UHGV virus genome: UHGV-0131811 | Strand: one strand, 5' to 3' | DNA: 64,000 nt | Source of the DNA: a virus | Part shown: positions 1 through 64,000 of the stretch, piece after piece | Position numbering within the stretch: the stretch's first letter is position 1 | Layout of the letters: every line of letters begins with the position of its first letter | The notes under the pieces: generated by a model | What the model was told of the DNA's origin: nothing | What the model saw: the letters and a program-made list of their open reading frames with translations, nothing else | The model's database searches: none | Position numbers and translations under genes: made by a program

Positions 1-174
1 TCTTGCAGCATCTTTCGCATTATCAAATGGTTCAGATTCTTCTGCTGTGAGTTTATTAACGTATTTATACTTTGCTTTCTCAACTACACAAGCACCTTTA
101 TAGGCAATGCTGTCAGAGTCAATAAAGACATGTGTAACTGAATCGGGAAGCTTTGTTAATGTGTACTTCTCCAT
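1..174 (-). CDS. Partial CDS (N-terminal 58 aa, runs off window edge); possible 5'-3' exonuclease / flap endonuclease
   Basis: ATG at 172-174 on minus strand, open to position 1; N-terminus MEKYTLTKLPDSVTHVFIDSDSIAYKGA resembles the Asp-rich start of 5' nucleases. Not in ORF track because truncated. Confidence 0.35.
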   Translation of the reverse strand, partial: MEKYTLTKLPDSVTHVFIDSDSIAYKGACVVEKAKYKYVNKLTAEESEPFDNAKDAAR

Positions 175-185
175 TATGGCTCTCC

Positions 186-215
186 ATATGAAAAAGCCCC
201 ATACTAAGTACAGGG
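186..215 (-). terminator. Hairpin plus T-run after the 237..1094 gene
   Basis: Minus-strand sense AAGCCCTGTACTTAGTATGGGGCTTTTT: GC stem followed by U-run. Confidence 0.4.
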
Positions 216-236
216 CTTTAAAGTAACTTTTAGAGA

Positions 237-1094
237 TTAGTCTTCTGTATCGAAGTCTTCATCTTCTTCGTCATCTGGGTCTGGCAAGTCTTCATCGTCA
301 CCATCATCAGAATCATTCGAAGATTTATGGTCTGTTGCGTCTTCTTCAGTGATTTCACCGTTATCTTCGACACCATCAAGACCAAGCATAGCCAGTTCAT
401 CTTCATCCAGTTCAGGTTCACCGTTAGCACCGTTACCACCAGTGTAAGGTACAAGAGTATCAATGATAAACTGTTCCTGAATAGGCTTTGTCAAGACATT
501 GTTCTCAAAAGTGTAGAAGTGAGTAGAAAGAATCACACTACCAAAAGAACCGTTACCAACTGCAATATCTGGATGAATTACATCATAGTTCTTATCATCT
601 TCATGTTTGTCAGATGCTTGAGCTTTGATTTTCTTCATCGGCTGCTTAACAGCTACACGCTTACCATTTACTTCTTCAATCAGCATTACAGGGAATGACT
701 GTTTAGCTGTCCACACAGCACCATCCTTATAAGCTGCTGCACGACTTACTTTCAAGATGTAGTAAGTGTCTGCTTCAAAAGGTGGTTTGCAACCAAACTT
801 CTCTTCGAAGTCGTCTGCATCAACTGCTTCAGTAGTAACTTTATCCCAACCTTCTGGGTTTTTCTTAGACTTAGTAAACTCTTTAAACAGTTTGTTACCA
901 TCTTCTGCCAGAATTGAAACGCTGTAGTTACAATCTTTTCCTGGGAATTTCTTATCAATAGACTTACCTTTTCCCGGACGTGGTGAAGTATTCAGGTAAT
1001 AAAACCAGACATCTTTCAGCAGGTAACGCAGAGTTTGACGTTCAGTACCATTGTACTTCTCTACCGGAGCTTTCATTTTAACAACTTTAGACAT
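237..1094 (-). CDS. Putative ssDNA-binding protein with acidic C-terminal tail
   Basis: 285 aa; last ~50 aa almost entirely D/E ending EDEDFDTED, as in phage SSBs (T7 gp2.5 / T4 gp32 style); sits in replication cluster. Assignment by analogy only. Confidence 0.35.
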   Translation of the reverse strand: MSKVVKMKAPVEKYNGTERQTLRYLLKDVWFYYLNTSPRPGKGKSIDKKFPGKDCNYSVSILAEDGNKLFKEFTKSKKNPEGWDKVTTEAVDADDFEEKFGCKPPFEADTYYILKVSRAAAYKDGAVWTAKQSFPVMLIEEVNGKRVAVKQPMKKIKAQASDKHEDDKNYDVIHPDIAVGNGSFGSVILSTHFYTFENNVLTKPIQEQFIIDTLVPYTGGNGANGEPELDEDELAMLGLDGVEDNGEITEEDATDHKSSNDSDDGDDEDLPDPDDEEDEDFDTED

Positions 1095-1166
1095 TATTTA
1101 AACCTCTATCTCAATTTATGAAGAGTACCAATTCTAATTTGTTGATACTCTATTGTCAAACATTAA

Positions 1167-1316
1167 TTACTGGAAGTTGTGCTTATCTTTAGAAGCTGCT
1201 TTACGTGCAGTTTTTCCAGTTCTTACACGTTTTTCTTCATAGTATTTTGCTGGTTTTCCAGCAGTGGCTTTTAAAGAGTCCCCAAAAACTTTTTCAAATG
1301 CTTTAGAGTGTTTCAT
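1167..1316 (-). CDS. Small basic protein (49 aa), hypothetical
   Basis: ATG overlaps stop of upstream ORF (ATGA coupling at 1313-1316); Lys/Arg-rich MKHSKAFEKVFGDSLKATAGKPAKYYEEKRVRTGKTARKAASKDKHNFQ. Below ORF-track length cutoff. Confidence 0.25.
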   Translation of the reverse strand: MKHSKAFEKVFGDSLKATAGKPAKYYEEKRVRTGKTARKAASKDKHNFQ

Positions 1317-1606
1317 GATATTCTCCGATATACTTGATATTCAAACACATTTTCTTTCATTATAAACAGCCAACCAATATTATGTTCAGGTATAGTAATA
1401 GTGACTGTGATAATACTGTGATGGAACTTTTCTTCTACCTCAACACCCCCATCACATTTCATGTAGAGCATTCTATAGAACCTATCAATCTTTGTCAAAC
1501 ACTCTTCCTGAAATTTATTTAAACTTTTTTCTTCAAAGAAGGGTGTGAACCCCTCTCTTTTATAACTATCACTCAGTTTCAAACGGGCAGTCATCTGCAT
1601 CCTCAC
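1313..1606 (-). CDS. Hypothetical protein
   Basis: 97 aa ORF, co-oriented and nearly abutting primase-helicase gene. Confidence 0.35.
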   Translation of the reverse strand: MRMQMTARLKLSDSYKREGFTPFFEEKSLNKFQEECLTKIDRFYRMLYMKCDGGVEVEEKFHHSIITVTITIPEHNIGWLFIMKENVFEYQVYRRIS

Positions 1607-3560
1607 TTAATACAGGTGGAATCGTTGAGCTTTGACGTTGTTCTTCAGTATAGACTCCACCAGTCTCACGGTCAAACACTTCATCCTCATAATGTGGCAA
1701 AGAGTCATCGTAATGGTCTTCAGCCTCACCAATACCAAACTGTTGACGGATATTTTCTGCTGCACCATCAATGTCAACTCCACAACCAGATGCTTTAATG
1801 AGACGCCCTGTATCTGGATTGTACCAAGTATGACCAGCAATACCCGTTGACTTACCGTGACGACGACATTTAGTTAACTTGATTTTTGTCAAGTTTTTCT
1901 TAACAGGGTCTGGGTCAACCTTGTTACGCATTAACAAAATATTATTCATGGAAATCTGGAAATACGCACCAGAACCCTTGATATCCTCTTCAGAGATATC
2001 CCCACCTTCAGAGTTAGCTTTCTGACCACCTGCACTCTTACGAACGTGACATACGTTTACCTGCGCATACTGGTAGCGTTTGCAACGACGCAATAGCTCA
2101 GACAAAACTTCCTCTTCATCCGTATCTGAACGTGACAGAGCTAACGTGATAGGGTCAAGAATAATAATCTTACAGTCTAAACTGTTAACAAGATAGTCAA
2201 CAAATTCCAGCAGGTTATCTTGGTCAATTGCACCTTGATGGTCTACGATGTGGATACGACGACCTTTAGATAGCTCTGCATGTGCTTCCTTCAATTCATC
2301 CCAATCACGTTCGTCATAAGGAATCTCAGAAATCTGCTTGCTGAGGTGGATTGCACAGAGCATCTCCATCAACTCTTCATAGGTATCTTCGACCGGAATT
2401 ACACCAATATTGTAATCGGTATCTTTCCAAGCAGTATAAATCATTTCACGAGTGTATGCTGATTTACCCACTGAAGATGGTGCTGCCAGAGTTGTAATCT
2501 CACCTAAACCATAACCGCCATAAGTCAGCCTGTTCAAATCTCCGAAAGATTCTGGGAAAGGAATCAATGGAATCTGACCACGATTCTTCATTGCCTCAAA
2601 ACCATCTGCGAAGTTCTTGATACCAGCAGGGCAGTAACGGGGCGCATTGTAGATACGCTGCTTAAACCCTTCAAGAACTGTGTCTTTCTCTTTATAGAAC
2701 TTTGTCCACCATTCGTTAAGGTCTTTTACACCTTCTGGATACTGGAATAAACGAACCTTCTCAATAGGTAGGATACCAGCAGCCTCTTTGGTAGCTTTAG
2801 CACCTGCTTCATCGTTATCAAAGCACAAGTAAATTTCATCAAATGATGTAATGTACTGATAGTTATCTTTGATAGACTTAATGTTTGCACCTGACGGAAC
2901 AGATACGTGACAGTAATTCTTACGACGAGACTTATCTTTAATCGCCAAAGAAGTCATGTAGATTGCTGTCGCACATTCCATCTCACCTTCCCAGATGAAT
3001 AGACGGTTACCACCTTCTGGAGCAATCCATGAGCCGAACATTGCCAGTTCACCTTTAATGTCTCCAACACCACCAGAAAAGTCTTTTAGCTTACCACGTA
3101 GGTGCTCTTTTGGATGGTCTTCTGGGTAACGGTGACGAACACGGTAGCCAACATGTTCTAGCTTACCATCTTCATTACGTTTGTAAGTTGGATAGAAGTG
3201 CGCATCAATTTCACCGTCACTGTCAATGTCAACCTTGATACCTAAGCGTTCAAGGACTTTTGCAGGAATCTTCCTGTCTTTCAAGTCCATTGCTTCTAGG
3301 TTTTCTTTTACATCGTCTAAATCCATTCCACGGAAAGTACGGTTTTTATTGTCTGAACCAGTAGAATAAGTGCTCACGATTTGTCCTTTATCAAAATCCC
3401 ACTCTGGGAAACCTTTGTTACAACTAAAGCAAGTCATCGAATAAGAATCATCGTCATGATGATAGATTGAACCAGCATCTGATGAACCACAACGTGGACA
3501 TGCACAATGACCAATAAACTGACCAGCCTCTTTCAATTTACGACCTTTAGACATTAGCAC
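1569..3560 (-). CDS. DNA primase-helicase (zinc-ribbon primase N-term, DnaB-like helicase C-term)
   Basis: 663 aa; CPRCGSSD...CFSCNKG zinc-binding motif near N-terminus; Walker A LAAPSSVGKSAY; T7 gp4-like architecture. Confidence 0.8.
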   Translation of the reverse strand: MLMSKGRKLKEAGQFIGHCACPRCGSSDAGSIYHHDDDSYSMTCFSCNKGFPEWDFDKGQIVSTYSTGSDNKNRTFRGMDLDDVKENLEAMDLKDRKIPAKVLERLGIKVDIDSDGEIDAHFYPTYKRNEDGKLEHVGYRVRHRYPEDHPKEHLRGKLKDFSGGVGDIKGELAMFGSWIAPEGGNRLFIWEGEMECATAIYMTSLAIKDKSRRKNYCHVSVPSGANIKSIKDNYQYITSFDEIYLCFDNDEAGAKATKEAAGILPIEKVRLFQYPEGVKDLNEWWTKFYKEKDTVLEGFKQRIYNAPRYCPAGIKNFADGFEAMKNRGQIPLIPFPESFGDLNRLTYGGYGLGEITTLAAPSSVGKSAYTREMIYTAWKDTDYNIGVIPVEDTYEELMEMLCAIHLSKQISEIPYDERDWDELKEAHAELSKGRRIHIVDHQGAIDQDNLLEFVDYLVNSLDCKIIILDPITLALSRSDTDEEEVLSELLRRCKRYQYAQVNVCHVRKSAGGQKANSEGGDISEEDIKGSGAYFQISMNNILLMRNKVDPDPVKKNLTKIKLTKCRRHGKSTGIAGHTWYNPDTGRLIKASGCGVDIDGAAENIRQQFGIGEAEDHYDDSLPHYEDEVFDRETGGVYTEEQRQSSTIPPVLSEDADDCPFETE

Positions 3561-3747
3561 CTCTTCGTTGTAGTTCTGCCTTCAATCCATTTTCAATCTT
3601 GTCCAGTTCATGAATTTCATCTGCAATCTCTTTCCTTCGTGATTCAACTCTCTTAAGACGTTCAATCATTACCTCATTGGAAAGAGATGAGAGTTCCACT
3701 AAACGGTGGTCAATAACTTTAAAATTGTCTTTTACTCTCATCTTCAT
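3547..3747 (-). CDS. Hypothetical small coiled-coil protein
   Basis: 66 aa, charged heptad-like sequence; same strand as neighbours. Confidence 0.3.
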   Translation of the reverse strand: MKMRVKDNFKVIDHRLVELSSLSNEVMIERLKRVESRRKEIADEIHELDKIENGLKAELQRRGANV

Positions 3748-3755
3748 TCTCTCTT

Positions 3756-4499
3756 TTAAACTTTAATGATGGCTCTTAGCTTGTTCTCAAGGTCTGCAAG
3801 AGTACCATTATTATGAATAATGTCACGCTCATATTTTGTAGAAATCCCATTTTCTGAAACATGTGATGAAACTTTGTCCACATTGTCTCTTTTTACTTCA
3901 ATAGTTTGGTGTGCAAATCTACTCAGCCATTCAGCTTCAGAGTCAAATCTTAAATCACTGATTAAGACAAAACCATATTGATTTCTAAGTGAGCACATTT
4001 CATGGAATCTAACCATTCTTTTTTCAAGGTCTTTAGACCAGAACTTGTCGCCCATTACTTTACGGACAACTTCAGTACCCCAAATCTGTTGAATTTGTCT
4101 TGATGAGAATTTATACTTTTTACTAAATCCCAGACGTGTTAATAGGGTAGGTTTAGCAACCTTCTTAAGCTCCATGATTAATCGTCCGGTTAACTCTGAC
4201 ATAAGCTTGAAGTCCATATGGTAACGTTCATCTCTGAAGGTGAACTCCATAGCTTCCGTAACTTTAAACATCAGTTCAGGATATGATAAGTCAAAAACCT
4301 GTGGAGTCTCTTTAGTTTCACCGTACAGGTCATTCCAAGTCAAGTCAAATATCTTTGATGCAGATAGTTTAAGGTTGTCTGCAAAGGCCATTACTTCAAC
4401 ATTGTAGCCATACTCATCCTCTAAAATGTTCTTCACAATAGAACATGAGGTGTCTTTTCCAGAACGTGCCTTTCCAGTAAAGGCGATAATATTACTCAT
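3756..4499 (-). CDS. Deoxynucleoside monophosphate kinase
   Basis: 247 aa; N-terminal P-loop IIAFTGKARSGKDT typical of phage dNMP kinases. Confidence 0.6.
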   Translation of the reverse strand: MSNIIAFTGKARSGKDTSCSIVKNILEDEYGYNVEVMAFADNLKLSASKIFDLTWNDLYGETKETPQVFDLSYPELMFKVTEAMEFTFRDERYHMDFKLMSELTGRLIMELKKVAKPTLLTRLGFSKKYKFSSRQIQQIWGTEVVRKVMGDKFWSKDLEKRMVRFHEMCSLRNQYGFVLISDLRFDSEAEWLSRFAHQTIEVKRDNVDKVSSHVSENGISTKYERDIIHNNGTLADLENKLRAIIKV

Positions 4500-4560
4500 T
4501 TTATCTCCATTAATTACTAAAAAGCCCCCAACTAAGGAGGCTTGTAAGATTTATAAAGAC

Positions 4561-5361
4561 TTAGTGCAGTTGCTCAGCAGACTCTTTTTCAGCCATAGCT
4601 GAGATTTGCTTCACAAAATCATCACCGAAGTTAATGCGTAGTTTCTCTTCAATGATTGAAGCACCGATGTTCACCAAAACATCATTGATTGCTTGCATAC
4701 TAACGCCACCAGTCATCTCTTCAATGAACTCAATACTTACACCCATCATCTGTGAAAGTTGGATTAGTGCAACGATATTCATCATCGTAGAGATAGCTGG
4801 AATCATCAGTGCAACTTTCACCTGAAGAGGTTCTATATCAGCTACAGAGTCATTTTCAACAGCTTCTTCCAAAGACTCTTTAGTTTGCTGGATAATTTCT
4901 TTGATTCGTGGGCTTAACTCTTCTACGCCCCAATCAAGTTTTTCATATCGTGAAAGTTTCTCTTCCATGCGCTTCTCAAGAACTGCCATAACAGCACTTG
5001 TTGATGAGATTAGTGTGTCAATAAGGAAATCAGTATCCTTAGTCAGCAATAGTTCCTTTTCTTCATCTGACATCCTGATATAGTCATTCTTTTGCATTTC
5101 ATAAAAAATGAACTCTGCAAGCGCATCAACACCGACTGCAATAGATGCAAGGGCAAGTGTAGTATCTGACAACATCATATTAACCTGCTCTGCAAAAGCA
5201 CCGTTATCAGTTTTATCTTCAGGCAAGTTATAGCTTTTTGGCATAAACTGTTCTGTATAGTTATTTCCACGAAGAATCATAGCCATGCTTTCTACAGCAT
5301 TGATTAAAAATGCTTCATCAATACCTTTTTCTTTAAGCATTTGGTCTACAGTAGTATTCAT
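4561..5361 (-). CDS. Hypothetical protein
   Basis: 266 aa ORF in replication cluster; no motif recognised. Confidence 0.45.
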   Translation of the reverse strand: MNTTVDQMLKEKGIDEAFLINAVESMAMILRGNNYTEQFMPKSYNLPEDKTDNGAFAEQVNMMLSDTTLALASIAVGVDALAEFIFYEMQKNDYIRMSDEEKELLLTKDTDFLIDTLISSTSAVMAVLEKRMEEKLSRYEKLDWGVEELSPRIKEIIQQTKESLEEAVENDSVADIEPLQVKVALMIPAISTMMNIVALIQLSQMMGVSIEFIEEMTGGVSMQAINDVLVNIGASIIEEKLRINFGDDFVKQISAMAEKESAEQLH

Positions 5362-5362
5362 A

Positions 5363-5785
5363 TTATTTCTCTCTCAGTTGGTTAAGTTTCTTTCTAGAGC
5401 ATTTTAAGTTTTCAGATGAAGAAAAGTCAAGTGTCTTTTCAGAACGTGGATAGTAATGCCTGTCCCAAGAAGTTTCAACATCGTTAATCAGTGATGCTAG
5501 ATTACACAGGTCTGTACCACTTTGCAACCTCTTTTTAAGAGAATCTAGTAAAGCAACTGTATCTTTAGCTTTACGTCTAGCTATAGCAACATCTTTCATG
5601 TGCTCGAACACAGAGCATTTTAAGTCATCTTCATAGTCTTCTGATAACTCTATTTCATGTTGTATATCAACCATTCTCCTGTGATGGTGAGCATATTCCC
5701 GTTGAGCAGCAATGTCAAGTTCTTCCAACTTCTGCAAAGCTCTAACAAAGTCAGCTATGTCTGGGTGAACAAACATTTTCTGCAT
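5363..5785 (-). CDS. Hypothetical protein
   Basis: 140 aa ORF, abuts downstream gene. Confidence 0.4.
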   Translation of the reverse strand: MQKMFVHPDIADFVRALQKLEELDIAAQREYAHHHRRMVDIQHEIELSEDYEDDLKCSVFEHMKDVAIARRKAKDTVALLDSLKKRLQSGTDLCNLASLINDVETSWDRHYYPRSEKTLDFSSSENLKCSRKKLNQLREK

Positions 5786-5789
5786 GTAA

Positions 5790-6010
5790 GCCTCTTTTAA
5801 GTAACTATTAAGTTTTAATCTTTTATCTTAACGTATTCTATACGTTATACTTTAAAGCTTTTTAAAAGCTATTAAATAATCTTTTAAGAGCTTTAAAGTA
5901 TCTGTATAGTTAAACTGTTAAGTAACCTTTTAAGTAAAAACCCACTTCGCAAAGATTAACACCTTGTCAAGTACATTGTCAACTTGCTTTTTATAATTTT
6001 TTGCAGTAAT
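5790..6010. promoter_or_regulatory. Divergent intergenic control region with CTTTTAAG repeats and a TTGTCAAGTACATTGTCAAC motif
   Basis: Lies between diverging gene sets; several CTTTTAAG copies; TTGTCAAGTACATTGTCAAC...TATAAT at 5960-5990; near-identical motif recurs at 49190-49215. Confidence 0.45.
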
Positions 6011-6042
6011 GTATGAGGTTAATGATTTTAGAGGGAGTAAAA

Positions 6043-8742
6043 ATGGAAAACGTAGATTTTAAAAACTTACATTTAGTTGGTGATACAGAAACTGATGGTT
6101 TACTCCTTGAGTTCACTAAAGTTCACGTAATGGCTTTCGCAGACTACAAATCTGACGACGAAGAACCACCAGTATGGGTCTTTACTGATGAGCCTATTCT
6201 CGGTCACAAGTACACTAAGTACATCAAGGGTGGATTACGTGAAGGTATTGAGTTTGCGTTGAAGGCAAAACGACTTTGTATCCATAATGGTCTCGGTTAT
6301 GACTGGTGGGTTTTCAATCACATTGCACCGGATTTATGGAACTTTGATAACCCAAAATGTAAGCCGTGGAGTAATTTCTTTCAGGACTCTCTTATCCAGT
6401 CTCGTGTTCAGTGGATGGATAGACCAACTCCAAAGGGTTATAAAGGTGCTCATGGTTTGGCTGCATGGGGTGCTCGTGTTGGTGTTCGTAAGCCAGAGAT
6501 TGAACATTGGGGTGTGTGGAATGCAGAAATCTTCACTCGTGTTGTAGAAGATATCCGTATTAACGCCAAAACTAAACGGGCACTTGATAACGAGTTTCTC
6601 AAGCTTAAGAAGTGTGGTATAGACACTTATGAAACCTACATGCGAGCTAAAGAAACATCTTTCTGGATGAGTCAACAGGCTATCAATGGTTGGAAAGCTG
6701 ATAAAGAGCTTATGGAGTTCCATGTAAAGGAGCTTGACAAATTGACTAATGAACTTGCTTCAGAGGTTGAACCACATCTACCTCCAACTATTAAGACCAA
6801 AGGTAAAGTCACTGGAGAAGAGTTTGCAAAAGCTTGGAATGAGTATGTTGAAACATTCGGTCATGCAGATGGACTGAAGAGAATTACCAAGTACCCTAAA
6901 ACAAAGTATCGTCAGCAGGTACGTAACGGTGAGATGCAGACTTATGAAATCAAACCATTTGGTAAGCCAACTACAAAGATTTTTAACATTGAAAAGAGAA
7001 ATTGCTATACACCAACCAACTCTGTAACTGGTGAAGAGTACAAGGAAGGCTTTGTAGCAATGAAGGATGCTCGTGCAATTTGCAATGAGTTGAATGCAAA
7101 GATTGGTAAGAAATGCAAAGACTGGAAGCCAGTAAAAACAGTCAAAACTGTGAAGTACTATAACAGCCACGTTGTTAACCACTTTGAACTTGAGTCAAGT
7201 CGCTACACAGGATTGATTGATGCACCATATACACCAATTGAGTTTGAAGTTTCTCGTATGACTCAGGTAGCAGTTGTAAAAGACTACTTGAAATCAGTTG
7301 GTTGGATTCCAGATGACTGGAACTACAAGAAAGACTCAGACGGTCGCCCTGTCAAAGTTTGTCGTTTCAAAGACAATAAAAAGATGATTACAAAACATCC
7401 TAAGTGGCAGGAGATGGTAGAACGGTGTGGATTGAGTTATGTCGAGCATGAAGGCGTCCAGTACATCGAGCATAACTGGTCTGTGAAGAAGTACACAGAT
7501 TTGCTTGAACCTTGCTTAATCCGTACTTCACCAAAACTTACGGAATCATCTTATGATACGATTGAAGGTGAGCTTGGACAGAAGATTGCTAAGTACTATA
7601 CTTTGATGCACAGACGCAGAACTATTGAGAACTCAAAGGATGATGAAAAAGGTTGGTTGAACCAGATTCGTCCTGATGGTCGCCTTAGTGCTGGCGCAAT
7701 GGTGTTTGGTACTTCAACTGGACGTATGACACAATATGGTATTGTAAACGTACCGTCTGGTGCTGCTGTCTATGGGGAACCAATGAGGGCAGTGTGGATT
7801 TGCGAGGAAGGTACTAACGTTGTCTCTGTAGATATGAACTCAGCCCAGCTAGTTCTTCTTTGTAACTTTATGGGTGATAAAGAGTTCACCAAAGCGGTAA
7901 CGCAAGGTAAAGAAGAGATTGAGTTTATTCGTCAAGAAGATGGACGCTATTACTGCAAACATTTTGATGAGTACCTCAACCCAGAGATTGATAAGTACCT
8001 TCGCTATGACTCTGAGAATGACCTGTACGTTGTCTATTCAGGGACTGATGCACATACACTGAACAGTATTTACTTTAGCTTGAATGATGAGCAGGACATC
8101 TTGACTTGTCGAGCTACTCAGGATGAGAATCTTCTTCATGAGATTAGTAAAGGTCGTAAGAAAGCTAAGAATGGTATCTATGCACTGCTGTTCGGTGCAG
8201 GGGATGAGAAGTTTGCTAAGACGATTAAAGCTGCAACTACTCAGGAAGGTGCACTGACTAAACAAACTTACTTTATTCGTTTGCCTAAAATTAAGAAGCT
8301 ACTAGATGACTTGGAAGCTGACTACAAAGCAACTAAAAAGGCACTTGAAGAGGTGTTTGGTAAGACTGCTGCAATCTCTAAAGGGGGTTTTGTAAAGGTT
8401 GCTGGAGCTTGGTTGTGGTGTAAATCTCCACATAAGTTATTGAATTATTTGCTCATGGGTTCAGAGGCTCAGATTCAAAATGAGGCAATTAACCTTGCTT
8501 GTAGAAGAGCATGTGAAGAAGGATTGACAAAATTAAATGGACGAAAACCAGCAATTGGTGCTAGGCTTTTGCTGGCATACCACGATGAAAACAGTTGGGA
8601 ATGCCCAGAAAGTATGACTCAAGAAGTTAAAGCCATAACTGACTGGATGTATGGTCAGGCATCTAAGAATTTAGGTTTGAAGAGTGAGACGCTTGTAACT
8701 GGCACAGGTAAGGTTGGTAAGAGCTGGTTGGAAGTACATTGA
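6043..8742 (+). CDS. DNA polymerase, family A (Pol I-like) with 3'-5' exonuclease domain
   Basis: Exo I motif DTETDGL; motif A VSVDMNSAQL; motif B RKKAKNGIYALLFGAG; motif C AYHDEN. Start moved to ATG 6043 behind RBS AGGGAG; track start is 6013. Confidence 0.85.
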   Translation: MENVDFKNLHLVGDTETDGLLLEFTKVHVMAFADYKSDDEEPPVWVFTDEPILGHKYTKYIKGGLREGIEFALKAKRLCIHNGLGYDWWVFNHIAPDLWNFDNPKCKPWSNFFQDSLIQSRVQWMDRPTPKGYKGAHGLAAWGARVGVRKPEIEHWGVWNAEIFTRVVEDIRINAKTKRALDNEFLKLKKCGIDTYETYMRAKETSFWMSQQAINGWKADKELMEFHVKELDKLTNELASEVEPHLPPTIKTKGKVTGEEFAKAWNEYVETFGHADGLKRITKYPKTKYRQQVRNGEMQTYEIKPFGKPTTKIFNIEKRNCYTPTNSVTGEEYKEGFVAMKDARAICNELNAKIGKKCKDWKPVKTVKTVKYYNSHVVNHFELESSRYTGLIDAPYTPIEFEVSRMTQVAVVKDYLKSVGWIPDDWNYKKDSDGRPVKVCRFKDNKKMITKHPKWQEMVERCGLSYVEHEGVQYIEHNWSVKKYTDLLEPCLIRTSPKLTESSYDTIEGELGQKIAKYYTLMHRRRTIENSKDDEKGWLNQIRPDGRLSAGAMVFGTSTGRMTQYGIVNVPSGAAVYGEPMRAVWICEEGTNVVSVDMNSAQLVLLCNFMGDKEFTKAVTQGKEEIEFIRQEDGRYYCKHFDEYLNPEIDKYLRYDSENDLYVVYSGTDAHTLNSIYFSLNDEQDILTCRATQDENLLHEISKGRKKAKNGIYALLFGAGDEKFAKTIKAATTQEGALTKQTYFIRLPKIKKLLDDLEADYKATKKALEEVFGKTAAISKGGFVKVAGAWLWCKSPHKLLNYLLMGSEAQIQNEAINLACRRACEEGLTKLNGRKPAIGARLLLAYHDENSWECPESMTQEVKAITDWMYGQASKNLGLKSETLVTGTGKVGKSWLEVH

Positions 8743-8752
8743 TGGTGTTGAA

Positions 8753-9265
8753 ATGATTACAGAAATTCGTCTTAAGGAGCTATTGGACTACGACCCCGAA
8801 ACAGGGGTCTTTACTTGGAAGTTTAGAGAAGGTAATGCAAACTTTAACTCTAGATTTGGAGGTAAGAGGGCTGGAAACTACAGAACAAATACTGATGGAC
8901 ACAAGTCAGTTCAGTTGCTGATTGATGGAAGGGGTTACCAAGCAAATCGTTTAGTTATCTTGTATATGGATGGATATCTACCTGATAAAACCTTACAGGT
9001 TGACCATAAGAATGGGGACGGTTGGGGCAATAGGTACTTGAATTTAAGGGTTTGTACAGCTTCACAAAACTCTTGCAATCGGTCAAGAGAGTCCCCATCT
9101 GGGTTGCCAAAAGGTGTACAGAAGATAAGTAAAAGGTTTCGAGCAATGATACGTTTACAAGGTAAAAACTATCATCTTGGTATGTTTGACACACCAGAAG
9201 AAGCCCATAAAGCTTACTGTGAAGCTGCTATTAAACTCCACGGAGAATTTGCAAAACTAAGTTGA
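8753..9265 (+). CDS. HNH homing endonuclease with AP2-type DNA-binding domain
   Basis: HNH core DHKNGDGWGNRYLNLRVCTASQN; C-terminal KISKRFRAMIRLQGKNYHLGMFDTPEEAHKAY is AP2-like. Track ORF (8714) overlaps polymerase 3' end; I use the internal Met. Confidence 0.65.
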   Translation: MITEIRLKELLDYDPETGVFTWKFREGNANFNSRFGGKRAGNYRTNTDGHKSVQLLIDGRGYQANRLVILYMDGYLPDKTLQVDHKNGDGWGNRYLNLRVCTASQNSCNRSRESPSGLPKGVQKISKRFRAMIRLQGKNYHLGMFDTPEEAHKAYCEAAIKLHGEFAKLS

Positions 9266-9316
9266 CAAGGTGCTCATGGAAGAGTACCATATACAATATC
9301 TTATATAGGAGGGCTT

Positions 9317-9526
9317 ATGAGCCATCGTGGAAGAACCCATGCAGCAATGATGAAAGGTGCTTCAAAGGAAACTATCAAGAACCGTAAGCAGAAGTTGTTT
9401 GAGAGAATGAATAGACTCATTGATAACACTTCCCTGTCTGGTGGTGAGAAAGTTTTCCTTAAAAGTAGCCTTAAAAGCATTGCACAAGAACTTGTAGATA
9501 TTGAATATTGGAGACATCAAAAATGA
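9317..9526 (+). CDS. Hypothetical protein
   Basis: 69 aa basic ORF after promoter-like TTGACA...TATACAAT at 9262-9295. Confidence 0.4.
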   Translation: MSHRGRTHAAMMKGASKETIKNRKQKLFERMNRLIDNTSLSGGEKVFLKSSLKSIAQELVDIEYWRHQK

Positions 9527-9741
9527 CACTTGCAGACGTTATTCAGCAACTTCATGATAACTGCTACACTCCAGATTTAATTCAGGAGATGTCCATTGTA
9601 GTCATGCCTAGCAAGTTCGTAAAAACCTTTAACAACGACGCTTTAAGGTCTACACACATCCTTATCGTTGACGGTAAGATTGCAAAAGACCGTACTGGAG
9701 TACTCAAAGGTGAACGTGTTGATATTCTGGAGTTGCTATGA
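9523..9741 (+). CDS. Hypothetical protein
   Basis: ATG 9523 (MTLADVIQQ...) overlaps upstream stop; track start 9508 is a TTG. Confidence 0.4.
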   Translation: MTLADVIQQLHDNCYTPDLIQEMSIVVMPSKFVKTFNNDALRSTHILIVDGKIAKDRTGVLKGERVDILELL

Positions 9742-9873
9742 AGAAAATGTACAGTCTCTGGGGAAGGGTTGGTAAAGGTTTTGACTGGACACTTCTTCGT
9801 TCAAACGTTAAACGTAGTGACTTACCAGAACTCATCACTCACTATTTAAAAACATACAGAGAGGTAGACTATC

Positions 9874-10131
9874 GTGAACAATAAGGTTAAGAGTTGTGTG
9901 AAAGCAATGGTTGCACTTGGAGTAATTTTTCTGGCTGGCTGCAACCCATCTTATGAAAACAAAGATGCTTCTTACAGCCTCCCTCCAGAGATGCAAGACT
10001 GCAAAATCTACAAACTCAATGGTGATGCTATAAGCAGAGATATTGTTGTTGTCAGATGCCCAAACTCTCAAACAACAACATCTTATAGCTATGGCAAAAA
10101 TGGTCAATCACATACTACGGTTATTGAGTGA
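9874..10131 (+). CDS. Putative lipoprotein
   Basis: 85 aa; N-terminal signal peptide ending in lipobox-like LAGC (MNNKVKSCVKAMVALGVIFLAGCNPSYENK). Confidence 0.5.
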   Translation: MNNKVKSCVKAMVALGVIFLAGCNPSYENKDASYSLPPEMQDCKIYKLNGDAISRDIVVVRCPNSQTTTSYSYGKNGQSHTTVIE

Positions 10132-10141
10132 GGTTTTCACG

Positions 10142-10348
10142 ATGGAAGCCCTAGTAAACTATATCTATTGTTATGATGTTGTTCACTCCACTACAACCGT
10201 AGCTCAACGTAACCCAATCGTCCCACGAGAAGGTGAATTGGTTCGCATTGAGGGTTGGACTTACACTGTGGAAAGTATCATTCATAAGTTTGATGTTGCT
10301 GGTGATGTTCAAGTTATCGACGTAGAGATTGGTGGTAAGAGAAAATGA
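10142..10348 (+). CDS. Hypothetical protein
   Basis: ATG 10142 behind GAGTGAGG RBS; the longer track ORF (10043) overlaps the lipoprotein gene. Confidence 0.35.
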   Translation: MEALVNYIYCYDVVHSTTTVAQRNPIVPREGELVRIEGWTYTVESIIHKFDVAGDVQVIDVEIGGKRK

Positions 10349-10503
10349 AACCTAAGCAAACAATGACAGATGCAACCTTCACAGTGCGCAGTTTCGAAAG
10401 GTTGCACATCAAAGATGCAAAAGATACACCAAAATGCGTTGTGCATTTCATTAAAAGGCGTAGTAACATGTCATATATGAAATCTGACAAAGGCAAGAGA
10501 TAA

Positions 10504-10722
10504 ATGAACAAAGAAGATAAGCATAAAAATACTGTACGAACTCCTGATGGAAAGGTTCAATCCTTCATCCTTACAGTTGGTGGAAAGCCATTTCGTTGCC
10601 ACTGCGGAGCAAACTGTTTCCATAAACCAGATAAAAATGACTTAGAGCTTTACGCATGTAATGCTTGTGACACTTGGTATCACTCAGAGGTGAAAAATGA
10701 CAACACTGTACAAACAAAATAA
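10504..10722 (+). CDS. Hypothetical small Cys-rich protein
   Basis: 72 aa with CHCGANCFH...CNACDTW, a zinc-ribbon-like spacing. Confidence 0.4.
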   Translation: MNKEDKHKNTVRTPDGKVQSFILTVGGKPFRCHCGANCFHKPDKNDLELYACNACDTWYHSEVKNDNTVQTK

Positions 10723-11797
10723 AGACGGTTCCTTCAACATCTGGTCATGCGGTGCTATAGGTAACAAAGTTATTACAACCTACGGTAAAGAAAATGGCAA
10801 GATGATGTTTGAAGAGTATACAGCAGAACCTAAAAACATCGGTAAAAAGAATGAGCGTAACGCTGAACAGCAAGCTCTCTTTGAAGTTGCTGCTAAGTAT
10901 AAAAAGCAAGTTGACCGCAAAGGTTATGCTTACACAAAAGAGTCTGCACAGAATACTGAGAAGGTAGGTGTACAGCTTGCTCATGATGCTGCAAAGGTTA
11001 GTCATGCAAAGTATCTGAAGTTCCCTGCTGATGCTCAACCAAAACTTGATGGTGTTCGTTGTAGAATTTCAAGAGATGCTGATTCAGTTAGCTTCACGGC
11101 TTATTCTCGTGAGAATACTGTTTACAACGTCCCAGTAGAACTAATCCCAGATTTGCTTTTGTTGCTTAAATTACATCCACAAGTCGAAGACTTTGATGGT
11201 GAGATTTATGCTCATGGTTGGGACTTAGAAGATATTGTGTCTATGATTAAGAATGCTGACAATCCAGACCGACATCTACTCCAGTTCTACTGGTATGATA
11301 TCTGTGACAGTGCTAAGACGTGGCCTGAGCGTAGAGATATTATTGAGACTTCACCATTGAATGACTTCAGAGACGGCTGTAAAGTTGTCCCTGTTAAGTC
11401 TCGTCGTGTTAACTCTTGGGAAGAGTTTGATGAAGCTCATGATAAGTGGGTTGAAGCTAAGTTTGAAGGTGCAATGTACCGTTCAATCTCTGAAGACTCC
11501 TTCTATGAGTGTTGTCACCGTTCGTACTTCTTGATTAAGCACAAGAAGATGCACACTGAAGAGTTTAAAGTGACTGGTGTCAAGACTGATAAACGTGGTC
11601 ATGGCAAGTTCGTTGTAGAGACTCTTCCTAATGTCTTTGTAGATGTCTCATGGAAGACTACTCATGAGAAGAAACAGTATCTTGCTGAGCATCCTGATGA
11701 GTTTATCGGGAAGCCTTTAACGGTTCAGTTCCAGAAGATGACTCGTAAGGGCTCTTTACAGTTCCCTGTCGGGCTAGTTATTAGGGATTATGAATAA
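10697..11797 (+). CDS. ATP-dependent DNA ligase
   Basis: 366 aa; adenylation motif I KLDGVR (PKLDGVRCRI); size typical of small phage ligases. Confidence 0.75.
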   Translation: MTTLYKQNKDGSFNIWSCGAIGNKVITTYGKENGKMMFEEYTAEPKNIGKKNERNAEQQALFEVAAKYKKQVDRKGYAYTKESAQNTEKVGVQLAHDAAKVSHAKYLKFPADAQPKLDGVRCRISRDADSVSFTAYSRENTVYNVPVELIPDLLLLLKLHPQVEDFDGEIYAHGWDLEDIVSMIKNADNPDRHLLQFYWYDICDSAKTWPERRDIIETSPLNDFRDGCKVVPVKSRRVNSWEEFDEAHDKWVEAKFEGAMYRSISEDSFYECCHRSYFLIKHKKMHTEEFKVTGVKTDKRGHGKFVVETLPNVFVDVSWKTTHEKKQYLAEHPDEFIGKPLTVQFQKMTRKGSLQFPVGLVIRDYE

Positions 11798-12004
11798 ACT
11801 ATGTTAAGTACAATCATTCTGTTTGCATTAGTTATCTTTGTGTTGTCTTACATCACAAGTAAGCTTTTGAACACATCCTTTGCAATGGGTGTCTTGTTCA
11901 CAATCTTCTGTTTTGTAACGCATATAGTTATCAGGACTTTTATATAAAGTTGTTGACATAGAAAATTTGGTGAGTATACTGAGCAGCATAAACCAACGGG
12001 TACT

Positions 12005-12340
12005 CACCAACATCACTTAAGAGTCTTCTAAGAGGGTTTTTAAGTAATGTGATGTTTGGTTTGGTGTGGTCAGGTAATGTGATGTCTGGTTTAGTGCGGT
12101 GATGTGCGGTCCGGTAAGGTCCGGTGCGGTAAAGTGCGGGTAGTTAGTCTCAGCTACATTAAAATGAGACTTACCTTTTTAAAAGGTCTTTAAGAGGGTC
12201 TTTTAATAAGGTGCTGTATGGTAAGGTGATGTCTGGTGTGGTAGGGTGAGGTTAAGTGAGGTGAGGTATGGGTGGATGGTAGTAGCCACGTTAAAAATCT
12301 ACCAAGTTTCTAAAGAGTCTTCTGTTGAGGGTTCTTTACA
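12005..12340 (+). repeat. GT-rich repeat block A (two units of conserved box + GT-rich hexamer run + hairpin box)
   Basis: Boxes CTTAAGAGTCTTCTAAGAGGGTTTTTAAG and AAAGGTCTTTAAGAGGGTCTTTTAATAAGGT each followed by ~70 nt of GGTNNG-type repeats, then GGGTAGTTAGTCTCAGCTACATTAAAAT / GGATGGTAGTAGCCACGTTAAAAATCTACC. No ORF of 60 aa or more. Confidence 0.6.
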
Positions 12341-12361
12341 AACAACTTAACAATCAACTAA

Positions 12362-12967
<606 letters not shown>

Positions 12968-12969
12968 TT

Positions 12970-13410
12970 ATGAATACAAAAGCATTAGCAGCAAAGTTTA
13001 GTTACGGTGACACTGTATCACACTCTGAGATGGATACCTTCTTAGGTATTGTGAAGCCAACTTATCAAGGTGACATTGTTAAGTACGAAGATGAAATGAA
13101 GGCTTATGCGCTTACACGTCTAAACCGACTTGAGAAATTTATTGAGAAGCTTCTTAAAGAAGAGAAGATTTATCTGGTTGCTTCAATGGGTGTTGGTTAT
13201 CGTGTGGTTGAGCCTAAACATCAAGCAACTATTGCAAAACGCAAAATGTCTGGTAAGATTGGTCGAGCTTTAAAGCAAGCCACTCAAGCAATTGAGAATG
13301 TGAACACTATGGCACTTAGCCATCAAGAACGTTCACGACTGATTGAACAGCAAAACCATTTAGCTGCTATGAAAGCTAACATTAACAAGCAACGCAGAAA
13401 ACCTTTCTAA
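12970..13410 (+). CDS. Hypothetical protein (second gene of repeat-flanked cassette)
   Basis: 146 aa, starts 3 nt after upstream stop; basic C-terminus. Confidence 0.5.
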   Translation: MNTKALAAKFSYGDTVSHSEMDTFLGIVKPTYQGDIVKYEDEMKAYALTRLNRLEKFIEKLLKEEKIYLVASMGVGYRVVEPKHQATIAKRKMSGKIGRALKQATQAIENVNTMALSHQERSRLIEQQNHLAAMKANINKQRRKPF

Positions 13411-13421
13411 GTTGACTAGGT

Positions 13422-13445
13422 AGCCTCTTCGGAGGCTCCTTTTTA
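13422..13445 (+). terminator. Rho-independent terminator-like hairpin
   Basis: AGCCTCTTCGGAGGCT followed by CCTTTTT immediately after stop of 12970..13410. Confidence 0.55.
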
Positions 13446-13735
13446 AAAGGTCTTTAAAGAGGGTCTTTTAATAAGGTAAGGCACGGTTATGTCAGGTATG
13501 GTACGGTACGGTTAGGTAAGGTGAGGCGGAGTAAGGTATGGGTAGTTAATCGGAGCTACATTAAAATTCGATTACATCACTTAAGAGTCTTTTAAGAGGG
13601 TTTTTAAGTGAGGTGTGGCACGGTAATGTTAGGTAGGGTCAGGTCAGGTCAGGTGAGGTAAGGTAAGGTGATGTATGGAAGGATGGCAGTAGCCTTATAA
13701 AAAATCTGCCAAATAAGCTATAAAATCTGTTGACA
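13437..13735 (+). repeat. GT-rich repeat block B (paralogue of block A)
   Basis: Same box order as 12005-12340, including (GGTCAG)3-GGTGAGGTAAGGTAAGG at 13640-13670; ends in TTGACA...TATTTT promoter-like sequence before 13803 gene. Confidence 0.6.
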
Positions 13736-13802
13736 AGTCAGGTGTTATAGCTTATTTTTATACTCAATGTAATACAAAATTTAATATAACTTTGAGGTCA
13801 TT

Positions 13803-14186
13803 ATGAAAAAGATTTTATTAGCCGCTGCAATGGTTATGGTAATGAACTTACCAGTCAATGCAACAGAACTTCCAAATGTGGACTTATCAGGTGTTCCAAA
13901 AGACACTTGCCAGATTGTTAAAGGTGTTGCTTTGACTAATGGTGAGTTACTTAAACCAATCTCTGAAGAGTCTTTAACAGAGATGACTGATAAGGTAACT
14001 GACTATCAGTATCGTGTTCTTGCAGAGTATTTCCTGCAATCTGCAAACATTAAAGAGAAGCACCATGATGATATTGATGTACAGGCGATGCTCAACCACC
14101 GTATCCAGTTTAAAGAAGATTTGATGCAAAAAGCTATGTATGGTGTTGAGTATTTCTTAGAAAACAGAAGCTGCACAGGTATTTGA
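13803..14186 (+). CDS. Putative secreted protein
   Basis: 127 aa; N-terminal signal peptide MKKILLAAAMVMVMNLPVNA. Confidence 0.5.
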   Translation: MKKILLAAAMVMVMNLPVNATELPNVDLSGVPKDTCQIVKGVALTNGELLKPISEESLTEMTDKVTDYQYRVLAEYFLQSANIKEKHHDDIDVQAMLNHRIQFKEDLMQKAMYGVEYFLENRSCTGI

Positions 14187-14187
14187 T

Positions 14188-14400
14188 ATGGCTCTTAAAA
14201 AGTTACATCCCAGAAGCGGTTATGGTAAGATAATTGACGATACAGACGGCTTTACAGTCTTTACAGTTATCTGTCAAGATGATTCACAGATTGAAAAGGT
14301 TCTTGATGATTATCTTAATGATAAACGTGAAAAGGTTAGGGCTACAAACATAGATTCATTGATTGACACTTCACGTAAACGGAAGAAGAAAGATGAATGA
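14188..14400 (+). CDS. Hypothetical protein
   Basis: 70 aa ORF starting 2 nt after upstream stop. Confidence 0.4.
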   Translation: MALKKLHPRSGYGKIIDDTDGFTVFTVICQDDSQIEKVLDDYLNDKREKVRATNIDSLIDTSRKRKKKDE

Positions 14401-14692
14401 GGTTTTTGACCCTTATGCTCCACAAGATGATTGGGAGGCTGATAGAGAGGCTGAAATGGAGAGTTATATTTGTCCAATGGATGTAGACGAAATGAGAGAC
14501 TTCGTTGCACATCGTTTTAAGAGAGAGATTAAATCCAGAGGTCTTTCTCAAGAACAAGTCGCTAAAATTTGTGGTATCTCTCAAGCTCGTGTATCCAACA
14601 TAATCCACCTCACTGGGAATGTCTCTCTTGAGTATATGTTGGAAGTGTGTGAAAAATTTGGTGTTAATTTCAATTTAAGGTTGGCAGATTAA
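14393..14692 (+). CDS. Putative helix-turn-helix transcriptional regulator
   Basis: ATGAATGA overlap with upstream gene; LSQEQVAKICGISQARVSNIIH is a typical HTH segment. Confidence 0.5.
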   Translation: MNEVFDPYAPQDDWEADREAEMESYICPMDVDEMRDFVAHRFKREIKSRGLSQEQVAKICGISQARVSNIIHLTGNVSLEYMLEVCEKFGVNFNLRLAD

Positions 14693-14693
14693 T

Positions 14694-15053
14694 ATGAAAC
14701 GTGAAAACATTATCCACTCTGAAAACTTCGCATTAGGCTTTTATGGTGCACCTACTCACCTTGAAAAGTACTACGGTGTAAAAATTCTTTCCAATCTCAT
14801 TATGGCTTACAAAGATGGTAAGATTAAGCACACTGAGAAGAAACGTGTCATGGGCTACATGGCTGTAGGTTCAGCAATCTCGAACATTAAGCTGGAAACC
14901 ACTAGCAGTCAGATTGTAAAAGACCACTTCATCAAAGAGCTTTACCATAATCTTGATGGTGTAGATGTTCAGGCTGTTTGGCTGGATGTTGACGGTCACA
15001 ACTATACAAGTTTCGTTTTCAAAAACGATGACATTAAGTGTTTGTTCCCTTAA
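14694..15053 (+). CDS. Hypothetical protein
   Basis: 119 aa ORF, tightly packed operon. Confidence 0.45.
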   Translation: MKRENIIHSENFALGFYGAPTHLEKYYGVKILSNLIMAYKDGKIKHTEKKRVMGYMAVGSAISNIKLETTSSQIVKDHFIKELYHNLDGVDVQAVWLDVDGHNYTSFVFKNDDIKCLFP

Positions 15054-15066
15054 TAGGTGATTAACC

Positions 15067-15582
15067 ATGATTGATATCTACTTACAAGATGCTCATGCAG
15101 ACTTCCTTAAAGTGATGCTTAAAAAGTTTATGGCTTCACAGGGTGAGAATGAAGCATCTTTTAAAATAGTTACATGTGGCGATGAAGCTGGTTTTGTTGA
15201 GATTGAACATGAAGGTACTGGAAAGATTGTTTGTAAACTACCTGACAGTATGTTCTCTAGTGCATTCTTAACAAAGACTAGCATAAATGTTAAGCTTGTC
15301 CCTCAGATTGAAACATACTCTGGTACAGATTACCCTAAAGGTTTCAAGTCGCTGATGAAGTACTTCTTAGATGACTTTGTGAGTAATCTTCTGAGGGAGG
15401 TAAAAGAAAGTCGTACAGTGTTGACTGTAGAGAACATTGGAGGAACTATCAGGGTTACTTCTGACTGTTTTGTGATGAGCCTCTTCGACTTCGTTCCTAA
15501 GAACTTTGATGGTATTCTGGATGAAGAAGATGACTGTGTAGACTTTATATTGGTTCTTGAACCAGTTTTTGAGGTTAAATAA
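15067..15582 (+). CDS. Hypothetical protein
   Basis: 171 aa ORF. Confidence 0.45.
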   Translation: MIDIYLQDAHADFLKVMLKKFMASQGENEASFKIVTCGDEAGFVEIEHEGTGKIVCKLPDSMFSSAFLTKTSINVKLVPQIETYSGTDYPKGFKSLMKYFLDDFVSNLLREVKESRTVLTVENIGGTIRVTSDCFVMSLFDFVPKNFDGILDEEDDCVDFILVLEPVFEVK

Positions 15583-15843
15583 ATGAAAATTGAACACTGC
15601 TATGAGCCTGACGGAACACCTATCCGATGTCCACATTGTGGGTGTACAGACTTGCAAGGCGAGGTAAGTGAAATAGTCAACGGTCATATCGCTGAAGAGA
15701 GTACAAGGTGTACAGAGTGTAATGAAATCATTGCTTTCTGGGCTTATGGTTCATACCAACCTACACCACACTTAATCTACCATAGCAATAAAGCTGTGAA
15801 GAATGTTATCAACTGGTTCATTAAGAAAGGGTTTACAAAATGA
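15583..15843 (+). CDS. Hypothetical zinc-ribbon protein
   Basis: 86 aa; CPHCGC...CTECNE four-Cys arrangement. Confidence 0.45.
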   Translation: MKIEHCYEPDGTPIRCPHCGCTDLQGEVSEIVNGHIAEESTRCTECNEIIAFWAYGSYQPTPHLIYHSNKAVKNVINWFIKKGFTK

Positions 15844-16385
15844 TTAAGCTAATATTTGCAAGTGGTGAAAACGGTGAATTTGGTACACCGACTGGTATGC
15901 CGTGGCCTCGACATAAACAGGACATGCAAGAGTTTAAGAGACTCACTAAAAATAACTTAGTAGTCATGGGTAATGAGACTTTTAAGACTCTGGGTAGTAA
16001 ACCTTTACCAGAACGTGCAAACCTCATCTTAACAAATTCTGTACCATACTTAGGCATAGACTTTGGCAAAGATGATGTAATGTATGCTAAAGCCAGTAAA
16101 GAGTCATTTGGAGCATTTTTGAAGTATCTTGATAGCTCTATTGATGAAGATGTCTTTGTAATTGGTGGTGCAGGTATCCTTGTCAATGCTTTACCGTATG
16201 CTAGTGTGGTGTTCCATACTGTTTTCCATAAAGTTACTGAAGAGGCCACTGTGCATTTACCTTTTGAAAACTTCTTTGAGAAGCTGTATGATAACCGTGT
16301 GTTTACAAAGGTACAGTCAAAACCATCAGAGGATGGTAAAGCAACTTTTGAAATTTATGTTCCACAAGTAAAAGGACACTTTTGA
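15840..16385 (+). CDS. folA: Dihydrofolate reductase
   Basis: 181 aa; N-terminus IFASGENGEFGTPTGMPWPRH matches the DHFR substrate-binding region; directly upstream of thymidylate synthase. Confidence 0.75.
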   Translation: MIKLIFASGENGEFGTPTGMPWPRHKQDMQEFKRLTKNNLVVMGNETFKTLGSKPLPERANLILTNSVPYLGIDFGKDDVMYAKASKESFGAFLKYLDSSIDEDVFVIGGAGILVNALPYASVVFHTVFHKVTEEATVHLPFENFFEKLYDNRVFTKVQSKPSEDGKATFEIYVPQVKGHF

Positions 16386-16386
16386 T

Positions 16387-17286
16387 ATGTCACAAGCAGA
16401 TACAAGTTACAAAAATATCCTGAACCATGTTTTATCCGTTGGTGAACTGCGTACTACACGAACTGGAGATGTTATCTCTGCTTTTGCTCCACCTCAGTTT
16501 CGTTTTGATATGAGGACTGGTTTCCCGCTCTTAACATCTAAACAGGTGTTTACACGGCAAGTTATTGGGGAGGCTTTATGGTTCCTGAATGGTGAGAATA
16601 AGCTGGGTGAACTTCGTTACCGTACTTGGGATGAAAATGACGGAGAACGCTGGACTATCTGGTCAGATGATTTTAAACGCTGGTTAAGTTCTAATTATTC
16701 TTCTGAACAAGATTGGTTAGAAGATGCAGGTGGGAGAATCTATGGGGTTCAGTGGAGAAACTTTGAAGGTCATAATGGTTGTGTTGTAGACCAGCTAGAG
16801 ACCTTAGTAACGAAGATGAAGGGTGATATCACAGACCGTTACATGCTTGTTAATGCTTGGAATGCAGCAGATATTGCAGCAAACTCAATGGCTTTAGCAC
16901 CTTGTCATGTTCTGTTTCAGATTTATATCACTAATGAGGGTGAAGTTGACTTACAGTGGTATCAACGTTCAGTAGACACCTTTTTAGGACTTCCGTTTAA
17001 TATTGCGTCTTATGGTTTCATCTTAGAAGTTCTTTGTAAGATGACTGGATACACTCCACGGTACTTGATAGGTGTCTTTGGGGATACCCAGATTTATCAG
17101 AACCATATGAAGCAGGTTTATGAACTGATGAACAATGAAGAGTTCCATGCACCTACTTTTGAGATTGGTGTACCACTTAACACACTAAGTGACCTAAAAC
17201 ACCTTACTGCAAGTGATTTTATTGGTGGCATTTACAACTACCAACATGCAGGAAAGATTGAAGCACCTCTGTCAGTAGGTAAGTAA
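16387..17286 (+). CDS. thyA: Thymidylate synthase
   Basis: 299 aa; active-site LAPCHVLFQ (catalytic Cys in PCH) and conserved blocks throughout. Confidence 0.85.
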   Translation: MSQADTSYKNILNHVLSVGELRTTRTGDVISAFAPPQFRFDMRTGFPLLTSKQVFTRQVIGEALWFLNGENKLGELRYRTWDENDGERWTIWSDDFKRWLSSNYSSEQDWLEDAGGRIYGVQWRNFEGHNGCVVDQLETLVTKMKGDITDRYMLVNAWNAADIAANSMALAPCHVLFQIYITNEGEVDLQWYQRSVDTFLGLPFNIASYGFILEVLCKMTGYTPRYLIGVFGDTQIYQNHMKQVYELMNNEEFHAPTFEIGVPLNTLSDLKHLTASDFIGGIYNYQHAGKIEAPLSVGK

Positions 17287-17296
17287 AAACAAAAAA

Positions 17297-17330
17297 GGCT
17301 CCTTTTTACGGGAGCCTTAAATTTTATTTT
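17297..17330. terminator. Bidirectional terminator between converging genes
   Basis: GGCTCCTTTTTACGGGAGCC hairpin flanked by A-run upstream and T-run downstream, between thyA (+) and 17324..17695 (-). Confidence 0.6.
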
Positions 17331-17695
17331 TCAGTATTCTTTGTGTTCTTTTCAGTAATAGCTTGCAAGGCTGATACTGATTGAGCCAGATTGTTCACAC
17401 TGTCAGAGAATTTATCAAGGGTTTTGGTAAGTTTTGCGTTTTCACCCTTAACATTCTCTAACTGAACTTTCTGGTTCTCCATCCCTAGCTGAATCAATCT
17501 CATGTCAGACTGTAAATCACGAATAGCTGAATAGTTACTTTTGGAATAATTATCTAGCTGCTGTAACTTTGTTGTGACAGACACTTCCTGCTTACCACTT
17601 GAGACTTGCATAGTGGTATACATCCCAATAACACTAAAAATACCAACTACAATTGCACCAATATTATTTTTAAAAGCTTCCTCTAGCCACTTCAT
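17324..17695 (-). CDS. Membrane-anchored coiled-coil protein
   Basis: 123 aa; hydrophobic N-terminal segment then heptad-like region. Confidence 0.4.
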   Translation of the reverse strand: MKWLEEAFKNNIGAIVVGIFSVIGMYTTMQVSSGKQEVSVTTKLQQLDNYSKSNYSAIRDLQSDMRLIQLGMENQKVQLENVKGENAKLTKTLDKFSDSVNNLAQSVSALQAITEKNTKNTEK

Positions 17696-17890
17696 TTATT
17701 TCTCCCCCTTAAAAGCTTTTTCTAAGTTATCTACGAACTCATCATCAATAGGTGTATCTGTTTTACTCGCAAGGTATCTTGCAAGCTTAAAGAACACTTT
17801 CTCAATCATGTATTCACTTAGAAGGGATAAAATGAGTTTCCAGAAGAAGCTACCTAGATTTTTTAGAAGAATTGCTAGGATTGTAGGCAT
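17696..17890 (-). CDS. Small membrane protein
   Basis: 64 aa with hydrophobic N-terminal segment. Confidence 0.35.
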   Translation of the reverse strand: MPTILAILLKNLGSFFWKLILSLLSEYMIEKVFFKLARYLASKTDTPIDDEFVDNLEKAFKGEK

Positions 17891-17969
17891 TTAATCACCT
17901 CATCAGCCAAGATGGTGAGAATACCTATAAAGAATATTAACACCATCTTAACAATCAGTCAACAAGGGA

Positions 17970-20504
17970 TTAAGCAGTTCTTACCCAAGCCATTAACTTA
18001 TAGAACTGGTTAGTAACACTGAATGCTGAACCAGAACCAGTACCACCAGTGTTACCACTAACTGTGTGGCTGTGAGCACCAATACCAACAGTGTGGCTGT
18101 GGTTACCTGTTGTATTCGTTACACCAGACCAGTTTCTTGATGCGTTGAAGTTGACAGGGATACCATTAGTAAAGTGATTACCAGTATACCCTTTAGAACC
18201 TGCCTGACTACCGAGGTGGAATGCACCACTTGCTGTGTAGAAGCTGCTAGTGTCACTCCTGAAGTAACCAAATGAACCAGTAATCTCCATAGTACCTCTG
18301 TTGTGGTTATGGTTACCAGTTGTGCTAGAAGTCTTAGTACCATAATCAAATGATGAAGTGGTAGCAGAGAAACTGTGTGTATGTGAAGGTAAGTTACCAA
18401 CAGATAACGTTACAGAGTCTGAACCACCAGTTGTAGCAACATCTGAACCGTTTGCTGCTGCAATTCTAATAGTTCTACCAACACCATTATTCAGGTACGT
18501 CCAAGTTAACCCAGGAAGTGCTGTATTAGGGTTAACATTACTGTTAAACCACGTTACAATACCTACTGGATAGATTTTATTCAGGTCTGTAGAGTCACTA
18601 ATTGCTTCTGCAATCTTCTGGTCAGTTTCTGCTTTAGTGTATGCACCAATATCTGAAGGGGTTGGTTTTTGCAAACTTGTGTAGTATTTTGCAATTGTAC
18701 CCTTCACAATACCTTGTGGAGCATCATCAAATGTCTGTGGGACTTCAAACAACTGTACACTTGCATTACTAGAAGATTGAACCCTAGATACCGTAGAATT
18801 TTGGTAGCCTCCAACCTTACAGTAAATATCATAAGTGTCACCAGAAGTGTTAACGTAACCAATATCCGTGATGAGGGCATTATCTGCTGTTCTCCAAGCT
18901 ACAGCATTTAAATCCTTTGGATTATTATTTGATGTTCGTAAAACAATTTCACACTTGCCTGATTGGTATGGGTTATTCGCATTAAAACCAGCACCTCCAA
19001 AAACCTCAATAACTGCTGTAGATGTTGATTGTGGCATTACAACAGTAGCGATTTTAGCCCACTTTTCACCGTTTCCTAAATTAAAACTGGTGCTTCTGAT
19101 TCTCAGGTATCTGCTATCACTAGCACTTTGAGTAAAATATCTAGCATCTAAGTTAGAGAAATCTGAAGGTTGAACTTGACCAGTGATTGCTAAAGTTGCA
19201 TTCATTTCAAATACTGAACCAATGTTAAGCCCTTTACCTGTCTTGTAGTTATACAGGTTTAAGATATCACTGGCATCACCATTACCGATATACCACTTGC
19301 TGGTTCCATCAACAGCCTTCCCTCTAATAAATAATGACGATGCAGTTTTTGCTTTTAACGCAAGAGCTTCACCATCAGAGTTGATAACCTGTTGTGCAGA
19401 GAATGTGTTAGCAGCATTGGTTCTTGCAATTGTACTTAATGTGGCTGCCGGAATATATCTAGAATCAATATTAGTCCAATCCGAAGGTTGAACTTGACCA
19501 GTGATTCTGAAGTTCTGGTTGACTGAGATATAGCCATTATCAAGTCTGATATTTGAACCGTGTACATAGTTGTGTAGCAGCACAGAGGCTGTGTTATCCC
19601 CGTTCCCTACATACCACCTGTTAGTGTTCTGAGAGTCAACACCCTGAATGAATAGTGAGCTAGCTGTTGCATTTTTCAACCTTAAAGCAGCACTGTCACT
19701 AATGATAGTTAGATTTCTACTAAACGTGTTAGTGCCCGTGAAATTATTATTAGCAGCTAACTGTGCAAATCTCTGATTAGCAACTGTCTGAGTGAAATAT
19801 CTAGCATCTAAGTTAGAGAAATCTGAAGGTTGAACTTGACCAGTGATTGCTAAAGTTGCATTCATTTCAAATACTGAACCAATGTTAAGCCCTTTACCTG
19901 TCTTGTAGTTATACAGGTTTAAGATATCACTGGCATCACCATTACCGATATACCACTTGCTGGTTCCATCAACAGCCTTCCCTCTAATAAATAATGACGA
20001 TGCAGTTTTTGCTTTTAACGCAAGAGCTTCACCATCAGAGTTGATAACCTGTTGTGCAGAGAATGTGTTTGTGATAGCAAGTCTTGCGTATCTTGCATCA
20101 TTCTCTTCATTAGTCCTCATACCAAGCTCATTAGGACTTGGCTTATTCAGAGTATGATAAACAGTTGCTGACCTTGAAGCATCTGCAATAGTTAGTTTAA
20201 GACCATTTGCGTTAATTTTAAAAGTCTTTAAAATATCCCCAATAGTAATCTCAGAAGAGCCTGTAGGGTCAAATACAGACTTTCCACCGTAAAGTAACTT
20301 GACAATACCTAAATCCCCAGTCATAGTGCTTCCAGCAATCTGAACAAACCTTTCTAGTTTGAAGGAAGCTAAGAAGTCTTGATAGGTCATTCTACGGTCT
20401 TCATCACCCAACATTTCAGGTCTTTTCTTAACTCTGATGTGCAATAGGTCTTCTGAACGAATTGTGTCGATTGAGTTTAATTGACTCAATTTGTAATCTG
20501 CCAT
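17970..20504 (-). CDS. Tail fiber protein with three tandem ~110-aa repeats and C-terminal His-box region
   Basis: 844 aa; repeat NTFSAQQVINSDGEALALKAKTASSLFIRGKAVDGTSKWYIGNGD... occurs twice identically with a divergent copy between; C-terminus has HTHSFS / NHNHNRG / HSHTV His boxes and Gly-rich tail. Confidence 0.6.
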   Translation of the reverse strand: MADYKLSQLNSIDTIRSEDLLHIRVKKRPEMLGDEDRRMTYQDFLASFKLERFVQIAGSTMTGDLGIVKLLYGGKSVFDPTGSSEITIGDILKTFKINANGLKLTIADASRSATVYHTLNKPSPNELGMRTNEENDARYARLAITNTFSAQQVINSDGEALALKAKTASSLFIRGKAVDGTSKWYIGNGDASDILNLYNYKTGKGLNIGSVFEMNATLAITGQVQPSDFSNLDARYFTQTVANQRFAQLAANNNFTGTNTFSRNLTIISDSAALRLKNATASSLFIQGVDSQNTNRWYVGNGDNTASVLLHNYVHGSNIRLDNGYISVNQNFRITGQVQPSDWTNIDSRYIPAATLSTIARTNAANTFSAQQVINSDGEALALKAKTASSLFIRGKAVDGTSKWYIGNGDASDILNLYNYKTGKGLNIGSVFEMNATLAITGQVQPSDFSNLDARYFTQSASDSRYLRIRSTSFNLGNGEKWAKIATVVMPQSTSTAVIEVFGGAGFNANNPYQSGKCEIVLRTSNNNPKDLNAVAWRTADNALITDIGYVNTSGDTYDIYCKVGGYQNSTVSRVQSSSNASVQLFEVPQTFDDAPQGIVKGTIAKYYTSLQKPTPSDIGAYTKAETDQKIAEAISDSTDLNKIYPVGIVTWFNSNVNPNTALPGLTWTYLNNGVGRTIRIAAANGSDVATTGGSDSVTLSVGNLPSHTHSFSATTSSFDYGTKTSSTTGNHNHNRGTMEITGSFGYFRSDTSSFYTASGAFHLGSQAGSKGYTGNHFTNGIPVNFNASRNWSGVTNTTGNHSHTVGIGAHSHTVSGNTGGTGSGSAFSVTNQFYKLMAWVRTA
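19129..19409. repeat. 281-bp direct repeat copy 1 inside tail fiber gene
   Basis: Identical to 19789-20069 (660 bp offset) as far as I can read. Confidence 0.75.
19789..20069. repeat. 281-bp direct repeat copy 2 inside tail fiber gene
   Basis: Identical to 19129-19409. Confidence 0.75.
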
Positions 20505-20550
20505 TATAAGTTTTCCTCTTAAAAGGGGCTATAAAGCCCCTGTAAAGAAA

Positions 20551-21726
20551 TTAAGCTGTTCTCTGCCACACATACACTACAAAAGATGGCTGCTCAACAC
20601 TGAATGCTTGACCACCACCAACAGAACCAGTTGTCCCTGAGTGTGTATGCTCAGAGCTAGAAACAGTAACAGTGCCTGTATGACTGTGCGAACCAATATT
20701 AACAGTGTGGCTGTGAGCACCAATTGCGACAGTATGACTATGAGCACCAGATGATGCAGTTGTACCTGAGAAGCTATGGGTGTGAGCACCAGCTAAATCA
20801 GTATACATAGCATTACCAACACCAGCATCAGCAGATGCAGTAATAGCATTTGTGCCACCCCTATCATTACCCCTCATAGGAACTCTATGGTTGTGGTTAC
20901 CAGCATTACTTGTTGTGCCACTAAACGTGTGAGTGTGAGCACCAGCACTATTAGTCGTTTTTGTACCGTAATCAAAAGTTGATGTGCTTTTTGAACCATA
21001 ATCAAAACTAGAGATAGATACACTTGCAGAGTGTGTATGACCACCACCTGTTAGGTAGATAGAGTGAGTATGTGCTGGTAAATTATTATTTGTTAATGCT
21101 ACAGTCTGAGAACCAAACATTGAACCAACAGGTCTAGAATCTGTATCATAACCAACTAGTGCCCTACCTTTAGAAACTAACTCCCAAGTGCCACCACAAA
21201 GCAAGTAAGTGGATGGGTTAGCAGAGTTAACAGACAGATGAATAGTCCCCACTGGATATGATGCTTGGATAGCTTTGTATAAGTTATTCACTGCTCTCGC
21301 TGTAGCATACTTATCAGCATCTTCATTGTACAGATTAGATGTTGTCCAGTTCTGAACATTACTTAAACCAACCTGTGCTTTCGTTGTATTGTGTGGGTTA
21401 CTTTTGTCGTCAATATGTTGCTGAATTAAGTTATTCACTTCCTCTGACGACATAATTTGTAGATTTGCTCTTGCCTCAGCAACATTCACAATGTCTGACA
21501 AGTTATTAGCTGCAACTAATTGAAGAGAGTTAATAACATTATCAAGACCCACTTGTGATTTAGTTACACCATGAGGATTATTCCTCAGAGATGCGTGAGG
21601 TGCTAACAACTGCTCAAGCGTACATCTTTTATCCTCAACACCTTGCTTAAGGTGGAAGATATCACTCAAATCAATTGGTAAGGCCGCTTGTGGCAAGGCA
21701 CTAATTTGAATTTCACCTACTGCCAT
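20551..21726 (-). CDS. Tail fiber protein (His-box type)
   Basis: 391 aa; C-terminal half has repeated GxHxH boxes (AHTHSIYLTGGGHTHS, AHTHTFSG, NHNHR, AHTHSFSG, AHSHTV, SHSHTG) like the tail fiber repeat family. Confidence 0.6.
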   Translation of the reverse strand: MAVGEIQISALPQAALPIDLSDIFHLKQGVEDKRCTLEQLLAPHASLRNNPHGVTKSQVGLDNVINSLQLVAANNLSDIVNVAEARANLQIMSSEEVNNLIQQHIDDKSNPHNTTKAQVGLSNVQNWTTSNLYNEDADKYATARAVNNLYKAIQASYPVGTIHLSVNSANPSTYLLCGGTWELVSKGRALVGYDTDSRPVGSMFGSQTVALTNNNLPAHTHSIYLTGGGHTHSASVSISSFDYGSKSTSTFDYGTKTTNSAGAHTHTFSGTTSNAGNHNHRVPMRGNDRGGTNAITASADAGVGNAMYTDLAGAHTHSFSGTTASSGAHSHTVAIGAHSHTVNIGSHSHTGTVTVSSSEHTHSGTTGSVGGGQAFSVEQPSFVVYVWQRTA

Positions 21727-21728
21727 TA

Positions 21729-22031
21729 TTAAGCTCCTACATATTCATATGTGTAAAGGTTTCTTGTACTTGTTGATGCAGTCCCTGTCTCAGACTTAAT
21801 GAGGTTCCAGCCATTAGCCACTAAATCTGGTTGCTCAGTTGCATATGAACGAACTTCACCAACAGTGCCATTTACTTTATTCAGCAGGTAGTTGATAATA
21901 TAGTTGAACCACTGCCTACCCATAGGCTCACCCTTTAAAAGACCTGTCTCTTGAACTTCCGGTGGTGGTAAAACTTTTAACTGATTACCATCAGTATCTA
22001 CTTCGTTTGTAGACCAATTTAGAACTGCCAT
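21729..22031 (-). CDS. Hypothetical tail-associated protein
   Basis: 100 aa ORF between fiber and baseplate genes. Confidence 0.4.
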
Positions 22032-22885
22032 TAAGAATTTCCTTCTTGTTGTGATTTATCTTTTCTGCCTTTGACAATTTGTGCAACCTCAGCCATGATT
22101 CCGTATGCACCACCTGCAATAGCTTCTTTACCAACGATGAAATAACCACTCTTATTAGACCTATCTACAGTCATATAATCATCGCTCTGTGAGTTTGCTG
22201 TTCTGTCAACCTTAAAGTAACCATCAATAACACCAGCATCTGCAAGACTCCCTACTAGGTTGGACTCCAGAGAGCCACCAGTGTTATTTGTGACCAGACC
22301 TCTGTTAGCATCAGTTACAAACCAGTTCTCTTTATCATCAACAATAGCAAGTGATGAATCAGCAACCTCTACAGGTGTCCAAGCAGTCCCATTTAAAGTA
22401 ACATCTCTTAAGATAACAGCGGAACCAGTGGTTGTTGCAGAAATCTTTGACAGTGTATATGCAGCATCAAGAACGCTTTTTCTAGTATTAATACGGATAA
22501 CGATACCACCAGTCTTAGGAGTAATATGCTCAAAAATCTGAGAGAAAGTTGCACCATACAATGTCATAATTGCTTTTTGCAAGAATGTTGGAGTAGTATC
22601 AGAACGTCTTAGGAAGATTTGGATATAAAGCATAGCTCTGTATGTTTCATCATCAGCACCTAAAGGTCTAGGAACTTTAATCAGTGAGCCAATATTATCA
22701 AGTTGTTGACCTACTGACGTCCTGATATTTCTCTCTGTGTGCATCTGCCAGCAAACATCCTCTAGTGTTTGTAGCTCATCAGTGATTGCTTTCAAGATAC
22801 TTGTATAGATAAATTTATCTTTAAACTGTGTTACAGTCCTTTCATCAAGTGTTTTATAATAAACACTATCAATCTTTTCAAACAT
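22031..22885 (-). CDS. Putative baseplate / tail protein
   Basis: 284 aa in baseplate region; assigned by position only. Confidence 0.4.
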
Positions 22886-22887
22886 TA

Positions 22888-24356
22888 TTACTCCTTAGTG
22901 ATGGTATACTGGCTACTTTCCCAAACAGTATATTGGTCACCGTCAACAGTAATTCTTGCTGTAGTATATTGTCCGTCACTAGGTGGAACTGATTGGCTGT
23001 TTGATAATGCTACTTTCACCTCATTAATCTCAATACCTTTGATTACGTCATAGATGTACCCATAAATTCTGTTAGGGATAACATCATTACCAACCTTAAG
23101 AGTTCTTCCGTAGGCGTTAATACCTTGCACAATACTATCTCTGATATCTTCTTCAGGGATTGTCAAACTTTCTTCGTCATATAATGAGTAAGACACCTTA
23201 ACAAATGCGTATTTTGGTGTTGGTCTGCTAAAATAGATATTATGTGCCAGACCACCTAAATCATAGGCTGTACCAAAAATTGAGCCATAAGCCCTGATAC
23301 CAGCAGGTTTTGTATCCCAGATTGCTTGAGCAACATTATCATTTTGACCACCAACTACAACAATCTTAAAAGATTTTGGTGGAAGACCTTCTGAGTTTGT
23401 CTCTTCAGTATCATTCTCAACACCTGAAGCATCTGAGACACCTTGAACTCTTTTAACAGCAGCTACAATTGCATCCAAAGTCCCTACACCAGTAACTGCT
23501 AAGGATTCTAAATATCTCTGTCTAAGTTCTGTGTCAGTTTCTTCGTTTCTACCAGTTGTTAAGTCATACCTGTTATAAATACTGTCAAGACCATCAACAG
23601 TTGTCTCAATCTCAATAAGCGTACCAGCCAAAGCAGGGGTAGCACCAACCTCTTCAGCTACTACATCTGAAATAGTTGTAATCTTTGTAAAGGTCAGAAA
23701 CGTTGTTGCAGTGACAACCATAGGGTTTGTTCTTGCAATGATATCACCTTCATCTTTATAGACTCTTAATGCGGCTCCATCATTAATGACTTCTGCTTTT
23801 GCTACAATACCACCATTAATAGCTTCTGCTAATTTTGTTAGCAGCGTGGTGATTGTATCTAATGAGGTTGGTTTATATGAGAAAATGACGTTATCAATAA
23901 TAATAACATAATCTGCATCAGTTCGTAAAGAGTTAACTTCAAGGGTAGCTTCAACACAATATGATGGAGTAAGAGTAATGTTATTAACTGGATAAAAGAT
24001 GTTTCCGGCAGTACTTCTTAATCTTGTTGTTGAAGGAATGGTAGCACCAGTAGTTCCAGTAAACTCAACTTGACCTCTTGTTGCCTGAGCAACGTATCTG
24101 TATACCGCATTTAAAGCTGTAATATCATCAAGGTTAAAGCCTTCAGCCTTATCAATTGTACCCCCATCGTAGATTTCTGATAGAATCTCATGAGTATCTG
24201 CTAAAGACCTTGCAATTGAAGCTAGGAAGAGACCTAATTGACTGTCTTCAGAGACGTCAAGGTTTGGTGAAATATCTCTAAGAAGTCTTGATTTGATATT
24301 ATCAAAAATCTCCTGATATCTTAGAGTTTGTAATCCTGTTGTAGTTAGTCCTGCCA

Positions 24357-24357
<1 letters not shown>
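22888..24357 (-). CDS. Putative baseplate wedge protein
   Basis: 489 aa; size and position fit a baseplate J-like subunit; no motif check possible. Confidence 0.4.
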
Positions 24358-29741
<5,384 letters not shown>

Positions 29742-29742
<1 letters not shown>

Positions 29743-29981
29743 TACATTTTTCCTGCTCTTCTAAGTTCGTTGTAAGCAATTTCCTCTTTATACGACCTCT
29801 GAATCTCAAGAAATTGTCTCAATGATAATAAATCAGAGAATGTCATAGCAAAGAGTTGGTCAAGTGTTTCTTTACACCCTTCCATACCATAAATAGCAAG
29901 CACAAATTTCATCTCGTCTGCTTCTTCATAGGTTGCCTCTACAGCAGCATCAGTCAGTGGTGTCTGTAGAGTGTTACCCAT
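29742..29981 (-). CDS. Tail assembly chaperone, downstream frame (likely expressed as -1 frameshift extension)
   Basis: 79 aa ORF in -1 frame relative to 29984..30382, open back through the slippery site. Confidence 0.45.
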
Positions 29982-29983
29982 GT

Positions 29984-30382
29984 TTACTGAGAAGTTAGGC
30001 TTTTGAAAATGCTTGCTTCGAAAAAACTTCCGAAGTTTGCCTCCAGCGCAAATGCTAAGTAATCAATAAATTCACCGTAGTTTGCTTGGAAGTAGGTATC
30101 AATATTTAGTGGGAAGTCATCAACAGTCGCCCCTTGAAATAGTAAGGTAGCCATTTCTTCAAGGTTAATTTCTTCAATTCTGTCAAAACAAGCTTCAACA
30201 AGTTCTTTAAATGGAACCATTGGAGCTTCTTTCTTGTCTTTATCAGTCAGACTTGACAGCATCTGTGCAAAGGTTGGAACAACAATTTTACCCAACTTCA
30301 TAGACATCTTAATACCATCTCTTGCCCCAAGCAGAACGATATTTACTTTCTTACCATTAATTACTCTAGATTCTGTTTTCAT
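29984..30382 (-). CDS. Tail assembly chaperone
   Basis: 132 aa, between tube and tape measure genes; U UUU UUC slippery heptamer about 27 nt before stop. Confidence 0.45.
   Translation of the reverse strand: MKTESRVINGKKVNIVLLGARDGIKMSMKLGKIVVPTFAQMLSSLTDKDKKEAPMVPFKELVEACFDRIEEINLEEMATLLFQGATVDDFPLNIDTYFQANYGEFIDYLAFALEANFGSFFEASIFKSLTSQ
30020..30026 (-). other. Candidate -1 programmed frameshift site (T TTT TTC)
   Basis: In-frame X XXY YYZ heptamer GTTTTTTC on minus strand; -1 frame stays open into 29742..29981. Confidence 0.45.
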
Positions 30383-30455
30383 TGTGATTCCTTAATATTT
30401 TTAAAAGAAACAAAAAAGGGGAAGACCTTTTAAAGTCTCCCCCTTATAGGATTTA

Positions 30456-30902
30456 TTAAACACTTGACGCTGGAATTGTAGAAGTGTAGTCTAGCTTCTC
30501 ACAACCAAAAATCCAAGTCTTAGAGTTCTGGTCACGACCAAGTTCAATCTGTGGTAATTCCTGCAACCAAGCATTAATACCAGTTGCCAGAACAGAGCCT
30601 GATGGGTCGTAGATTACGAAGTTAGAAGAGATATCTTCTTCAAGTTCCATATTGTCTTGTTTAGCTTGAATTGCAGAAAGCATCTGGTTAGAGAGAGAAG
30701 TCTGCATTAGCTCAATCTCAATAGTACCTGTCTTGTCTGCATTTCTTGTCAGAGCAACTTGACCACCTGCACCTACAACTGGTGTCACAAGTGGTGATGT
30801 TCTCTGTAGACGTAAGAATGAGTCTGGGGCAAAGCCTTCAATGGCAATACCATTCCAGCTACACACAACGTCTTTAGGGGAATATTGCTGATACATAGCC
30901 AT
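30456..30902 (-). CDS. Putative tail tube protein
   Basis: 148 aa immediately downstream of putative sheath gene. Confidence 0.45.
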   Translation of the reverse strand: MAMYQQYSPKDVVCSWNGIAIEGFAPDSFLRLQRTSPLVTPVVGAGGQVALTRNADKTGTIEIELMQTSLSNQMLSAIQAKQDNMELEEDISSNFVIYDPSGSVLATGINAWLQELPQIELGRDQNSKTWIFGCEKLDYTSTIPASSV

Positions 30903-30917
30903 TCCAATTTACCTCTA

Positions 30918-32270
30918 TTATTCGTAAGCCACTGTACCTTTCAAGTCAACATCCAAGATAGCCCCTGCTAAGATACCTGAGAAGGTAACGTCTTTCAGGA
31001 TACGAGCTTTCTTGTCTGCCAAAGCAACTTGAGAGGCTTTAGGAACATTAACTGTGTAAGATGACAGGAAGTTTCTGTTGACTGCTCTTTGCAGAGAGGT
31101 TTCAATGACTTGACGAATACGGGTAATACCAGTATCATCATAAGTAATCTTACCACCCTTCTGGTTAATTAGCAAGTCTCTCAGAGAAGTTTTCAGGTCT
31201 GATTCTAACCAGTCAACACCACGGATGATATCAATCCATTCCCCACCAGAAGTAATCCCTCTACGAACCACTGGAACACCACCATCAAGGTCAATAAAGT
31301 TACAGTGACGTGCATCTAAAGCTGACTTCTGAATACTTGTCAGAGGTCTCTGATTAGATGGCTGTAGAGAAGCAGCTACACCAGTTAACTGTGCGTTACC
31401 CCAAGCAATTGAACCTGCATCATAAGGAGCACCATAAGCAATGTATGCCATTTCTGGATAATCTTCTGCTGCTGTGTGATGCCACAAGCAAACTGTATGA
31501 GTGTACTTATTCTTAGCAAGTTGTGCTGGAACATCATTTGCACTGGATAATTCTGTACCTTGTAGGGCTGTTACATCAGAGTTAGCTGTAAAGAAAATCT
31601 TCTTACGAGCTTGAATCTCAGAAGCCATTGCTAAGACAAACTGTTGAGTTCTATCTTCTGCTGCAATGAAATACCAGTCAGTTGAATAAGCCTCAATAGC
31701 TGCCAGAGCAGTCGATGCTGTGTCAGCAGTTGTACTTGCAATTGACACTGTTTGTGCTGTAGTGGTAACCTTCACGAAGTCATTGTCACCCGCTTTGGTG
31801 ATTACCATTGTTGCTGAACCACCAGCACCAGTTACATTGACGGTAACAAGGTCTTTTACAGAAGGCTCTGCTTCAATCTGAGTTTTAAGCTGCTGTAGCA
31901 CCTTCTCAGCAGTATCTTCTGACTGTGAAGTGTACTGGAATGGCTGAGAAACTCCACCGCTCACAGCTACAGTTAAAGAATAGTCGGTGCTCTCAGTAAC
32001 CTCATCAGGAATTGATACAGTGTACTGCATAGCACGTCTACCAATATAAAGCTGAGTTACTTTAGGAGTCTGACTCCAAAGTTGTTTAGCAGCCTTATAT
32101 GCAGCAGAGTTTTCATCGAAATCTTCAGCAACTTCAGTTAAGGAAGTGTAACCACGGACTCTTTCTTCAAAGTTATCTGTTGAAGCTAAAAATAGTGGTA
32201 GCCCAAAACCTTCTCTTGTAGTTCCTGCGGTGTTCAATGTAATATCTACATTAACAATTGGATTCCACAT
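30918..32270 (-). CDS. Putative tail sheath protein
   Basis: 450 aa; size and order (sheath-tube-chaperones-tape measure) indicate contractile tail. Confidence 0.5.
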   Translation of the reverse strand: MWNPIVNVDITLNTAGTTREGFGLPLFLASTDNFEERVRGYTSLTEVAEDFDENSAAYKAAKQLWSQTPKVTQLYIGRRAMQYTVSIPDEVTESTDYSLTVAVSGGVSQPFQYTSQSEDTAEKVLQQLKTQIEAEPSVKDLVTVNVTGAGGSATMVITKAGDNDFVKVTTTAQTVSIASTTADTASTALAAIEAYSTDWYFIAAEDRTQQFVLAMASEIQARKKIFFTANSDVTALQGTELSSANDVPAQLAKNKYTHTVCLWHHTAAEDYPEMAYIAYGAPYDAGSIAWGNAQLTGVAASLQPSNQRPLTSIQKSALDARHCNFIDLDGGVPVVRRGITSGGEWIDIIRGVDWLESDLKTSLRDLLINQKGGKITYDDTGITRIRQVIETSLQRAVNRNFLSSYTVNVPKASQVALADKKARILKDVTFSGILAGAILDVDLKGTVAYE

Positions 32271-32870
32271 TTATTTTACCCCTTTGGAGTCTACATCTAG
32301 ATGGATAGTATATTCTGGTGGCTCTTGTCCTTCTTCGTAAACTAATTCACCATCAACAATGACACGTTCAATAATTCCCCCACGTTCATCTTTCAGGACT
32401 GAATTTTTTACAAGAGTTACAACAAGAGGCGCAGAATTTTCGAAATCTGTATTGAGATAGGTATAGTCATTCGGGATAGCTCCAGTGTCTAAAACTGTAG
32501 CTCCTGTCTCTTCAAGAATTAAATCTCTGACTGAACTCATCTCTAATCGTTGTTTAAGCTCAAGCATAATACTGTGAGCACCTTTACCATTTACCGTAAT
32601 TAATACTGGAATCTGAAAAGCAATTCTGTAGCAAACTACATCATCCTCAACAAACTTATCAAGAACCCAACCATAAGGTGTTGCAGCATCTTGACAATAT
32701 ACGGTAATAAATGGCTGGTCAGGTTTTAAACCTTTGTCATTTGAGTTATCAGAAGGGTAAGCTCTAATTACATTTGGTCTATTATTTTTATCACGAGCTA
32801 GTCTGTGACCAATAACATCCACTAAGGTTCTAACTAGACCTTTTTCAAGTTCTGCTGTTTCTAACTGCAT
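32271..32870 (-). CDS. Putative head-tail joining / tail completion protein
   Basis: 199 aa; by position. Confidence 0.35.
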   Translation of the reverse strand: MQLETAELEKGLVRTLVDVIGHRLARDKNNRPNVIRAYPSDNSNDKGLKPDQPFITVYCQDAATPYGWVLDKFVEDDVVCYRIAFQIPVLITVNGKGAHSIMLELKQRLEMSSVRDLILEETGATVLDTGAIPNDYTYLNTDFENSAPLVVTLVKNSVLKDERGGIIERVIVDGELVYEEGQEPPEYTIHLDVDSKGVK

Positions 32871-33246
32871 TCATTTTATCCCTTCTAATAATGATATATT
32901 CATAATGGGACGTATGGGCTAATTGCTGTGACCAATCCATAGTCATAAATACTTCATACTCATGACCATCAATCATAACAATGTCAGACTCATTCCACTC
33001 TACATCATCTGAAGTTCTAAGTTTATATGTAGTATACAGGATTCTTGTATCGGTAAGCCTGATACCTTCCGGTAAAGCAATCTGTGTACCGTTCTTTACA
33101 GAACCTTTGATATATGGCTGGATATTACCTTTGCAGTTAACCTCTACAATATCTTGTGAAGCTACCCAATCACCATCATCATTGTAATAACCGTCTTCAG
33201 AGACTTTACGCTTTACTACAAAGCTGTGTCTGTTTAAGAGTCTCAT
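32845..33246 (-). CDS. Putative head-tail joining protein
   Basis: 133 aa; by position. Confidence 0.35.
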   Translation of the reverse strand: MRLLNRHSFVVKRKVSEDGYYNDDGDWVASQDIVEVNCKGNIQPYIKGSVKNGTQIALPEGIRLTDTRILYTTYKLRTSDDVEWNESDIVMIDGHEYEVFMTMDWSQQLAHTSHYEYIIIRRDKMNAVRNSRT

Positions 33247-33725
33247 TTCTTAATACCCTTCTTAGTAGAAATTTTATAAGCAAGGTTATCCCTTAAGTCA
33301 CCTGTCTCAACAAGAGGTGCATTAAAGCCTTTTTTCTTGACTGTGGAAGGTGCGTTAGGAGGGAGGATAGCAGAATTACCAAAACCTCTTTTAATTGCCT
33401 TTTGAGCATTCTTTGCAAATGCTTCTAGGGTATTTGAAGGGTCTGTGTTGAGACTGCTAAGTTGCTTATATAGATTCTTCTTAGTCTGCTCTAACAAGGT
33501 CTGTCTGTTTAGCATCATAGTGATTTCAAACAACCTACGATATACTTTACCAGAAGCTGAGGGAACCCCAATAACTTCTTGCAAATACATTAAAGCAGGA
33601 TAAGAAAAACCAGAGCTATGTTGACCTTGTTCTTGAAAATACCCAACTTGAGCATTAGCCGTTTGCAAGTTCTTCATAGCCCCGACTAATTTTGCTCTAG
33701 CGGGGTGAATAACCCTTTTAACCAT
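33243..33725 (-). CDS. Putative head-tail connector protein
   Basis: 160 aa; by position. Confidence 0.35.
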   Translation of the reverse strand: MVKRVIHPARAKLVGAMKNLQTANAQVGYFQEQGQHSSGFSYPALMYLQEVIGVPSASGKVYRRLFEITMMLNRQTLLEQTKKNLYKQLSSLNTDPSNTLEAFAKNAQKAIKRGFGNSAILPPNAPSTVKKKGFNAPLVETGDLRDNLAYKISTKKGIKK

Positions 33726-34174
33726 TATTCATCTCGCTCGATAATAAATACGCCATTAACACGGTTGCAGTAATCTCTGCCTTCGTATCTGGCAGCATCA
33801 CCATATTCTGTGTATTTCTTGACAGAGCAAGGATTCTGACGACGCATATCAATATCGCACTGGTTAATACCACCTGCATAGGGTAGTCCTGAAACAGAGC
33901 TTTTAACAAGGTCATCATAAACAGCTTTCAGAGATTTGAATCTGGAAGAGTTACGTAAATAAACACCACCAACCTTCTCATCTCCCATCTTGGCTACTTG
34001 AAAGAGTAAATATTTAAGAGCTTTGATGGCTGCTTTCTTTTCATCCTTTCCAGATTCTAGATAGAACCACTCTAGCACAGACTGTTCAATAAGAATTTCA
34101 TCATTATTGGTGTCTGTGCAGAGGATTCTTACTCTATCAAGAGGGTTATTGGCTGGGTCGCCTGTATAACACAT
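33725..34174 (-). CDS. Hypothetical structural protein
   Basis: 149 aa downstream of capsid gene. Confidence 0.35.
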   Translation of the reverse strand: MCYTGDPANNPLDRVRILCTDTNNDEILIEQSVLEWFYLESGKDEKKAAIKALKYLLFQVAKMGDEKVGGVYLRNSSRFKSLKAVYDDLVKSSVSGLPYAGGINQCDIDMRRQNPCSVKKYTEYGDAARYEGRDYCNRVNGVFIIERDE

Positions 34175-34195
34175 TCATAACCCTCCTTAAGAATA

Positions 34196-35302
34196 TTATT
34201 CGTCTTTAGCGTCAGAACGAACGTCTACCAGCAACTGAGGACGAGTACAGTATGGCAGCATGTAAGAGTGAGCTTCGAAGTCAATACCTTCATCACGGTC
34301 TTTTTCGTATTCGAATACATACAGTTCCTGACCAAGTGTATTTGCGTAACCCATCTTAGGGCATGGGCCATAAGCCACTTCGAAGATGTTGTTTGCTTCA
34401 CCCAGCATAGAAACGTTAGGGAAAGCGTGTCCTACACCAACCTCTGCACCAGCACCATCAATGCTCACCAGAGTATGAACCTTACCACGCTTGTCTTTGA
34501 ACTTACCGTTGTACTGGACAAACTTAACACCACCGTAGTAGAAAGTGTTCATGTGAGCCTGAACGCCGTCAGTACCACCAGTTCTCAGAGAACCAGTAAT
34601 CTGTTGCCAAGCCAGTGGGGTCTGCTGTGCAAGATAGGCATCACGAATCTTAGGGTGTTTAGTCAGCTTGCTGAAGAATACACGGTCAACAACTACGTGA
34701 ATTTCTTCACCGTTGATTACAGTGCCAGTCTTAGCTTCGTCTTCCATGTGCATACGCAGTTCTTCAATAGAAGCGTCGATGTCAGCATTAGGGTTGTCAA
34801 GGTCGAAGTAAACAGTCTTCTTCTCAACGTCGAACTGCTTGTACAGGTCAGCATACAGAGTACCACGAGCATCAACAACTTTACCCTTCAGAGCTTGCAT
34901 AAACAGGAACTCACGAGTAATATCGAACTTGGTACGAATCTTCATCAGCTTCTTAGCACGTACTACAGCTTCAGTAGTCAGTTCGTTTGCAGTGCCTGGC
35001 TGACGTACACCCTGAATTTCATCAGGAGTAATGCTTTCAACTTCTTTGAAGTACATCATTGGGAAGCTGATTTGACGAACACGCTCAGGTGCGCTAGTCT
35101 CTGCTTTACGGCTATCACGGTCTACCGCATCAAGCAAGCTAACATCCCAATCAGTCAAGTCCATAAGGAAAGTAGTTTGGGTGATTGGTGCTGAACGGAA
35201 CAGACCTAAGTTGGAAATATACCCATAAGTATTTGGGATAGACTGGACTTCACCAGTCAGGTCAGCAAGGAAAAATCTGCTTTTTTCAGAATTAGTCAAC
35301 AT
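34196..35302 (-). CDS. Putative major capsid protein
   Basis: 368 aa directly downstream of protease/scaffold gene and small 125-aa ORF. Confidence 0.5.
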   Translation of the reverse strand: MLTNSEKSRFFLADLTGEVQSIPNTYGYISNLGLFRSAPITQTTFLMDLTDWDVSLLDAVDRDSRKAETSAPERVRQISFPMMYFKEVESITPDEIQGVRQPGTANELTTEAVVRAKKLMKIRTKFDITREFLFMQALKGKVVDARGTLYADLYKQFDVEKKTVYFDLDNPNADIDASIEELRMHMEDEAKTGTVINGEEIHVVVDRVFFSKLTKHPKIRDAYLAQQTPLAWQQITGSLRTGGTDGVQAHMNTFYYGGVKFVQYNGKFKDKRGKVHTLVSIDGAGAEVGVGHAFPNVSMLGEANNIFEVAYGPCPKMGYANTLGQELYVFEYEKDRDEGIDFEAHSYMLPYCTRPQLLVDVRSDAKDE

Positions 35303-35335
35303 TGTAAAATTCTCCAGAATGTCTTATTATTGTTA

Positions 35336-35713
35336 TTACAGGCCAGTTGGTACGAAATCAATACCTTTAGCAGCCAGAGCTGTCTTGACGCTCTCGGCAT
35401 TAACACCAGACTCAAGAGTCAGCATGTCTTTCAGTTCTGCGTCACGGTAAATACCAACAACTTTCAACTGACCGTGGTAAGACAGTTGCAGGTCTGCATA
35501 AAAGTTAACGATACATACAGAATCAGCCTGAGCTTCTTCCCCTGCTGCAACTTTAGTACCATCTGCTTTCAGAACTTCACCTACACGATATTCTGTAGAT
35601 GCCTGTGGGGTGTACTCTTTACGAGAGTGGCCTGTTGGGGTAACCTGTTCCCAAAGAATGATATCATTCAGAGGTTCTCTTTTACCTAACTTAGTAAAAC
35701 CTTGATATGCCAT
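35336..35713 (-). CDS. Putative head decoration / minor head protein
   Basis: 125 aa between protease and capsid genes. Confidence 0.35.
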   Translation of the reverse strand: MAYQGFTKLGKREPLNDIILWEQVTPTGHSRKEYTPQASTEYRVGEVLKADGTKVAAGEEAQADSVCIVNFYADLQLSYHGQLKVVGIYRDAELKDMLTLESGVNAESVKTALAAKGIDFVPTGL

Positions 35714-35724
35714 TATTGTGTTCC

Positions 35725-37071
35725 TTATTTGATAAGAGATTTTAGAGCATTCTGGAGAGCCAGTTTGCGTTGTTCAGCGGTGTCTTCGGAAGCATTCTTA
35801 GCTGGTTCTTTTTCTTCTTCAACTAAATCAGCTTCGCCGTCATTACCCACTTCTTCCATAGCGTTGGAATGTTCAAGAACAGCACCAGCAGTTTCTTTCA
35901 GCTTGGTAATTTCTGATTCTTTTTCTTCCATTGCAGAAGCATGGGACGCGATAGTTTCATTAAGTTTCTGGTTAGCACCTTCCATAGCATTCATAAACAG
36001 AACACTCAGAGGGTTATCAAGACCAGCACCTAAAATAGTCGTTGCAGCTTCTTTTGCATCAAATCCAAAAGCTTCAGCAGAAGCAGAAATCTTATTAGTC
36101 AAATCTGACAAAGCAGCTTCCTGTTCTTTAGCTTTCATTTGAGCAACCTGAAGACGCAAAGCTTCTAGTTCTTGCTTTTCTTGTTCAGTCATTTCTTCAC
36201 CTGAATTGTTAACGTTTAAACTTACAGGAGCCTCTTCAGAACCTTGTAAGTAATTTAAGAAATCATCTTGAGACATGATTGAGTTAATTAAACCAAGTTC
36301 AAGAGCTTCCTGAGCAGAATAAACATTCGCCTCAGTATTCTTTACAGCTTCTTCAGAGATATTACGAGCTTCAGCTACAAAACCTGTAAAGGTTGCGTAG
36401 GTATCATTAATTCTCTTTTGAAGTCTTTCTTTGCTTTCTTCTGAAAGTGCTTGGAATGGTGAACCCATACCTTTAAACTCACCAGCTTTGATGACGTTAA
36501 TTGTTACGCCATTCTTTTCAAATGCCTTAGTTAATTCCTGATGAACCATGATTACACCAATAGAACCAACATCTGCATCTGGTGATGCAATAATTTCTTC
36601 AGCAGAAGATGCAAGAGCATATGCAGCGGAACAAGCGAACTCATCTACATAAGCAATAATTTTCTTTTGGCCTCTTGAAGCCATGATGTGACGTGCTAAT
36701 TCAAAGCAACCTGAAGCTTCACCACCACCAGAATCAATATGCAGAACAATAGTCTTGATTGACTCATCTGCTAAAGCTTCGTCAAAGCCTCTACGTAAAC
36801 CCTCATAAGAGCTTAATCCACCTGTACACATTGCATCAATGAACGTCATACGATGAGTTAAACCACCCATAATAGGGATAATAGCAATGTCATCTTTTAC
36901 TTTTAAAAGACTTCTTGCGTCACCTTTGGGTTTATCAAAGTTTACTGCTGCTTGGACATCACCCAGCAATCTGTTATTCACATAAGTTGCTGCTGAGTGA
37001 GCTAATGATTCAGTGGCTAGTAAAGGTTGGTTGAATAATCTATCAGCAAGTCTGAAGATATTCGAACTCAT
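35725..37071 (-). CDS. Prohead protease (ClpP/S49-like) fused to coiled-coil scaffold-like C-terminus
   Basis: 448 aa; IVLHIDSGGGEASG and AYALASSAEEI resemble ClpP/SppA blocks; C-terminal third is Glu/Ala/Lys-rich. Confidence 0.6.
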   Translation of the reverse strand: MSSNIFRLADRLFNQPLLATESLAHSAATYVNNRLLGDVQAAVNFDKPKGDARSLLKVKDDIAIIPIMGGLTHRMTFIDAMCTGGLSSYEGLRRGFDEALADESIKTIVLHIDSGGGEASGCFELARHIMASRGQKKIIAYVDEFACSAAYALASSAEEIIASPDADVGSIGVIMVHQELTKAFEKNGVTINVIKAGEFKGMGSPFQALSEESKERLQKRINDTYATFTGFVAEARNISEEAVKNTEANVYSAQEALELGLINSIMSQDDFLNYLQGSEEAPVSLNVNNSGEEMTEQEKQELEALRLQVAQMKAKEQEAALSDLTNKISASAEAFGFDAKEAATTILGAGLDNPLSVLFMNAMEGANQKLNETIASHASAMEEKESEITKLKETAGAVLEHSNAMEEVGNDGEADLVEEEKEPAKNASEDTAEQRKLALQNALKSLIK

Positions 37072-37082
37072 TTTTACTCACC

Positions 37083-37415
37083 CTATTTGTTTAAATCTAC
37101 AGAGACTGAAGAGATAACATAAATACCTTCTTCAGCAAAGAATTGAGGTTTGCTAAGAGCACCAGTTGCCACGCATTTATCGTTAGCATCCCACAAGCTA
37201 TAGTGTGAGACCGTTGCAGAAGCTGGAACAGTAATATTAACTGTGTCTTCTGAGGCAATTAAGCCGTTATCCGGTTCAGAAAAATAAATAGCCACTGGCT
37301 GAGTAACCTTATTTGCTGTAGGGTCTGCCGTTGGGTCTACATTGTGTAAAATAATAGTCGTTGGGGTTAGCGTGGCGAGGATTTTATTCTTACCATCAAT
37401 AGTTAATGTTCCCAT
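37083..37415 (-). CDS. Hypothetical head protein
   Basis: 110 aa; by position. Confidence 0.35.
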   Translation of the reverse strand: MGTLTIDGKNKILATLTPTTIILHNVDPTADPTANKVTQPVAIYFSEPDNGLIASEDTVNITVPASATVSHYSLWDANDKCVATGALSKPQFFAEEGIYVISSVSVDLNK

Positions 37416-37915
37416 TAATTAAACCTTACTTTTTGTTTAAGGACTGTTGAATGGTTACCAGATTCATCTACCACATTTACAATCATATCATATACTTTAC
37501 CTTTGACAAGTACTTTGTAATCATTTTGTGAAAAAATGTATTCAAGTCTGTTTGTTTCTTTATTAACTGTCATTGGAGATTGAAATGCAGTGTCGAGGGT
37601 AATGAAAGCGGCTTCAATGCTATTAACATTGATACGTTTATTCTCGCAGTTATATAACTTTACACCCAAAAGGCATGAACTGTCAAATGGAATTTTAACA
37701 ATTTCACTACAATTTCCTGAAATAAACGGTTTCCCACTCATTGGAGCATCAAGTAACCTGCAAATAGTGAAAACGTCAGAGGTTTCACCATCACTTACAT
37801 AACCTGAAAGGCTGACCCTTGAGCCAACCTCTACAGATAATTTGTCAGTGATAATAAGAACACCTCTATACGAATGCACTCGTGTAGCATTTGAAATAGA
37901 GATAACTTCAGCCAT
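37415..37915 (-). CDS. Hypothetical head protein
   Basis: 166 aa; by position. Confidence 0.35.
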   Translation of the reverse strand: MAEVISISNATRVHSYRGVLIITDKLSVEVGSRVSLSGYVSDGETSDVFTICRLLDAPMSGKPFISGNCSEIVKIPFDSSCLLGVKLYNCENKRINVNSIEAAFITLDTAFQSPMTVNKETNRLEYIFSQNDYKVLVKGKVYDMIVNVVDESGNHSTVLKQKVRFN

Positions 37916-39390
37916 TATTTATTTGCCTTATTTGCTGTGCTTGGGTCTTTCGCTGAAGGTGTCTTTGCAGTACCTTCTCCAGCGGTCTTATAACCATCTC
38001 CTGAACGGCTTTGGCTATTTGGAGAAAGCTTTTCAGATACTGGCTGAGACTCATCAGCAGGAGGAAGACCAATATGCTCTCTAAGCTTGTTAGATAGTTC
38101 TTTGTCAACTTCCAAAGCACCTACTGCAACAGTCTTCTGAATATAAGAACCAATTGCTTCAAGGTCTGGAGTTTCGATATCATCATATGTGATTTGTACA
38201 TGTTCTTCATCATCCCACATATTAAGAGCATAAGTCTGTGCAACTAAGTCACGGTTAATTACGTTCTTAATTTGCTTCAGCAGAATATCTACTGACATCG
38301 CTAATAAGCTTGTCTTAGAATCTGCAAGAGAGAATGAACCGTATTTTGACTGACCCATAGCAAGAACATCTGACATAAATGCCATCATAATCTGCTTGGA
38401 GTATCTGTCAATAATAGAACCTGTATCGTATGCTTTAGCACCCTGTCTAGAAACTAATGAGAACTCGAAAATATCCTCTTTAGTATCTGGGTCGATATAT
38501 CTAGGCCAGATTAAACCTGCTCTGTCATTAGCAATCATATCGTTGACAACAGTTTTGCAGTATTGTACGAAAGCTTTCTTTTCAGGTTCTGCATTTTCAT
38601 CCAGATAATCTGGTGGTAAACCAATCTTTGGCATACCTACCAAGTCTCTTGAAACACCAACAGCTTCATACTCTTCAATCTGTACTTTATACTTCCACGG
38701 TACATAAGCATTAAGTAATGGTGAACGACCTTCTGGATTTCCATATTCATCGTCATACTTGAACAGCATGAATTTAGCTCGTGGAAGTTTTCTTGTTAGT
38801 GGTCTTTCTCCGAGATTAATTGCTCCAGCAATATGTGAAACATTTCTCAGATTCTGCCTAACACCTGTAACTTTTCTAAAGTCTTCGTCAAAATACCACT
38901 TATCAAGTGTTGATTGGTTTCTGATTGGTAATTTAGCCCATCCAATTAGACCATCATCAAATTTAGACTGGTACTTTCCTTTTTTACCCTGACGCTTCTT
39001 ATAAACTTTCTCGTTAACACAGAACCCATAAGTGCAGAATGACATTACAGAATTAATAAAATCTGCCCAATCATGCTCCATGTCATCCATTAAAGAATTA
39101 AAGAAGTCTGCTCTTTCAAGCATTTTAGGGTCTTGCTCTTTTCCCTTTGGAGGTACGAATCTCCAGTTGACTTTTCTGACAAACATCTTAATAATATTTA
39201 CAGATGCTGCTACAGCAGGGTCACGCATCATTAATTGGAAAGTTTTAATACTTTCAGGGAACCTTAGTGCCTGACGAGGTTCTTCATAGATTCTTCCATT
39301 CTTAACCTTCAGACCCAAAGAACCTACTTCACCCATTCTAAATGGTGGTAAGCTTTCTTGTGTTTCTGTAATATCTGCCATTCTTCTCAC
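37915..39390 (-). CDS. Putative portal protein
   Basis: 491 aa immediately downstream of large terminase; basic/Ala-rich C-terminal tail. Confidence 0.6.
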   Translation of the reverse strand: MRRMADITETQESLPPFRMGEVGSLGLKVKNGRIYEEPRQALRFPESIKTFQLMMRDPAVAASVNIIKMFVRKVNWRFVPPKGKEQDPKMLERADFFNSLMDDMEHDWADFINSVMSFCTYGFCVNEKVYKKRQGKKGKYQSKFDDGLIGWAKLPIRNQSTLDKWYFDEDFRKVTGVRQNLRNVSHIAGAINLGERPLTRKLPRAKFMLFKYDDEYGNPEGRSPLLNAYVPWKYKVQIEEYEAVGVSRDLVGMPKIGLPPDYLDENAEPEKKAFVQYCKTVVNDMIANDRAGLIWPRYIDPDTKEDIFEFSLVSRQGAKAYDTGSIIDRYSKQIMMAFMSDVLAMGQSKYGSFSLADSKTSLLAMSVDILLKQIKNVINRDLVAQTYALNMWDDEEHVQITYDDIETPDLEAIGSYIQKTVAVGALEVDKELSNKLREHIGLPPADESQPVSEKLSPNSQSRSGDGYKTAGEGTAKTPSAKDPSTANKANK

Positions 39391-39397
39391 CTAGCTA

Positions 39398-41014
39398 TCA
39401 ACGTCTAAGCCCCTCATATGGGTTTCCTCTCACTAAGTCTGTGTGAGCACCCATTGATGGTGGCTTGAATAATTTAACTTCGTTAAGACTGTTGAAAGCA
39501 TCACTGGTAGCATCCACTTGGTCATCTTTAGTTTTACCATCACCACAAAAACCTTCAAGTTCTTGAAAGTAAGCTTCGTTCCAACTACCTCTCAAGACTT
39601 TTACAAGTCCAGCTTCAGAAGCAGCAGAAAACCCCGCAAATCGGGTAACTTTGTCTTTATTTGTTGGTTTAGCTCTTGCTCGATAACCTTTCTCGGCAAG
39701 TTTCCTGATGAGGGATGTTGCGTAGGATTTACCAGCAGCGCCTGGGTCTTGAGGGATAAAAATACCAGTTCGCTTACCGTCACTTTCAGCAGTCAAATTA
39801 ATTTGTGTTTCGACTCCAGAGGGTCTATCTCTAAATCTTACTACATCAATGATATAATAGCAACCGTCTTTTTTAGATTTACCCATCTTAACACCTGCTG
39901 TCCAGTCTGGGTTAGGGTTAATCTCAGATGGTAAAGTTGCTGCTAAGTCCCATGCTCTGACATCGAATACATCTTCTGGGAGTGAATCAACAATTTCACA
40001 CCATTGTCTTTGCCAATAGTTTGAACCTTCTGCACGAGCCTTCCAGTTACCGAAACGAAGTCTTGCAACGTTTACAGGGGTGTTGTTTTCCAACTTACCA
40101 CGATATTTAGGTTCTAAGAAGTCAAGAATTGGGTTATCATCAATCGTACCAGAGATGAATGTATATGTTTGAGGAATCTCAAGAGGAAACATTTCAAGAA
40201 TCTTGTCTCTCTCCCAATCAGAAACCATAACACCATCATTCATTACATACCAACGAATACGACCACACTTTTCAGGGTCTGGGTAACCTTCTTCATCTAA
40301 GAATGGTTCTACCCAATCGTAAATAAAGTGGTCTCTGTCTGGGTTCATAGAAATCTTCATGTATGAATCACCTTCAGCCCCAGAACGTAGACGAGTCTGT
40401 AGGTATGAAATCTGTGAAGCAGAGAAGTGAGTACCTTCGTCAAAGTAAATAGCTGAATACTCAATACCCTGATGACCTTCAGCGTGCTTTTCAAGCTCTA
40501 GATAGGTAAACTTGATAGTTGCCCCAGAAGGGAATGTGATAGTCATCTTCTGCTCGTGAGGAACCCCACCAAACTTACCAAATAGTTTCTTTGCAGCAGG
40601 CCACAAACCACCTTGTAGCTGTGTTGTATTTCGACGGAAATATACAGCATTATAATTAGGGTCATCAATAAACCTTAAAGAGTCCATTAACAATGCAGCA
40701 GTCTTACCAGCACCCGCAGCACCACCATAGAGAACCAAGTCAGCATTAGTATTTAAAAAGACCTCTTGAGAACCCGGCTGAGGGGCTACATAATTCTTAT
40801 CAGTCATCAATTTAAAGATAAGGCGAACTTGGTCTGGTGTGTATCTTAATAAAGTCAGAATTTGAGTTGGAAGGAATTTAGAGGGGTCTTTACCGAATGA
40901 TTTAATAATTTCTTTTACTTCATCAGAAAGCCCCAACTCTCCAGCTAGGACTTTCCTAACATCTTCCACTCGCTTCTGCTTAACAGCATTTAAGTCCATT
41001 AAGCACCTCCGCAA
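39398..41014 (-). CDS. Terminase large subunit
   Basis: 538 aa; Walker A VLYGGAAGAGKT in N-terminal ATPase domain; acidic-residue nuclease half. Confidence 0.8.
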   Translation of the reverse strand: MRRCLMDLNAVKQKRVEDVRKVLAGELGLSDEVKEIIKSFGKDPSKFLPTQILTLLRYTPDQVRLIFKLMTDKNYVAPQPGSQEVFLNTNADLVLYGGAAGAGKTAALLMDSLRFIDDPNYNAVYFRRNTTQLQGGLWPAAKKLFGKFGGVPHEQKMTITFPSGATIKFTYLELEKHAEGHQGIEYSAIYFDEGTHFSASQISYLQTRLRSGAEGDSYMKISMNPDRDHFIYDWVEPFLDEEGYPDPEKCGRIRWYVMNDGVMVSDWERDKILEMFPLEIPQTYTFISGTIDDNPILDFLEPKYRGKLENNTPVNVARLRFGNWKARAEGSNYWQRQWCEIVDSLPEDVFDVRAWDLAATLPSEINPNPDWTAGVKMGKSKKDGCYYIIDVVRFRDRPSGVETQINLTAESDGKRTGIFIPQDPGAAGKSYATSLIRKLAEKGYRARAKPTNKDKVTRFAGFSAASEAGLVKVLRGSWNEAYFQELEGFCGDGKTKDDQVDATSDAFNSLNEVKLFKPPSMGAHTDLVRGNPYEGLRR

Positions 41015-41020
41015 ATAGAA

Positions 41021-41221
41021 TTATTCAGAGTCTGTAGCAGTCTCTTCTTTCTTAACTTCGAACTTTGCATCAACAGCATCAAGAAGTGCATCCATAGATG
41101 CTTCTTTAATATCAATACCTGTTGCTACAGACAATCTGTCTGCAATTGCCATGATAGTATTCTGCATAAATTCTAGCTTTTTATTAGCTTCATAAAGTTC
41201 TTTATAAACGGTCTCGCTCAT
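41021..41221 (-). CDS. Hypothetical small acidic protein
   Basis: 66 aa ORF just upstream of terminase. Confidence 0.35.
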   Translation of the reverse strand: MSETVYKELYEANKKLEFMQNTIMAIADRLSVATGIDIKEASMDALLDAVDAKFEVKKEETATDSE

Positions 41222-41443
41222 TATGTTTTCTCCAAATAGTTAATCATGTTTCCCCTTAAAAAAGACGGCACAGAGACCGTCAAGGAGAAACCACAATGTA
41301 CGTCAGAGACATACTGTATAAGTCTTCCTATAAAGTATAACTCTGTAAAAAAGCCCTGTCTAAAAATACTCTTCGGTAGCGAAAGGAAGAATACTTATAG
41401 CAGGGCATTATTATTATTTTAATTGAGAGAGAGTAAAATAACT

Positions 41444-41519
41444 TGGAGAATCCGAAGGGACTCGAACCCTTATAAACCTGTTTTGCAGACAGGCACATAG
41501 CCGTTTCTGTCACGGATTC
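41444..41519 (-). tRNA. tRNA-Cys (GCA)
   Basis: Hand-folded: acceptor GAATCCG/CGGATTC, anticodon loop CTGCAAA, T-loop TTCGAGT, encoded CCA. Confidence 0.7.
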
Positions 41520-41524
41520 AAATT

Positions 41525-41616
41525 GGAGGAAGATACCAGACTTGAACTGGTACACCGATTTCTCAGCTACTGGCAGTTTAGCAAACTGCTCCCTTACCTT
41601 TTAGGGTTAATCTTCC
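41525..41616 (-). tRNA. tRNA-Ser (GCU), class II
   Basis: Acceptor GGAAGAT/ATCTTCC, anticodon loop TTGCTAA, long variable arm, T-loop TTCAAGT, CCA. Confidence 0.7.
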
Positions 41617-41618
41617 AT

Positions 41619-42416
41619 TTATTTCTGTAATGCGTTCTTCATTTCTGGTGTTGCAATAGTGTCAATTACACCAGTTTTACAAGCATCATCAAACCAGTCT
41701 GGTAAGATACCTGCTAAGAACCCATTGATATTCGTTTTAAGGTACTCTGCAATAAGAGCAGCTTCTTCTTCAATCATCTGCACAACTTCATCTGCATAAG
41801 CTGTAATTTTTGAAATACCTTCATTAATCTTACTAACAGCTTGCTCAGCTAAATCAGAAATAGTATCAAGACCTTTGTCAATAGCATCTTGTAAGTCACT
41901 TAACACACCATTAACACTATCTAGTGCACTGTTAATCGTATCAATAGTTTTTTGACCATACTCTGTAGCAACACCCATAATACCACTAAATGGTGTACAG
42001 CCAACTTGTTCACCTGCTGCACCCATAACATTAGAGTAACCTTTTGCTACCTGCATACGTGATGAAAACTCATCAATGGACTTTTGACCGTAATCTGTTA
42101 GTGTTTTGGTAGTTGATGTAGTGCTTGTCAGACTCGTGGTAAAGCTGTTAAGCAGAACTGTTGTAAGTCCAGCAGCAACAAGCTTATCCTTTACTGTAGG
42201 GTCTGATACAGAGCTAATAGAGCTTACAAGTGATGTAGAGGCAGCTACGGTTCCACCGAGAACTGCTGCACCAGTAATAAGGGGGTTAGAAAACCCTTTA
42301 CCGGTTTTTAAGAGATTGAAAATCTCCTTACCTTGTTCTGTCATCTCTTTCATTAAGCACCTTTGAAATTGGTAGTCCAGTGGGATTTGAACCCTCTTCT
42401 CATGTTTTTCAGACAC
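41619..42416 (-). CDS. Hypothetical Ser/Thr-rich protein embedded in tRNA array
   Basis: 265 aa with low-complexity S/T-rich middle and helical C-terminus; same strand as tRNAs. Confidence 0.45.
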   Translation of the reverse strand: MSEKHEKRVQIPLDYQFQRCLMKEMTEQGKEIFNLLKTGKGFSNPLITGAAVLGGTVAASTSLVSSISSVSDPTVKDKLVAAGLTTVLLNSFTTSLTSTTSTTKTLTDYGQKSIDEFSSRMQVAKGYSNVMGAAGEQVGCTPFSGIMGVATEYGQKTIDTINSALDSVNGVLSDLQDAIDKGLDTISDLAEQAVSKINEGISKITAYADEVVQMIEEEAALIAEYLKTNINGFLAGILPDWFDDACKTGVIDTIATPEMKNALQK

Positions 42417-42445
42417 GCGCTTTAACCATATAAGCTACTTGGACT
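42369..42445 (-). tRNA. tRNA, probably Phe (GAA)
   Basis: T-loop TTCAAAT; anticodon loop CTGAAAA on CGTGT/ACATG stem; acceptor register and 3' end slightly ambiguous. Confidence 0.55.
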
Positions 42446-42450
42446 ATAAA

Positions 42451-42526
42451 TTGGGGTGACCTACGGGATTTGAACCCGTATAGACCATGTTCACAGCATG
42501 GGTCATTACCATTTATGATAAGGCCA
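42451..42526 (-). tRNA. tRNA-His (GUG)
   Basis: Acceptor GTGGCCT/AGGTCAC, anticodon loop CTGTGAA, T-loop TTCAAAT, CCA. Confidence 0.65.
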
Positions 42527-42557
42527 CATTTAAGGACTCTCGTAAGAATCCTTAGAA

Positions 42558-42633
42558 GTGGCAGCGGCATAAGGATTTGAACCTTAATAGGACAGCTTCA
42601 GAGACTGCTGCATTGCCAGTTATGCTATACCGC
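42558..42633 (-). tRNA. tRNA-Gln (CUG)
   Basis: Acceptor AGCGGTA/TGCCGCT, D-arm GCAT/ATGC, anticodon loop CTCTGAA, T-loop TTCAAAT, CCA. Confidence 0.55.
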
Positions 42634-42638
42634 TAAAT

Positions 42639-42717
42639 TTGGTACTCCATATCGGATTCGAACCGATACATAACACAGATTTTAAGTCTGGCCTCTCTGC
42701 CAATTGGAGTAATGGAG
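42639..42717 (-). tRNA. tRNA with anticodon UAA (Leu-type) but class I (short variable arm) architecture
   Basis: T-arm ATCGG-TTCGAAT-CCGAT, D-loop AATTGGCAG, anticodon loop CTTAAAA, discriminator A, CCA; variable region ~7 nt. Confidence 0.5.
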
Positions 42718-42719
42718 CA

Positions 42720-42795
42720 TTGGCGGGGGATGTTGGAATTGAACCAACTTCTTCGATTTCAAAGACCGAGGTTTTAACCTTGTAAACTAATCCCC
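42720..42795 (-). tRNA. tRNA-Gln (UUG)
   Basis: T-arm GTTGG-TTCAATT-CCAAC, anticodon loop CTTTGAA; 5' end uncertain by 1 nt. Confidence 0.55.
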
Positions 42796-42804
42796 TTTAA
42801 ATCT

Positions 42805-43362
42805 TTACTTTCTCAGTGGATGAATAAAGAATGCCAACATAACTCTTTCCCTTGAGAATGCTCTTTCTTCTGGGACAACACTTTTAAGTTTCCATCCAAC
42901 ATAAATTCTCCAGTAAAACTGTTTACCGAAGACTTTAATTGATGGGATAAAAGCGAATAATCCCCAAGCATTACTGTTCCACATTAGGAGATAACCAGTC
43001 TGATTATCTTCAGGGTTAGAACTTACGTTGATATTACCTTTCCACTTAGTAACATCTCTTACATCTCTTCCTAATACATGGTAAGAGAAGTTATAAGCTT
43101 TGTTTCTCCAGAGCCATCCGACTCTTTGCATGTAGACACCTAGTTTACCAATCCATCTAATATTAGCCCATCTTTTAACGTGACCTTCATCACCATCAAT
43201 TGGGTTGTCATATGTCTCCATCCATCTGAACCCGAAAGGTAAGTGTCCTTTCTTCTCACTGTAGAATGGAACTACAAAAGGTGCTAAGATAACTGCTAAG
43301 ATTGCTGCAAATGGCTCTAACAAAGCTAAGAAAATCCATGAAGCATACTTTAAGTATCTCAT
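42805..43362 (-). CDS. Hypothetical membrane-associated protein inside tRNA array
   Basis: 185 aa; hydrophobic N-terminal ~35 aa, Trp/Arg-rich remainder. Confidence 0.45.
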   Translation of the reverse strand: MRYLKYASWIFLALLEPFAAILAVILAPFVVPFYSEKKGHLPFGFRWMETYDNPIDGDEGHVKRWANIRWIGKLGVYMQRVGWLWRNKAYNFSYHVLGRDVRDVTKWKGNINVSSNPEDNQTGYLLMWNSNAWGLFAFIPSIKVFGKQFYWRIYVGWKLKSVVPEERAFSRERVMLAFFIHPLRK

Positions 43363-43601
43363 TGTCTAATCCTCGTAAGGAGGTAAATGTTATTATTCGT
43401 TTCTAAACCTTCTGGTAAAACTGTCTCAAAAATAACACTCTTCAGATGTCTACCACCAAAACAATCACGTATAAATCTTTCTACTCTAGCGGGGTCGCAT
43501 AAGTATCCCACTTTTAAGAAAATGTGGTGTTCAACACCAATGACCCTGACAAACTCAATACTCTCACAGTTTTCATGTTCAACTACTGTTAATGTTTGCA
43601 T
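43359..43601 (-). CDS. Hypothetical protein inside tRNA array
   Basis: 80 aa; stop overlaps start of 42805..43362. Confidence 0.4.
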   Translation of the reverse strand: MQTLTVVEHENCESIEFVRVIGVEHHIFLKVGYLCDPARVERFIRDCFGGRHLKSVIFETVLPEGLETNNNIYLLTRIRQ

Positions 43602-43618
43602 AGTATCACCTTTTTATC

Positions 43619-43694
43619 TGGCGCAGGATAAGGGATTCGAACCCCTATTAACAGCTTCGTAGACTGTTGCTCTTTCCATTTGAACTAATCCTGC
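43619..43694 (-). tRNA. tRNA-Arg (ACG)
   Basis: Acceptor GCAGGAT/ATCCTGC, anticodon loop CTACGAA, T-arm AGGGG-TTCGAAT-CCCTT, CCA. Confidence 0.7.
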
Positions 43695-43699
43695 AAAAT

Positions 43700-43777
43700 T
43701 GGTGTTCCAAGACGGATTCGAACCGTCACTAATACAAGGTTTGAGCTTGCATCCTCTGCCAATTGGGATACTGGAAC
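43700..43777 (-). tRNA. tRNA with anticodon CAA (Leu-type) but class I architecture
   Basis: Acceptor GTTCCAG/TTGGAAC, D-loop AATTGGCAG, anticodon arm GCAAG-CTCAAAC-CTTGT, T-arm GACGG-TTCGAAT-CCGTC, discriminator A, CCA. Confidence 0.5.
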
Positions 43778-43778
43778 A

Positions 43779-43853
43779 TGGTACTCACTAAAGGACTTGA
43801 ACCTTTTTCTTCATCTTGTAAGGGTGATGTTTTACCATATAAACTAAGCGAGT
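43779..43853 (-). tRNA. tRNA, anticodon arm ambiguous (possibly Val UAC)
   Basis: Acceptor ACTCGCT/AGTGAGT, T-arm AAAGG-TTCAAGT-CCTTT, CCA; anticodon stem has a mismatch or enlarged loop. Confidence 0.45.
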
Positions 43854-43949
43854 ATGAAAGAGGTCTGAAGTTGTGCCGCTAACTCAACTCCGTGGTATTT
43901 GTTACGGTCTTCAGTTGACTCAAAGCGGTCTTTCACTTGACCTCTGAAT

Positions 43950-44026
43950 TGGTGCTGCTCACAGGACTCGAACCTGCATTTCCATCCTTACAAGGGATGT
44001 GTAATAGCCAATTATACGAAAGCAGC
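43950..44026 (-). tRNA. tRNA-Thr (UGU)
   Basis: Acceptor GCTGCTT/GAGCAGC, anticodon arm CATCC-CTTGTAA-GGATG, T-loop TTCGAGT, CCA. Confidence 0.7.
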
Positions 44027-44032
44027 ATTGTT

Positions 44033-44107
44033 TGGAGCATCCAGAGGGAATCGAACCCTCAACCTCAGTTTGGAAGACTGTAATTTTCCCGTTTAAACTA
44101 TGGATGC
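44033..44107 (-). tRNA. tRNA-Gly (UCC)
   Basis: Acceptor GCATCCA/TGGATGC, anticodon loop CTTCCAA, T-arm GAGGG-TTCGATT-CCCTC, CCA. Confidence 0.65.
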
Positions 44108-44113
44108 ACTAAT

Positions 44114-44189
44114 TGGTGGAGAAGCAGGGAATTGAACCCTGTACTTAAGTTTGCAAAACTTATGTTTTAACCATGTAAACTACATCCCC
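44114..44189 (-). tRNA. tRNA-Ala (UGC)
   Basis: Anticodon arm TAAGT-TTTGCAA-ACTTA, T-arm CAGGG-TTCAATT-CCCTG, CCA; acceptor has one mismatch. Confidence 0.6.
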
Positions 44190-44195
44190 AATGTT

Positions 44196-44271
44196 TGGTA
44201 CAGGTGGAGGGAATTGAACCCATCGTCTTACTGATTAAGAGTCAGCCGCATAACCATTCTGCTACACCTGC
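44196..44271 (-). tRNA. tRNA-Lys (CUU)
   Basis: Acceptor GCAGGTG/CACCTGT, anticodon loop CTCTTAA, T-loop TTCAATT, CCA. Confidence 0.6.
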
Positions 44272-44278
44272 ATTAATT

Positions 44279-44355
44279 TGGTACACCTAGAGAGATTCGA
44301 ACTCACACTGAGCAGATTCTAAGTCTGCTGCCTCTACCAGTTGGGCTATAGGTGC
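44279..44355 (-). tRNA. tRNA with anticodon UAG (Leu-type) but class I architecture
   Basis: Acceptor GCACCTA/TAGGTGT, D-arm GCCC-AACTGGTAG-AGGC, anticodon arm GCAGA-CTTAGAA-TCTGC, 5-nt variable loop, T-loop TTCGAAT, discriminator A, CCA. Confidence 0.55.
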
Positions 44356-44613
44356 ATTAAATCTTTTTAGAGAACTTCTAAGAACCTGAGCAACAAGGTT
44401 CCACAACAAGCGACTAATAACCTTAGAAGCCCTCTAAAAAGACCTAAATAGGTCTTTGCATAGTCTTGTTTAATCCGGTGACTAGAACCTTTGGAGAGCT
44501 TGATATTATCTCTTCTCCGTGACACCTACTAGGTGTTTTATCAGTGTGTACGACAATACACGAGGGATACCAAAGCAACATCCGAATGAAGCTTGGCTTT
44601 AAATCTTATTAGG

Positions 44614-44701
44614 CGGTAAGTAAAGGAGTCGAACCCTCACCGTATCTCTACAGTGGCAACTGTTTTCAAGACAGTTTGGCTACCATTAGCCGCTACCTAC
44701 C
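44614..44701 (-). tRNA. tRNA-Ser (UGA), class II
   Basis: Acceptor GGTAGGT/ACTTACC, anticodon arm ACTGT-CTTGAAA-ACAGT, long variable arm, T-loop TTCGACT; CCA not encoded. Confidence 0.65.
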
Positions 44702-44714
44702 CCTAATAAGACTT

Positions 44715-44797
44715 TGGCATGGGACGGAGGAGTTGAACCCCTTTGAAACGGTGTTGGAAGCCGTTGCTCATGCCTTAGAGTCTTAACATCGTCCCAT
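44715..44797 (-). tRNA. tRNA-like gene, atypical (83 nt); anticodon undetermined
   Basis: Acceptor ATGGGAC/GTCCCAT (8 bp possible), T-loop TTCAACT, CCA; D region about 7 nt too long and anticodon arm cannot be placed unambiguously. Confidence 0.4.
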
Positions 44798-44934
44798 ACT
44801 ATAATTCGAAGCTTACCGTATTATCTCAACACTGTAAAGCCCCTTCTCAGATTATTTACATGTTCTGGAAAACATGAGATACAGACCACCTCCCTACAGG
44901 AAGACCCGCTAAGGTCGTCTAAGTAATCTGCTAA

Positions 44935-45282
44935 CTAATATTTTGCATGTCTTACCCTATGGCAATTTGAACATAGCAAAACACATTTGTCAAGTTCATC
45001 TTTTAGTTCTTGAGAGAACTTAAGGCTTTTCCTATGACCAATGTTAAAATCTTTATCTGAAGGATTCAAATGATGGAAGTCATACACTGCTGGATGATAC
45101 TTCTTACCACAATCATGACAAACCCCACCTTTGTACTCAATAGCTAAGAGTTTAAGTGCTCTTTGTCTTTCTATGGTTTGCTCATTAACACACTTTTTAC
45201 AGTATGAATGAGTTCTCCTACCATCTTTCATGTAGAAATCATTTTCATCCTTGCTAAGTTTGCACCTAATACAAGTTTTCAT
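44935..45282 (-). CDS. HNH endonuclease inside tRNA array
   Basis: CIRCKL...CKKC and CHDCG...HHLNP...CSNCHRVRH (two zinc knuckles plus HNH core). Track N-terminal extension to 45333 overlaps the adjacent tRNA-like gene, so start trimmed to the internal Met. Confidence 0.65.
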   Translation of the reverse strand: MKTCIRCKLSKDENDFYMKDGRRTHSYCKKCVNEQTIERQRALKLLAIEYKGGVCHDCGKKYHPAVYDFHHLNPSDKDFNIGHRKSLKFSQELKDELDKCVLLCSNCHRVRHAKY

Positions 45283-45296
45283 GATTTCTCCAAAAT

Positions 45297-45378
45297 TGGT
45301 CGAGGCGGCAGGACTCGAACCCGCATACTCCACTTACTCGGTTAACGGCGGTTTAGAAGACCGCTGAGATACGCCCCG
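45297..45378 (-). tRNA. tRNA-like element with canonical acceptor/T-arm but atypical D/anticodon region
   Basis: Acceptor CGGGGCG/CGCCTCG, T-arm GCGGG-TTCGAGT-CCTGC, CCA; interior has hairpin GCGGT-CTTCTAA-ACCGC only 9 nt after the acceptor, so no standard cloverleaf; the hairpin carries the recurring GGTCTTCT spacer motif. Confidence 0.35.
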
Positions 45379-45626
45379 TAATTATCTTTAAAGACTCTCT
45401 TAGAAAGCCCTTAAAGATGCCCACCTTATTAATCATACCGTGGGCGAGTACGCCAAATTCTTTGATGAGGGATTGGAAGACCTCACTGGTGTTTAGCCTA
45501 TCAAGCTACTGCCAGAAAAACATTGTCGTTTGCATTTATTTTAAATTTGCAAAATAGACGCTACGCAACGAAAACTAAGGTTACTATAAAGTAGTCACAT
45601 CTCAATGTCAACAACTTTATTGAAAT

Positions 45627-45702
45627 TGGTACTGGTAGGTGGAATCGAACCACCGATGTTCCCTTATCAGGGGAGTGTTATAACCTTCTTAACTATACCA
45701 GC
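45627..45702 (-). tRNA. tRNA-Ile (GAU)
   Basis: Acceptor GCTGGTA/TACCAGT, anticodon loop CTGATAA, T-arm GGTGG-TTCGATT-CCACC, CCA. Confidence 0.65.
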
Positions 45703-45703
45703 T

Positions 45704-45780
45704 TGGAGGTTCAGATGGGAATCGAACCCACATTCATAGGGCTTATGAGACCCTTGCATTACCTTATCTGCGACTGAACC
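45704..45780 (-). tRNA. tRNA-Met (CAU)
   Basis: Acceptor GGTTCAG/CTGAACC, anticodon arm AGGGT-CTCATAA-GCCCT, T-loop TTCGATT, CCA. Confidence 0.65.
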
Positions 45781-45784
45781 ATAT

Positions 45785-45860
45785 TGGTAGAAGTGGAGGG
45801 ATTCGAACCCATCGCCTGTCAGATTAAAAGTCTGCCGCATCACCATTCTGCTACACTTCC
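45785..45860 (-). tRNA. tRNA-Lys (UUU)
   Basis: Acceptor GGAAGTG/CACTTCT, anticodon loop CTTTTAA, T-loop TTCGAAT, CCA. Confidence 0.65.
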
Positions 45861-46044
45861 ATTAAATTACCTTTGTAGATAAGCTACCCAGACTTGCTTA
45901 AGGTCTGTAGCGATGTGCCTTTTTGGGTTTAAATCTAGAATTTACCCATTCACCCTTTGTGGTCGCATACTCACAGGTAAGCTTAATAACTTATCTACAA
46001 AGATAATTACCAGACCGTTGTTTATCATCTTAAGTGCTACCATT

Positions 46045-54626: not shown

Positions 54627-55126
54627 TTTACGAAGAAAGATATAAGATAGATTACCAGAAGACTGGTCATCATGTCTCTCTAAGAGTAACCAAACCAAAT
54701 GGAGATACCGGTATCATAGCACATTTTGGTGGTGATTATTGGTACGGTACAGGTTGCTTTGAAGGATACACTCAAGAATACTTGAAAGCTTTCTACAGAG
54801 ACTTTACAAATGACTACAACAGGGTTGTTGAAGAGAAGAATAAGTGCATTAAGCATGAATACCACGCCAGAGGTTGTCTGAATATTGTTATGATACTGGT
54901 TTTCTTCTTAGCAACATTACTAGCCGTATCAGCAATCAGCTACATAGCTCAAGATTTGACCATTACACAGATTACTGCAAAGCTACATGATATCTGGTAC
55001 TTGTATACTGTTCCTTTAGCTGGTATCATCATCTCACTAATGAGATTCAGAGTTCATAAGAAACGACTTAAGGACTCTGAGGTTAAACTTGAAGAGGTAA
55101 GTAAAGAATGCAACCTACAATTATAG
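54623..55126 (+). CDS. Membrane protein (two predicted transmembrane segments)
   Basis: 167 aa; hydrophobic LNIVMILVFFLATLLAVSAISYIA and WYLYTVPLAGIIISLM then charged C-terminus. Confidence 0.45.
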   Translation: MIYEERYKIDYQKTGHHVSLRVTKPNGDTGIIAHFGGDYWYGTGCFEGYTQEYLKAFYRDFTNDYNRVVEEKNKCIKHEYHARGCLNIVMILVFFLATLLAVSAISYIAQDLTITQITAKLHDIWYLYTVPLAGIIISLMRFRVHKKRLKDSEVKLEEVSKECNLQL

Positions 55127-55202
55127 CTGTATGTGTTCGTTTTGCAATCGCTGAAATGATTAACAAGGCAATCTTGAAAGATGCTTATGGAGAAACTAAG
55201 TA

Positions 55203-55427
55203 ATGATTAAGACACCTGTACCAATTTTTGGATTTCCATCTATTGAAGAGTTCAAAGTCTATCTTGACAAAAACTTCTACAATGAGCAGCCTGTTACTTT
55301 ACTGAAGAGTGACTTATCAGAGCTTCTTGATATGGTTATTAAGGCAACTTCTGAGAAGGAGCCTGAGCAGAAAGCTGAGAAGAAGACTAGTAAGAAATCC
55401 GACAAGAAGACTGAAAAGTCTGAGTAA
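55203..55427 (+). CDS. Hypothetical protein with Lys-rich C-terminus
   Basis: 74 aa; C-terminus EPEQKAEKKTSKKSDKKTEKSE. Confidence 0.4.
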   Translation: MIKTPVPIFGFPSIEEFKVYLDKNFYNEQPVTLLKSDLSELLDMVIKATSEKEPEQKAEKKTSKKSDKKTEKSE

Positions 55428-55481
55428 TAACTTGAGGGGTTACTTGATAGCCCCTTTGTAGAAACTTAGAAGGTATCGAAT

Positions 55482-56219
55482 ATGCAAATCATAGCTGGTC
55501 AAGAACTTGACATCATAGATGCAAAAACACAGAAGTATATTGCAACAGTGAAGGCTATAGGAGTTAGGGATTGGAGTACTGAATACCCCATTCAATGCCT
55601 TGTGCTGGAAAAGTTTAAAGCTAATGGTATACACTTTTATCATGGTGACTACATCAGCTTTAACAAAGACGGTTATTGGCAAGGTAAGAACCATCCTCAA
55701 GCAAATGAGTTTGATATGCGCCTAGTGATACCACAAAAAGGTAATCCACAAAACGTAAAAGATATCCTTGTAGAAGCCTATGCAGAAGGTAGCGAAATGA
55801 AAGAGCTTATTGGTAAAAGATTGACAGTTTACTGCTCTAAAACGAAGAAACCACTTACTTCTGTGAAGGTCTTTGATGTTGACACCACTGGTGTAGAGTA
55901 CCCAATCCAATGCACAATAATTACTCCATTCAATGCAGATGGTATGGATTTTAAAGAGTGTGAAGTGATATCTTTTAATGCTAATGGGTACTGGAGAGGT
56001 AAGTTAAACAAGCAATCAAAAGATTTTGATATGCAAATCCTTATCAATGAAGGCTATATCGGTGTAAAAGATATCCTTGTAGAAGCCTATGAAGAAGGTA
56101 TAATAGATGTTGTGCATGATGTTGAAAAAGCTTTAAAGCTTGTTATGCCGCATTTAGAATCTGGAAAGCTGACTTTAGAGATGCTTAATAGGGTTATTCG
56201 GAGAGCTTATGAAAATTAA
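55482..56219 (+). CDS. Hypothetical protein with internal tandem duplication
   Basis: 245 aa; halves share YPIQC, NGYW.GK, DFDM and VKDILVEAY.EG blocks. Confidence 0.45.
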   Translation: MQIIAGQELDIIDAKTQKYIATVKAIGVRDWSTEYPIQCLVLEKFKANGIHFYHGDYISFNKDGYWQGKNHPQANEFDMRLVIPQKGNPQNVKDILVEAYAEGSEMKELIGKRLTVYCSKTKKPLTSVKVFDVDTTGVEYPIQCTIITPFNADGMDFKECEVISFNANGYWRGKLNKQSKDFDMQILINEGYIGVKDILVEAYEEGIIDVVHDVEKALKLVMPHLESGKLTLEMLNRVIRRAYEN

Positions 56220-56673
56220 AGAAACAGTTCGAAAAGCAATGCTTACCAATTCAACTAAAGATGAAATGTACAAAGAAATCTGTGATGAGTTGAATTGCTC
56301 AAGACATGCTGCTAAGGTTCTTGTACATTGTTTTATCTGGGAATGTTCAGAAGCTTATATGCAATATGTAGCGTTTGAGAGTTCTTACTTACTAGGCGAT
56401 GTAGAAGCTGGTGAGGAGCTAAAAGAACCTGAGATGAAAACAGTTCCTAAAGTTGGTAATGTATACCACCTTAAAGACTTCAAGACTGGAAAGATTGTTG
56501 CAAAAGGTGTAGTAGAATCTGTTTATCACGATGGTAAATACTTATTTAAAATATTTGAGTATGATAGCCACTACACACACTTATGCGGGATTACATTCTT
56601 AGTAACAGAAGAAGACCTCATTAAGAACAACGGCAACAAGTTTGCAGTTCCAGCTTACCAAGTTTTACGATAA
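56209..56673 (+). CDS. Hypothetical protein
   Basis: 154 aa ORF. Confidence 0.45.
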   Translation: MKIKETVRKAMLTNSTKDEMYKEICDELNCSRHAAKVLVHCFIWECSEAYMQYVAFESSYLLGDVEAGEELKEPEMKTVPKVGNVYHLKDFKTGKIVAKGVVESVYHDGKYLFKIFEYDSHYTHLCGITFLVTEEDLIKNNGNKFAVPAYQVLR

Positions 56674-56686
56674 TGGTGTGATAGCT

Positions 56687-57235
56687 ATGGGAAAAGATAA
56701 CTTAAAAGATGTTGAAGGTAACTATCTAGTCCTTGATTGGAGTGATGCTCAAGAAGCACTCTCTGAAGAAAGTCTTGACAGATTAAAACAGATTGTTTTT
56801 GCAGTACGGGGTTACAGAGAAGTTAAAAATGGTAAAGACCCACTTGAAGGAGTCTTTGTAGAGAAATCTTATCCGTTCTATGAAGACACTTTGCAGAAAG
56901 TTAAGATGTACTTTAAACAGAAGAACCGTAAAGTGGTCACTATGGTTTCTCTTGGTGGACAGAGTATGTCTGTGATGGAAGACATCAACCCTAAGAGACC
57001 GAGTAAAGGTGTTTGTATAAAAATCACAGGACATGAAGAGTATATCTCAGTGGATGACTTTAGTGCATTCTGTAATGGGTCTGCTGTCTTTAATGGGTTT
57101 CACTATGATATCCGAGTGTATCCAATCAAGGGAGATGATATCATGATGCAGATATTCGATAACAACAACGGACTCACTCATTTTTATCAGACAACTAAGT
57201 CATCCCTAAAAACAGTTCTGGAAACACTGATTTAA
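56687..57235 (+). CDS. Hypothetical protein
   Basis: ATG 56687 chosen to avoid overlap with upstream gene; track start is 56642. Confidence 0.4.
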   Translation: MGKDNLKDVEGNYLVLDWSDAQEALSEESLDRLKQIVFAVRGYREVKNGKDPLEGVFVEKSYPFYEDTLQKVKMYFKQKNRKVVTMVSLGGQSMSVMEDINPKRPSKGVCIKITGHEEYISVDDFSAFCNGSAVFNGFHYDIRVYPIKGDDIMMQIFDNNNGLTHFYQTTKSSLKTVLETLI

Positions 57236-57245
57236 AATATCTTAA

Positions 57246-57275
57246 GAGCCTCCTTAATCGGGGGCTTTTTAATTT
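57246..57275 (+). terminator. Terminator-like hairpin after last plus-strand gene
   Basis: AGCCTCCTTAATCGGGGGCT followed by TTTTTAATTTTTAT. Confidence 0.5.
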
Positions 57276-57299
57276 TTATAAAATTTTATCGGTTGTCCC

Positions 57300-58760
57300 A
57301 ACCTCTGGGTCACCATCATATGTGAACAAAATATCTATCCTTCTTAACAACCTTCTTAATCTTACTCTCTATATAGTTATATAGTACTATATAGTATCTT
57401 AGTAACTATCTAGTGGTCTTAATAGTCCCTCTGTATAACCCTTCTAACAAGCCCTCTAACAAGTCTTCTTAACAACCTATACAATCACCTTAACCATCTC
57501 TCTATACCCTCTTAGAAGCTCCTATACACCTCTTAATCTCTATGTCAGCTATGATACCCTCTATAGGTGTTCACTAGGTATTACTAAGCCTCTATATAGA
57601 CTGTTTTAACAAACTTAACAGGAATATCTTTACAGACCTTATCTCACAAGGTCTAACACGGTACTAACAAGGTATCTTATAAGCCTGTTTCTGCCTGTAT
57701 TTTTAAAAGGCTGTATAGGTAATTATTCAGAATCTTAAAATTTTTATAAAATAGGACTATCAAGTCATTTTTTAGGGTCTTTGAAGGAACTGAAAAATAT
57801 CTGTAGAAGATGTATATCTGCTTGGTAGCCCTTAACAGCTCCCTTACAAGTACTTTGCAAAATCTTAAAATATCATTAACAATCTCTTAACAACTCTCTC
57901 AAGTTCTTAACATCTCTTCAGAGGTCTTAACAGATTCTTAACAGAACTAACAAGGTTGTAACAAGTTCTTAACAGTTGATACATAGGCTTTACAGAATCT
58001 TAACAGATGACTAACAAGAGCTAACAAGTTAATTTTAAAGGGTTATTTTGTTAAGATAATTAACAAGTTTCTAACAAGTGTTTAATCTTTTTAACAAGCT
58101 ATTAACATGGTCACTATCTCTTTTCTTATCGTTCCCTTTACTTCTTAGTGATTCCTTAAACATACCTCTTAAAAGCTCTCTATAGCCCCTTATAAGTTCT
58201 TTTAAGCCTCTTCCTAGTATTTACCCCTCAACTGTATGGATAGCTCTTTATAGGGCTTTACAGGAGCTTTTAAGGCTATGTCAAAGACTCTTACAAGGCT
58301 TTTACGTGGTCTTAACAGAGATTTAACAAGGGGCTAACAAGTCTCTAACAAGCATAACTATGTAGGGATTGTTAAGAAATTGTTAAGAAAATGTTAAGGG
58401 GGCTAGCATTTACGTAGCTTTTAAGCTATCTATCACGTAACTTTATAGCCCCTATAACATACTTTTTAGTGACTATCAAGGGATTGTTTAGATATTCACA
58501 AGATACTAGCCAGCTTATAAGCTTGTACCCTTATAAGATTCTTCTAAGGCTCTGGGAAGCTCTATAAAGGGCTTTTTAGAGTGGGTTAATATGATTGCTT
58601 AAGTTAGGTTGATAAGGCTGTTATAGAGCGTTATAGAGCGTTTTAATGGTTGCCCTTCCCTTTCGGGTTATGGGCTTATATTTAAGTTGATTTGATAAAA
58701 GGCTATAGAGTAGACTATAGAGTTATTGCTTTTAAGGTATGGGATAGATTCTAGGAAGGA
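57300..58760. repeat. Iteron-like array: about 25 copies of (C/T)TAACA(A/G)G with AT-rich TATATAGT repeats and other short direct repeats
   Basis: AT-rich TATATAGTTATATAGTACTATATAGTA at 57390-57420; TAACAAG/TAACAG copies clustered 57450-58360; GTTATAGAGCG x2 at 58617-58638; TTGTTAAGAAA x2 at 58368-58390. No ORF of 60 aa or more on either strand. Confidence 0.6.
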
Positions 58761-58859
58761 AAGGAAAGAGATTGTATAGAGTTTCTTTATAGACGTAAAA
58801 AAGCCCCTATGAGAAGGAGCTTTTAAGGTATCTGGGGCTATTTAGCCCCGTTGCGTCGA

Positions 58860-59108
58860 TTAGTTAGTGCCATCTTTGTCGTAGTATAGGGAGACAATTT
58901 TTTCACCCCAATAGTGATAAGAATAACCATCTTTGAGAACTTCCTGTTTTGTTTCTTTCCAGAACTCATCAGAAGGGTTATAGTCTTTGATGGTTTGACT
59001 GATAAGACCTTTCACCATCTCAAAGGCGTTATCAGTACCTACAAGGTCAAATTTAACATCCAGAGAGCAAAAGCCGAATTCGTTAACAGTTGCGCGGATA
59101 GTAGCCAT
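58860..59108 (-). CDS. Hypothetical small protein (early-gene array)
   Basis: Start set to ATG behind GGAGATTCTAAA RBS; the track N-terminal extension is a translation of the conserved 5' leader. Confidence 0.5.
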   Translation of the reverse strand: MATIRATVNEFGFCSLDVKFDLVGTDNAFEMVKGLISQTIKDYNPSDEFWKETKQEVLKDGYSYHYWGEKIVSLYYDKDGTN

Positions 59109-59185
59109 TTTAGAATCTCCTAGTTTAAGGTTTTTATTTAGTAGGGAGGTCATCCCTCCCCGTTGATTAGTAATTTACTGCATGT
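59109..59185 (-). promoter_or_regulatory. Conserved 5' leader, class A (hairpin GGGGAGGGAT-GACC-TCCCTAC + TAAACTAGGAGATTCTAAA)
   Basis: Near-identical copies at 59439-59515, 60577-60655, 61801-61875, 62665-62745. Confidence 0.55.
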
Positions 59186-59438
59186 TGGCGTAGGTTGCAA
59201 GCCTTTTTTCGTTGTATTTTGTAAGAATCTCACAAGATAGAACATCGTACTTTGTAACCGCTTTGCTTTTGTCGAGGTCAAAAAAGCCAAATGCTTTACC
59301 ATCTTTGAATCCGACAACTTCGTAAGATTCTTTGATGATTTCACCATTGAACAAATCACTCTCTATACGGTGAAATAATGCTACGTCTTCCTTGTCGGTT
59401 GCGATTTGTAAGAGTGTGGTCAGTTCTACGTGTTCCAT
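59175..59438 (-). CDS. Hypothetical small protein
   Basis: 87 aa; ATG behind class A leader. Confidence 0.5.
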   Translation of the reverse strand: MEHVELTTLLQIATDKEDVALFHRIESDLFNGEIIKESYEVVGFKDGKAFGFFDLDKSKAVTKYDVLSCEILTKYNEKRLATYANMQ

Positions 59439-59515
59439 TTTGAATCTCCAGTTTAGGACTTTACTTAGTGGGGAAGGTTATTCCCTCCCCGTTGATTGAT
59501 AATTTACAGACTTTT
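59439..59515 (-). promoter_or_regulatory. Conserved 5' leader, class A
   Basis: AACGGGGAGGGAATAACCTTCCCCACTAAGTAAAGTCCTAAACTGGAGATTCAAAATG in sense. Confidence 0.55.
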
Positions 59516-60034
59516 GATTGTCTCGTCAATATCTTTTTCAATTTCTCTTAAAGTTTTTTCTAAGTTCTTGATATTCAGCATTAACCCCTCTCCCAGTGTC
59601 TTAGCGTAACCATTTGGGCGATGGTCATAAAGCTCGATTTCTTCCACTTCGTAAAGGCTGACATTGAAGCCCCCTACCCCGTAGGCTGTGGATGAAGTGC
59701 CTTCCGGTGCTTTGTAGTATTTATTGAGATTCTTTAAAGAGCGCTCGTAAGCCATACGATAACCGTTTAACACTGTTTTAGTGCATTCACGAACACTTTC
59801 ACACTGTACGGCATACTTTTCTAAGAAGAGCGGGAGGAGTTCCGCTACAGCTTGCATAAAGTTAGAAACTACAACCGTAGAAACATTACGACGATGGATA
59901 TAATAAGCCCCGTTGTTTGATTTGGTGATGGTAGCAAAGTGTTCACCATTGCAACGGAATTCGTAGGTATCCTTAACAGGCTTAGACATGACACTATTTG
60001 AGCGAATGTAGTTGATAGCTTTGAACTTGTTCAT
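59504..60034 (-). CDS. Hypothetical protein
   Basis: 176 aa; ATG behind GGAGATTCAAAA RBS. Confidence 0.5.
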   Translation of the reverse strand: MNKFKAINYIRSNSVMSKPVKDTYEFRCNGEHFATITKSNNGAYYIHRRNVSTVVVSNFMQAVAELLPLFLEKYAVQCESVRECTKTVLNGYRMAYERSLKNLNKYYKAPEGTSSTAYGVGGFNVSLYEVEEIELYDHRPNGYAKTLGEGLMLNIKNLEKTLREIEKDIDETIKSL

Positions 60035-60234
60035 TTTTGAATCTCCAGTTTAGGAAAGCATTATTGCTTGAGATAAACTATAAAGTTTTTGGAAGATGAT
60101 TGCAAGCAATTTTTTAAGTTTATCTATAAAGAATCTTTTAAGTGAATCCCTTTTAGATAAACCCCCTCGAACAAATGTACTATTGTCAAGGGGTATTGTC
60201 AACACTTTTTTAAAAGTTTTTTATAAGTTATTGA

Positions 60235-60576
60235 TTAACTGATGAATATTTTTTCAGGTTTTACATAGCTGATACGCTGACTTTTTAGCAGGTCATCCCA
60301 GATTAGCGCGGCGATATGGGCATAACCGGATTCACGTAAAAGCTTCATTGTTTTACTTCTAGTTTCAAAACGGCTTGCGTAGTACTCACTATTTAAAACC
60401 GTTTTATTCCCTTCGTTATCTACATGGATAACCTGCATCACTTGAAATGGGCTTACATCCTCGCCTTTATTCCACTGCTCAAAGTATTTTAGGCACTGCA
60501 TAGGTGACATCTTGTCACTAACCTGAGTTGACCAAGATGAATTCTCTTTATCAGTAATTACGGTTACATAAGCCAT
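60235..60576 (-). CDS. Hypothetical protein
   Basis: 113 aa; ATG behind class A leader. Confidence 0.5.
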   Translation of the reverse strand: MAYVTVITDKENSSWSTQVSDKMSPMQCLKYFEQWNKGEDVSPFQVMQVIHVDNEGNKTVLNSEYYASRFETRSKTMKLLRESGYAHIAALIWDDLLKSQRISYVKPEKIFIS

Positions 60577-60655
60577 TTTTAGAATCTCCAGTTTAGGACT
60601 TTATTTAGTGGGGAAGGTCATTCCCTCCCCGTTGATGTGTAATTTACAGACTTTT
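60577..60655 (-). promoter_or_regulatory. Conserved 5' leader, class A
   Basis: Hairpin GGGGAGGGAATGACCTTCCCC plus GGAGATTCTAAAAATG. Confidence 0.55.
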
Positions 60656-60666
60656 ATCAGGCTTGT

Positions 60667-60900
60667 CTAGTCTTTTTCAATGATAATTTCATATTGACCA
60701 TCAACACTGTCGAAATAGATTCCTTCTTCATCTTCTGTCTTAAAGTAGCATTGTATATCATCACTGGCGGGATAGTCTTGTCTTGCTATCTGGCAAACCT
60801 GAATAGCATTTTCTTTACTTCCTGTAAACTCTTCAAGCCCTTTAAAGTCACATGAATGACCGCTACAGATAGAAAGGATGAGATAAATGGTTGTAAGCAT
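60667..60900 (-). CDS. Hypothetical small protein with N-terminal signal-like segment
   Basis: 77 aa; MLTTIYLILSICSGHSC hydrophobic start with Cys; lacks the conserved leader. Confidence 0.4.
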   Translation of the reverse strand: MLTTIYLILSICSGHSCDFKGLEEFTGSKENAIQVCQIARQDYPASDDIQCYFKTEDEEGIYFDSVDGQYEIIIEKD

Positions 60901-60966
60901 GATTTAAGCCCTCTAAAAGCCCCTGTAAGGGGTTAATCAGTGTTTATAAGGTGAATGTATAGGTTT

Positions 60967-61509
60967 TTAGAAAAAGACCTTTAAATCACTCTCTACAATG
61001 TTTTCTGTCAGTGTATCCATGATGTCACAAAAAACCTGAATACTGTCGGATTGTTGGATACTTTTAGCAAGTAGCTCCAATGTTTCATCAAGATAATTTA
61101 AATTTGGGTTATCCAGTGAAGGGAGACAAAAAGGTGAATACATAGCGTTGAACTCTGTTGTATAGACCTTTTTAATCCAATTTACATCAAAGTACTCTGT
61201 AAAGCTTGCTATATTTGACATGTTATCACAAGAATAATCATCATTTAGCTCATCCTCTGGAATGTCAAGTTCTAAGATAACAATATTTTGAGTTTTCATC
61301 TGAAAAGCTGCCGTGATAGTGGCATTTCCTAGAGCTTGCTGGATACCTTCCGATGCTATCTCTTCCTCATCATCACCATAGAGTTTATTTTCTGGGTACA
61401 CGTAAAAATTGCCGTCCATATCCGAACAATTCCATACACCTGATGGTTTATCACCGTTATTAATCAGGTTGATAAAGTTTTCTTGAGTAGTACCGTGAAA
61501 GCATTTCAT
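60967..61509 (-). CDS. Hypothetical protein
   Basis: 180 aa; ATG behind class B leader. Confidence 0.5.
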   Translation of the reverse strand: MKCFHGTTQENFINLINNGDKPSGVWNCSDMDGNFYVYPENKLYGDDEEEIASEGIQQALGNATITAAFQMKTQNIVILELDIPEDELNDDYSCDNMSNIASFTEYFDVNWIKKVYTTEFNAMYSPFCLPSLDNPNLNYLDETLELLAKSIQQSDSIQVFCDIMDTLTENIVESDLKVFF

Positions 61510-61602
61510 TTTGAATCTCCTAGTTTAAGGATTTAGTGGTAAAGCTCTTTATCTGGGGCTTACTTTATCGAACTATAAGCCCCTTGTAAAGTACTTTATC
61601 AG
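61510..61602 (-). promoter_or_regulatory. Conserved 5' leader, class B (hairpin AAGGGGCTTA...TAAGCCCC + AGATAAAGAGCTTTACCAC + TAAACTAGGAGATTC)
   Basis: Near-identical copies at 62307-62391 and 63605-63691. Confidence 0.55.
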
Positions 61603-61800
61603 TTAATTTTTGACAACTTTTAAAACTGCAAGATAACCTAAGCAATAAGAATCACCGAAGAGAGTTCTACCCATGAAAGAATCATCTTTGATATCCTTTG
61701 CAGTGACTGTTTTTTCTACGCCGTGGGAAAGAACTACATCACCAACTTTAATGTCTTTGATGTGCGTGGTTTCAATGGTTAAACCGTTGATAATAGCCAT
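61603..61800 (-). CDS. Hypothetical small protein
   Basis: 65 aa; ATG behind class A leader. Confidence 0.45.
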   Translation of the reverse strand: MAIINGLTIETTHIKDIKVGDVVLSHGVEKTVTAKDIKDDSFMGRTLFGDSYCLGYLAVLKVVKN

Positions 61801-61875
61801 TTTGAGTCTCCTAGTTTAAGGACTTTACTTAGTGGGGAGGGTCATTCCCTCCCCGTTGATGTGTAATTTAATCTA
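61801..61875 (-). promoter_or_regulatory. Conserved 5' leader, class A
   Basis: GGGGAGGGAATGACCCTCCCC hairpin plus GGAGACTCAAAATG. Confidence 0.55.
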
Positions 61876-61901
61876 TCTAAAAATCAGTGTCAATAAAATT
61901 T

Positions 61902-62306
61902 TTAGAGTTCTGCATAAATTGCGTCGCAGATGTCACGAAAGTCATGATTTGCCAAATTACGTTGTAACCAAGTGGCAAAGAAATCAGCGATTGCAAAATT
62001 AGCATCATACTCAACAGATAGCCACACTTTCACGGCAAATCTAAACATTTTCAAGTCTAACTCTTTATTCATTACCTTAGATTTGCCTAACATGTCGGCC
62101 ATTTCATATTGTGCACCGTCTAGCGTGATACCTGCTGCAACGTCAGCCAATGAGTTTTTTACGTTTTCAACGTCTAAGATAACGCTTTGAATCTTTCCGA
62201 TAATGTTGTGCAATGTTTCATCCGGTGCTGATGATGTAATAACATTGATTCGATTAACGGTTAAACGTGCTTTTAAGATTGACAACTCACGATTATTAAT
62301 AGTCAT
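61902..62306 (-). CDS. Hypothetical protein
   Basis: 134 aa; ATG behind class B leader. Confidence 0.5.
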   Translation of the reverse strand: MTINNRELSILKARLTVNRINVITSSAPDETLHNIIGKIQSVILDVENVKNSLADVAAGITLDGAQYEMADMLGKSKVMNKELDLKMFRFAVKVWLSVEYDANFAIADFFATWLQRNLANHDFRDICDAIYAEL

Positions 62307-62391
62307 TTTAGAATCTCCAATTTAGGATTGAGTGGTAAAGCTCTTTATCTGGGGCTTACTGTACAGACTAATAAGCCCCCTGTAAAGTACT
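62307..62391 (-). promoter_or_regulatory. Conserved 5' leader, class B
   Basis: Shares TGGTAAAGCTCTTTATCTGGGGCTTA...TAAGCCCC with 61510-61602 and 63605-63691. Confidence 0.55.
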
Positions 62392-62664
62392 TTATACTAA
62401 ATGCAGTTTTTTACCTTTTACTATGATGTAACTTGATGTGCTATTGCTACATACATCCTGATAAATTCTGCGCAAACGTCCTTCATAGTATACTTTCCAG
62501 CTAGTTGGAATCTTTTTGCCGTATCCGGTAGCAGTTTTTTGGAGTCCTGCGACTTGCCAATCTAAGATATGTTGCTCAGCCTGTAAATCCTCAAAGTGCA
62601 TCACACCGTCTACATAGTGACGTAGAGTGACATTTAAAGTGCGACCGTTGTTAGTAGTATACAT
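62392..62664 (-). CDS. Hypothetical small protein
   Basis: Start trimmed to ATG at 62662-62664 behind RBS; track extension translates the class A leader. Confidence 0.5.
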   Translation of the reverse strand: MYTTNNGRTLNVTLRHYVDGVMHFEDLQAEQHILDWQVAGLQKTATGYGKKIPTSWKVYYEGRLRRIYQDVCSNSTSSYIIVKGKKLHLV

Positions 62665-62745
62665 TTTAGAATCTCCTAGTTTAAGGACTTTATTTAGTAG
62701 GGTGTTTATTGCCTCCCCGTTGATGTGCAATTTAATCTATCTAAA
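62665..62745 (-). promoter_or_regulatory. Conserved 5' leader, class A (variant)
   Basis: GGGGAGGCAATAAACACCCTAC variant plus TAAACTAGGAGATTCTAAAATG. Confidence 0.5.
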
Positions 62746-62753
62746 AATCAGTG

Positions 62754-63086
62754 TCAACAGTTTTGTTTTCGTTTGCTCAACTCTTGAACAATTACAGTAT
62801 GATAGTCTTTTAAGTCACTAATATTTAAAGCATTTATCAGAGAATTATAATCATCGACTAATTGAAAATCATCTTTGAAAATGTCGCTGATTTGATAAGT
62901 TCTCGCCCTGAATCTGAAGCTCATTTCTAACCGCTTTAATTGTTCATCGCTCAACCGCTCTAGAAAGCTCATTACAAGGCTATTGCTAACCTGTTGTGTA
63001 ATTGCCTTATTTGCTAGATTATAGGCTTTATATGCCTTATAGAGCGCGAAAATGGCAATGATTGCAGTGATACCAGTCATTAACAT
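62754..63086 (-). CDS. Hypothetical membrane protein
   Basis: 110 aa; N-terminal hydrophobic segment MLMTGITAIIAIFALY; start overlaps upstream stop. Confidence 0.45.
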   Translation of the reverse strand: MLMTGITAIIAIFALYKAYKAYNLANKAITQQVSNSLVMSFLERLSDEQLKRLEMSFRFRARTYQISDIFKDDFQLVDDYNSLINALNISDLKDYHTVIVQELSKRKQNC

Positions 63087-63376
63087 GGTGCTTCCTCTTT
63101 ACGTGACACTTTGCCATTTACAGTTATCTCATAAGAATCTAGTAAATCGCTTTTAGATTTGACAGGACTTTTAAGAGTATTATCATAGATATTGACTTGC
63201 AATACAGGTTTTTTATACTCCCTGCAACTATTCCATAAGCAAATCACTACACGACGACCTTTTATTTTGCCGTGTAACCATTCCATAACATCATGGCTAT
63301 TTCTTGATGTTTCAATGAAATCAATTTTGTTGAGTAATTTGCTTAGATTTTCACGAACTTTATTTGATAATTTCAT
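63080..63376 (-). CDS. Hypothetical protein
   Basis: 98 aa; ATG behind GGAGATTCAAAA RBS. Confidence 0.45.
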   Translation of the reverse strand: MKLSNKVRENLSKLLNKIDFIETSRNSHDVMEWLHGKIKGRRVVICLWNSCREYKKPVLQVNIYDNTLKSPVKSKSDLLDSYEITVNGKVSRKEEAPC

Positions 63377-63391
63377 TTTTGAATCTCCAGT

Positions 63392-63604
63392 TTAGGATAA
63401 AATAGTAATCGTAAAATTGTAATGACCATTAAGCTGATAAACATAACAGTTAGAGAATACACCAACTAACCGAGGTTTTCCATAAATTTTCATGCGCTCT
63501 TTAATCTCTTTGAGAGATTTCAAACCTGTAAGGTCTTTATTGAAATAGTCATCATCTGTGAATAGGACTTGTGAGGCGGTTTTCAGTTTTTGATTAATGT
63601 TCAT
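63392..63604 (-). CDS. Hypothetical small protein
   Basis: 70 aa; ATG behind GGAGATTCAAAA RBS. Confidence 0.45.
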   Translation of the reverse strand: MNINQKLKTASQVLFTDDDYFNKDLTGLKSLKEIKERMKIYGKPRLVGVFSNCYVYQLNGHYNFTITILS

Positions 63605-63691
63605 TTTTGAATCTCCAGTTTAGGATTAGTGGTAAAGCTCTTTATCTGGGGCTTAAGGTATCAACTTTTAAGCCCCTTGTAAAGTACTTTA
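63605..63691 (-). promoter_or_regulatory. Conserved 5' leader, class B
   Basis: Same hairpin and spacer as 61510-61602. Confidence 0.55.
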
Positions 63692-63982
63692 TCAGTTAAT
63701 TTTCAGCTTTGCATGACTTCTCATTGTACGAATTGGAGATGTTAAGGCTACGCGTCTAATATATGCCTTTTTCGTGTATACATTTGTCTTTCCGATAGTG
63801 TTTACACATGTAAAAAGATTCATTGGTGAATTTTTTAACTTCAACTGTTTATCAGCCTTCACACCCCATCTTACAGCAGATTGTTTTCCGTTGTCAACCA
63901 CTTTCCCGCCTAACTTTTTCGCCATGATGCGAGCGTCATCACGAGTTTTTACAGGAATTACAACGTTTTTGATAGTAGCCAT
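63692..63982 (-). CDS. Hypothetical basic protein
   Basis: 96 aa; ATG behind TTGGAGATTCAAAA RBS at window end. Confidence 0.45.
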   Translation of the reverse strand: MATIKNVVIPVKTRDDARIMAKKLGGKVVDNGKQSAVRWGVKADKQLKLKNSPMNLFTCVNTIGKTNVYTKKAYIRRVALTSPIRTMRSHAKLKIN

Positions 63983-64000
63983 TTTTGAATCTCCAATTTA

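Follow-up and report, generated by a model that had tools for sequence, protein, structure and literature searches.

Predicted sigma-70 promoters with a second TTGACAA and box-rich leaders upstream of three leftward gene blocks in a Felix O1-like phage

Read as its reverse complement, the recurrent intergenic motif TTGTCAAGTACWTTGTCAAC is the -35 hexamer and spacer of predicted sigma-70-type promoters directed leftward in a Felixounavirus (Felix O1-like myovirus). The window, the whole 64,000-nucleotide stretch of DNA that was analysed, is 96.5% identical to Escherichia phage Alf5, and a similarity search with it matched 263 Ounavirinae records. Three such promoters were located (Table 1): P-left1 heads a replication and nucleotide-metabolism block (first gene at 5785, leftward), P-left2 a tRNA and structural-gene block running leftward from 49052, and P-left3 an early small-gene block running leftward from 60034. 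Most of the motif region can be read as ordinary promoter DNA, and a single layer of putative regulation is left without explanation. Two features go beyond plain promoter needs, an invariant second TTGACAA and phased box arrays that recur in the terminal repeats. Our preferred reading as a whole is given a probability of about 60%: the motif is the core of three strong sigma-70 promoters, which, with their embedded TTGACAA and boxed leaders, may be the control sites of one early-promoter cassette.

Felix O1-like phages are the classic Salmonella typing phages, and relatives of Felix O1 have lately been used in therapy, biocontrol and gene-essentiality studies. We know of no polymerase-modifying genes in Ounavirinae. 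The Felix O1 genome paper states that the timing of transcription and the passage through many terminators are not known, and RT-PCR timing is what the literature offers on Felix O1 transcription (PMC3185647). The searchable literature yielded no transcription start mapping for Felix O1-like phages, and no promoter data were found in the PhageMaP paper on Bas63.

Table 1 Coordinates of predicted promoters, leaders, repeats and associated features in the window
Feature	Position	Strand	Remarks
P-left1 -35 TTGACA	5977..5982	-	Perfect consensus; first of the two copies in the doubled motif; unchanged in 20 distinct relatives
P-left1 -10 TAATCT	5953..5958	-	18 bp spacer; preceded by TGt, extended -10-like
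Second TTGACAA, P-left1 spacer	5964..5970	-	~ -23 to -17
A/T tract AAAAAATTATAAAAAGCAAG, UP-element-like	5984..6005	-	Upstream of P-left1 -35
Leader 1, ~160 nt, 25% GC	5786..5946	-	Predicted start ~5946 to ATG at 5785
Candidate P-right1, TTGCTT-N17-TAATGT	5984..6012	+	DNA polymerase operon; from sequence only
Two of four paralogous repeat units	12010..12306	+	12010-12340 in the initial annotation
Other two repeat units	13437..13716	+	13437-13620 in the initial annotation
Gene, 99-aa Cro/C1-type HTH protein, candidate regulator	14393..14692	+	Pfam HTH_3, E 5e-10; PHROG 1373 'transcriptional regulator'
P-left2 -35 TTGACA	49197..49202	-	Equals Felix O1 P41
P-left2 -10 TAGGCT	49174..49179	-	17 bp spacer; TG directly upstream
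Second TTGACAA, P-left2 spacer	49184..49190	-	Invariant in 12 distinct sequences
Leader 2, ~115 nt, 29% GC	49053..49167	-	6 boxes vs 0.8 in shuffles
Candidate P-right2, TTGACT-N17-TACCAT	49228..49256	+	Promoter scan; invariant in relatives
1.6-kb non-coding region	57236..58859	.	Between convergent gene blocks; holds the physical genome ends
P-left3 -35 TTGACA	60197..60202	-	TTGACA-N17-TACATT, 10/12 consensus positions
P-left3 -10 TACATT	60174..60179	-	17 bp spacer; TGgTAACTT in most relatives
Second TTGACA(A), P-left3 spacer	60183..60189	-	Core invariant in 10 distinct sequences; 13-bp period
Leader 3, ~133 nt, 29% GC	60035..60167	-	CTAAAAGG, CTTAAAAG and CTTTATAG boxes

Three predicted leftward promoters

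A scan of the window found exact copies of TTGTCAAGTACWTTGTCAAC at 5964-5983 and 49184-49203, inside a shared block that is really 25 nt long (ACACCTTGTCAAGTACWTTGTCAAC; 24 of its 25 positions agree between 5959-5983 and 49179-49203). The motif reads GTTGACAA-N5/6-TTGACAA on the minus strand. The initial annotation had reported a near-identical motif at two sites, which the exact 20-nt match bears out, although its second interval (49192-49214) lay ~8 nt off, and it missed a degenerate third copy with a 13-bp period at 60183-60203 (TTGTCAAggggtaTTGTCAAC). At up to three mismatches TTGTCAAGTACWTTGTCAAC gave three matches against 0.01 expected in shuffles; a match at 37503-37522, within a coding region, is probably due to chance. 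A whole-genome scan of one relative found doubled sites at just these three places. The gene map confirmed that both exact copies lie between diverging gene sets, as had been claimed, and placed the third copy between two minus-strand genes, with no rightward gene in that region.

Each predicted leftward promoter has a UP-like AAAAAAG tract followed by a perfect TTGACA and, after a spacer of 17-18 bp, a TAnnnT -10 that often has TG before it; each stands upstream of a minus-strand gene, at a distance of 130-180 bp. They are supported by their sequence, by earlier annotation and by conservation footprints drawn from 20, 12 and 10 distinct relatives for regions 1, 2 and 3, respectively. The -35 TTGACA does not vary among the relatives in any of the three regions. 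Positions 1, 2 and 6 of the P-left1 -10 are invariant in the alignment of relatives and position 3 is variable, and the P-left2 -10 occurs as TAGGCT, TAGCCT, TAAGTT or TAGTGT, with TAnnnT kept and the TG invariant. Distant Ounavirinae have a single TTGACA-N17/18-TAnnnT at the same place, with boxes after it. Sigma-70-like promoters had already been annotated in this group: the P-left2 -35 corresponds to Felix O1 coordinates 21516-21521, in agreement with the published P41 (PMC3185647), and the AYO145A GenBank record annotates promoters at all three sites, with the same -10 for the P-left1 site.

Across the window, a TAnnnT was present at 16-18 bp for 10 of 14 intergenic TTGACA hexamers versus 14 of 67 coding ones (Fisher p = 5e-4). 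All ten of these intergenic hexamers precede a gene that runs in their own direction, and three of the four lacking TAnnnT are the second copies of doubled sites. Some eight further promoters in the window have a single TTGACA, without the doubling and the boxed leader, and a TTTTAAAAAAG-type tract also precedes other intergenic TTGACA sites, most clearly at 47074, 47165 and 48668. The -10 elements of copies 1 and 2 match TATAAT at 3/6 positions (3-4/6 across the three), and a generic promoter scan called copy 3 only, not copies 1 or 2.

Reading TTGTCA as a plus-strand -35 was rejected, as the sole match is in copy 2 (TTGTCA-N18-AATAGT), copy 1 has none and copy 3 has no plus-strand gene. Rightward promoter candidates are present in regions 1 and 2 (Table 1). 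TTGCTT of P-right1 is invariant and its -10 keeps TAnnGT in relatives; the AAAAAATTATAAAAAGCAAG tract, read on the plus strand, makes up this -35 (5984-5989) and most of the spacer. Pectobacterium phage Wc4-1 has the same TACCAT -10 as P-right2.

The second TTGACAA and a candidate regulator

The second copy lies 12-13 bp downstream of the first (period 12 bp, or 13 bp in copy 3), and the position of the doubled repeat relative to the leftward promoter is fixed. The second copy overlaps the core promoter and is conserved beyond promoter needs while its neighbours vary: three genera share an unchanged second TTGACA, whereas the 4-7 nt that separate it from the first are hypervariable. In region 1 these 4 nt are the most variable columns, next to an invariant TTGACA core, and the corresponding 6 nt in region 2 read AAGTAC, AAGGAC, TTCCTC, AGCCTC, AGGGGA or AATGAC. 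The final A of TTGACAA is lost in 1 of 20 relatives in region 1 and in most relatives in region 3. The second TTGACA in these promoter spacers is not described in the literature searched, the Felix O1 paper or the GenBank notes.

Several ready explanations were rejected. The second TTGACA is not followed by TAnnnT at 16-18 bp (AAGTGG, TACTTA and GGGGGT occur instead), as it would be if it served as a -35 of its own. A role for the doubled repeat in activating the rightward promoters from upstream does not fit its distance to them, which differs by ~24 bp between regions 1 and 2. OmpR/PhoB-type boxes, such as the pho box CTGTCAT-N4-CTGTCAT, need a period of 10-11 bp, in place of the 12 bp, or 13 bp in copy 3, found here, and a place 10 bp upstream of a -10; a plus-strand TATAAT does lie 10 bp downstream of copy 1 but is not kept in relatives. 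The period is likewise wrong for lambda CII-type boxes.

The initial annotation had taken the motif for a shared operator of a regulator, possibly the HTH protein at 14393-14692. That protein is confirmed as Cro/C1-type (Pfam HTH_3, E 5e-10); the primary identity of the motif, however, is promoter -35 plus spacer, which leaves an operator role possible only for the second TTGACAA. The proposal that the doubled TTGTCAA is a shared operator through which the HTH protein switches the two divergent control regions is in our view unlikely. It would account for the invariance of the second TTGACAA where a plain spacer should drift, and among ~40 window ORFs Pfam recognised no sequence-specific DNA-binding protein other than the HTH protein. 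By tblastn its gene was detected in 261 records, of Felixouna-, Moogle- and Susp-type only and none from Erwinia or Pectobacterium phages, and it is absent from the syntenic ligase-to-DHFR site of Kolesnikvirus Panisse. The doubling is confined to the same clade, distant relatives having single -35 hexamers. This co-occurrence carries little weight because it represents one clade and one evolutionary event, and a whole 4-kb module has the same distribution. Cro/C1-type dimers normally bind inverted rather than direct repeats; TTGACAA-N5/6-TTGACAA is a direct repeat of period 12-13 bp that lacks two-fold symmetry of half-sites, and the sole palindromic part, the 9-mer CTTGACAAG round the second copy, is not always kept in relatives. 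Moreover, its identity as a -35 hexamer fully explains the upstream copy, and the promoter of the HTH operon itself (13730) carries just one TTGACAAG. Since the doubling shares the clade of the HTH gene and the boxes extend beyond it, the operator idea is only partly supported.

Boxed leaders and the terminal-repeat region

The leaders (115-165 nt) contain CTTNNAAG-type boxes that are quasi-palindromic, occur in both orientations and are spaced 10-13 bp apart, the first at ~ +2 to +14. Leader 1 has eight CTNNNNAG boxes versus 0.9 in shuffles, three of them CTTAAAAG in the transcript sense; leader 2 includes two GATATC palindromes 12 bp apart; and leader 3, with three generic boxes versus 0.5 in shuffles, is weaker than the other two. 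Two leaders are near-invariant and leader 3 is conserved in its first ~90 nt only. The intergenic region of leader 1 is at least 99% conserved in 171 of 259 phage records, versus 90-96% over the surrounding 4 kb, and leader 2 is almost invariant across genera, although the downstream protein is only 80-85% identical.

The box CTTTTAAG occurs 29 times in the window versus 5.7 +/- 2.1 in dinucleotide shuffles and is the commonest 8-mer of non-tRNA intergenic DNA (15 versus ~2 expected, 13 of the 15 on the plus strand). As the latter expectation comes from a second-order Markov model trained on the same AT-rich intergenic DNA, AT-richness does not explain CTTTTAAG. CTT-N2-AAG is enriched (29 versus 0.8) and other CTT/AAG spacings are not; a broader CTT-Nk-AAG rule, under which CTTGACAAG and CTTTGCGAAG would also fall, was rejected, only k=2 being enriched. 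Nearest-neighbour spacing is mostly 10, 11 or 12 bp, about one helical turn, and smaller peaks follow at 21-23 and 31-33. As an element the CTTTTAAG boxes are distinct from the promoter motif, being found in the terminal repeats and beyond the promoters on their downstream side. The boxed leader is mentioned neither in the Felix O1 paper nor in GenBank notes, and the literature searched describes neither these boxed leaders nor the boxes in the terminal repeats. Placement of the boxes in the leader is not universal, because in Erwinia phage phiEa104 they lie upstream of the gene-proximal promoter.

A further 56 CTNNNNAG boxes (CTTAACAG, CTAACAAG, CTTTTAAG and others) fall in the 1.6-kb non-coding region, versus 7.1 +/- 2.6 in shuffles, in phased arrays of mostly one orientation whose spacing peaks at 10-12, 21-23 and 31-33 bp. 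Within it the direct terminal repeat (DTR) maps to ~57820-58403 by comparison with phage Pr103Blw, for which a 581-bp DTR determined with PhageTerm is annotated. Box density is kept in this region but box positions are not, and no stronger purifying selection on the boxes was seen (79-80%, versus 77-78% for spacers).

Of the five intervals in which the initial annotation had listed boxes, all contain them, but they do not form a single class, comprising promoter leaders, GGT-rich repeat units and the terminal-repeat region. The repeat units run in the order boxes, GGTNN pentamer repeats, hairpin; they are a different element that has only CTT..AAG words in common with the boxes. Shuffle counts and relatives agree that the motifs are real, non-random, conserved and common to two divergent control regions. 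Intergenic DNA is indeed AT-rich (35% GC), yet the chance that its composition alone produced the motifs is negligible in view of the 20-mer, CTTTTAAG and box counts given above and of the retention of the motifs across genera, and the composition argument raised as a possible refutation fails.

The boxes are unlikely to be HTH operators, because they are also present in Ounavirinae without a detected HTH homologue (tblastn, E<=1e-3). Their consensus differs between lineages, being CTKAACAG in Pectobacterium phages, and this shift suggests that a trans factor co-evolves with them; for a cognate small box-binding protein, the ~40 ORFs scanned held no candidate but the HTH protein. Two known box types were also rejected: GCTCTTAAAAG in leader 1 resembles lambda nutL boxA (GCTCTT(T)A), but its GCTC part varies in relatives (AACT, ATCT, AATT, AAGT, ACCC, AGAC) and only CTTAAAAG is fixed, and most boxes do not fit the PmrA-type CTTAAT-N5-CTTAAT pattern.

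Alternatively, the boxes may act in RNA, with CUUAAAAG/CUUUUAAG words pairing into long imperfect 5' leader hairpins that would control mRNA stability, Shine-Dalgarno access or processing (for example by RNase III, for which the T7 early leader is a precedent). Each of the three leaders gives a better fold than its shuffles (z of -4.4, -3.45 and -3.5 for leaders 1, 2 and 3; 0-1 of 200 shuffles as good), and leader conservation extends to single nucleotides. The Shine-Dalgarno sequence of the first gene is overlapped by the first box (CTTAAAAGAGGC), and a CTTAAC/GTTAAG helix shows two compensatory pair changes across genera. Such paired changes could equally be parallel changes in two copies of one box, however, and covariation for the full leader-1 structure was not above controls slid by +2 columns. 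Strand asymmetry of folding is mixed, leader 2 folding better as its complement, so that the transcript strand is not consistently the better folder; the pairing scheme is not kept in distant leaders; and the same boxes are arrayed in the terminal region, where hairpin logic does not apply. Rfam returned 24 tRNAs only, with no match in leaders, repeat units or terminal region at the gathering score. We hold action in RNA to be unlikely.

By analogy with T4 ori(uvsY)/ori(34) and T7 primary origins, in which a promoter transcript enters an easily unwound, iteron-like AT-rich segment and primes DNA synthesis, promoter and AT-rich leader might form a replication origin. The leaders have 25-29% GC versus 39% for the genome, the boxes are repeated like iterons, copy 1 adjoins the DNA polymerase and primase-helicase genes, and cumulative GC skew turns at ~6 kb and ~49-50 kb, at copies 1 and 2. 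These turns coincide with gene-strand changes and so are not independent evidence, and neither an initiator protein nor DnaA boxes were identified. We consider an origin improbable.

We regard it as very unlikely that the repeats are mobile or recombinogenic cassettes resembling the T4-type PeSL, conserved through homologous exchange at module borders. There are three paralogous promoter cassettes per genome, their near-identity across genera exceeds that of flanking genes, and other repeated promoter/stem-loop pairs occur among the small early genes (the Felix O1 39-bp and 57-bp repeats; 61893 and 62757 in the window). Against this, the three leaders cannot be aligned with one another beyond the boxes, and conservation is position-specific, contact positions being fixed and non-contact positions free, which points to selection on function rather than wholesale homogenisation.

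A possible early-promoter cassette and its known counterparts

In the preferred reading, an early-promoter cassette, three paralogous strong promoters would fire leftward under host RNA polymerase with sigma-70. The embedded TTGACAA could be a site where a protein competes with sigma region 4 or re-docks it, the HTH protein being the sole named candidate, and the phased boxes could be where a sequence-specific DNA-binding factor assembles as an oligomer, a factor that would cover the terminal-repeat region as well. Such a cassette would let the phage turn down three very strong promoters, or modify the departing polymerase, after the early phase. A bolder version, which we hold to be unlikely, is that Ounavirinae have an undescribed temporal switch whose cis-elements are the doubled -35 and the phased CTTNNAAG arrays. 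A phage protein on the spacer TTGACAA would then mimic or reposition sigma region 4, and an oligomerising box-binding factor would coat the terminal repeats and, in three key transcription units, the initial 100-160 bp. If true, this would tie early shut-off, late-gene passage and genome-end handling to one DNA code. The analysis places three predicted strong, host-type promoters precisely and identifies the bases under selection; the promoters would be well-defined strong promoter parts, and the second TTGACAA and the box arrays offer concrete, mutable targets for early-to-late control and genome-end handling.

The predicted promoters resemble the strong sigma-70 early promoters of T5 and T4 and P41, which is literally copy 2, in their UP-like A tract, TTGACA, 17-18 bp spacing and TAnnnT with TG, and these too stand at the start of early transcription units, where the host polymerase uses them in its unmodified form. 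They differ from the T5 and T4 promoters in the extra TTGACAA in the spacer and the 115-165 nt phased-box leader. Direct repeats starting with TTG at the -35 region are also found in lambda, where CII sites have TTGC-N6-TTGC around -35 and the Q-binding element at PR' has an extra -35-like TTGACT; as proposed for the second TTGACAA here, such an extra hexamer could hold sigma region 4 or a contacting protein. The period here is 12-13 bp instead of 10, however, no CII or Q homologue was identified, and neither a pause-inducing -10-like element nor a leader terminator was recognised.

P2 Cox boxes and the sites of 186 Apl, lambda Xis and phi29 p6 are phased arrays for small oligomerising proteins, and DNA wraps on small-terminase rings. 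The boxes resemble the Cox, Apl, Xis and p6 arrays in having sites of 8-9 bp that recur with a period of ~10.5 bp along 50-100+ bp, both at promoters and where DNA is processed (here the terminal repeats), but no cognate protein was identified here and the putative sites are quasi-palindromic and, in the leaders, in both orientations. T7-group phages have CCTAAAG-type repeats beside their terminal repeats, the function of the T7 arrays not being settled, and CTTAAAG and ACTTAAAAG words round the T7 A1 early promoter. These are likewise A-rich 7-8 bp words every ~10-14 bp at the non-coding ends of a DTR-packaging phage, although the phage family and the word are different. Finally, the T4-type PeSL are also repeated cassettes in the intergenic DNA of a virulent myovirus, each an early promoter plus a hairpin; they are ~70 bp long and flank many small early ORFs, whereas the three copies described here have far longer leaders and head major transcription units.

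Recurrent motifs and leftward promoters

Positions 5000-9000 share 96.5% identity with Escherichia phage vB_EcoM_Alf5 and match 263 records of Felix O1-like myoviruses (Ounavirinae, mostly Felixounavirus); the window runs opposite to the Felix O1 record. An Rfam search of the window found 24 tRNA genes (~41.4-47.0 kb) and no other family. The 20-mer TTGTCAAGTACWTTGTCAAC matched exactly at 5964-5983 and 49184-49203 (0.01 matches expected with up to three mismatches), as part of a 25-nt block (5959-5983 and 49179-49203) in which 24 of 25 positions are the same. Two minus-strand genes flank a third, less exact copy, TTGTCAAggggtaTTGTCAAC, at 60183-60203. The 8-mer CTTTTAAG was seen 29 times in the window (5.7 expected) and is the most frequent 8-mer of non-tRNA intergenic DNA, where 15 copies compare with ~2 predicted by a Markov model fitted to the same DNA, so that AT-rich composition is ruled out as the source of its abundance. 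The recurrent motifs proposed in the initial annotation are therefore real, and its near-identical pair was recovered, with the second interval placed 8 nt off.

The reverse complement of the 20-mer is GTTGACAA-N5/6-TTGACAA. Alignment of the three copies on the minus strand showed that their elements come in one common order: first an A-rich tract with AAAAAAG at its end (AAAAAG then CAAG in copy 1), a TTGACA that is perfect in all three, and, 17-18 bp downstream, a -10-like hexamer (TAATCT, TAGGCT or TACATT), the first two of which are directly preceded by TG. A TAnnnT follows at 16-18 bp in 10 of the 14 intergenic TTGACA hexamers; for coding DNA the count is 14 of 67 (p = 5e-4). Of the four intergenic exceptions, three are the doubled motif's promoter-proximal copies. 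Promoter P41 of the Felix O1 genome paper, TTGACA(N15)TATAGG at 21515-21541 (PMC3185647), matches copy 2 (coordinates confirmed against Felix O1), and sigma-70-like promoters are annotated at each of the three sites in the AYO145A GenBank record. The shared layout, the TAnnnT statistics, P41 and the AYO145A annotation together identify the upstream repeat as a -35 hexamer that is already in databases. The 20-nt motif is thus real and functional, and its main identity is that of ordinary, already annotated sigma-70 promoters rather than the shared operator first suggested.

The doubling is assigned to the leftward promoters, since the repeats keep a constant distance from these, their distance from the candidate rightward promoters changes by ~24 bp, and there is no rightward gene at copy 3. 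A small ORF, 49302-49463 (+), adjoins the 3' side of the candidate rightward promoter at 49228-49256 (53 aa from ATG, 60 aa from TTG at 49281); it has a good Shine-Dalgarno sequence (AAAGGAG) and runs into the beginning of the following gene. The original Felix O1 record lists it as ORF84, and AYO145A leaves it unannotated. Eight single-TTGACA promoter candidates share the layout of the three copies: several carry an upstream tract TTTTAAAAAAG, three are found inside the tRNA cluster or shortly upstream of it, and two (61893 and 62757) correspond to the 39-bp repeat of the Felix O1 paper.

Coordinates and properties of the promoter-associated and box-bearing features
Feature	Position	Strand	Detail
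Gene downstream of copy 1	5785<-	minus	promoter-gene distance 130-180 bp (range for copies 1-3)
Gene downstream of copy 2	49052<-	minus	as copy 1
Gene downstream of copy 3	60034<-	minus	as copy 1
Inter-repeat bases, region 1	5971-5975		
Inter-repeat bases, region 2	49191-49196		
Inter-repeat bases, region 3	60190-60195		
Candidate rightward promoter	5984-6012	plus	TTGCTT-N17-TAATGT, conserved in relatives
Candidate rightward promoter	49228-49256	plus	TTGACT-N17-TACCAT, conserved in relatives
Single-TTGACA promoter candidates	47074, 47165, 48668, 45611, 61893, 62757, 1159	minus	TTGACA-N17/18-TAnnnT
Single-TTGACA promoter candidate	13730	plus	TTGACA-N17/18-TAnnnT
Boxes, leader 1			8 observed, 0.9 in shuffles
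Boxes, leader 2			6 observed, 0.8 in shuffles
Boxes, leader 3			3 observed, 0.5 in shuffles
ORF-free 1.6-kb terminal region	57236-58859		between convergent gene blocks

Conservation of the second TTGACAA

The three regions were taken from IMG/VR contigs using flanking proteins as anchors, making the sampling blind to the motif, and gave 20, 12 and 10 distinct sequences for regions 1, 2 and 3, from phages resembling Felixouna-, Moogle- and Suspvirus. Neither the -35 TTGACA(A) nor the second TTGACA core varies in any of these, the final A of the second repeat being lost in one of the 20 region-1 sequences and in most region-3 relatives. The TG and T-A-n-n-n-T are maintained, with changes at the inner positions of the -10. 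Variation within the whole region is highest in the 4-7 bases separating the two repeats (for example GTACA, GTGCA, GTGTA, GCGCA, GTTAT and GTGAA in region 1; AAGTAC, AAGGAC, TTCCTC, AGCCTC, AGGGGA and AATGAC in region 2), which may reflect relaxed constraint or diversifying change. These bases vary even among very close Felixounavirus genomes, inside otherwise 99%-conserved regions, with at least five variants in region 1. Judged from the alignments, the footprint is as expected for a sigma-70 promoter, with one additional protected block for which an ordinary spacer would have no need.

A whole-genome scan of one complete relative found the doubled site in the three places only. Distant Ounavirinae carry a single TTGACA-N17/18-TAnnnT, located 5' of the DNA polymerase gene in Arno18, SE5 and Panisse and upstream of the gene-41 homologue in Wc4-1, and the homologous promoter region of phiEa104 is differently organised; the doubling is thus specific to one clade. 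In phiEa104 (Kolesnikvirus), positions 300-445 hold CTTAAAAG, CTTTAAAG and CTGTAAAG boxes upstream of a gene-proximal TTGACA-N16-TAGAAT promoter, with a second TTGACA 6 nt after the -10: the same words in another arrangement.

Phased boxes in the leaders and terminal region

The leaders 3' of the doubled promoters (115-165 nt, 25-29% GC) are enriched, relative to shuffles, in boxes of the form CTNNNNAG with an A/T-rich centre, whereas single-TTGACA promoters are without them. CTT-N2-AAG is the sole enriched spacing (29 versus 0.8), and distances between boxes have maxima at 10-12, 21-23 and 31-33 bp, a period of about one helical turn. Conservation of leaders 1 and 2 is exceptional: region 1 (227 bp) is at least 99% identical in 171 of 259 records, against mostly 90-96% for the surrounding 4 kb, and its variation falls in spacers between boxes; leader 2 is nearly invariant across genera, its downstream protein being 80-85% identical. 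Distant relatives have 3-4 boxes per leader just downstream of the promoter (0.3 expected), with a shifted consensus (CTKAACAG dominates in Pectobacterium phages), and this shift points to a putative co-evolving trans-acting partner.

The terminal region contains 56 CTNNNNAG boxes (7.1 +/- 2.6 in shuffles) phased at ~10.5 bp, with runs of ~10 per ~100 bp among them (57926-58030); two of the words have a strong strand bias (CTAACAAG 9 to 0, CTTAACAG 7 to 1). The physical genome ends lie inside it: several related records begin or finish there, and the 581-bp direct terminal repeat of Pr103Blw, determined by PhageTerm, maps to roughly 57820-58403. The Mooglevirus terminal region keeps the box number (50-53); stronger conservation of individual boxes than of spacers was not seen in the terminal region.

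That the boxes act at the RNA level in the leaders is a live alternative, as the leaders fold better than shuffles (z = -4.4, -3.45 and -3.5 for leaders 1, 2 and 3) and one leader helix has two compensatory changes. However, overall leader covariation was equalled by a slid control, the transcript strand is not consistently the stronger-folding one, the pairing scheme is not kept in distant leaders, and the boxes of the terminal arrays are phased and mostly point one way; a DNA-level array is therefore favoured.

Central inverted repeats occur in leader 1 (5832-5848, AACGTAT-tct-ATACGTT) and leader 2 (49097-49116, AGATATC-cagaaa-GATATCT, with a 12-bp spacing between its two GATATC palindromes). 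The former becomes TATGTAT...ATACATA in Moogle-type phages, with symmetry retained, a G-to-A change also compatible with an alternative long-range pairing to CTTTATAG. At 63640-63680 (-), CTTAAAAG sits within a GC-clamped stem-loop, GGGGCTTAaaag...CTTAAGCCCC, part of the Felix O1 57-bp repeat and in a context unlike that of the leader boxes. Four paralogous non-coding units of ~135-165 nt each, at 12010-12306 and 13437-13716 (+), run from 5' CTT..AAG boxes through 60-110 nt of GGTNN pentamers (G/GT invariant every 5 nt; Shine-Dalgarno-like words AAGGTGA and GAGGT) to a 7-bp hairpin, whose stem differs in every copy yet is complementary and whose loop, GCYACRTTAAAA, is conserved. The units had no Rfam match; they might act as an sRNA, as a sponge for a protein or for ribosomes, or as an origin.

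The HTH protein and the operator question

The initial annotation had named the HTH protein as a possible regulator. ORF 14393-14692 encodes a 99-aa Cro/C1-type protein (HTH_3, E 5e-10). Its tblastn matches comprise 261 records, without exception of the Felixouna/Moogle/Susp type, and two weak ones from Zymomonas; none is from an Erwinia or Pectobacterium phage. The entire HTH-bearing 4-kb module between DNA ligase and DHFR is absent from the Kolesnikvirus Panisse, where a single 184-aa gene replaces it (Panisse interval 13523-15727), making the module clade-specific. In the window this interval (12017-15843) contains eight small genes, one of them that of the HTH regulator, and the two gaps in which the repeat units lie. 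The boxes extend beyond the distribution of the HTH gene, which makes them improbable targets of its product. One clade distribution is shared by this gene and the doubled repeat, but this represents one single event.

In the literature searched, we found no description of the conserved second -35-like copy or of phased CTTNNAAG arrays common to the three leaders and the terminal repeats; these, for which we infer rather than observe a mechanism, are the part meriting experiment. Of the operator first proposed, what survives is a hypothetical role for the second TTGACAA. Cro/C1 operators are not usually direct repeats, whereas the doubled motif consists of direct repeats.

Follow-up and report, generated by a model that had tools for sequence, protein, structure and literature searches.

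The closest described counterpart of the fibre analysed here is the long tail fibre (LTF) of phage Bas63, in which cryo-EM resolved beta-helix repeat domains with helical linkers between them (PMC12609058). In that study the repeat number was constant across the genus and the sequence variation in repeats 2-5 was unexpectedly high; the variation was ascribed to sequence divergence and three hypotheses were given (PMC12609058). Such fibre domains form an interlocked homotrimer with one sheet per chain (PMC12609058, PMC5537660), and phages are known to mix, match and duplicate triangular beta-domains (PMC5537660). The Bas63 work does not include module transfer between positions (PMC12609058), whereas one module of the LTF studied here looks like a fresh copy of another. 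The DNA analysed (the window, 64,000 nt) is part of the genome of a Felixounavirus, a Felix O1-like myovirus, and was assembled from a metagenome. Its LTF has the same gene, gene order and architecture as Bas63 gp27 and Felix O1 gp77, and the layout of the AF2 model agrees with the cryo-EM description.

Short coding motifs, conserved at the borders of variable segments in T-even fibre genes, reportedly serve as crossover points and so give rise to mosaic fibres (work attributed to Tetart, Desplats and Krisch). In the T-even distal fibre genes the exchange is between phages, takes place at His-box motifs and swaps the adhesin. In the window LTF, by contrast, the exchange is between paralogous positions, uses NTFS and ITGQVQPSD islands and affects the shaft, and the His-box region is not involved. 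The T7 fibre gp17 is matched in one stretch, whereas the window LTF has three tandem copies of the matching domain and a conserved linker. Concerted evolution by ectopic gene conversion is non-reciprocal, keeps copy number, leaves the donor unchanged and produces a tract bounded by homology. The window LTF has the same features as tandem-repeat genes evolving in this way, but conversion is rare in the LTF family. A literature search returned nothing specific on gene conversion in tail-fibre repeats or on His-box recombination.

The gene and its three repeat modules are located as follows.

17970..20504, minus strand: LTF gene, 844-aa ORF, homologue of Felix O1 gp77, Bas63 gp27 and wV8 gp83
19770..20099, minus strand: repeat module 1 (aa 136-245, unit HMM domain 1), the recipient, now with module-3 sequence
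19440..19760, minus strand: repeat module 2 (aa 249-355, unit HMM domain 2), diverged
19110..19439, minus strand: repeat module 3 (aa 356-465, unit HMM domain 3), the donor

The LTF gene is matched by 228 records of Felixounavirus-type phages, where it is annotated as tail fibre. The 120 homologues listed for the protein are 63-100% identical to it, mostly at 100% coverage. Homology to the Felixounavirus LTF family (Felix O1 gp77 / Bas63 gp27) is collinear and full-length, with an N-terminal 405 nt that is 88-100% identical to relatives and the invariant C-terminus ...MAWVRTA. The gene order (baseplate wedge genes, the 391-aa short fibre (STF), the LTF, two small genes, td and frd) agrees with the annotated order in D4, JN01, Ro111lw, wV8 and Mushroom. 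The gene is a mosaic: wV8 is the best match for its ends, JN01 for module 2 and D4 for module 3.

The first-pass annotation had described three tandem repeats of about 110 aa with a diverged middle copy, and both points hold. Pfam PF20744 (gp37_trimer) matches the LTF in three stretches (E 3e-57, 191 bits against a cut-off of 21.7), and the unit HMM matches it at aa 136-245, 249-355 and 356-465. At the aa level module 2 is 39% identical to modules 1 and 3, and its nearest relative is phage JN01 (89% nt). Module 3 is orthologous to module 3 of D4 (93.6-94%), Ro111lw (91%) and Mushroom (83%). The 330-nt period was missed by Tandem Repeats Finder, since the modules are too diverged. There are also weak Pfam matches to Gp10_C and gp37_C, and the C-terminus matches T4 gp37 (PDB 2XGF). 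The fibre begins with a baseplate-binding N-terminal part and continues with the three shaft modules, one more beta domain and a needle that resembles T4 gp37 and includes a His-box region. In each shaft module, a beta-sheet body with homology to the pyramid domain of T7 gp17 precedes the conserved linker ITGQVQPSD..N.D.RY.

The module body is similar to residues 368-436 of T7 gp17 (phmmer E 1.2e-6; unit profile E 1.1e-7). The AF2 monomer of the full-length LTF contains beta-rich bodies (pLDDT 70-89) with short helices between them, and a Foldseek search with this low-confidence model returned weak hits to T7 gp17 4A0T (E 2e-5) and T4 gp34 5NXH (E 4e-3). Since the full-length monomer is poor overall (mean pLDDT 54, pTM 0.30), these hits lend weak support. 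Sequence similarity and modelling together indicate that the module body is of the T7 gp17 pyramid / T4 gp34 beta-prism type.

The first-pass annotation had also reported two identical 281-bp segments within the fibre gene. The repeat is real, but the identity is not perfect.

19129..19409, minus strand: repeat copy inside module 3 (exact part 19135-19409)
19794, minus strand: sole mismatch between the copies (gene nt 711, C); its partner is 19134 (gene nt 1371, T)

The two copies (19129-19409 and 19789-20069) form a direct repeat of 281 nt at a spacing of 660. They are identical at 280 of 281 positions when compared base by base, with an exact run of 275 nt (19135-19409 = 19795-20069). This is the longest direct repeat in the window, and identity between the flanks drops to background directly outside it. 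The copies share their codon phase and correspond to aa 146-239 and 366-459 of the protein. The mismatch (A at 19134 and G at 19794 on the strand shown) is synonymous, with TTC and TTT both encoding Phe. Selection as the cause of the identity was ruled out, as synonymous sites are identical too. In five related phages, modules 1 and 3 align only over their last 24-67 nt, and in the closest sibling 115 alignment columns differ between the two module positions; chance is thereby excluded.

The allele that preceded the repeat is available for comparison. Two other samples contain identical genes (L006 = L007) for the sibling protein P0002 (846 aa), and these two genes are the basis of the DNA-level divergence given here. 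Sibling and window genes differ in 126 alignment columns, 115 of which fall within gene nt 449-708; outside this interval there are only 11 differences in about 2,260 nt, and nt 1-448, 650-707 and 709-1205 contain none. A further cluster member, P0274, was compared as protein and differs from the window protein at 48 aa within aa 149-237 and at 1 aa elsewhere. The 14 full-length members listed for the sibling cluster are all 846 aa long, not 844, and come from other samples; the module-3 body is absent from position 1 in every one of them. Native module 1 of the pre-conversion allele reads GTQNIQGDANLL... / GGAACTCAAAATATTCAAGG... and shares 67 nt at 97% with module 3 of that gene. Module 3 itself is identical in window and sibling apart from nt 1206, where the change is private to the sibling because D4 and Ro111lw carry the window base.

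Comparison of the window gene with the sibling gene places the borders of the exchanged segment.

19795..20069, minus strand: converted tract in module 1, maximal extent (gene nt 436-710)
19797-20056, minus strand: converted tract in module 1, minimal extent (gene nt 449-708)
20057..20069, minus strand: 5' junction block AACACATTCTCTG (13 nt, codes NTFS); second copy at 19397-19409
19797..19847, minus strand: conserved linker coding ITGQVQPSDFSNLDARY, end of module 1, from comparison of the repeat family and linkers
19455-19505 (module 2) and 19137-19187 (module 3), minus strand: paralogous linker copies

On the 5' side, the 13-nt block is common to modules 1 and 3. On the 3' side, the tract ends 1-3 nt past a 58-nt block that modules 1 and 3 had in common before the conversion. 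Module 1 has the module-3 base at nt 708 and the native base at nt 711: around this site the window reads ...GATATTTCACT and the sibling ...GATACTTCACT, while module 3 reads ...GATATTTTACT in both. The C at nt 711 is thus a retained native module-1 base which marks the 3' end of the tract. The linker of module 1 falls within the 58-nt block (plus nt 708) that is exact between sibling modules 1 and 3. As for the linker DNA itself, there is no sign of conservation beyond that of ordinary conserved coding sequence, its orthologous nt identity being 0.85-0.94 against 0.93 for the N-terminus.

Module 3 has very probably been copied recently, and non-reciprocally, over the body of module 1 in the same gene. 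The first-pass annotation had named recent gene conversion as one of two possibilities, and it is strongly supported by the pre-conversion sibling, the unchanged donor and module count, and the junctions in shared sequence. Module count and spacing are as in the siblings, with a length shift of 2 aa only. The donor module 3 is unaltered, so the transfer was non-reciprocal. The tract is flanked by blocks shared between donor and recipient, 13 nt on the 5' side and 58 nt on the 3' side. Module 3 is the donor because it is 94% identical to module 3 of D4, whereas window module 1 and the module 1 of five relatives are only 55-61% identical at the nt level. No contiguous match to the window module sequence above about 80% occurs at position 1 in the phage records searched, and the module type is found at position 1 in none of the other proteins among the 120, even at 70% aa identity.

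The event is most likely an ectopic (non-allelic) gene conversion, in which donor and recipient belonged either to a single genome or to sister genomes sharing a cell. A likely route starts with strand invasion or annealing within the 58-nt block; copying of module 3 would follow, and copy-choice or synthesis-dependent strand annealing would then probably resolve the intermediate at the 13-nt microhomology. The tract of 260-275 nt begins in the AACACATTCTCTG (NTFS) block. The outcome is an intact donor, three modules as before and a protein changed from 846 to 844 aa. The converted fibre presumably stays functional, given that the exchange replaced one whole structural module with a paralogue. 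The mechanism is an ordinary one that was cleanly caught, and no new mechanism is revealed.

The converted allele has so far come from one metagenome scaffold, scaffold_10 of assembly ERZ28650236 from sample SAMN06051249, and its protein cluster (P0001) is a singleton. A short-read assembler or scaffolder could have routed module 1 through module 3, in which case the real phage would have the native module 1. Consistent with this, an exact-match search of IMG/VR, JGI metagenomes and GTDB genomes with a 39-nt probe over the 5' junction revealed no independent occurrence of the junction in these three collections, and the 58-nt exact block shared by sibling modules 1 and 3 is long enough for a graph branch. 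However, the other junction has just 13 shared nt, which is less than the k-mers normally used by assemblers, so that module 3 cannot be entered there through a graph mis-join. In addition, the ORF remains open and in phase, the tract end has a recombinant-type site pattern (nt 708 converted, nt 711 native), the contig is listed under two samples, and independent assemblies contain similar partial tracts, one of which was recovered from two samples. An assembly artefact is therefore unlikely. Allelic exchange with a phage that already had this module type at position 1 would make the identity to module 3 secondary. The mosaic composition of the gene fits such an exchange, and module types do sit at differing positions in different phages; but no such donor exists among the 228 phage records and 120 protein representatives, and the copy equals the gene's own module 3 at 275 of 275 nt while the best foreign module 3 reaches just 94%, which makes this origin very unlikely.

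Recent duplication was the other possibility named in the first-pass annotation. A tandem duplication by unequal crossing-over would have made an extra copy, and relatives in the wider family do have 4 or 5 modules; in the 5-module P0121, modules 3 and 5 are 61% identical and look like an old duplication. Close relatives of the window LTF, however, all have three modules at the same spacing, as do at least 99 of the 120 homologues in number and spacing, and the sibling has a diverged module at the place in question, so that module 1 was replaced and not added. A single unequal crossover would yield 1 or 5 modules, not 3, and a duplication is extremely unlikely. Two near-identical repeats in a tail-fibre gene also bear a superficial likeness to a diversity-generating retroelement, in which a template repeat is copied into a variable repeat. 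Here both copies are coding shaft modules, and there is one mismatch in 281 nt, which is the native base, in place of adenine-specific differences. No reverse transcriptase lies within about 3 kb of the LTF, where the genes encode baseplate and fibre proteins, hypothetical proteins, thymidylate synthase (td) and DHFR (frd). A retroelement is hardly conceivable as the source of the repeat.

Gene conversion between modules leaves traces elsewhere in the family. A stretch of 173 nt is 92.5% identical between modules 1 and 3 of P0011, and one of 153 nt is 98% identical between modules 2 and 3 of P0106, which was found in two samples; both show partial conversions. Four of the 81 module-type clusters (at least 90% aa identity) occur at more than one position, that is, three more module types besides the window case. 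The repeats are not homogenised overall, since the median identity between modules of one protein is 35% across the 120 homologues and the modules are otherwise kept different. It is possible, though rather doubtful, that the three conserved islands of each module, NTF.., W.VG.G and ITGQVQPSD..N.D.RY, are built-in crossover points of a shaft-module cassette system, by which Felixounaviruses would move beta-prism modules between positions and phages. Diversifying selection on the shaft would maintain the system, exerted through contact with host surface glycans or through a fibre-recognising defence that the phages escape. If true, such a system would account for the variability of LTF repeats 2-5 that was called "unexpected" in Bas63 and its relatives. 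The transfer of modules between positions in any case adds to the explanations for the high repeat variability in Felixounavirus LTFs that the Bas63 structure paper describes.

The locus provides a dated, base-resolved example of fibre-shaft remodelling, with both junctions mapped to within a few bases, a widespread "before" allele and an "after" allele seen once. It is a clean case of an ordinary process reshuffling phage fibres. For the engineering of Felix O1-type phages, it suggests that whole modules are exchangeable at the NTFS and ITGQVQPSD boundaries. The first-pass annotation had proposed that the repeat could change fibre specificity or length. A change of specificity is unsupported, as the conversion affected a shaft module, and receptor binding is the task of the C-terminal needle and head (PMC12609058). 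A role of the repeat as a recombination hotspot that alters fibre length is a reasonable supposition. The copies are 660 nt or 220 codons apart, so recombination between them would remove or add 220 aa in frame, and fibre variants of 624 aa and 1064 aa are predicted in the population of this phage. Repeat number, which the first-pass annotation had proposed to compare among related phages, is three in close relatives, as in the window, and varies in the wider fibre family, with two modules in P0041, four in P0122 and five in P0121.

The long tail fibre gene (LTF) of the window has DNA matches in 228 phage records, nearly all Felix O1-like (Felixounavirus), and these records annotate the homologue as a tail fibre protein. 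The gene order (baseplate wedge genes, 391-aa fibre, LTF, two small genes, thymidylate synthase, DHFR) is the same as in D4, JN01, Ro111lw, wV8 and Mushroom. Pfam PF20744 (gp37_trimer) matches the protein in three stretches (E 3e-57) and a module-derived profile picks out aa 136-245, 249-355 and 356-465, which bears out the three tandem ~110-aa repeats (modules 1, 2 and 3) of the first-pass annotation. The module body is homologous in sequence to residues 368-436 of T7 gp17 (PDB 4A0T, 7BOZ; E 1e-6 to 1e-7), a stretch known as the pyramid domain, and the C-terminus matches the T4 gp37 tip (PDB 2XGF). The AF2 monomer model has low overall confidence (pLDDT 54), with beta-rich module bodies at pLDDT 70-89 and short helices between them; in Foldseek it gives weak matches to 4A0T and T4 gp34 5NXH. 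This architecture agrees with the cryo-EM description of the 630 A long LTF of Bas63, in which a baseplate-binding domain is followed by beta-helix repeat domains with helix-and-turn linkers, rod-like as in T4 gp34, and then by a T4 gp37-like di-histidine needle and head (PMC12609058). In that study the repeat number was constant and repeats 2-5 were unexpectedly variable (PMC12609058).

Features of the LTF gene (window coordinates)
17970-20504, minus strand: LTF, 844-aa ORF
19129-19409, within the LTF ORF: repeat copy in module 3, codes for aa 366-459
19789-20069, within the LTF ORF: repeat copy in module 1, codes for aa 146-239
20057-20069 (gene nt 436-448): 5' junction block
19797-20056 (gene nt 449-708): minimal tract
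19795-20069 (gene nt 436-710): maximal tract

The repeat search finds a two-copy direct repeat of 281 nt with a spacing of 660 nt, the longest direct repeat of the 64-kb window. The copies share codon phase, and beyond either end identity is at background level. The repeat claimed for copies 1 and 3 is thus present, but it is not strictly identical: the search tool rounds to 100%, whereas base-by-base comparison gives 280/281. The sole mismatch, 19134 (A) vs 19794 (G), is synonymous in a Phe codon and leaves an exact run of 275 nt (19135-19409 = 19795-20069).

When modules 1 and 3 are compared within each of five related phages, only their last 24-67 nt, the conserved linker, can be aligned. 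Module 3 of the window is orthologous to module 3 of D4 (94%), Ro111lw (91%) and Mushroom (83%); its module 1, compared with module 1 in each of these five phages, is only 55-61% identical. No phage record searched has contiguous module-1 sequence, unique flanks included, above ~80% identity. A protein search found the window protein (P0001) on an 89,177-nt ENA metagenome scaffold, together with a near-twin of 846 aa (P0002) whose genes are identical in two other samples (L006, L007). The two LTF genes differ in 126 alignment columns, 115 of them within gene nt 449-708; the others are one at nt 1206 and ten at nt 2098-2484, with zero elsewhere. D4 and Ro111lw have the window base at nt 1206, which makes this change a sibling-private one. 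P0002 belongs to a cluster of 19; the 14 full-length members listed are all 846 aa, and in none of these is position 1 occupied by the module-3 body. Between the window protein and one of the members, P0274, there are 48 aa differences within aa 149-237 and one elsewhere. The 846-aa form is thus the ancestral state, and it is widespread; the window form arose from it when module-3 sequence took the place of the module-1 body. Outside the tract the gene is ~0.5% different and 6 kb of flanks ~1%; therefore, the event is younger than this slight divergence.

The junctions define the tract closely. On the 5' side, modules 1 and 3 have a block of 13 nt (AACACATTCTCTG) in common. On the 3' side, the sibling modules are exactly alike over 58 nt (gene nt 650-707) and then differ at nt 708 and nt 711; module 1 of the window has the module-3 base at nt 708 and the native base at nt 711. 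The single mismatch overlooked in the first-pass annotation is the first unconverted site.

The window allele occurs as a singleton, on a metagenome scaffold, and three other collections contain no exact match to a 39-nt probe across the junction; both might be expected of an assembly artefact, but this origin is very improbable. With only 13 nt in common at the 5' junction, fewer than the usual k-mer length of assemblers, module 3 could not be entered there through a graph mis-join. The reading frame is also intact, nt 708 and 711 show a recombinant pattern, and independent assemblies contain similar tracts. Of the two origins proposed earlier, gene conversion is upheld by the 846-aa sibling allele, which keeps the native module-1 body; recent duplication was rejected, module 1 having been replaced and no module added. 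Readings of the repeat pair as a DGR or as allelic import were also rejected.

Among 358 within-protein module pairs from 120 representative homologues, median aa identity is 35%; the window pair is at 100% and the next two at 65%. The latter are partial tracts, in P0011 (L010; modules 1 vs 3, 173 nt at 92.5%, gene nt 550-722 vs 1216-1388) and P0106 (L011 and L012, two samples; modules 2 vs 3, 153 nt at 98%, gene nt 897-1049 vs 1221-1373). Each runs from the conserved W.VG.G island into the linker, and they are independent partial conversions in metagenomic Felixounavirus-like LTF genes. When module bodies are clustered at >=90% aa, 81 types result, and four of these are not confined to a single position: the window case; P0064; P0116 with P0060, P0062 and P0115; and a type at position 1 in two proteins and position 3 in five. 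With this and the median of 35%, between-position transfer is recurrent but rare; apart from it, the modules are kept distinct. In addition, LTF is a mosaic of the ordinary inter-phage type, most like wV8 at the ends, JN01 in module 2 and D4 in module 3. The event works like ectopic gene conversion in any gene with repeats, and like the motif-anchored recombination that Tetart et al. reportedly described in 1998 for T-even distal fibre genes (a work that PMC2839356 cites). It is a known process; the example itself is new and well resolved, and of modest interest.

Repeat number is mostly three, with two (P0041), four (P0122) and five (P0121) also found. A motif count gives three modules for at least 99 of the 120 homologues; almost all others are of normal length with variant motifs. 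In P0041 (L009, 740 aa) module 3 is absent and the sequence is joined within ITGQVQPSD; its source is a SPAdes contig of low coverage (6.7), and the form may reflect an assembly collapse. Searching 1.84 billion representatives with a profile gave proteins of LTF type that share both the N- and the C-terminus and have four (P0122, 901 aa) or five (P0121, 1015 aa) modules, and remoter fibres with up to 15 weak matches. Modules 3 and 5 of P0121 are 61% identical, and among sequenced phages no relative of this protein exceeds 49% identity. Homologous recombination between the 275-nt copies, 660 nt (220 codons) apart, would yield an in-frame one-module fibre of 624 aa or a five-module fibre of 1064 aa; neither product was observed. 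The suggested change of specificity finds no backing, since no evidence ties the converted shaft module to the choice of receptor, and the tip that binds the receptor lies at the C-terminus.

In their C-terminal parts, LTF and the short fibre gene (20551-21726) have His-box (G.H.H) coding repeats in common, at 60-78% nt identity (18015-18112 vs 20596-20955; 27-nt period at 20678-20749). Similar repeats are common to Felix O1 genes 76 and 77 (PMC3185647). The C-terminal tail of P0061 (767 aa; HTHIVSLLPLHHLIMVLRQ...) resembles an out-of-frame 93-aa window ORF (18119-18400, minus strand, alternative frame; ..HTVSLLPLHHLIMVLRLL..), which suggests that P0061 is probably an LTF frameshifted or mis-sequenced in the His-box region.

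The window also has other repeats. Two regions without an ORF >=50 aa (12017-12364 and 13411-13802) flank a two-gene block (12365-13410) and hold two ~96-nt repeat copies each, without an Rfam match. In each copy, a head such as TTAAGAGTCTTYTAAGAGGGTTTTTAAGT precedes a 5-nt unit containing GGT (GGTGA, GGTCA or TAAGG) that is repeated 7-11 times; the arrays lie at about 12044-12130, 12207-12267, 13472-13526 and 13622-13675. A 78-nt repeat in four copies (59109-59186, 59438-59515, 60578-60655, 61802-61879) contains a GGGGAAGG...CCCTCCCC hairpin, then TTGAT, and looks like a repeated terminator/promoter cassette. Another 78-nt repeat, in three copies (61533-61610, 62329-62406, 63626-63703), appears, in reverse complement, to be the counterpart of the 57-bp direct repeat between early genes of Felix O1 (PMC3185647). 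The tRNA gene cluster (41444-47018, minus strand) has 25 genes; 22 are reported for Felix O1 (PMC3185647). A hairpin at 17295-17318, with T-rich tails and a terminator-like score on both strands, lies between the convergent thymidylate synthase (16387-17286, plus strand) and 123-aa gene (17324-17695, minus strand), and the wV8 annotation has a terminator at the equivalent place.

Follow-up and report, generated by a model that had tools for sequence, protein, structure and literature searches.

Three short-armed, type I tRNA-Leu genes in the tRNA array of a FelixO1-like phage are probable leucine acceptors

In the window, the 64,000-nucleotide stretch of virus genome UHGV-0131811 analysed here, we identified three genes for tRNAs with leucine anticodons (UAA, CAA and UAG) in which a short variable loop takes the place of the class II arm. 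The source phage is a FelixO1-like Felixounavirus of E. coli/Salmonella. We consider it probable that the three genes encode functional, leucine-accepting type I elongator tRNAs, most likely charged by the host LeuRS. What was observed directly comprises the structure of the genes, their identity positions, their conservation with covariation, their distribution and the codon usage; that host LeuRS leucylates the tRNAs and that they serve in translation is inferred from these.

The ARAGORN and Rfam calls (Table 1) bear out the first-pass annotation of this DNA, which had proposed three tRNAs with these Leu anticodons; the CAA and UAG genes lie exactly where it had placed them, whereas the UAA gene is displaced by 1 nt, to 42640–42718. 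In the bracket structures the anticodon loops read CUUAAAA (UAA gene), CUCAAAC (CAA gene) and CUUAGAA (UAG gene). tRNA-Leu(UAA) has a variable region of 7 nt (GUUAUGU), a 3-bp D-stem and an 11-nt D-loop, CAAUUGGCAGA; it carries G1-U72 and C2-G71, with C27.U43 as the single mismatch. The variable region is 6 nt in tRNA-Leu(CAA) (AUUAGU; D-loop CAAUUGGCAGA) and 5 nt in tRNA-Leu(UAG) (UCAGU; D-loop CAACUGGUAGA), the latter with a T-stem mismatch, U50.U64. The discriminator is A73 and CCA is encoded in all three, so that the anticodon loops, D-loops, A73 and 5–7-nt variable regions first described by eye were all reproduced. Class II tRNAs are recognised by a helical variable region of more than 10 nt; the phage tRNAs have 7, 6 and 5 nt in this region with no helix, and each combines an unpaired short variable loop with a Leu-type D-arm, as in type I (actinobacterial-type) tRNALeu. 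Software folding, named at the outset as a possible source of refutation, returned the same anticodons and no long arm. Neither ARAGORN nor Rfam found another Leu-anticodon tRNA in the window, in agreement with the earlier claim that the array holds no class II tRNA-Leu.

Table 1. Coordinates of the tRNA-Leu genes, the surrounding array, its long-armed internal controls and upstream promoter matches (gathering score of the Rfam tRNA model, 29)
Feature	Position	Strand	Description
tRNA-Leu(UAA)	42640..42718	minus	ARAGORN; Rfam tRNA model 47.5 bits; 79 nt including CCA
tRNA-Leu(CAA)	43700..43777	minus	ARAGORN; Rfam tRNA model 44.0 bits; 78 nt including CCA
tRNA-Leu(UAG)	44279..44355	minus	ARAGORN; Rfam tRNA model 57.3 bits; 77 nt including CCA
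tRNA array	41444..47018	minus	25 genes for 19 amino acids, no Trp; small ORFs interspersed; includes the three Leu genes (ARAGORN, Rfam)
tRNA-Ser(GCU)	41524..41616	minus	93 nt, helical long variable arm; internal control
tRNA-Ser(UGA)	44612..44701	minus	90 nt, helical long variable arm; internal control
tRNA-Tyr(GUA)	46372..46459	minus	88 nt, long variable arm; internal control
Two sigma-70-like promoter matches	47045..47165	minus	TTGACA-17-TAATAT; TTGACA-18-TAAAGT with TG; just upstream of first array gene; consensus matches only

The array has the same gene order in FelixO1, Mijalis and Sf14 (for Sf14, PMC12482277). The array's tRNAs for Ser and Tyr keep the long arm, as both SerRS and bacterial TyrRS depend on it. 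For four ORFs within or next to the array, Pfam gave no more than DUFs and a weak HNH match, and thus no synthetase or tRNA-modifying enzyme that might account for special charging. Promoter-like sites overall were not above shuffled sequence (18 versus 13.8 ± 4.0), a point against the preferred reading.

The identity set of E. coli LeuRS (EcLeuRS) requires A73, A15-U48, G18G19 and A20a and excludes the long arm; leucylation shows no correlation with arm sequence or folding, and armless variants stay active (PMC9976931). Among such variants, those of Larkin et al. (2002; summary in PMC9976931) retain both A73 and the D/T-loop tertiary contacts and are reported to remain EcLeuRS substrates; they are laboratory constructs, whereas the phage genes are natural and have a re-tuned core (A9, C13). 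All three phage tRNAs carry the discriminator A73 together with U8, A14, A15 and, at the last variable position, a U assigned to U48 at the sequence level only. Their D-loops follow N13-A14-A15-U16-Y17-G18-G19-Y20-A20a-G21-A22 in the same register as E. coli leuZ, leuX and leuW, and their anticodons are of the Leu type (NAA/NAG). The identity-element analysis that the first-pass annotation had suggested found every E. coli leucine identity element tested. Because every element known to be read by EcLeuRS is kept (A73, U8-A14, A15-U48, G18G19, and A20a in an 11-nt D-loop on a 3-bp D-stem) and the arm lies outside this set, the host enzyme most likely charges the phage tRNAs.

leuZ (UAA), leuX (CAA) and leuW (UAG) share their anticodons with the phage genes, as well as U8, A14, A15, G18G19, A20a, U48 and A73, and G1-U72 is found in the UAA species of phage and host alike. 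Leaving the variable region aside, each of the six tRNAs compared consists of 69 positions, and all share the same D-stem/D-loop geometry. The variable arm, however, is helical and 13–15 nt long in the host tRNAs as against 5–7 nt in the phage. Position 9 is G in the host and A in the phage, position 13 is G or A in the host and C in the phage, and position 20 is U in the host and C in two of the three phage tRNAs, whereas G37 of leuW (an m1G37 site) is replaced by A37 in tRNA-Leu(UAG). Anticodon-loop positions 32, 37 and 38 also differ between phage and host isoacceptors, as was noted for Sf14 (PMC12482277). Core identity to host tRNALeu is only 0.43–0.64, and an origin as recent host copies that lost their arm was rejected. 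The 77-nt tRNA-Leu(UAG) sequence, a query so short as to be insensitive in 28 Gb, had no match in 5,426 E. coli genomes, which, as far as sequence matching reaches, rules out nearly identical copies in those hosts or their prophages.

Several observations count against charging by the host enzyme. In vitro, a transcript of S. coelicolor type I tRNALeu(CAA) was not leucylated by EcLeuRS, an enzyme which, by the authors' statement, “only charges type II” (PMC6614811). The leucine-specific domain of EcLeuRS senses the loop size of the V-arm and prefers U20, with effects of roughly 2-fold (PMC3643597). The C20 of two phage tRNAs, A37 in Leu(UAG) and the mismatches in the UAA and UAG species weigh on the same side.

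Many relatives already have these genes annotated as tRNA-Leu. Dozens of phages carry them at 100% identity, and the tRNA-Leu(CAA) sequence is identical in FelixO1 and Mooglevirus Mijalis. Mooglevirus and Kolesnikvirus each have three Leu tRNAs of the short form (77–79 nt), in which the acceptor, anticodon and T stems are wholly different yet compensated and the D-arm, A73 and U48 are unchanged. Comparison with the tRNA sets of related phages, as initially recommended, thus shows the short form kept across three Ounavirinae genera in the same array order and with compensatory stem changes. For the Sf14 (Mooglevirus) orthologues the Leu isotype model of tRNAscan-SE scores best (67.4, 49.1 and 60.2; PMC12482277). 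Of the options originally offered, that of unusual Leu isoacceptors is favoured by the identity elements, the compensatory conservation and this isotype assignment.

Our surveys of further phages and of genomes are pattern-shaped samples and not a census, and their figures refer to the matches listed. Among these matches the short form accounts for 52 of 121 unique phage Leu tRNAs, from phages of many hosts. A73 is present in 52/52 of the short phage tRNAs listed and U48 and A15 in 51/52 each; standard pairs fill 96.9% of their stem cells, compared with 59.5 ± 1.1% after shuffling, and the 20 stem pairs show 89 pair types. Listed loci with a short Leu tRNA carry Ser/Tyr tRNAs that are long in 75/75 cases, and a median of 15 tRNAs per locus versus 4.5. 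From the survey we discounted three “short tRNA-Ser” calls as aberrant: their acceptor stems have 8 bp, and one of them lies inside T5 RNAX. In many Actinobacteria short-armed tRNA-Leu is the ordinary chromosomal form and reads UUR (see also PMC6614811); among the genomic matches listed, A73 occurs in 128/128 short Leu tRNAs and 100/120 loci are lone genes. The assertion that bacterial tRNA-Leu is class II accordingly holds for the enterobacterial host, with leuZ, leuX and leuW, but is not universal, given the short form of many Actinobacteria (PMC6614811) and phages. As the short form is common in phage clusters and normal in Actinobacteria, the phage genes are unusual for their host and not a new kind of molecule.

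The short form is found on actinobacterial chromosomes and in phages whose hosts span at least four bacterial phyla. When only phage tRNAs are compared, the nearest neighbour belongs to the same (short or long) class in 70/78 of the matches listed, against an expected 0.51. The best identity of the window genes is 0.76–0.82 to short and 0.61–0.76 to long Leu tRNAs, in a genome sample gathered with the D-loop motif of the window itself and with tRNAs too short for firm phylogeny. The phage genes would descend from an old short-armed tRNA-Leu lineage common to many phages and actinobacterial chromosomes. S. coelicolor type I tRNALeu(CAA) and other actinobacterial tRNALeu(UAA/CAA) (PMC6614811) have a short 5-nt NCAGN loop, A9, a 3-bp D-stem and a C13-type D-arm (GCCCAAUUGGCAGAGGC), as in the phage; core identity of actinobacterial short tRNALeu to the window genes reaches 0.76–0.82, a value inflated by the search pattern. 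UCAGU of the UAG gene is the commonest short-loop type. The actinobacterial genes are chromosomal, whereas the phage genes belong to a phage whose hosts, Enterobacteria, have only long-armed tRNALeu in their genomes. GC content is far lower in the phage genes, and their variable loops vary from 5 to 7 nt, those of the CAA (6 nt) and UAA (7 nt) genes exceeding the length of 5 nt that reportedly matters for ScoLeuRS. S. coelicolor LeuRS charges type I tRNALeu partly via its leucine-specific domain, and A73 is no identity element there (PMC6614811).

The tRNA arrays of T5 and T4-like phages also include tRNALeu genes, which share A73 and the Leu-type D-loop with those here, but these are 85 nt long, have a (shortened) helical arm and fall in a different sequence cluster. 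T5 tRNAs have been studied biochemically, but T5 tRNALeu is long-armed and bears no evidence on charging of the short form. Human mitochondrial tRNALeu(UUR) is also type I and takes its identity from A73 and A14 (PMC9976931); unlike the phage tRNAs, it is organellar, floppy in structure and served by a dedicated LeuRS. A literature search found no paper on short-armed phage tRNALeu, which is no proof of absence; as far as the searches reach, the feature is unmentioned in phage tRNA studies on FelixO1, Sf14 and anticodon-loop evasion.

Leu codon usage in the window, at a phage GC content of 39%, is UUA 27.6%, UUG 13.9%, CUA 12.3% and CUG 14.3%. In E. coli, CUG makes up about 50% of Leu codons, UUA about 13% and CUA about 4%. 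The UAA and CAA tRNAs would read UUA/UUG and the UAG tRNA CUA/CUN, codons used far more by the phage than by the host.

That the genes are decaying pseudogenes or software artefacts has a vanishingly small chance of being correct. The single-sequence MFE fold of tRNA-Leu(UAA) is not the cloverleaf and one or two pairs are mismatched, but two independent detectors score the genes well above threshold, CCA is encoded, and identity across dozens of phages is combined with compensatory changes over three genera. The covariation data, with stem pairing among the listed phage tRNAs far above that of shuffles, refute this reading; pairing and conserved nucleotides are retained, contrary to the pseudogene outcome that the first-pass annotation had allowed for. 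It is also very improbable that in the host the tRNAs fail to accept leucine and instead carry another amino acid or remain uncharged, acting as decoys or competitors (for example, of anticodon nucleases or modification enzymes). The failure of EcLeuRS on type I tRNALeu (PMC6614811) would fit this, as would the differences at positions 32, 37 and 38 (Sf14: PMC12482277), a kind of change proposed to evade anticodon nucleases (PMC10264068). Near-invariant A73 and U48 and an exact E. coli-type D-loop geometry, kept despite highly diverged stems, are however not predicted for an uncharged decoy, and nothing in the data requires one. Nor is the identity set of any other synthetase present: the 3-70 pairs are U-A, U-A and A-U with no G3:U70 (Ala), position 73 is A and not the G73 of Ser, and there is no Ser-type arm. 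Anticodon-dependent synthetases do not read NAA/NAG Leu anticodons, and the isotype assignment of the Sf14 orthologues is to Leu (PMC12482277), so the suggested reassignment to another amino acid finds no footing.

A further reading, which we regard as unlikely, accepts normal decoding and adds that arm loss is an anti-defence adaptation: armless Leu tRNAs would escape toxins that dock on the arm, and leucine decoding would persist after host tRNALeu is inactivated. MenT3 does need the long variable loop of tRNASer, but it discriminates against tRNALeu (PMC11541572). By wobble the three phage tRNAs could cover all six Leu codons, and the phage would thereby be independent of host tRNALeu. To our knowledge, no toxin inactivates enterobacterial tRNALeu via the arm, which counts against this reading. 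Among the matches listed, short Leu tRNAs cluster in large, near-complete phage arrays, and Leu is both the sole class II family whose synthetase tolerates arm loss and the sole one to lose the arm. Yet Actinobacteria carry the same short form as an ordinary chromosomal tRNALeu, mostly as lone genes among the matches listed, so inheritance from that lineage suffices without selection for evasion; T4-like phages and T5 retain long-armed Leu tRNAs. We think it distinctly unlikely that phages adopted an armless tRNALeu lineage, adoptable because LeuRS, unlike SerRS and TyrRS, dispenses with the arm, as a counter-defence invisible to toxins or nucleases that read class II arms (MenT/AbiEii-type nucleotidyltransferases or undescribed enzymes), with the corollary that enterobacterial LeuRS charges type I. 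Were this true, leucine decoding would survive abortive-infection responses, and the corollary would contradict the current statement that enterobacterial LeuRS charges type II only.

The preferred reading of functional type I tRNALeu charged by host LeuRS bears on what is considered a textbook hallmark of bacterial tRNALeu, the long variable arm. Strong selection maintains these natural armless Leu tRNAs in phages reliant on a host LeuRS said to charge only type II. Should they indeed be charged, the accepted substrate range of enterobacterial LeuRS would have to be revised, and the phage genes would offer compact natural scaffolds for engineering LeuRS-based suppressors. Leu set against Ser/Tyr within the same arrays is a natural experiment that confirms which synthetases need the arm. 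The distribution of the short form raises the tractable question of tRNA gene flow between phages and hosts, and also whether arm-reading toxins shape phage tRNA repertoires.

The window is a Felixounavirus; in its tRNA region it shares 94-98% identity with numerous FelixO1-like phages infecting E. coli, Salmonella and Shigella. ARAGORN called 25 tRNA genes in this region and the Rfam tRNA model supported the same genes, three of which carry leucine anticodons. Explicit structures gave the anticodon loops CUUAAAA, CUCAAAC and CUUAGAA for the UAA, CAA and UAG genes, respectively; all three encode CCA, carry A73 and place an 11-nt D-loop on a 3-bp D-stem. Their variable regions span 7, 6 and 5 nt in the same order and form no helix, and the two tRNASer and the tRNATyr of the array have normal long arms. 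These results agree with the hand folds of the first-pass annotation, whose coordinates stand for the CAA and UAG genes and were off by 1 nt for the UAA gene. It had also reported no canonical class II tRNALeu in the array, and ARAGORN and Rfam indeed found no further Leu-anticodon tRNA across the whole window. The feature is real, was correctly described and is unusual relative to the host.

Features of the tRNA array and its surroundings in the window
Feature	Coordinates	Strand	Support
tRNA array, 25 genes	41444-47018	minus	ARAGORN, Rfam
tRNA-Leu, anticodon UAA	42640-42718	minus	ARAGORN, Rfam
tRNA-Leu, anticodon CAA	43700-43777	minus	ARAGORN, Rfam
tRNA-Leu, anticodon UAG	44279-44355	minus	ARAGORN, Rfam
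Weak tRNA-like stretch	44721-44795	minus	tRNA-Sec model, 16.9 bits, E 0.38
tRNA-like gene	45300-45378	minus	Rfam tRNA, 31.7 bits (threshold 29); no ARAGORN call
Partial tRNA match	46068-46118	minus	22 bits, model positions 7-64
Direct repeat TTGCTGTAAACGGTCTTCTG..., 20-34 nt	46116-46149, 46209-46228, 46657-46690, 46824-46857		Four copies between tRNA genes
ORF, 471 aa	47184-48599	minus	Sole matches DUF2828 (E 2e-30), DUF7788 (E 2e-43)

We compared the three genes with E. coli K-12 leuZ (UAA), leuX (CAA) and leuW (UAG), segmented identically. Outside the variable region each of the six molecules counts exactly 69 positions, and all share U8, a 3-bp D-stem, U at position 48 (the last variable position), A73 and the D-loop N13-A14-A15-U16-Y17-G18-G19-Y20-A20a-G21-A22. 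The host molecules carry helical arms of 13-15 nt and differ consistently from the phage genes at position 9 (G in host, A in phage) and position 13 (G/A in host, C in phage). Position 20, always U in E. coli, is C in two phage genes, and position 37 is A in the phage UAG gene and G in leuW. Phage-host identity over the core is just 0.43-0.64, so the phage genes are not recent host copies carrying a deletion. A search through the complete genomes of 5,426 E. coli (28 Gb) with the 77-nt UAG gene, a query of low sensitivity at that scale, gave no match, which excludes near-identical copies.

Leucine identity in E. coli resides in A73, the A15-U48 Levitt pair, G18G19, A20a and D/T-loop contacts, whereas leucylation is uncorrelated with the sequence or folding of the arm and armless variants are still active (PMC9976931). 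The identity-element analysis proposed in the first-pass annotation found this entire set, at the level of sequence, in the three phage genes and none of the elements looked for from other synthetases (G3:U70, a Ser-type arm); no phage Leu anticodon is one read by another synthetase. Because this set is kept in enterobacterial phages, we infer that host LeuRS would charge these tRNAs. Two findings weaken this: E. coli LeuRS failed to charge a transcript of the S. coelicolor type I tRNALeu (PMC6614811), and the leucine-specific domain of the E. coli enzyme responds to U20 and to the size of the arm loop, with effects of about 2-fold (PMC3643597).

Comparison with the tRNA sets of related phages, also suggested earlier, showed that the short-armed triplet recurs: three Leu tRNAs of 77-79 nt are present in Mooglevirus (Mijalis) and Kolesnikvirus (Hena2, EAP4). 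Hena2 and EAP4, which are Erwinia phages, differ wholly from the window in their acceptor, anticodon and T stems, yet the changes are fully compensated, and the D-arm, A73 and U48 are the same. In a set of 52 unique short-armed Leu tRNAs taken from phages and viral contigs, standard pairs occupy 96.9% of stem cells, compared with 59.5 +/- 1.1% (maximum 62.8%) after shuffling, and 89 pair types occur over 20 pairs. These figures rule out a pseudogene reading: the short-armed phage Leu tRNAs are working cloverleaves under selection.

Individual genes vary among relatives. In FelixO1 the same slot (c3773-3850) holds another short-armed allele of Leu(UAG) (GGGAGAU..., variable loop UGUUU), and the window's allele is present in only part of the genus; such differences within arrays that are about 95% identical elsewhere indicate that single tRNA genes are swapped cassette-like. 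In Hena2 and EAP4 the CUN-reading short Leu tRNA (c5449-5526) has anticodon AAG rather than UAG. A34 is unusual in bacterial Leu tRNAs and might become inosine by deamination or read CUU directly.

In a similarity search the UAG gene aligned without gaps to annotated tRNALeu of unrelated phages. A dedicated search matched 274 phage records, with hosts including Mycobacterium (76), Streptomyces (46), Escherichia (41), Salmonella (27), Pseudomonas (13), Shigella (12) and Enterococcus (11), besides Gordonia, Bacillus, Acinetobacter, Erwinia and one crAss-like phage. ARAGORN identified Leu tRNAs of 74-78 nt with the same D-arm in Bixzunavirus, Streptomyces phage Elmer, a Vequintavirinae phage of Enterobacter and Enterococcus Schiekvirus, the last holding one long-armed Leu in addition. 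In T4-like phages and T5 the Leu tRNAs are still long-armed. We also ran ARAGORN on all 127 IMG/VR loci among the matches listed for a pattern admitting both arm lengths. The variable region was 4-6 nt in 58 of 136 tRNALeu and short in 3 of 84 tRNASer, all three aberrant calls, and in 0 of 39 tRNATyr. Where a locus has a short Leu, its Ser/Tyr tRNAs are long (75/75); such loci are tRNA-rich (median 15 tRNAs versus 4.5). By sequence, the short and the long Leu tRNAs of phages fall into distinct clusters: the nearest neighbour belongs to the same class in 70 of 78 cases (expected fraction 0.51).

The same form occurs in cellular genomes. A GTDB scan whose pattern admitted short arms alone returned, in 120 loci among the matches listed, 142 short tRNALeu by ARAGORN, chiefly UAA and CAA, the lone tRNA of the locus in 100 of the 120. 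Among those matches, about 69 of 80 titles were Actinobacteria (including Mycobacterium, Rhodococcus, Nocardia, Corynebacterium, Bifidobacterium and Streptomyces, commonly with two loci per genome), 11 were Cyanobacteria, Bacteroidota, Chloroflexi, Acidobacteria or Firmicutes, and none were proteobacteria. A73 and U48 are present in all 128 unique sequences listed and A9 in 116. A typical one, GCCCCCA-UA-GCCCAAUUGGCAGAGGC-A-GCGGA-CUUAAAA-UCCGC-ACAGU-GUCGG-UUCGAGU-CCGAC-UGGGGGC-A, has a core close to that of the window genes. This distribution agrees with the type I tRNALeu(CAA) of S. coelicolor, charged by that species' single LeuRS in the sole experimental study (PMC6614811), and with long loops in only tRNALeu-2, -3 and -5 of M. 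tuberculosis (PMC11541572). Short tRNALeu being ordinary in many Actinobacteria, the earlier premise that bacterial tRNALeu is normally class II holds for this phage's host and not for bacteria at large. In a contig of Microcoleus and some 10 further GTDB loci, the hit lies in an array of 17-34 tRNAs mixing short and long Leu; such arrays may represent prophages or mobile tRNA-array elements, a possible route of phage/cell tRNA exchange.

Several other elements accompany the array. In the tRNA-like gene the acceptor stem, T-arm, A73 and CCA are present and the anticodon arm is that of Arg(UCU), but only 4 nt stand in place of the D-arm and 22 nt are inserted into the variable region. FelixO1 shares this gene, and Mooglevirus and Kolesnikvirus have a normal 77-nt tRNAArg(UCU) there; AGA makes up 43% of phage Arg codons, which bears on whether this putative tRNA decodes. 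The weak stretch combines an acceptor stem of 7 bp with a T-arm (loop UUCAACU) and a loop resembling an anticodon loop, UUCCAAC, in which CCA would correspond to Trp. It may be a tRNA that is degenerate or non-canonical; the array otherwise has no tRNATrp and its Erwinia relatives carry one. The partial match, with a good T-arm, is a possible tRNA remnant. In the T5 record, the tRNA region likewise includes several annotated 'tRNA-like stable RNAs of unknown function'. On the transcribed strand the repeat shows TTTACA, 16-18 nt and an AT-rich hexamer, with a promoter-like call for one copy, and may provide internal promoters or processing signals. The ORF directly upstream of the array is named 'RNA-binding protein' in FelixO1 RefSeq.

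Leu codons in 75 window ORFs are UUA (27.6%), CUU (25.5%), CUG (14.3%), UUG (13.9%), CUA (12.3%) and CUC (6.5%). CUG accounts for about half of E. coli Leu codons and CUA for about 4%, so the three anticodons serve codons over-used by the phage; with U34 wobble, all six Leu codons could be within their reach. The best-supported reading is of functional type I leucine tRNAs that host LeuRS would charge, serving codon supply and translational autonomy. The arm would be dispensable for Leu alone because LeuRS does not read it. A more speculative, testable reading is that lack of the arm would let these Leu tRNAs evade MenT/AbiEii-family toxins, which select class II tRNAs by the long arm. MenT1 targets a tRNALeu, AbiEii apparently prefers class II tRNAs and MenT3 requires the long arm on tRNASer (PMC11541572); however, such escape is currently unsupported in enterobacteria, and it is superfluous given that the short form is also an ordinary cellular gene.

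Codon supply was also the explanation offered in the FelixO1 genome paper, which lists three tRNALeu with Cove scores (PMC3185647), and three are annotated at these positions in FelixO1 and dozens of relatives. For Mooglevirus Sf14, a 2025 study found the tRNAscan-SE Leu isotype model top-scoring for all three (67.4, 49.1 and 60.2); the word 'variable' is absent from it (PMC12482277), and our full-text literature search found no description of short-armed phage tRNALeu. The molecules belong to an established class, type I tRNALeu; its broad occurrence in phage arrays appears under-reported, and these genes sharpen the question of whether the LeuRS of enterobacteria accepts a naturally occurring tRNALeu of this type.

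Follow-up and report, generated by a model that had tools for sequence, protein, structure and literature searches.

A gene-free region between convergent gene blocks

The window analyzed, a 64-kb stretch of viral DNA, belongs on sequence comparison to Felixounavirus, and its positions 57240-58855 matched >200 Felixounavirus records at 87-92% nucleotide identity. This region lies between two convergent blocks of small genes, one on the plus strand and one on the minus strand, as an earlier note on this DNA had described, and we found a terminator at the end of each block. The plus-strand block is closed by a rho-independent terminator (57244-57275, plus strand; stem AAGAGCCUCC/GGGGGCUUUU followed by a U-run; predicted fold -14.5 kcal/mol), which is annotated as a terminator in wV8. 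The minus-strand block is closed by two hairpins (58796-58849, minus strand), the second of which is followed by a U-run and serves as predicted terminator; the 82-nt segment containing both folds at -27.2 kcal/mol. Both terminators point into the region, and their convergent arrangement would keep it free of transcription.

The region has no ORF of at least 60 aa. Four shorter ORFs (30-35 aa) were considered as small peptide genes, and two of them match automatic gene calls in relatives; we rejected all four, as relatives have frameshifts or stops in them and third-codon-position bias is absent. Corroborating these results, sequence autocorrelation gave no 3-bp coding periodicity in 57824-58403. 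Hence, the reading of this stretch as non-coding stands, with no conserved ORF in it.

We aligned the region with 17 relatives from three genera (18 sequences in all) and found it better conserved than the genes beside it: identity was 0.84-0.92 in the non-coding region and 0.68-0.75 in the flanking ORF ends. The region is therefore not the unconserved junk with short genes that the earlier note had allowed for; it is conserved, and the short 'genes' of relatives are automatic calls that fail comparison. Conservation, together with the automatic 'hypothetical protein' calls in some relatives, might point to a long non-coding RNA or to small peptides. We consider this extremely unlikely, since the small ORFs are disrupted in relatives and lack codon-position bias, since 57824-58403 has no 3-bp periodicity, and since the flanking terminators point inward. 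In addition, an Rfam scan of 57000-59100 (E up to 1) returned nothing at threshold, its sole match being Phe_leader (E = 0.27) over a terminator, and promoter-like sites in the region are at chance level (8 versus 7.6 expected).

The region contains a probable direct terminal repeat

Direct terminal repeats (DTRs) are already known for the genus Felixounavirus. Physical ends have been determined by PhageTerm or by Bal31 digestion with run-off sequencing for Ro111lw (PMC6454146), D4 and H12 (PMC11737134), and UAB_Phi87 (PMC4837284), and the reported DTRs measure 608 bp in UAB_Phi87, 613 bp in Ro111lw and 581 bp in Pr103Blw (PMC4837284, PMC6454146, PMC8303462). By homology with the record ends of relatives, we placed the DTR of this phage at 57824-58403 (plus strand), a 580-bp segment running from GGTAGCCCTTAACA to ATGTTAAGGGGGC that would stand at each end of the packaged DNA. 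In the records of Ro111lw (613 bp), D4 (581 bp) and SeKF_63 (613 bp), which come from three countries, the first and last copies within each record are 100% identical and their boundaries map to 57824 and 58403. The H12 record opens at the base homologous to 58403, so the records of four independent isolates begin or end at homologues of these two positions. The UAB_69 record annotates a 'DTR' at the homologous place, 2 nt wider on each side, and at each boundary PhageTerm and run-off sequencing likewise disagree by 2 nt. The 64-kb stretch holds a single DTR copy with both arms contiguous, and most GenBank relatives have one internal copy.

Two records contributed nothing to this placement. 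The UAB_Phi87 record JN225449 was opened away from the physical ends and is uninformative on DTR boundaries, and the 127-bp end repeat of PC79-13, which we considered as a DTR, looks like an assembly overlap.

Each boundary is marked by a fixed word. The left cut-site word, TGTATATCTGCTT (57811-57823, plus strand), ends where the record ends of Ro111lw, D4 and SeKF_63 map, and virion DNA would begin at the next base; it is invariant in 18 of 18 aligned sequences. Both TGTATATCTGCTT| and ATGTTAAGGGGGC| (the bar marks the cut) are invariant in the relatives whose virion ends were determined. A direct repeat common to both cut sites, as in T7, is not claimed here, the two sites sharing just a weak TGTWWA...G..T resemblance.

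The left word is also identical in the Erwinia phage phiEa21-4, which has almost no nucleotide similarity to this region and yet carries, in a 439-bp interval, 12 plus-strand and 5 minus-strand copies of the (C/T)TAACA core described below. Its right boundary is homologous too, and the Prophecy record opens there. Every Ounavirinae locus examined has 12-22 plus-strand and 2-6 minus-strand cores in its DTR, and unrelated contigs that match the cut-site word by chance have 0-1 cores there.

Since the DTR boundaries map to 57824-58403, what the earlier note had called an iteron array is mostly DTR plus the left arm of a concatemer junction. We conclude that 57240-58855 is probably (at roughly two chances in three) the concatemer junction of a Felix O1-type (Felixounavirus) chromosome, that is, a locus for packaging and end generation of the T7 type; this reading comes from sequence and homology.

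TTAACA words are numerous, oriented and helically phased

About 25 copies of (C/T)TAACA(A/G)G in roughly 900 bp had been reported for this region. The span was right (57444-58352, 909 bp), and the count was not: we found 13 strict copies, all on the plus strand, and a number near 25 is reached only with the 6-bp core (C/T)TAACA, which occurs 27 times on the plus strand and 4 times on the minus strand (31 in total). The enrichment itself is far above expectation, for first-order Markov simulations of the region gave a mean of 1.6 core copies and none of 2000 reached 27. Counting both strands, core density is 40 per kb in 57824-58403, 19 per kb across the region and 1.9 per kb in the rest of the 64-kb stretch. 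The strand bias of 27:4 has a binomial p of 3e-5.

Successive cores are mostly 9-13 and 20-22 bp apart, in agreement with the close pairs and triplets that had been noticed before. Pairwise distances cluster at 11, 20-22, 31, 42, ~52 and ~62 bp, with a period of 10.3-10.5 bp, and sequence autocorrelation in 57824-58403 gave z = 8.8 at lag 11. Hence, with spacings of 11, 21, 31 and 42 bp, the copies should lie on one face of the helix. AA/TT dinucleotide periodicity, a proxy for curvature, is moderately raised (97th-99th percentile), which is too weak to rest on. Because TTAACA resembles the -35 hexamer TTGACA, we also considered a promoter array or RNA-polymerase decoy, and dropped this idea since -10 partners do not exceed chance.

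Inside the DTR are 23 of the 31 cores. Array A (57832-58107, plus strand) has 15 YTAACA cores with spacings of 9-44 bp, most of them 11, 20 or 31 bp, and a single inverted copy at 58049. The central DTR (58108-58311) has no YTAACA core and instead has CTTNNAAG-type words (CTTAAAAG, CTTATAAG, CTTTTAAG and CTTACAAG) and one CTCTATA. Array B (58312-58350, plus strand) has four YTAACA cores at exact 11-bp spacing (58312, 58323, 58334 and 58345).

The other eight cores (57344-57669, plus strand, by motif scan) lie in the left arm of the junction (57276-57823), which is conserved and non-coding, with a mean identity to the 17 relatives of 0.92 versus 0.75 for the adjacent ORF end. This arm also has four CTCTATA words (plus strand; 57367, 57500, 57559 and 57590). 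The AT-rich repeat stretch reported ahead of the array is present here as a block of three TATATAGT units (57370, 57378 and 57388; 57370-57395), and farther along lies a 40-mer of 12.5% G+C (57714-57753) that ties for the lowest of the 64-kb stretch.

The right arm (58404-58795) has no YTAACA core. It contains a variable-number unit of the TTTACGTAAC type (58409-58450), 2.3 copies of GTTATAGAGC (58620-58642) and five TATAGAG words (58622, 58632, 58704, 58716 and 58775), which are CTCTATA in the orientation opposite to that of the left arm. With three copies of TTGTTAAGAAA at the right cut site, these GTTATAGAGC and TATAGAG repeats account for the other short direct repeats that had been seen after the array. 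An IHF site was rejected; the one full consensus match (58473-58485) is unconserved.

The words are probably selected, and an origin is not specifically supported

In the alignment, identity is 0.978 in motif columns and 0.874 in the other DTR columns, which indicates that the TTAACA copies are under purifying selection, although site-by-site selection need not account for all of this high conservation, since recombination at the DTR could have homogenized part of it. Numerous copies that share a strand, keep helical phase and are subject to purifying selection fit the multi-site protein-binding locus that the earlier note had offered as one possibility.

These columns also bear on whether the repeats are neutral by-products of slippage or unequal recombination in a gene-free terminal repeat, with the two cut sites as the only functional parts. 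Relatives do vary, with DTRs of 439-658 bp, 3-6 inverted copies and the variable-number unit in the right arm, and T7 tolerates most single insertions at its genome ends, the exceptions being positions 142 and 162, which adjoin the DTR end (10.1101/2024.10.10.617714). However, besides the conservation of motif columns over spacers, orientation, phasing and copy number (16-22) are maintained across genera, and the core word persists in Erwinia phages despite surroundings that have diverged beyond recognition. Hence, neutral repeats are quite improbable.

The other possibility raised before was a replication origin. Here the region would be, or would also be, an origin in which a phage initiator recognizes the TTAACA words as iterons, with the AT-rich segments at 57370-57395 and 57714-57753 forming the unwinding element. 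The iteron origins of lambda (ori), P1 (oriR) and pSC101 have few iterons of 17-22 bp, with the initiator gene next to or around them. Like these origins, the region is intergenic, with helically phased direct repeats beside an AT-rich stretch; its repeats adjoin some of the AT-richest 40-mers of the 64-kb stretch, the 57714-57753 segment at 12.5% G+C being AT-rich enough for an unwinding element. The zone is, in addition, predicted to be transcription-free and is strongly conserved, and we found no description of a Felix O1-type origin in the searchable literature.

Unlike the iterons of those origins (typically 4-8 of 17-22 bp), the words here are 6-9 bp long and number ~31, and the array is a virion terminus: it coincides exactly with the predicted ends, which already account for its conservation and repetition. 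No recognizable initiator-like gene is adjacent, as ten neighboring proteins have no Pfam domain and match just function-unassigned PHROGs. DnaA boxes are not enriched either (four with one mismatch versus 1.9 expected, and no perfect one). The T7 primary origin lies away from its termini, and arrays of this kind occur in T7 and SP6 at termini distinct from the primary origins. Hence, we found no specific support for an origin and regard it as unlikely.

The right cut site has inverted words and a predicted hairpin

Three tandem inverted copies of TTGTTAAGAAA abut the right cut site (58368-58400, minus strand; copies at 58368-58398 with an 11-bp period), and relatives have three to six. Because of this inverted triplet, both virion ends, read inward, are GCCC(CC)TTAACA-N5-TTAACA. 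Across the cut runs an inverted repeat (ATGTTAAGGGGGC|TA ... TAGCCCCTATAACAT; 58390-58458) that predicted folding makes capable of forming a hairpin or cruciform: it folds at -17 kcal/mol as DNA (z = -3.7), and none of 200 shuffles folds as well. For 14 of 18 relatives, folding gives the same outer stem with a variable loop, and in SP116, SUSP2, Mordin and phiEa21-4 the hairpin is absent or different. The left cut site has no equivalent (folding z = +0.8).

The terminal inverted symmetry of the DTR raises another explanation, in which the arrays bind not terminase but a protein, from phage or host, that protects or pairs the ends; it would coat them, shield them from RecBCD and pair them so that they recombine to give circles or concatemers. 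The copies on one helical face agree with such a coat, as does the location of most copies inside the DTR, which puts them at both ends of the injected DNA. However, we found no candidate protein, and the eight copies beyond the DTR are all in the left arm, a distribution more in keeping with a signal specific to the junction (packaging) than with one specific to the ends. We consider end protection rather unlikely, and it is compatible with the packaging junction as the main explanation.

The architecture resembles T7 and SP6 termini

In the first 340 bp of T7, which take in its DTR and adjoining sequence, CTAAAG occurs 11 times on the plus strand and never on the minus strand, and SP6 has 12 CTTAGT words on the plus strand and none on the minus strand at its terminus; we confirmed both by sequence check. 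In T7, ATCTNNACAG follows both cuts. The T7 short-repeat arrays that flank the 160-bp terminal repeat were reportedly named SRL and SRR by Dunn and Studier in 1983, and Chung, Nardone and Hinkle are said to have proposed in 1990 that a hairpin is an intermediate of T7 end processing (their title is in the reference list of PMC4925675).

This phage shares with T7 a short, exact and non-permuted DTR in a non-coding junction, and with both T7 and SP6 an asymmetric word of 6-7 bp on one strand, inside or next to the DTR, at spacings of about one helical turn. The likeness is architectural only, as the arrays lack homology (TTAACA here versus CCTAAAG in T7 and CCTTAGT in SP6). The lineage is also unrelated to that of T7, this phage being a myovirus of the subfamily Ounavirinae with a T4-type TerL. 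In addition, its DTR is 3.6 times longer than that of T7, with most copies (23/31) inside; three inverted copies mark one boundary; its small terminase subunit is not recognizable; and its flanks end converging transcription units, whereas the early promoters of T7 direct transcription away from its left end. To our knowledge, the Felix O1-type group has no phage RNA polymerase, so a T7-like dependence of packaging on this enzyme would be impossible here. In T7, packaging does depend on it (PMC3276506).

Other packaging signals are alike in part. The lambda cosB R sites with their IHF site, the SPP1 pacL and pacR boxes and the P1 pac hexamers are multi-site signals bound by small terminase subunits. 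As in this phage, several short phased sites flank the cleavage site, and DNA bending is likely to take part in recognition. Those phages, unlike this one with its predicted exact DTR ends, have cohesive ends or headful packaging, a known TerS and far fewer sites.

A proposed packaging model

The large terminase subunit, which presumably cuts both sites, is encoded at 39398-41014 (minus strand; phrog_979; PF03237 and PF17289; PMC3185647), and Felix O1-type TerL proteins cluster in the DTR group (PMC4837284). No small terminase subunit is recognizable beside it; its upstream neighbor is a 66-aa protein with no assigned function. Among the neighboring proteins scanned, we found no DNA-binding candidate for TTAACA.

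By analogy with T7, replication would yield concatemers in which each junction has a single DTR copy. The large terminase and a putative recognition factor would bind the phased array along one face of the DNA, and this binding would bend or wrap ~600 bp, placing the nuclease at both cut sites. Nicking and strand-displacement synthesis would then duplicate the DTR, perhaps by way of a hairpin at the right site, and after infection the two DTR copies would recombine or anneal to rebuild concatemers. In its most specific form, which we put forward tentatively as a possibility short of probable, the TTAACA array is a loading platform for a candidate small-terminase-like component that wraps the 580-bp DTR, both cut sites, with mutually inverted TTAACA words, are cleaved together, and the right-site hairpin primes duplication of the repeat.

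Significance

A DTR terminus is a known kind of feature, and the finding is largely known; the new detail is the architecture of the array. For the internal motif arrays, their phasing, the boundary symmetry, the hairpin and the cross-genus conservation of the DTR, we found no published description, the searchable papers giving only the length or existence of the DTR, and the main text of the PhageMaP study of the Felixounavirus Bas63 has no result for the region.

Felixounavirus is a large, therapeutically used genus whose records are mostly opened at arbitrary points, and the words TGTATATCTGCTT| and ATGTTAAGGGGGC| allow physical ends to be placed from sequence alone. In rebooted genomes, reporter phages and the packaging of foreign DNA, the junction must stay intact. 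The region is also a defined, conserved DNA target for finding the chromosome-recognition factor in a phage group whose small terminase is not identifiable, and a second, unrelated system for testing the role of short-repeat arrays at T7-type termini. If the loading-platform reading is true, such arrays would have evolved convergently as a general requirement for producing exact terminal repeats.

A repeat array in a gene-free region

As the earlier note had it, 57240-58855 contains no ORF of at least 60 aa. It separates a block of plus-strand genes, which stops at 57235, from one of minus-strand genes, which stops at 58860. Rho-independent terminators pointing into the region close both blocks (plus strand, 57244-57275; minus strand, 58796-58849). 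Short annotated genes in relatives had been raised as grounds for dismissing the region; we found that its four small ORFs are disrupted in relatives and show no bias by codon position, and a coding reading was rejected. Sequence autocorrelation over 57824-58403 gave no 3-bp coding signal, an Rfam scan gave no match above threshold, and promoter-like sites within it are at chance level.

Intergenic cassettes of ~78 nt recur between the small minus-strand genes, one family at 59109-59186, 59438-59515, 60578-60655, 61802-61879 and 62655-62757 and a second at 61533-61610, 62329-62406 and 63626-63703. On the minus strand, each carries a G+C-rich hairpin, a TTGACA-type hexamer and, shortly ahead of the next ATG, a GGAGA ribosome-binding site. 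The cassettes resemble reiterated terminator/promoter/RBS units and match the DR_2/3/5 features of wV8 as well as published Felix O1 repeats of 57 and 39 bp (PMC3185647).

The region had been credited with about 25 copies of (C/T)TAACA(A/G)G. We counted 13 copies of this strict 8-mer; hence, the higher figure matches only the 6-bp core (C/T)TAACA, present 27 times on the plus strand and 4 times on the minus strand. The word itself is real and greatly exceeds chance: simulating this sequence with a first-order Markov model gave ~1.6 copies and 0 of 2000 simulations reached 27, and elsewhere in the window (62 kb) its density is 1.9 copies per kb. Distances between copies pile up at 11, 20-22, 31, 42, ~52 and ~62 bp, with a periodicity of 10.3-10.5 bp, and autocorrelation in 57824-58403 peaks at lag 11 (z = 8.8) and again at lags 20-22 and 31-32. 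CTCTATA is also enriched, with 4 copies on the plus strand (left part) and 5 on the minus strand (right part) vs 5 in the other 62 kb. The AT-rich repeat described earlier was recovered as a TATATAGT block at 57370-57395, and very AT-rich 40-mers are present (57714-57753, 12.5% G+C).

Predicted identity as a direct terminal repeat

The window is from a Felixounavirus, and the region matches over 200 records of Felix O1-type phages at 87-92% identity. Many of these records open or close inside it, always at the same two places. Both ends of each record carry an identical repeat in Ro111lw (USA, repeat of 613 bp), D4 (Philippines, 581 bp) and SeKF_63 (Canada, 613 bp), and all three repeats map to 57824-58403; the H12 record opens at 58403. 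In the UAB_69 record, a 'DTR' is annotated here, 2 nt wider on each side, an offset that may in part reflect the A that run-off sequencing adds without a template (PMC4925675).

Published direct terminal repeats (DTRs) of the genus are ~580-610 bp (PMC4837284, PMC6454146, PMC8303462). That of UAB_Phi87 was found by Bal31 digestion combined with run-off sequencing (PMC4837284), and those of Ro111lw (PMC6454146) and Pr103Blw (PMC8303462) by PhageTerm, which also gave DTRs of D4 and H12, with no length stated (PMC11737134). From these published DTRs and the repeats at the ends of relatives' records, we infer by homology that 57824-58403 (580 bp) is the DTR of this phage, its boundary words being invariant. 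The whole feature would then be a concatemer junction of left arm (57276-57823), DTR and right arm (58404-58795). This predicted chromosome terminus, absent from the earlier note, is the decisive fact.

The reading of the region as a replication origin rested on an origin-like layout, with an AT-rich element present, but the words are far shorter and more numerous than iterons, the neighbouring genes are all of unknown function without an initiator signature, and DnaA boxes are not enriched in the region. Coincidence with the termini already explains the features. A replication origin is unsupported, and an added origin role is of low probability; the companion suggestion of a multi-site binding locus stands as a prediction.

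Organization of the cut sites, DTR and arms

The DTR is cut on the left directly after TGTATATCTGCTT (57811-57823) and on the right directly after ATGTTAAGGGGGC (ending at 58403), and neither word varies among the 18 sequences aligned (Felixounavirus, Mooglevirus and Suspvirus). Inside the DTR, 15 plus-strand cores (57832-58107) are followed by a central ~200 bp without cores, where related CTTNNAAG words are present, then by four cores at exact 11-bp spacing (58312-58350) and by three tandem inverted copies (TTGTTAAGAAA; 58368-58400) adjoining the right cut site. Because of these inverted copies, packaged DNA read inward starts with GCCC(CC)TTAACA-N5-TTAACA at both virion ends. The left arm has 8 further cores, all on the plus strand, and the right arm has none.

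An inverted repeat (58390-58458) straddles the right cut site. Folded as single-stranded DNA, it reaches -17 kcal/mol (z = -3.7; 0 of 200 shuffles fold as well), and 14 of 18 relatives have the same predicted outer stem despite a loop of varying length. The same folding analysis gave no comparable inverted repeat at the left cut site. The hairpin loop is formed by a tandem unit of variable number (TTTTACGTAACTTTNAAG...ATAGCCCC; 58409-58450, just to the right of the cut), with 1-2 copies in the window vs ~5 in Salmonella phage Si3.

Other elements were also seen. CTATCAAG occurs once per arm (57757-57764 and 58473-58485), 59 bp outside the left cut site and 69 bp outside the right one; conservation is seen for the left copy but not for the right copy, which matches the IHF consensus WATCAANNNNTTR (TATCAAGGGATTG). 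The left arm of Erwinia phage phiEa21-4 has GCTATCAAGGG. GGTTGTAACAAG at 57955-57966 is similar to the core of the Ter site bound by Tus (GTTGTAAC) and may be only a TAACA-word variant; GTTGTAACAG has 2 copies in the phiEa21-4 repeat. Some relatives carry palindromic insertions of 24-27 bp, absent from the window, at points homologous to ~57808 and ~58480: VpaE1, SP116 and one metagenomic contig have TTGATTCGGTAGAATCTACCTCAT immediately ahead of the left cut-site word, 16 bp to the left of the cut, UAB_69 and another contig have TAGGATTCGATAGATTCCTATCTCATA in the right arm, and Silverhawkium has a third variant. These may be miniature mobile hairpin elements.

Conservation across Ounavirinae

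Lack of conservation would have marked the region as junk. In 17 relatives, each compared to the window, mean identity was 0.92 for the left arm, 0.90 for the DTR and 0.84 for the right arm vs 0.75 and 0.68 for the adjacent ORF ends. Within the DTR, motif columns were 0.978 identical vs 0.874 for the rest, by a statistic that ignores phylogeny. In every Ounavirinae locus examined, a DTR of 439-658 bp keeps 12-22 plus-strand and 2-6 minus-strand cores; as a negative control, 7 fortuitous matches of the cut-site word, all in unrelated metagenomic contigs, had 0-1 cores each. Neutral slippage would produce such repeats with copy numbers that vary among relatives, as they do, but the words are more conserved than the spacers and keep their orientation and phase across genera.

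The strongest comparison is phiEa21-4 (genus Kolesnikvirus), whose BLAST similarity to the window is weak and spans only ~120 bp. In this phage, a 1.2-kb gap without genes occupies the same map position; the left word TGTATATCTGCTT recurs unchanged, 12 plus-strand and 5 minus-strand cores lie within an interval of 439 bp, and the right boundary is ...GAAATGTAAAAGTGGC, where the related Prophecy record opens. The right arm of phiEa21-4 has nine TTAGAAG in place of the window's TATAGAG. The arm word has changed and the word of the predicted DTR has not.

Comparison with T7, SP6 and N4

We checked the T7 analogy in sequence and found 11 CTAAAG on one strand and 0 on the other in the first 340 bp of T7, 3 of the 11 lying within the 160-bp repeat; further copies precede the right repeat. 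SP6 has 12 CTTAGT on one strand, and N4 has no similar array. Hence, the Ounavirinae junction belongs to a known architectural kind, sharing with T7 and SP6 one-strand arrays of short words at the terminus. It differs from both in its unrelated lineage, its array word and its inverted copies at one boundary, and from T7 in a repeat 3.6 times longer that holds most copies and in being flanked on both sides by convergent terminators rather than early promoters. Single insertions at the T7 genome ends are mostly tolerated, except at positions 142 and 162 beside the repeat end (10.1101/2024.10.10.617714), which fits redundant arrays and critical cut sites.

Proposed packaging mechanism

Beside the observed end positions of relatives, arrays, phasing, conservation, inverted boundary copies and right-site hairpin potential, we place a mechanism drawn from T7, in which each concatemer junction has one repeat and the second copy is made during packaging (PMC10438801). 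By this analogy, the large terminase subunit (TerL; 39398-41014) and a putative recognition factor would bind the one-face array, and this binding would draw the two cut sites together and nick them. Strand displacement would then duplicate the repeat, perhaps via the hairpin. For T7, a hairpin intermediate was reportedly proposed by Chung, Nardone and Hinkle in 1990.

No small terminase was recognised in Felix O1 (PMC3185647), and the H12 annotation has none beside TerL. A 66-aa acidic protein (41021-41221, minus strand) lies directly upstream of TerL, the usual position of the small subunit; its sole match, phrog_4397, is a PHROG of unknown function. Also directly upstream of the TerL gene are 25 clustered tRNA genes (41444-47018, minus strand), followed by a 471-aa ORF (47184-48599) annotated as a vWFA or RNA-binding protein in relatives, whose counterpart is named Ro60-like in a preprint (10.1101/2024.10.10.617714).

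The DTR itself is already known for the genus and annotated in a few records; full-text literature searches found no description of its internal architecture.

Follow-up and report, generated by a model that had tools for sequence, protein, structure and literature searches.

Putative portable promoter and hairpin cassettes before the ORFan genes of a Felixounavirus

The promoter-early stem-loop (PeSL) cassettes of T4-type phages (Arbiol et al. 2010, PMC2839356; Comeau et al. 2014, PMC4122927) are, by analogy, the closest known system to the leaders that we describe here. Shared features are repeated intergenic motifs of ~100 bp in a hyperplastic region, directly upstream of small ORFans, that run from a stop codon in an AT-rich flank through a sigma-70 promoter (here predicted) and a stem-loop to a Shine-Dalgarno sequence and start codon. 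The poly-G/poly-C stem-loop lies between or over the -35 and -10 elements, or just past the -10, and gene-content differences of close relatives map to the motifs. There are also differences. The present phage belongs to the Ounavirinae and is not T4-like, and no sequence resemblance to PeSLs was seen; two highly uniform classes dominate its cassettes, with a few of other kinds, class A adds a lower stem that joins the -35 flank to the transcript start, and the translation start is standardised and is itself a crossover site. For PeSLs, mini-circles and activity as promoter and as terminator have been demonstrated, whereas the cassettes here are described from their sequence. An earlier note on this DNA mentioned neither the match to this described kind of cassette nor that the elements mark junctions of gene gain, loss and replacement.

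The same sequences are listed in the Felix O1 paper as a 57-bp repeat CTTTACATGGGGCTTAAAAGTCTGTAAAGTAAGCCCCAGATAAAGAGCTTTACCACT and a 39-bp repeat TTGACACTGGTTTTTAGATAGATTAAATTACACATCAAC, located between genes 15/16, 19/20, 18/19 and 20/21 (PMC3185647), and the annotated features DR_1 to DR_9 of the wV8 record lie at these sites. Both describe direct repeats only, without structure, promoter or evolutionary reading. The cassette repeats are not included among the promoters of the Felix O1 paper (P11, P41, P45, P102 and P117; PMC3185647). Felix O1 ORFs 13, 16 and 20-22, which belong to the same region, peak at 5 min.

The window, that is the whole 64-kb stretch analysed, is a Felixounavirus (Felix O1-like) genome. 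All 254 phage records matched were Felixounavirus-like, the best being Escherichia phage HY02 with 91% over 100% of the block at 58860-64000. As the earlier note stated, this block holds 13 small genes on the minus strand (as are all features below). All are ORFans, and they lie from 63982 down to 58860. Their ATGs are at 63982, 63604, 63376, 63086, 62664, 62306 and 61800 (g1-g7) and at 61509, 60900, 60576, 60034, 59438 and 59108 (g8-g13). The PHROGs of all 13 proteins are of unknown function, as expected of a hyperplastic region. The window end at 64000 cuts the array, and relatives carry 2-4 further genes upstream. It also cuts the leader of g1 (96 aa, PHROG 5089 of unknown function, 63692..63982), leaving the ribosome-binding-site (RBS) motif at 64000-63987; the g1 leader is class A in 15 of 16 relatives. 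Then follow g2 (70 aa, 63392..63604), g3 and g4 (98 and 110 aa, 62754..63376), g5 (90 aa, 62392..62664), g6 (134 aa, 61902..62306), g7 (65 aa, 61603..61800), g8 and g9 (180 and 77 aa, 60667..61509, the latter without its own cassette), g10 (113 aa, 60235..60576), g11 (176 aa, 59504..60034), g12 (87 aa, 59175..59438) and the final gene g13 (82 aa, 58860..59108). The g4 ATG (63086) comes 7 nt before the g3 reading frame ends (63080), and g4 lacks a separate leader both here and in 17/17 relatives.

A shared motif before most ATGs had been noticed earlier, and we find TAAA(C/T)T(A)GGAGA(T/C)TC, followed by 4-5 A/T and then ATG, before 11 of the 13 genes and before no other gene in the 64 kb; the lone other match, at 39170, has no ATG after it. 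The two families of near-identical leaders with a GC-rich hairpin were likewise recovered, as three class A and five class B copies. The class A core CCCCAGATAAAGAGCTTTACCACT occurs three times with 0 mismatches (0 expected, 100 shuffles) and the class B core TAAATTNNNNATCAACGGGGAGG five times (0 expected), both being confined within the 64 kb to the array block. The GC-rich hairpin gave folding z-scores of -2.3 to -4.0 in 7/8 copies, the exception being the degraded hairpin before g5 (62664; z = -0.8). Of three N-terminal extensions said to be translated leader, two were seen in the program-made ORF list (58860-59153 and 62392-62730) and the third was not.

The predicted class A promoter (TTTACA-17-TAnnnT) lies within a stem-loop of two parts whose loop holds the -10; the arms of the stem fall in the spacer and the discriminator, the sequence-free promoter parts. 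In the cassette before g2 (63605..63690), the up-box AAAGTAC (63690-63684) is followed by the -35 TTTACA (63683-63678), the 5' arm of the upper stem within the spacer (63677-63661), the -10 TACCTT (63660-63655), the 3' arm and discriminator AAGCCCCA (63654-63647), the down-box GATAAAGAGCTTTA (63646-63633) and the RBS motif (63621-63613). The cassette before g6 (62307..62393) has its -35 at 62386-62381, -10 TACAGT at 62363-62358, down-box at 62349-62336 and RBS motif at 62323-62315; in that before g8 (61510..61597, z = -4.0) the same elements lie at 61590-61585, 61567-61562 (TAAAGT), 61553-61540 and 61526-61517. In the second stem, which is AU-rich, the -35 flank is base-paired to +2..+12. Together, an 11-bp lower stem (one mismatch), a 3x3 internal loop and an upper stem of 9-12 bp make a helix of 21-23 bp, about two helical turns, present in both MFE and centroid structures and also within a 150-nt context. 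Given the position of the lower stem, the whole class A helix would exist only in RNA reading through from upstream. The stem is followed by AGAUAAAG, with no U-tract.

In class B, the predicted promoter (TTGACA, TTGACG, TTGCAA or TAGACA-17-TAAATT) precedes a hairpin that begins 10-11 nt past the -10, about +3/+4 of the cassette transcript. Read-through RNA would therefore carry this hairpin, and so would the cassette's own mRNA at its 5' end. Before g5 (62665..62757), the -35 TTGACA (62757-62752) holds the g4 stop TGA, the -10 TAAATT is at 62734-62729, and the degraded hairpin (62718-62699) and RBS motif (62682-62673) follow. The cassette before g7 (61801..61893) comprises TTGACA (61893-61888), TAAATT (61870-61865), the hairpin GGGGAGGGAATGACCCTCCCC (61854-61834, z = -3.3) and RBS motif (61817-61808), and that before g10 (60577..60669) TAGACA (60669-60664), -10 (60646-60641), hairpin (60630-60610) and RBS motif (60594-60586). 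Before g12 (59439..59529), the -35 TTGACG (59529-59524) lies within the g11 coding sequence and the TAA of the -10 TAAATT (59506-59501) is the g11 stop, with hairpin at 59490-59470 and RBS motif at 59454-59446. Before g13 (59109..59200), TTGCAA (59200-59195) is followed by a -10 holding the g12 stop codon (59177-59172), the hairpin (59161-59143) and RBS motif (59126-59117). After the class B stem comes ACUAAGUA, again with no U-tract. A RefSeq record labels one class B copy 'promoter'.

Other arrangements occur as well. The RBS motif stands before g3 (63377..63399) without promoter or hairpin and overlaps the g2 stop codon; g2 forms a cassette with the 23-nt motif CCTAAACTGGAGATTCAAAAATG on either side. 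A third kind of leader precedes g11 (60035..60202), with a first predicted promoter TTGACA-17-TACATT (60202-60174), whose -10 lies in the loop of an unrelated hairpin (CCCCUUGACAA/UUGUUCGAGGGG), and a second, TTGCAA-17-TATAGT (60105-60077), followed by a small hairpin AAGCAAUAAUGCUU and the RBS motif (60052-60039). After g8 there is a canonical terminator-like hairpin with a T-run (60932-60915), where a terminator is annotated in wV8. The array end (58797..58853, folding z = -4.85) carries a relic hybrid hairpin CAACGGGGCTAAATAGCCCCAGATA (58853-58829) and a canonical intrinsic terminator AAAAGCUCCUUCUCAUAGGGGCUUUUUU (58824-58797), annotated as such in AYO145A and Moogle, the two records compared at this site, upstream of which the wV8 annotation ends.

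We judge from consensus and conservation that the cassettes hold promoters of the host sigma-70 type. Among 266 distinct leaders, gathered from 58 related loci by the RBS motif alone, the -35/spacer/-10 geometry was kept in 111/119 class A and 109/111 class B leaders. In the alignment retrieved by HMM, the T and A of the -10 were invariant while adjacent loop bases varied. An extended -10 (TGn) was found in 34/56 class A cores, and AT content over the 20 nt preceding the -35 is 65-80%, compared with 61% in the window as a whole. The earlier note offered a post-transcriptional operator, a nuclease-processing site or a phage-specific promoter class as explanations; its promoter option is supported, but for ordinary host-type promoters and not for phage-specific ones. 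Promoters read by a phage-encoded or phage-modified polymerase, of the N4 hairpin type or dependent on an activator such as T4 MotA, would suit the overlap between hairpin and promoter region, and GAGCTTTA in the down-box resembles a T4 MotA box. This reading is nevertheless highly improbable: -35, 17-bp spacing and -10 fit sigma-70 in >90% of copies, the class A apical loop has ~11 nt, and a MotA-like reading places the start site within the Shine-Dalgarno sequence. Moreover, neither an RNA polymerase nor T4-like specificity factors were found in the Felix O1 genome (PMC3185647), and purified FelixO1 and VpaE1 genomes gave infectious phage in E. coli cell-free extract (PMC10933291).

Sequence comparison shows selection on the hairpins. 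Each of the 56 distinct class A cores, for whose retrieval the stem was left unconstrained, folds (mean -12.1 kcal/mol), whereas four chance matches to the class A pattern in unrelated contigs do not. In alignment A1, 99.0% of cells were paired, against 95.4% in shuffles and 32-60% with the partner slid, and 53 cells carried double changes against 13.1 in shuffles, counts that are not phylogenetically independent as the copies are related by descent and gene conversion. With this kinship and with up- and down-boxes only ~50 nt apart, part of the signal could come from linked subfamily haplotypes. A compensatory G-C to U-A change is seen in Kolesnikvirus class A (GGTG/CACC); one lower-stem pair is G-C in 111 cases and U-A in 13, with 8 exceptions (6 unpaired, 2 G·U). 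The class A cores contain 41 G·U pairs and no A·C, indicating that the sense strand folds. For class B, the hairpin starts exactly 10-11 nt past the -10 in 96/106 distinct leaders, with 52 distinct hairpin sequences and a mean MFE of -11.9 against -4.0 shuffled.

These data bear on the possibility that the elements are neutral remnants of cassette duplication, with functionless hairpins and a similarity due to recent copying. Copies are near-identical within a genome, and a given stem variant runs through a whole lineage (GGGG in Felixounavirus, GGTG in Kolesnikvirus), a sign of copying or gene conversion. Against neutrality, 99% pairing is kept through compensatory changes in three genera, the class B offset is fixed despite complete sequence change over 52 variants, and loop bases drift while promoter hexamers stay fixed, so that we give this explanation hardly any weight. 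The covariance comparison suggested in the earlier note thus revealed compensatory changes across three genera, and its counter-hypothesis of remnants without conserved structure fails; an RNA-level role of the hairpins becomes plausible.

This role is the weakest step of our explanation, in which the hairpins would act on RNA, attenuating or insulating read-through, and be left as a protective 3' hairpin on the upstream message. If they were plain intrinsic terminators for each gene, with promoters restarting transcription as in a literal promoter-terminator reading of PeSLs, their GC-rich intergenic stems directly after stop codons would be understandable, and one PeSL stem-loop cut downstream lacZ as much as rrnB T1 (PMC2839356). 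However, no class A or B stem is followed by a U-tract, a consensus terminator scan of the gene strand called neither class, and true hairpin-plus-U terminators exist in the same block, after g8 (60932-60915) and g13 (58824-58797); efficient intrinsic termination is therefore doubtful.

Somewhat better placed, though still unlikely, is a model of class A as chiefly an RNA-processing site, where the host's RNase III or a nuclease of the phage would cut the read-through helix. Such a cut would separate cistrons and leave a 3' hairpin on the upstream mRNA, and the promoter reading could hold alongside it. Substrates of E. coli RNase III are typically two helical turns long, and an internal loop limits the enzyme to one-strand cleavage, leaving a protective 3' hairpin (PMC1540722). 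The class A helix, of about two turns with an internal loop and with compensatory changes in both stems, shares the shape of the irregular intergenic T7 early RNase III sites, which also lie in a cluster of small early genes transcribed by the host polymerase and leave a protective 3' hairpin upon cleavage (PMC1540722). As the whole helix exists only in read-through RNA, something must act on that RNA or on single-stranded DNA. On the other hand, the lower stem is nearly all A-U and mostly invariant, covariation there amounting to one pair; T7 sites have no promoter, the early genes sharing three upstream ones, while class A cleavage here is putative. With 7-8 bp, the hairpins of class B are too short to be RNase III substrates, and processing therefore cannot account for both classes. 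An Rfam search matched no family. 5'-terminal stem-loops reportedly stabilise E. coli mRNAs of the ompA type (Emory, Bouvet and Belasco 1992), and a hairpin 2-4 nt from the 5' end has the geometry that impedes 5'-end-dependent RNase E decay. Class B hairpins lie at this distance from the transcript 5' end, itself a predicted one, and might additionally protect it, whereas class A transcripts would have no 5' hairpin.

The translation start is standardised as (U)CC(U)-UAAACU-(A)GGAG-N7-9-AUG. Within it, UCC(U)-UAAACU-(A)GGA can form a mini-hairpin of 3-4 bp that masks part of the Shine-Dalgarno sequence; its two forms differ by an inserted U-A pair, and no mixed form was found among ~280 distinct contexts. 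A translational operator or nuclease target co-regulating early genes (a GGAG-specific RegB-like nuclease, a RegA-like repressor) would agree with this masking, with the two unmixed forms and with the restriction of the motif to genes of the array block. We consider it improbable: the mini-hairpin is merely 3-4 bp, the two haplotypes represent a single evolutionary event, and the motif is not conserved in Kolesnikvirus (RBS AAGGA) although class A is, which fits concerted evolution better than deep functional constraint.

Gene-order maps of 25 loci show single genes gained, lost or replaced with A or B elements flanking, and crossover junctions fall inside the leader or RBS motif. One relative (L033) has g6-B-g8 where this phage has g6-B-g7-A-g8, and g7 is absent or replaced in several relatives. 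Additional genes lie between g9 and g10 in wV8, L024 and L007; g12 is absent in some relatives, L024 included. g2, which two 23-nt RBS repeats bound here, is missing from wV8, and most relatives have another gene (x2) in its place. Leader class can vary by genome within a gene family: 15 class A and 3 class B for g8; 9 class B, 2 class A and 4 of other kinds for g10. Leader or intergenic sequence, 23% of the block, holds 67 of 89 homology breakpoints, although BLAST breakpoints also arise from plain gene divergence.

Our preferred explanation is that of cassettes made of (i) an AT-rich flank, in which the stop codon of the preceding gene usually lies, (ii) a promoter of the host sigma-70 type, (iii) a GC-rich stem-loop and (iv) a standardised translation start. 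Host RNA polymerase would fire each cassette directly upon infection. As the end products suggest, the ~90-nt repeats would serve as substrates of homologous recombination, which would insert, delete and swap single genes along with the signals for their expression, a mechanism also proposed for PeSLs in T4-type phages. The array is thus probably a hyperplastic early region, in which portable promoter, hairpin and RBS cassettes stand before nearly every ORFan and are swapped among relatives.

The 58860-64000 block matched 254 phage records, all of them Felix O1-like myoviruses (Ounavirinae, mostly Felixounavirus) with Escherichia, Salmonella, Shigella and Citrobacter as hosts; the best match, Escherichia phage HY02, covered the whole block at 91% identity. 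Its equivalent in Felix O1 is the gene 14-23 region, located downstream of rIIA/rIIB and ending at terminator t23. As described in the earlier note, 13 small minus-strand genes are present between 63982 and 58860 (g1 to g13, numbered downwards from the ATG at 63982), coding for 65-180 aa each. All 13 products fell into PHROG families of unknown function, and a Pfam scan of ten of them (g1-g10) gave no significant match. The window end cuts through the array, which in relatives continues upstream with 2-4 more such genes.

The same note had pointed to two families of near-identical leaders upstream of these genes. This repetition is confirmed and far beyond chance. The core of the first family (class A) occurred three times without mismatch, upstream of genes starting at 63604, 62306 and 61509, and that of the second (class B) five times, upstream of genes starting at 62664, 61800, 60576, 59438 and 59108, while shuffled sequence yielded neither. 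Seven out of eight leader copies folded clearly better than their shuffles (z = -2.3 to -4.0); the hairpin is decayed in the class B copy before 62664. In addition, a ribosome-binding motif, TAAA[CT]T(A)GGAGA[TC]TC (RBS motif), followed by 4-5 A/T and the ATG, precedes 11 of the 13 genes. The sole further match to this motif in the 64 kb, at 39170, has no ATG after it.

A -35/17 bp/-10 geometry was found by consensus match in all eight copies of the window. Related leaders were gathered through the RBS motif alone (266 distinct leaders), and the -35/spacer/-10 arrangement was kept in 111 of 119 for class A and 109 of 111 for class B, together 220 of 230 related leaders. In the alignment, T and A of the -10 never change and the neighbouring loop bases vary freely; an extended -10 (TGn) is present in 34 of the 56 folding class A cores described below. 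The 20 nt upstream of the -35 are 65-80% AT (versus 61% for the window), and the upstream genes have their stop codons in this AT-rich flank or in one of the two hexamers (-35 or -10). One class B copy is tagged 'promoter' in the AYO145A RefSeq record. A phage-specific promoter class, one of the possibilities raised in the earlier note, does not agree with these results: by consensus and conservation, the predicted promoters are of the host sigma-70 type.

According to the Felix O1 genome paper, a phage RNA polymerase and a T4-like specificity factor were not found and the organisation of early transcription was not known; from this region, ORFs 13, 16 and 20-22 are listed at 5 min in its RT-PCR table. 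Since purified FelixO1 or VpaE1 genomes yield infectious phage in an E. coli cell-free extract (PMC10933291), the host polymerase can start the phage programme. For Felix O1-like phages, our literature search found neither transcriptomes nor mapped transcription starts. We discarded a MotA-like middle promoter (GAGCTTTA with TAAACT), which has incorrect spacing and would place the start within the ribosome-binding site. Hairpin promoters of the N4 type, read by a virion RNA polymerase, have a short stem and a 3-nt loop. This type was also rejected, class A loops having ~11 nt and no phage RNA polymerase being reported for Felix O1.

A third, unrelated putative promoter stands before the gene at 60034: TTGACA-17-TACATT (60202-60174), with its -10 in a hairpin loop, followed by TTGCAA-17-TATAGT and a small hairpin. 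Two TTGACA hexamers stand in tandem in the spacer (60140-60236, minus strand) that separates the gene ending at 60235 from the one with its start at 60034, and one of the two belongs to the TACATT promoter. The hairpin around TACATT, CCCCUUGACAA/UUGUUCGAGGGG and then UUUAUCU, has the class A layout in unrelated sequence (z = -2.9).

A class A cassette comprises, in order, AAAGTAC, TTTACA (-35), 17 bp, TAnnnT (-10), AAGCCCCA, GATAAAGAGCTTTAC, ~10 nt and the RBS motif. As in class B, the hairpin is of the GGGG.../...CCCC type. Of the two arms of the GC stem, the 5′ one (GGGGCTTA) is part of the promoter spacer and the 3′ one (TAAGCCCC) is the discriminator, with the -10 in the apical loop and its last base(s) paired. 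In a second stem, (U)AAAGU.ACUUUA pairs with UAAAG.AGCUUU(A) downstream; the first of these strands contains most of the -35. The helix thus has 11 bp with one mismatch, a 3x3 internal loop and 9-12 bp, and this two-part form was obtained in MFE and centroid structures alike, 150-nt context included. Such a layout may be a matter of economy: the arms would use positions that sigma-70 does not read (spacer and discriminator), and a hairpin serving the upstream message and a promoter serving the downstream gene fit into ~60 nt.

We scanned IMG/VR for class A with a degenerate pattern fixing only CTTTACA, TAnnnT and GATAAAGAG, which retrieved 52 stretches and 60 distinct cores. Fifty-six cores fold (mean -12.1 kcal/mol), every one from Felix O1-like contigs; an occurrence of class A beyond these phages was rejected, the four or five other matches, without hairpin or related context, being due to chance. 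Across the 56 cores, 49 have G-C at stem position 3 and six have U-A (the form GGTG/CACC of Kolesnikvirus); at position 7, 46 have U-A and 10 have A-U, and at position 5 C-G and U·G are equally frequent (27 each). G·U pairs number 41 in these stems and A·C pairs are absent; it is therefore the sense strand that folds, as RNA or as non-template DNA.

In an alignment of 72 HMM-retrieved class A sequences, 99.0% of the cells were paired, versus 95.4% in shuffles and 32-60% when the partners were slid. Double-change cells numbered 53 versus 13.1 in shuffles, counts which overstate independent events as the copies are related to each other. One pair of the lower stem changes from G-C (111 distinct copies) to U-A (13 copies) across two variants of its upstream half (up-box); of eight further copies, six are unpaired at this position and two have G·U. 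Pairing is thus preserved in relatives through compensatory change, and the conserved structure is real. The reading offered in the earlier note is supported in part: the leaders contain promoters, though predicted to be of the host type, and their structure is conserved.

The two halves of the lower stem can also be read as two protein-binding palindromes, the up-box (AAAGTACTTT) being perfect and the down-box near-perfect. However, the variants break the symmetry within a box and keep the complementarity between boxes. Since only the latter is preserved, strand pairing is favoured over palindromes bound by a dimer. A boxA/nut-like antitermination role was rejected as well: the boxA-like AGCTCTTTATC is what the class A down-box gives in + strand reading, and all genes of the block lie on the opposite strand. 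It is found at 61535-61558, 62331-62354 and 63628-63651, and we regard its likeness to boxA as a coincidence.

Class A cassettes with the stem GGTGTTTA/TAAGCACC were found in four related loci (L003, L005, L034 and L040) of Kolesnikvirus phages from Erwinia and of Salmonella phage PMBT37. These four loci carry no class B cassette, and their ribosome-binding site is AAGGA; class B and the TAAACTGGAG motif occur only in Felixounavirus and Mooglevirus. As these distant relatives have class A and not class B, class A is the older of the two. The RBS motif itself can form a mini-hairpin of 3-4 bp, UCC(U)-UAAACU-(A)GGA, masking part of the Shine-Dalgarno. It exists in two forms, CCT...GGAG (~180 distinct contexts) and CCTT...AGGAG (~95), without any mixed form, which differ by what looks like an inserted U-A pair but represents a single evolutionary event. 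Because Kolesnikvirus (Erwinia) phages keep class A with a different ribosome-binding site, the motif looks like a product of concerted evolution and not an operator with deep conservation.

In class B, the order is -35, 17 bp, -10 (TAAATT), 10 nt ending in ATCAAC and the hairpin, GGGGAGGG-loop-CC(C/T)TCCCC, then ACTAA(A/G)TAAAG and the RBS motif. The -35 varies (TTGACA, TTGACG, TTGCAA or TAGACA), and the stop codon of the upstream gene is often within the -35 or the -10. Class B leaders of 58 related loci were picked by promoter geometry and RBS motif alone, the hairpin being no criterion of retrieval. Of 106 distinct leaders, 96 had their first paired base exactly 10 or 11 nt past the -10, with 52 variants of the hairpin sequence among them (GGGCAAGCAAGCCC, GGGAAACATCCC and GGGGAAGAAATCACTTCCCC, for instance). 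The folding energy averaged -11.9 kcal/mol versus -4.0 for shuffles, and the stems include 69 G·U pairs. A fixed offset, while the hairpin sequence turns over, means that the structure is under selection. If initiation occurs 7-8 nt past the hexamer, the stem would begin at +3/+4 of its own mRNA; a hairpin with about 0-4 unpaired nt between it and the 5′ end of an mRNA is known to slow 5′-end-dependent decay.

Most class B hairpin loops of the window contain an AUG 2-3 nt after GGAGG (minus strand, 59143-59161, 60610-60630 and 61834-61854). It opens a 6-codon mini-ORF, MT(F/L)PTK, or, in the case of 59153, extends the next gene in frame at its N-terminus. A leader peptide with attenuation (AUG in the loop, e.g. 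AUGACCUUCCCCACUAAGUAA) was rejected: the AUG is missing from many copies (loops AAUAA, GAUAA and AAAC), and it lies a mere 2-3 nt from the SD-like run. The loop AUG is probably an annotation trap rather than the start of a leader peptide, its presence in class B loops giving false N-terminal extensions in the ORF list. The earlier note had taken the extensions of three genes for translated leader; this held for two ORFs of the mechanical list, 58860-59153 and 62392-62730.

The cassette hairpins were rejected as canonical intrinsic terminators. No U-tract follows class A or class B stems (the followers being AGAUAAAG and ACUAAGUA), and the terminator scan of the gene strand did not call them. 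Proper hairpin-plus-U terminators are present elsewhere in the block, after g8 and g13; 58824-58797 satisfies the intrinsic-terminator rule and 60932-60915 is a 5-bp stem with a UUUU tail. A search of 57000-64000 against Rfam 15 with E up to 1 gave two chance-level hits (E = 0.4 and 0.9), far below gathering score and neither within a leader. In both classes the hairpin is placed directly past the upstream stop codon, and the complete class A helix is present only in read-through RNA, which points to a shared action on the upstream or read-through transcript. The hairpins may attenuate or pause read-through or, as 3′ hairpins, may protect the upstream message from exonucleases. For class B, the cassette's own mRNA would in addition carry a predicted 5′-terminal hairpin.

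The earlier note had also proposed a nuclease-processing site. E. coli RNase III substrates are helices of about two turns, in which an internal loop often limits cleavage to one strand (PMC1540722). Class A, and class A only, resembles the T7 early RNase III sites in this respect, with its two-turn helix (11 + 9-12 bp) and 3x3 internal loop. Substrates of this enzyme are further cut at specific sites, their proximal and distal boxes being free of antideterminant base pairs. Processing of the RNase III type would not exclude the promoter reading, and we consider it unlikely. Class A could even be a dual-entry element, with the promoter nested inside an RNase III-type processing helix, an idea to which we give still less credit. 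The predicted class A start (the A of AGAUAAAG) falls in the internal loop, where the upper stem ends on its 3′ side, and therefore initiation and cleavage of read-through RNA would produce the same mRNA 5′ end. If this were true, the upstream message would keep a protective 3′ hairpin, the class B mRNA would get its own 5′ hairpin, and the two cassette classes would represent two different early-gene RNA fates. In a related variant it would be the non-template DNA strand that folds, showing the -10 in a single-stranded loop.

Gene-order maps of 25 related loci showed single genes gained or lost between A and B elements. The gene g7 is absent from locus L033 and from Moogle, and another gene takes its place in L007; g12 is absent from L024, and both g7-g9 and g11-g12 from L012. 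Extra genes are located between g9 and g10 in wV8, L024, L056 and L007, the order being g9-[B]-extra gene-[A]-g10 in wV8 versus g9-[B]-g10 in the window. The g2 of the window stands in for a gene present there in most relatives and is bordered on both sides by CCTAAACTGGAGATTCAAAAATG. Junction sequences locate the exchanges: L033 has a single class B leader, the last 24 nt of which are those of the window g8 leader, suggesting a crossover within the shared motif. Comparing the window block with these loci, 67 out of 89 homology ends fell in leader/intergenic DNA, which represents 23% of the block. Cassette class varies for a given gene family (15 A and 3 B for g8; 9 B, 2 A and 4 other for g10), and g6 has ten different class A loop variants among relatives.

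After the last gene, a lone hybrid hairpin, CAACGGGGCTAAATAGCCCCAGATA, is located at 58829-58853 (minus strand), directly upstream of the canonical terminator 58824-58797. Its lead-in (CAAC) is that of class B, its stem (GGGGCTA/TAGCCCC) is class A-like and its tail (AGATA) is that of class A. It has no promoter or gene behind it and resembles the remains of a lost cassette. Downstream of the array, 57240-58860 (~1.6 kb) has no convincing ORF and is full of short direct repeats, whose units, among them CTTGTTA(A/G), TTAACA and CTATAAAG, form families of 3-5 copies. Its conservation is ~91% across >200 Felixounavirus genomes, and most records leave it unannotated or give it as 'repeat_region'. 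The region may be a terminal repeat. The UAB_Phi87 record starts near the tRNA cluster and not at its equivalent, but this record start may not correspond to a physical end, and the paper on the ends of that phage does not state that it does. Purely as a guess, the region could be a replication origin or another cis-acting site.

Promoter-early stem-loops (PeSLs) are repeated motifs of ~100 bp found upstream of ORFans in hyperplastic regions of T4-type phages (PMC2839356; PMC4122927). Their layout includes an upstream stop codon in an AT-rich flank, a sigma-70 promoter, a poly-G/poly-C stem-loop, a Shine-Dalgarno and a start codon, and five subclasses are distinguished by the place of the stem, between or over the boxes or just past the -10 (PMC2839356). 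They are tied to indels between close relatives, and it was proposed that they recombine and give rise to mini-circles (PMC2839356; PMC4122927). Promoter and terminator/attenuator activity as well as mini-circles have been demonstrated for PeSLs by reporter assays and outward-facing PCR (PMC2839356). Similarly, the repeat of the window includes a sigma-70 promoter (by consensus only), with an AT-rich segment before the -35 and the upstream stop codon in this segment, in the -35 or within the -10. Its stem-loop straddles the -10 (class A) or starts 10-11 nt past it (class B), and it ends in a Shine-Dalgarno and start codon next to an ORFan in a hyperplastic region. Indels and replacements between close relatives are likewise associated with cassettes of this type. 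Every sequence-level feature of PeSLs is therefore found here. Unlike PeSLs, which were defined in T4-type myoviruses, these cassettes belong to a Felixounavirus lineage. Since PeSL denotes a functional or architectural class, not a homologous family, and the lineage differs, we consider the two to be of the same kind and not of the same descent.

The cassette sequences themselves are already known: 57-bp and 39-bp direct repeats are listed in the Felix O1 paper and direct repeats DR_1 to DR_9 are annotated in the wV8 record, in both cases without interpretation. Our search of the literature found no link of Felix O1-like phages to PeSLs. The best explanation, which we hold to be probably correct, is that of PeSL-like early-gene cassettes serving both to express and to shuffle ORFan genes. 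We are more confident than this in the promoter assignment and in the structural selection, and less so in the precise role of the hairpin, the least certain step. The two geometries (hairpin around the -10 versus at ~+3) make this role directly testable.

Felix O1-like phages are used for typing and biocontrol of Salmonella and E. coli, and for their engineering the cassettes would offer defined early promoters, as predicted here, and insertion points. They also explain annotation artefacts, ORFs running into leaders, and in the ~250 sequenced relatives cassette shuffling can be studied as a natural experiment. In the PeSL idea, a gene moves as one unit with its promoter, hairpin and ribosome-binding site, which double as recombination handles, and this idea is thereby extended to an unrelated and widely used phage group. 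This suggests that such a cassette design is a convergent, general way for virulent phages to keep fast-changing early host-takeover genes expressible.
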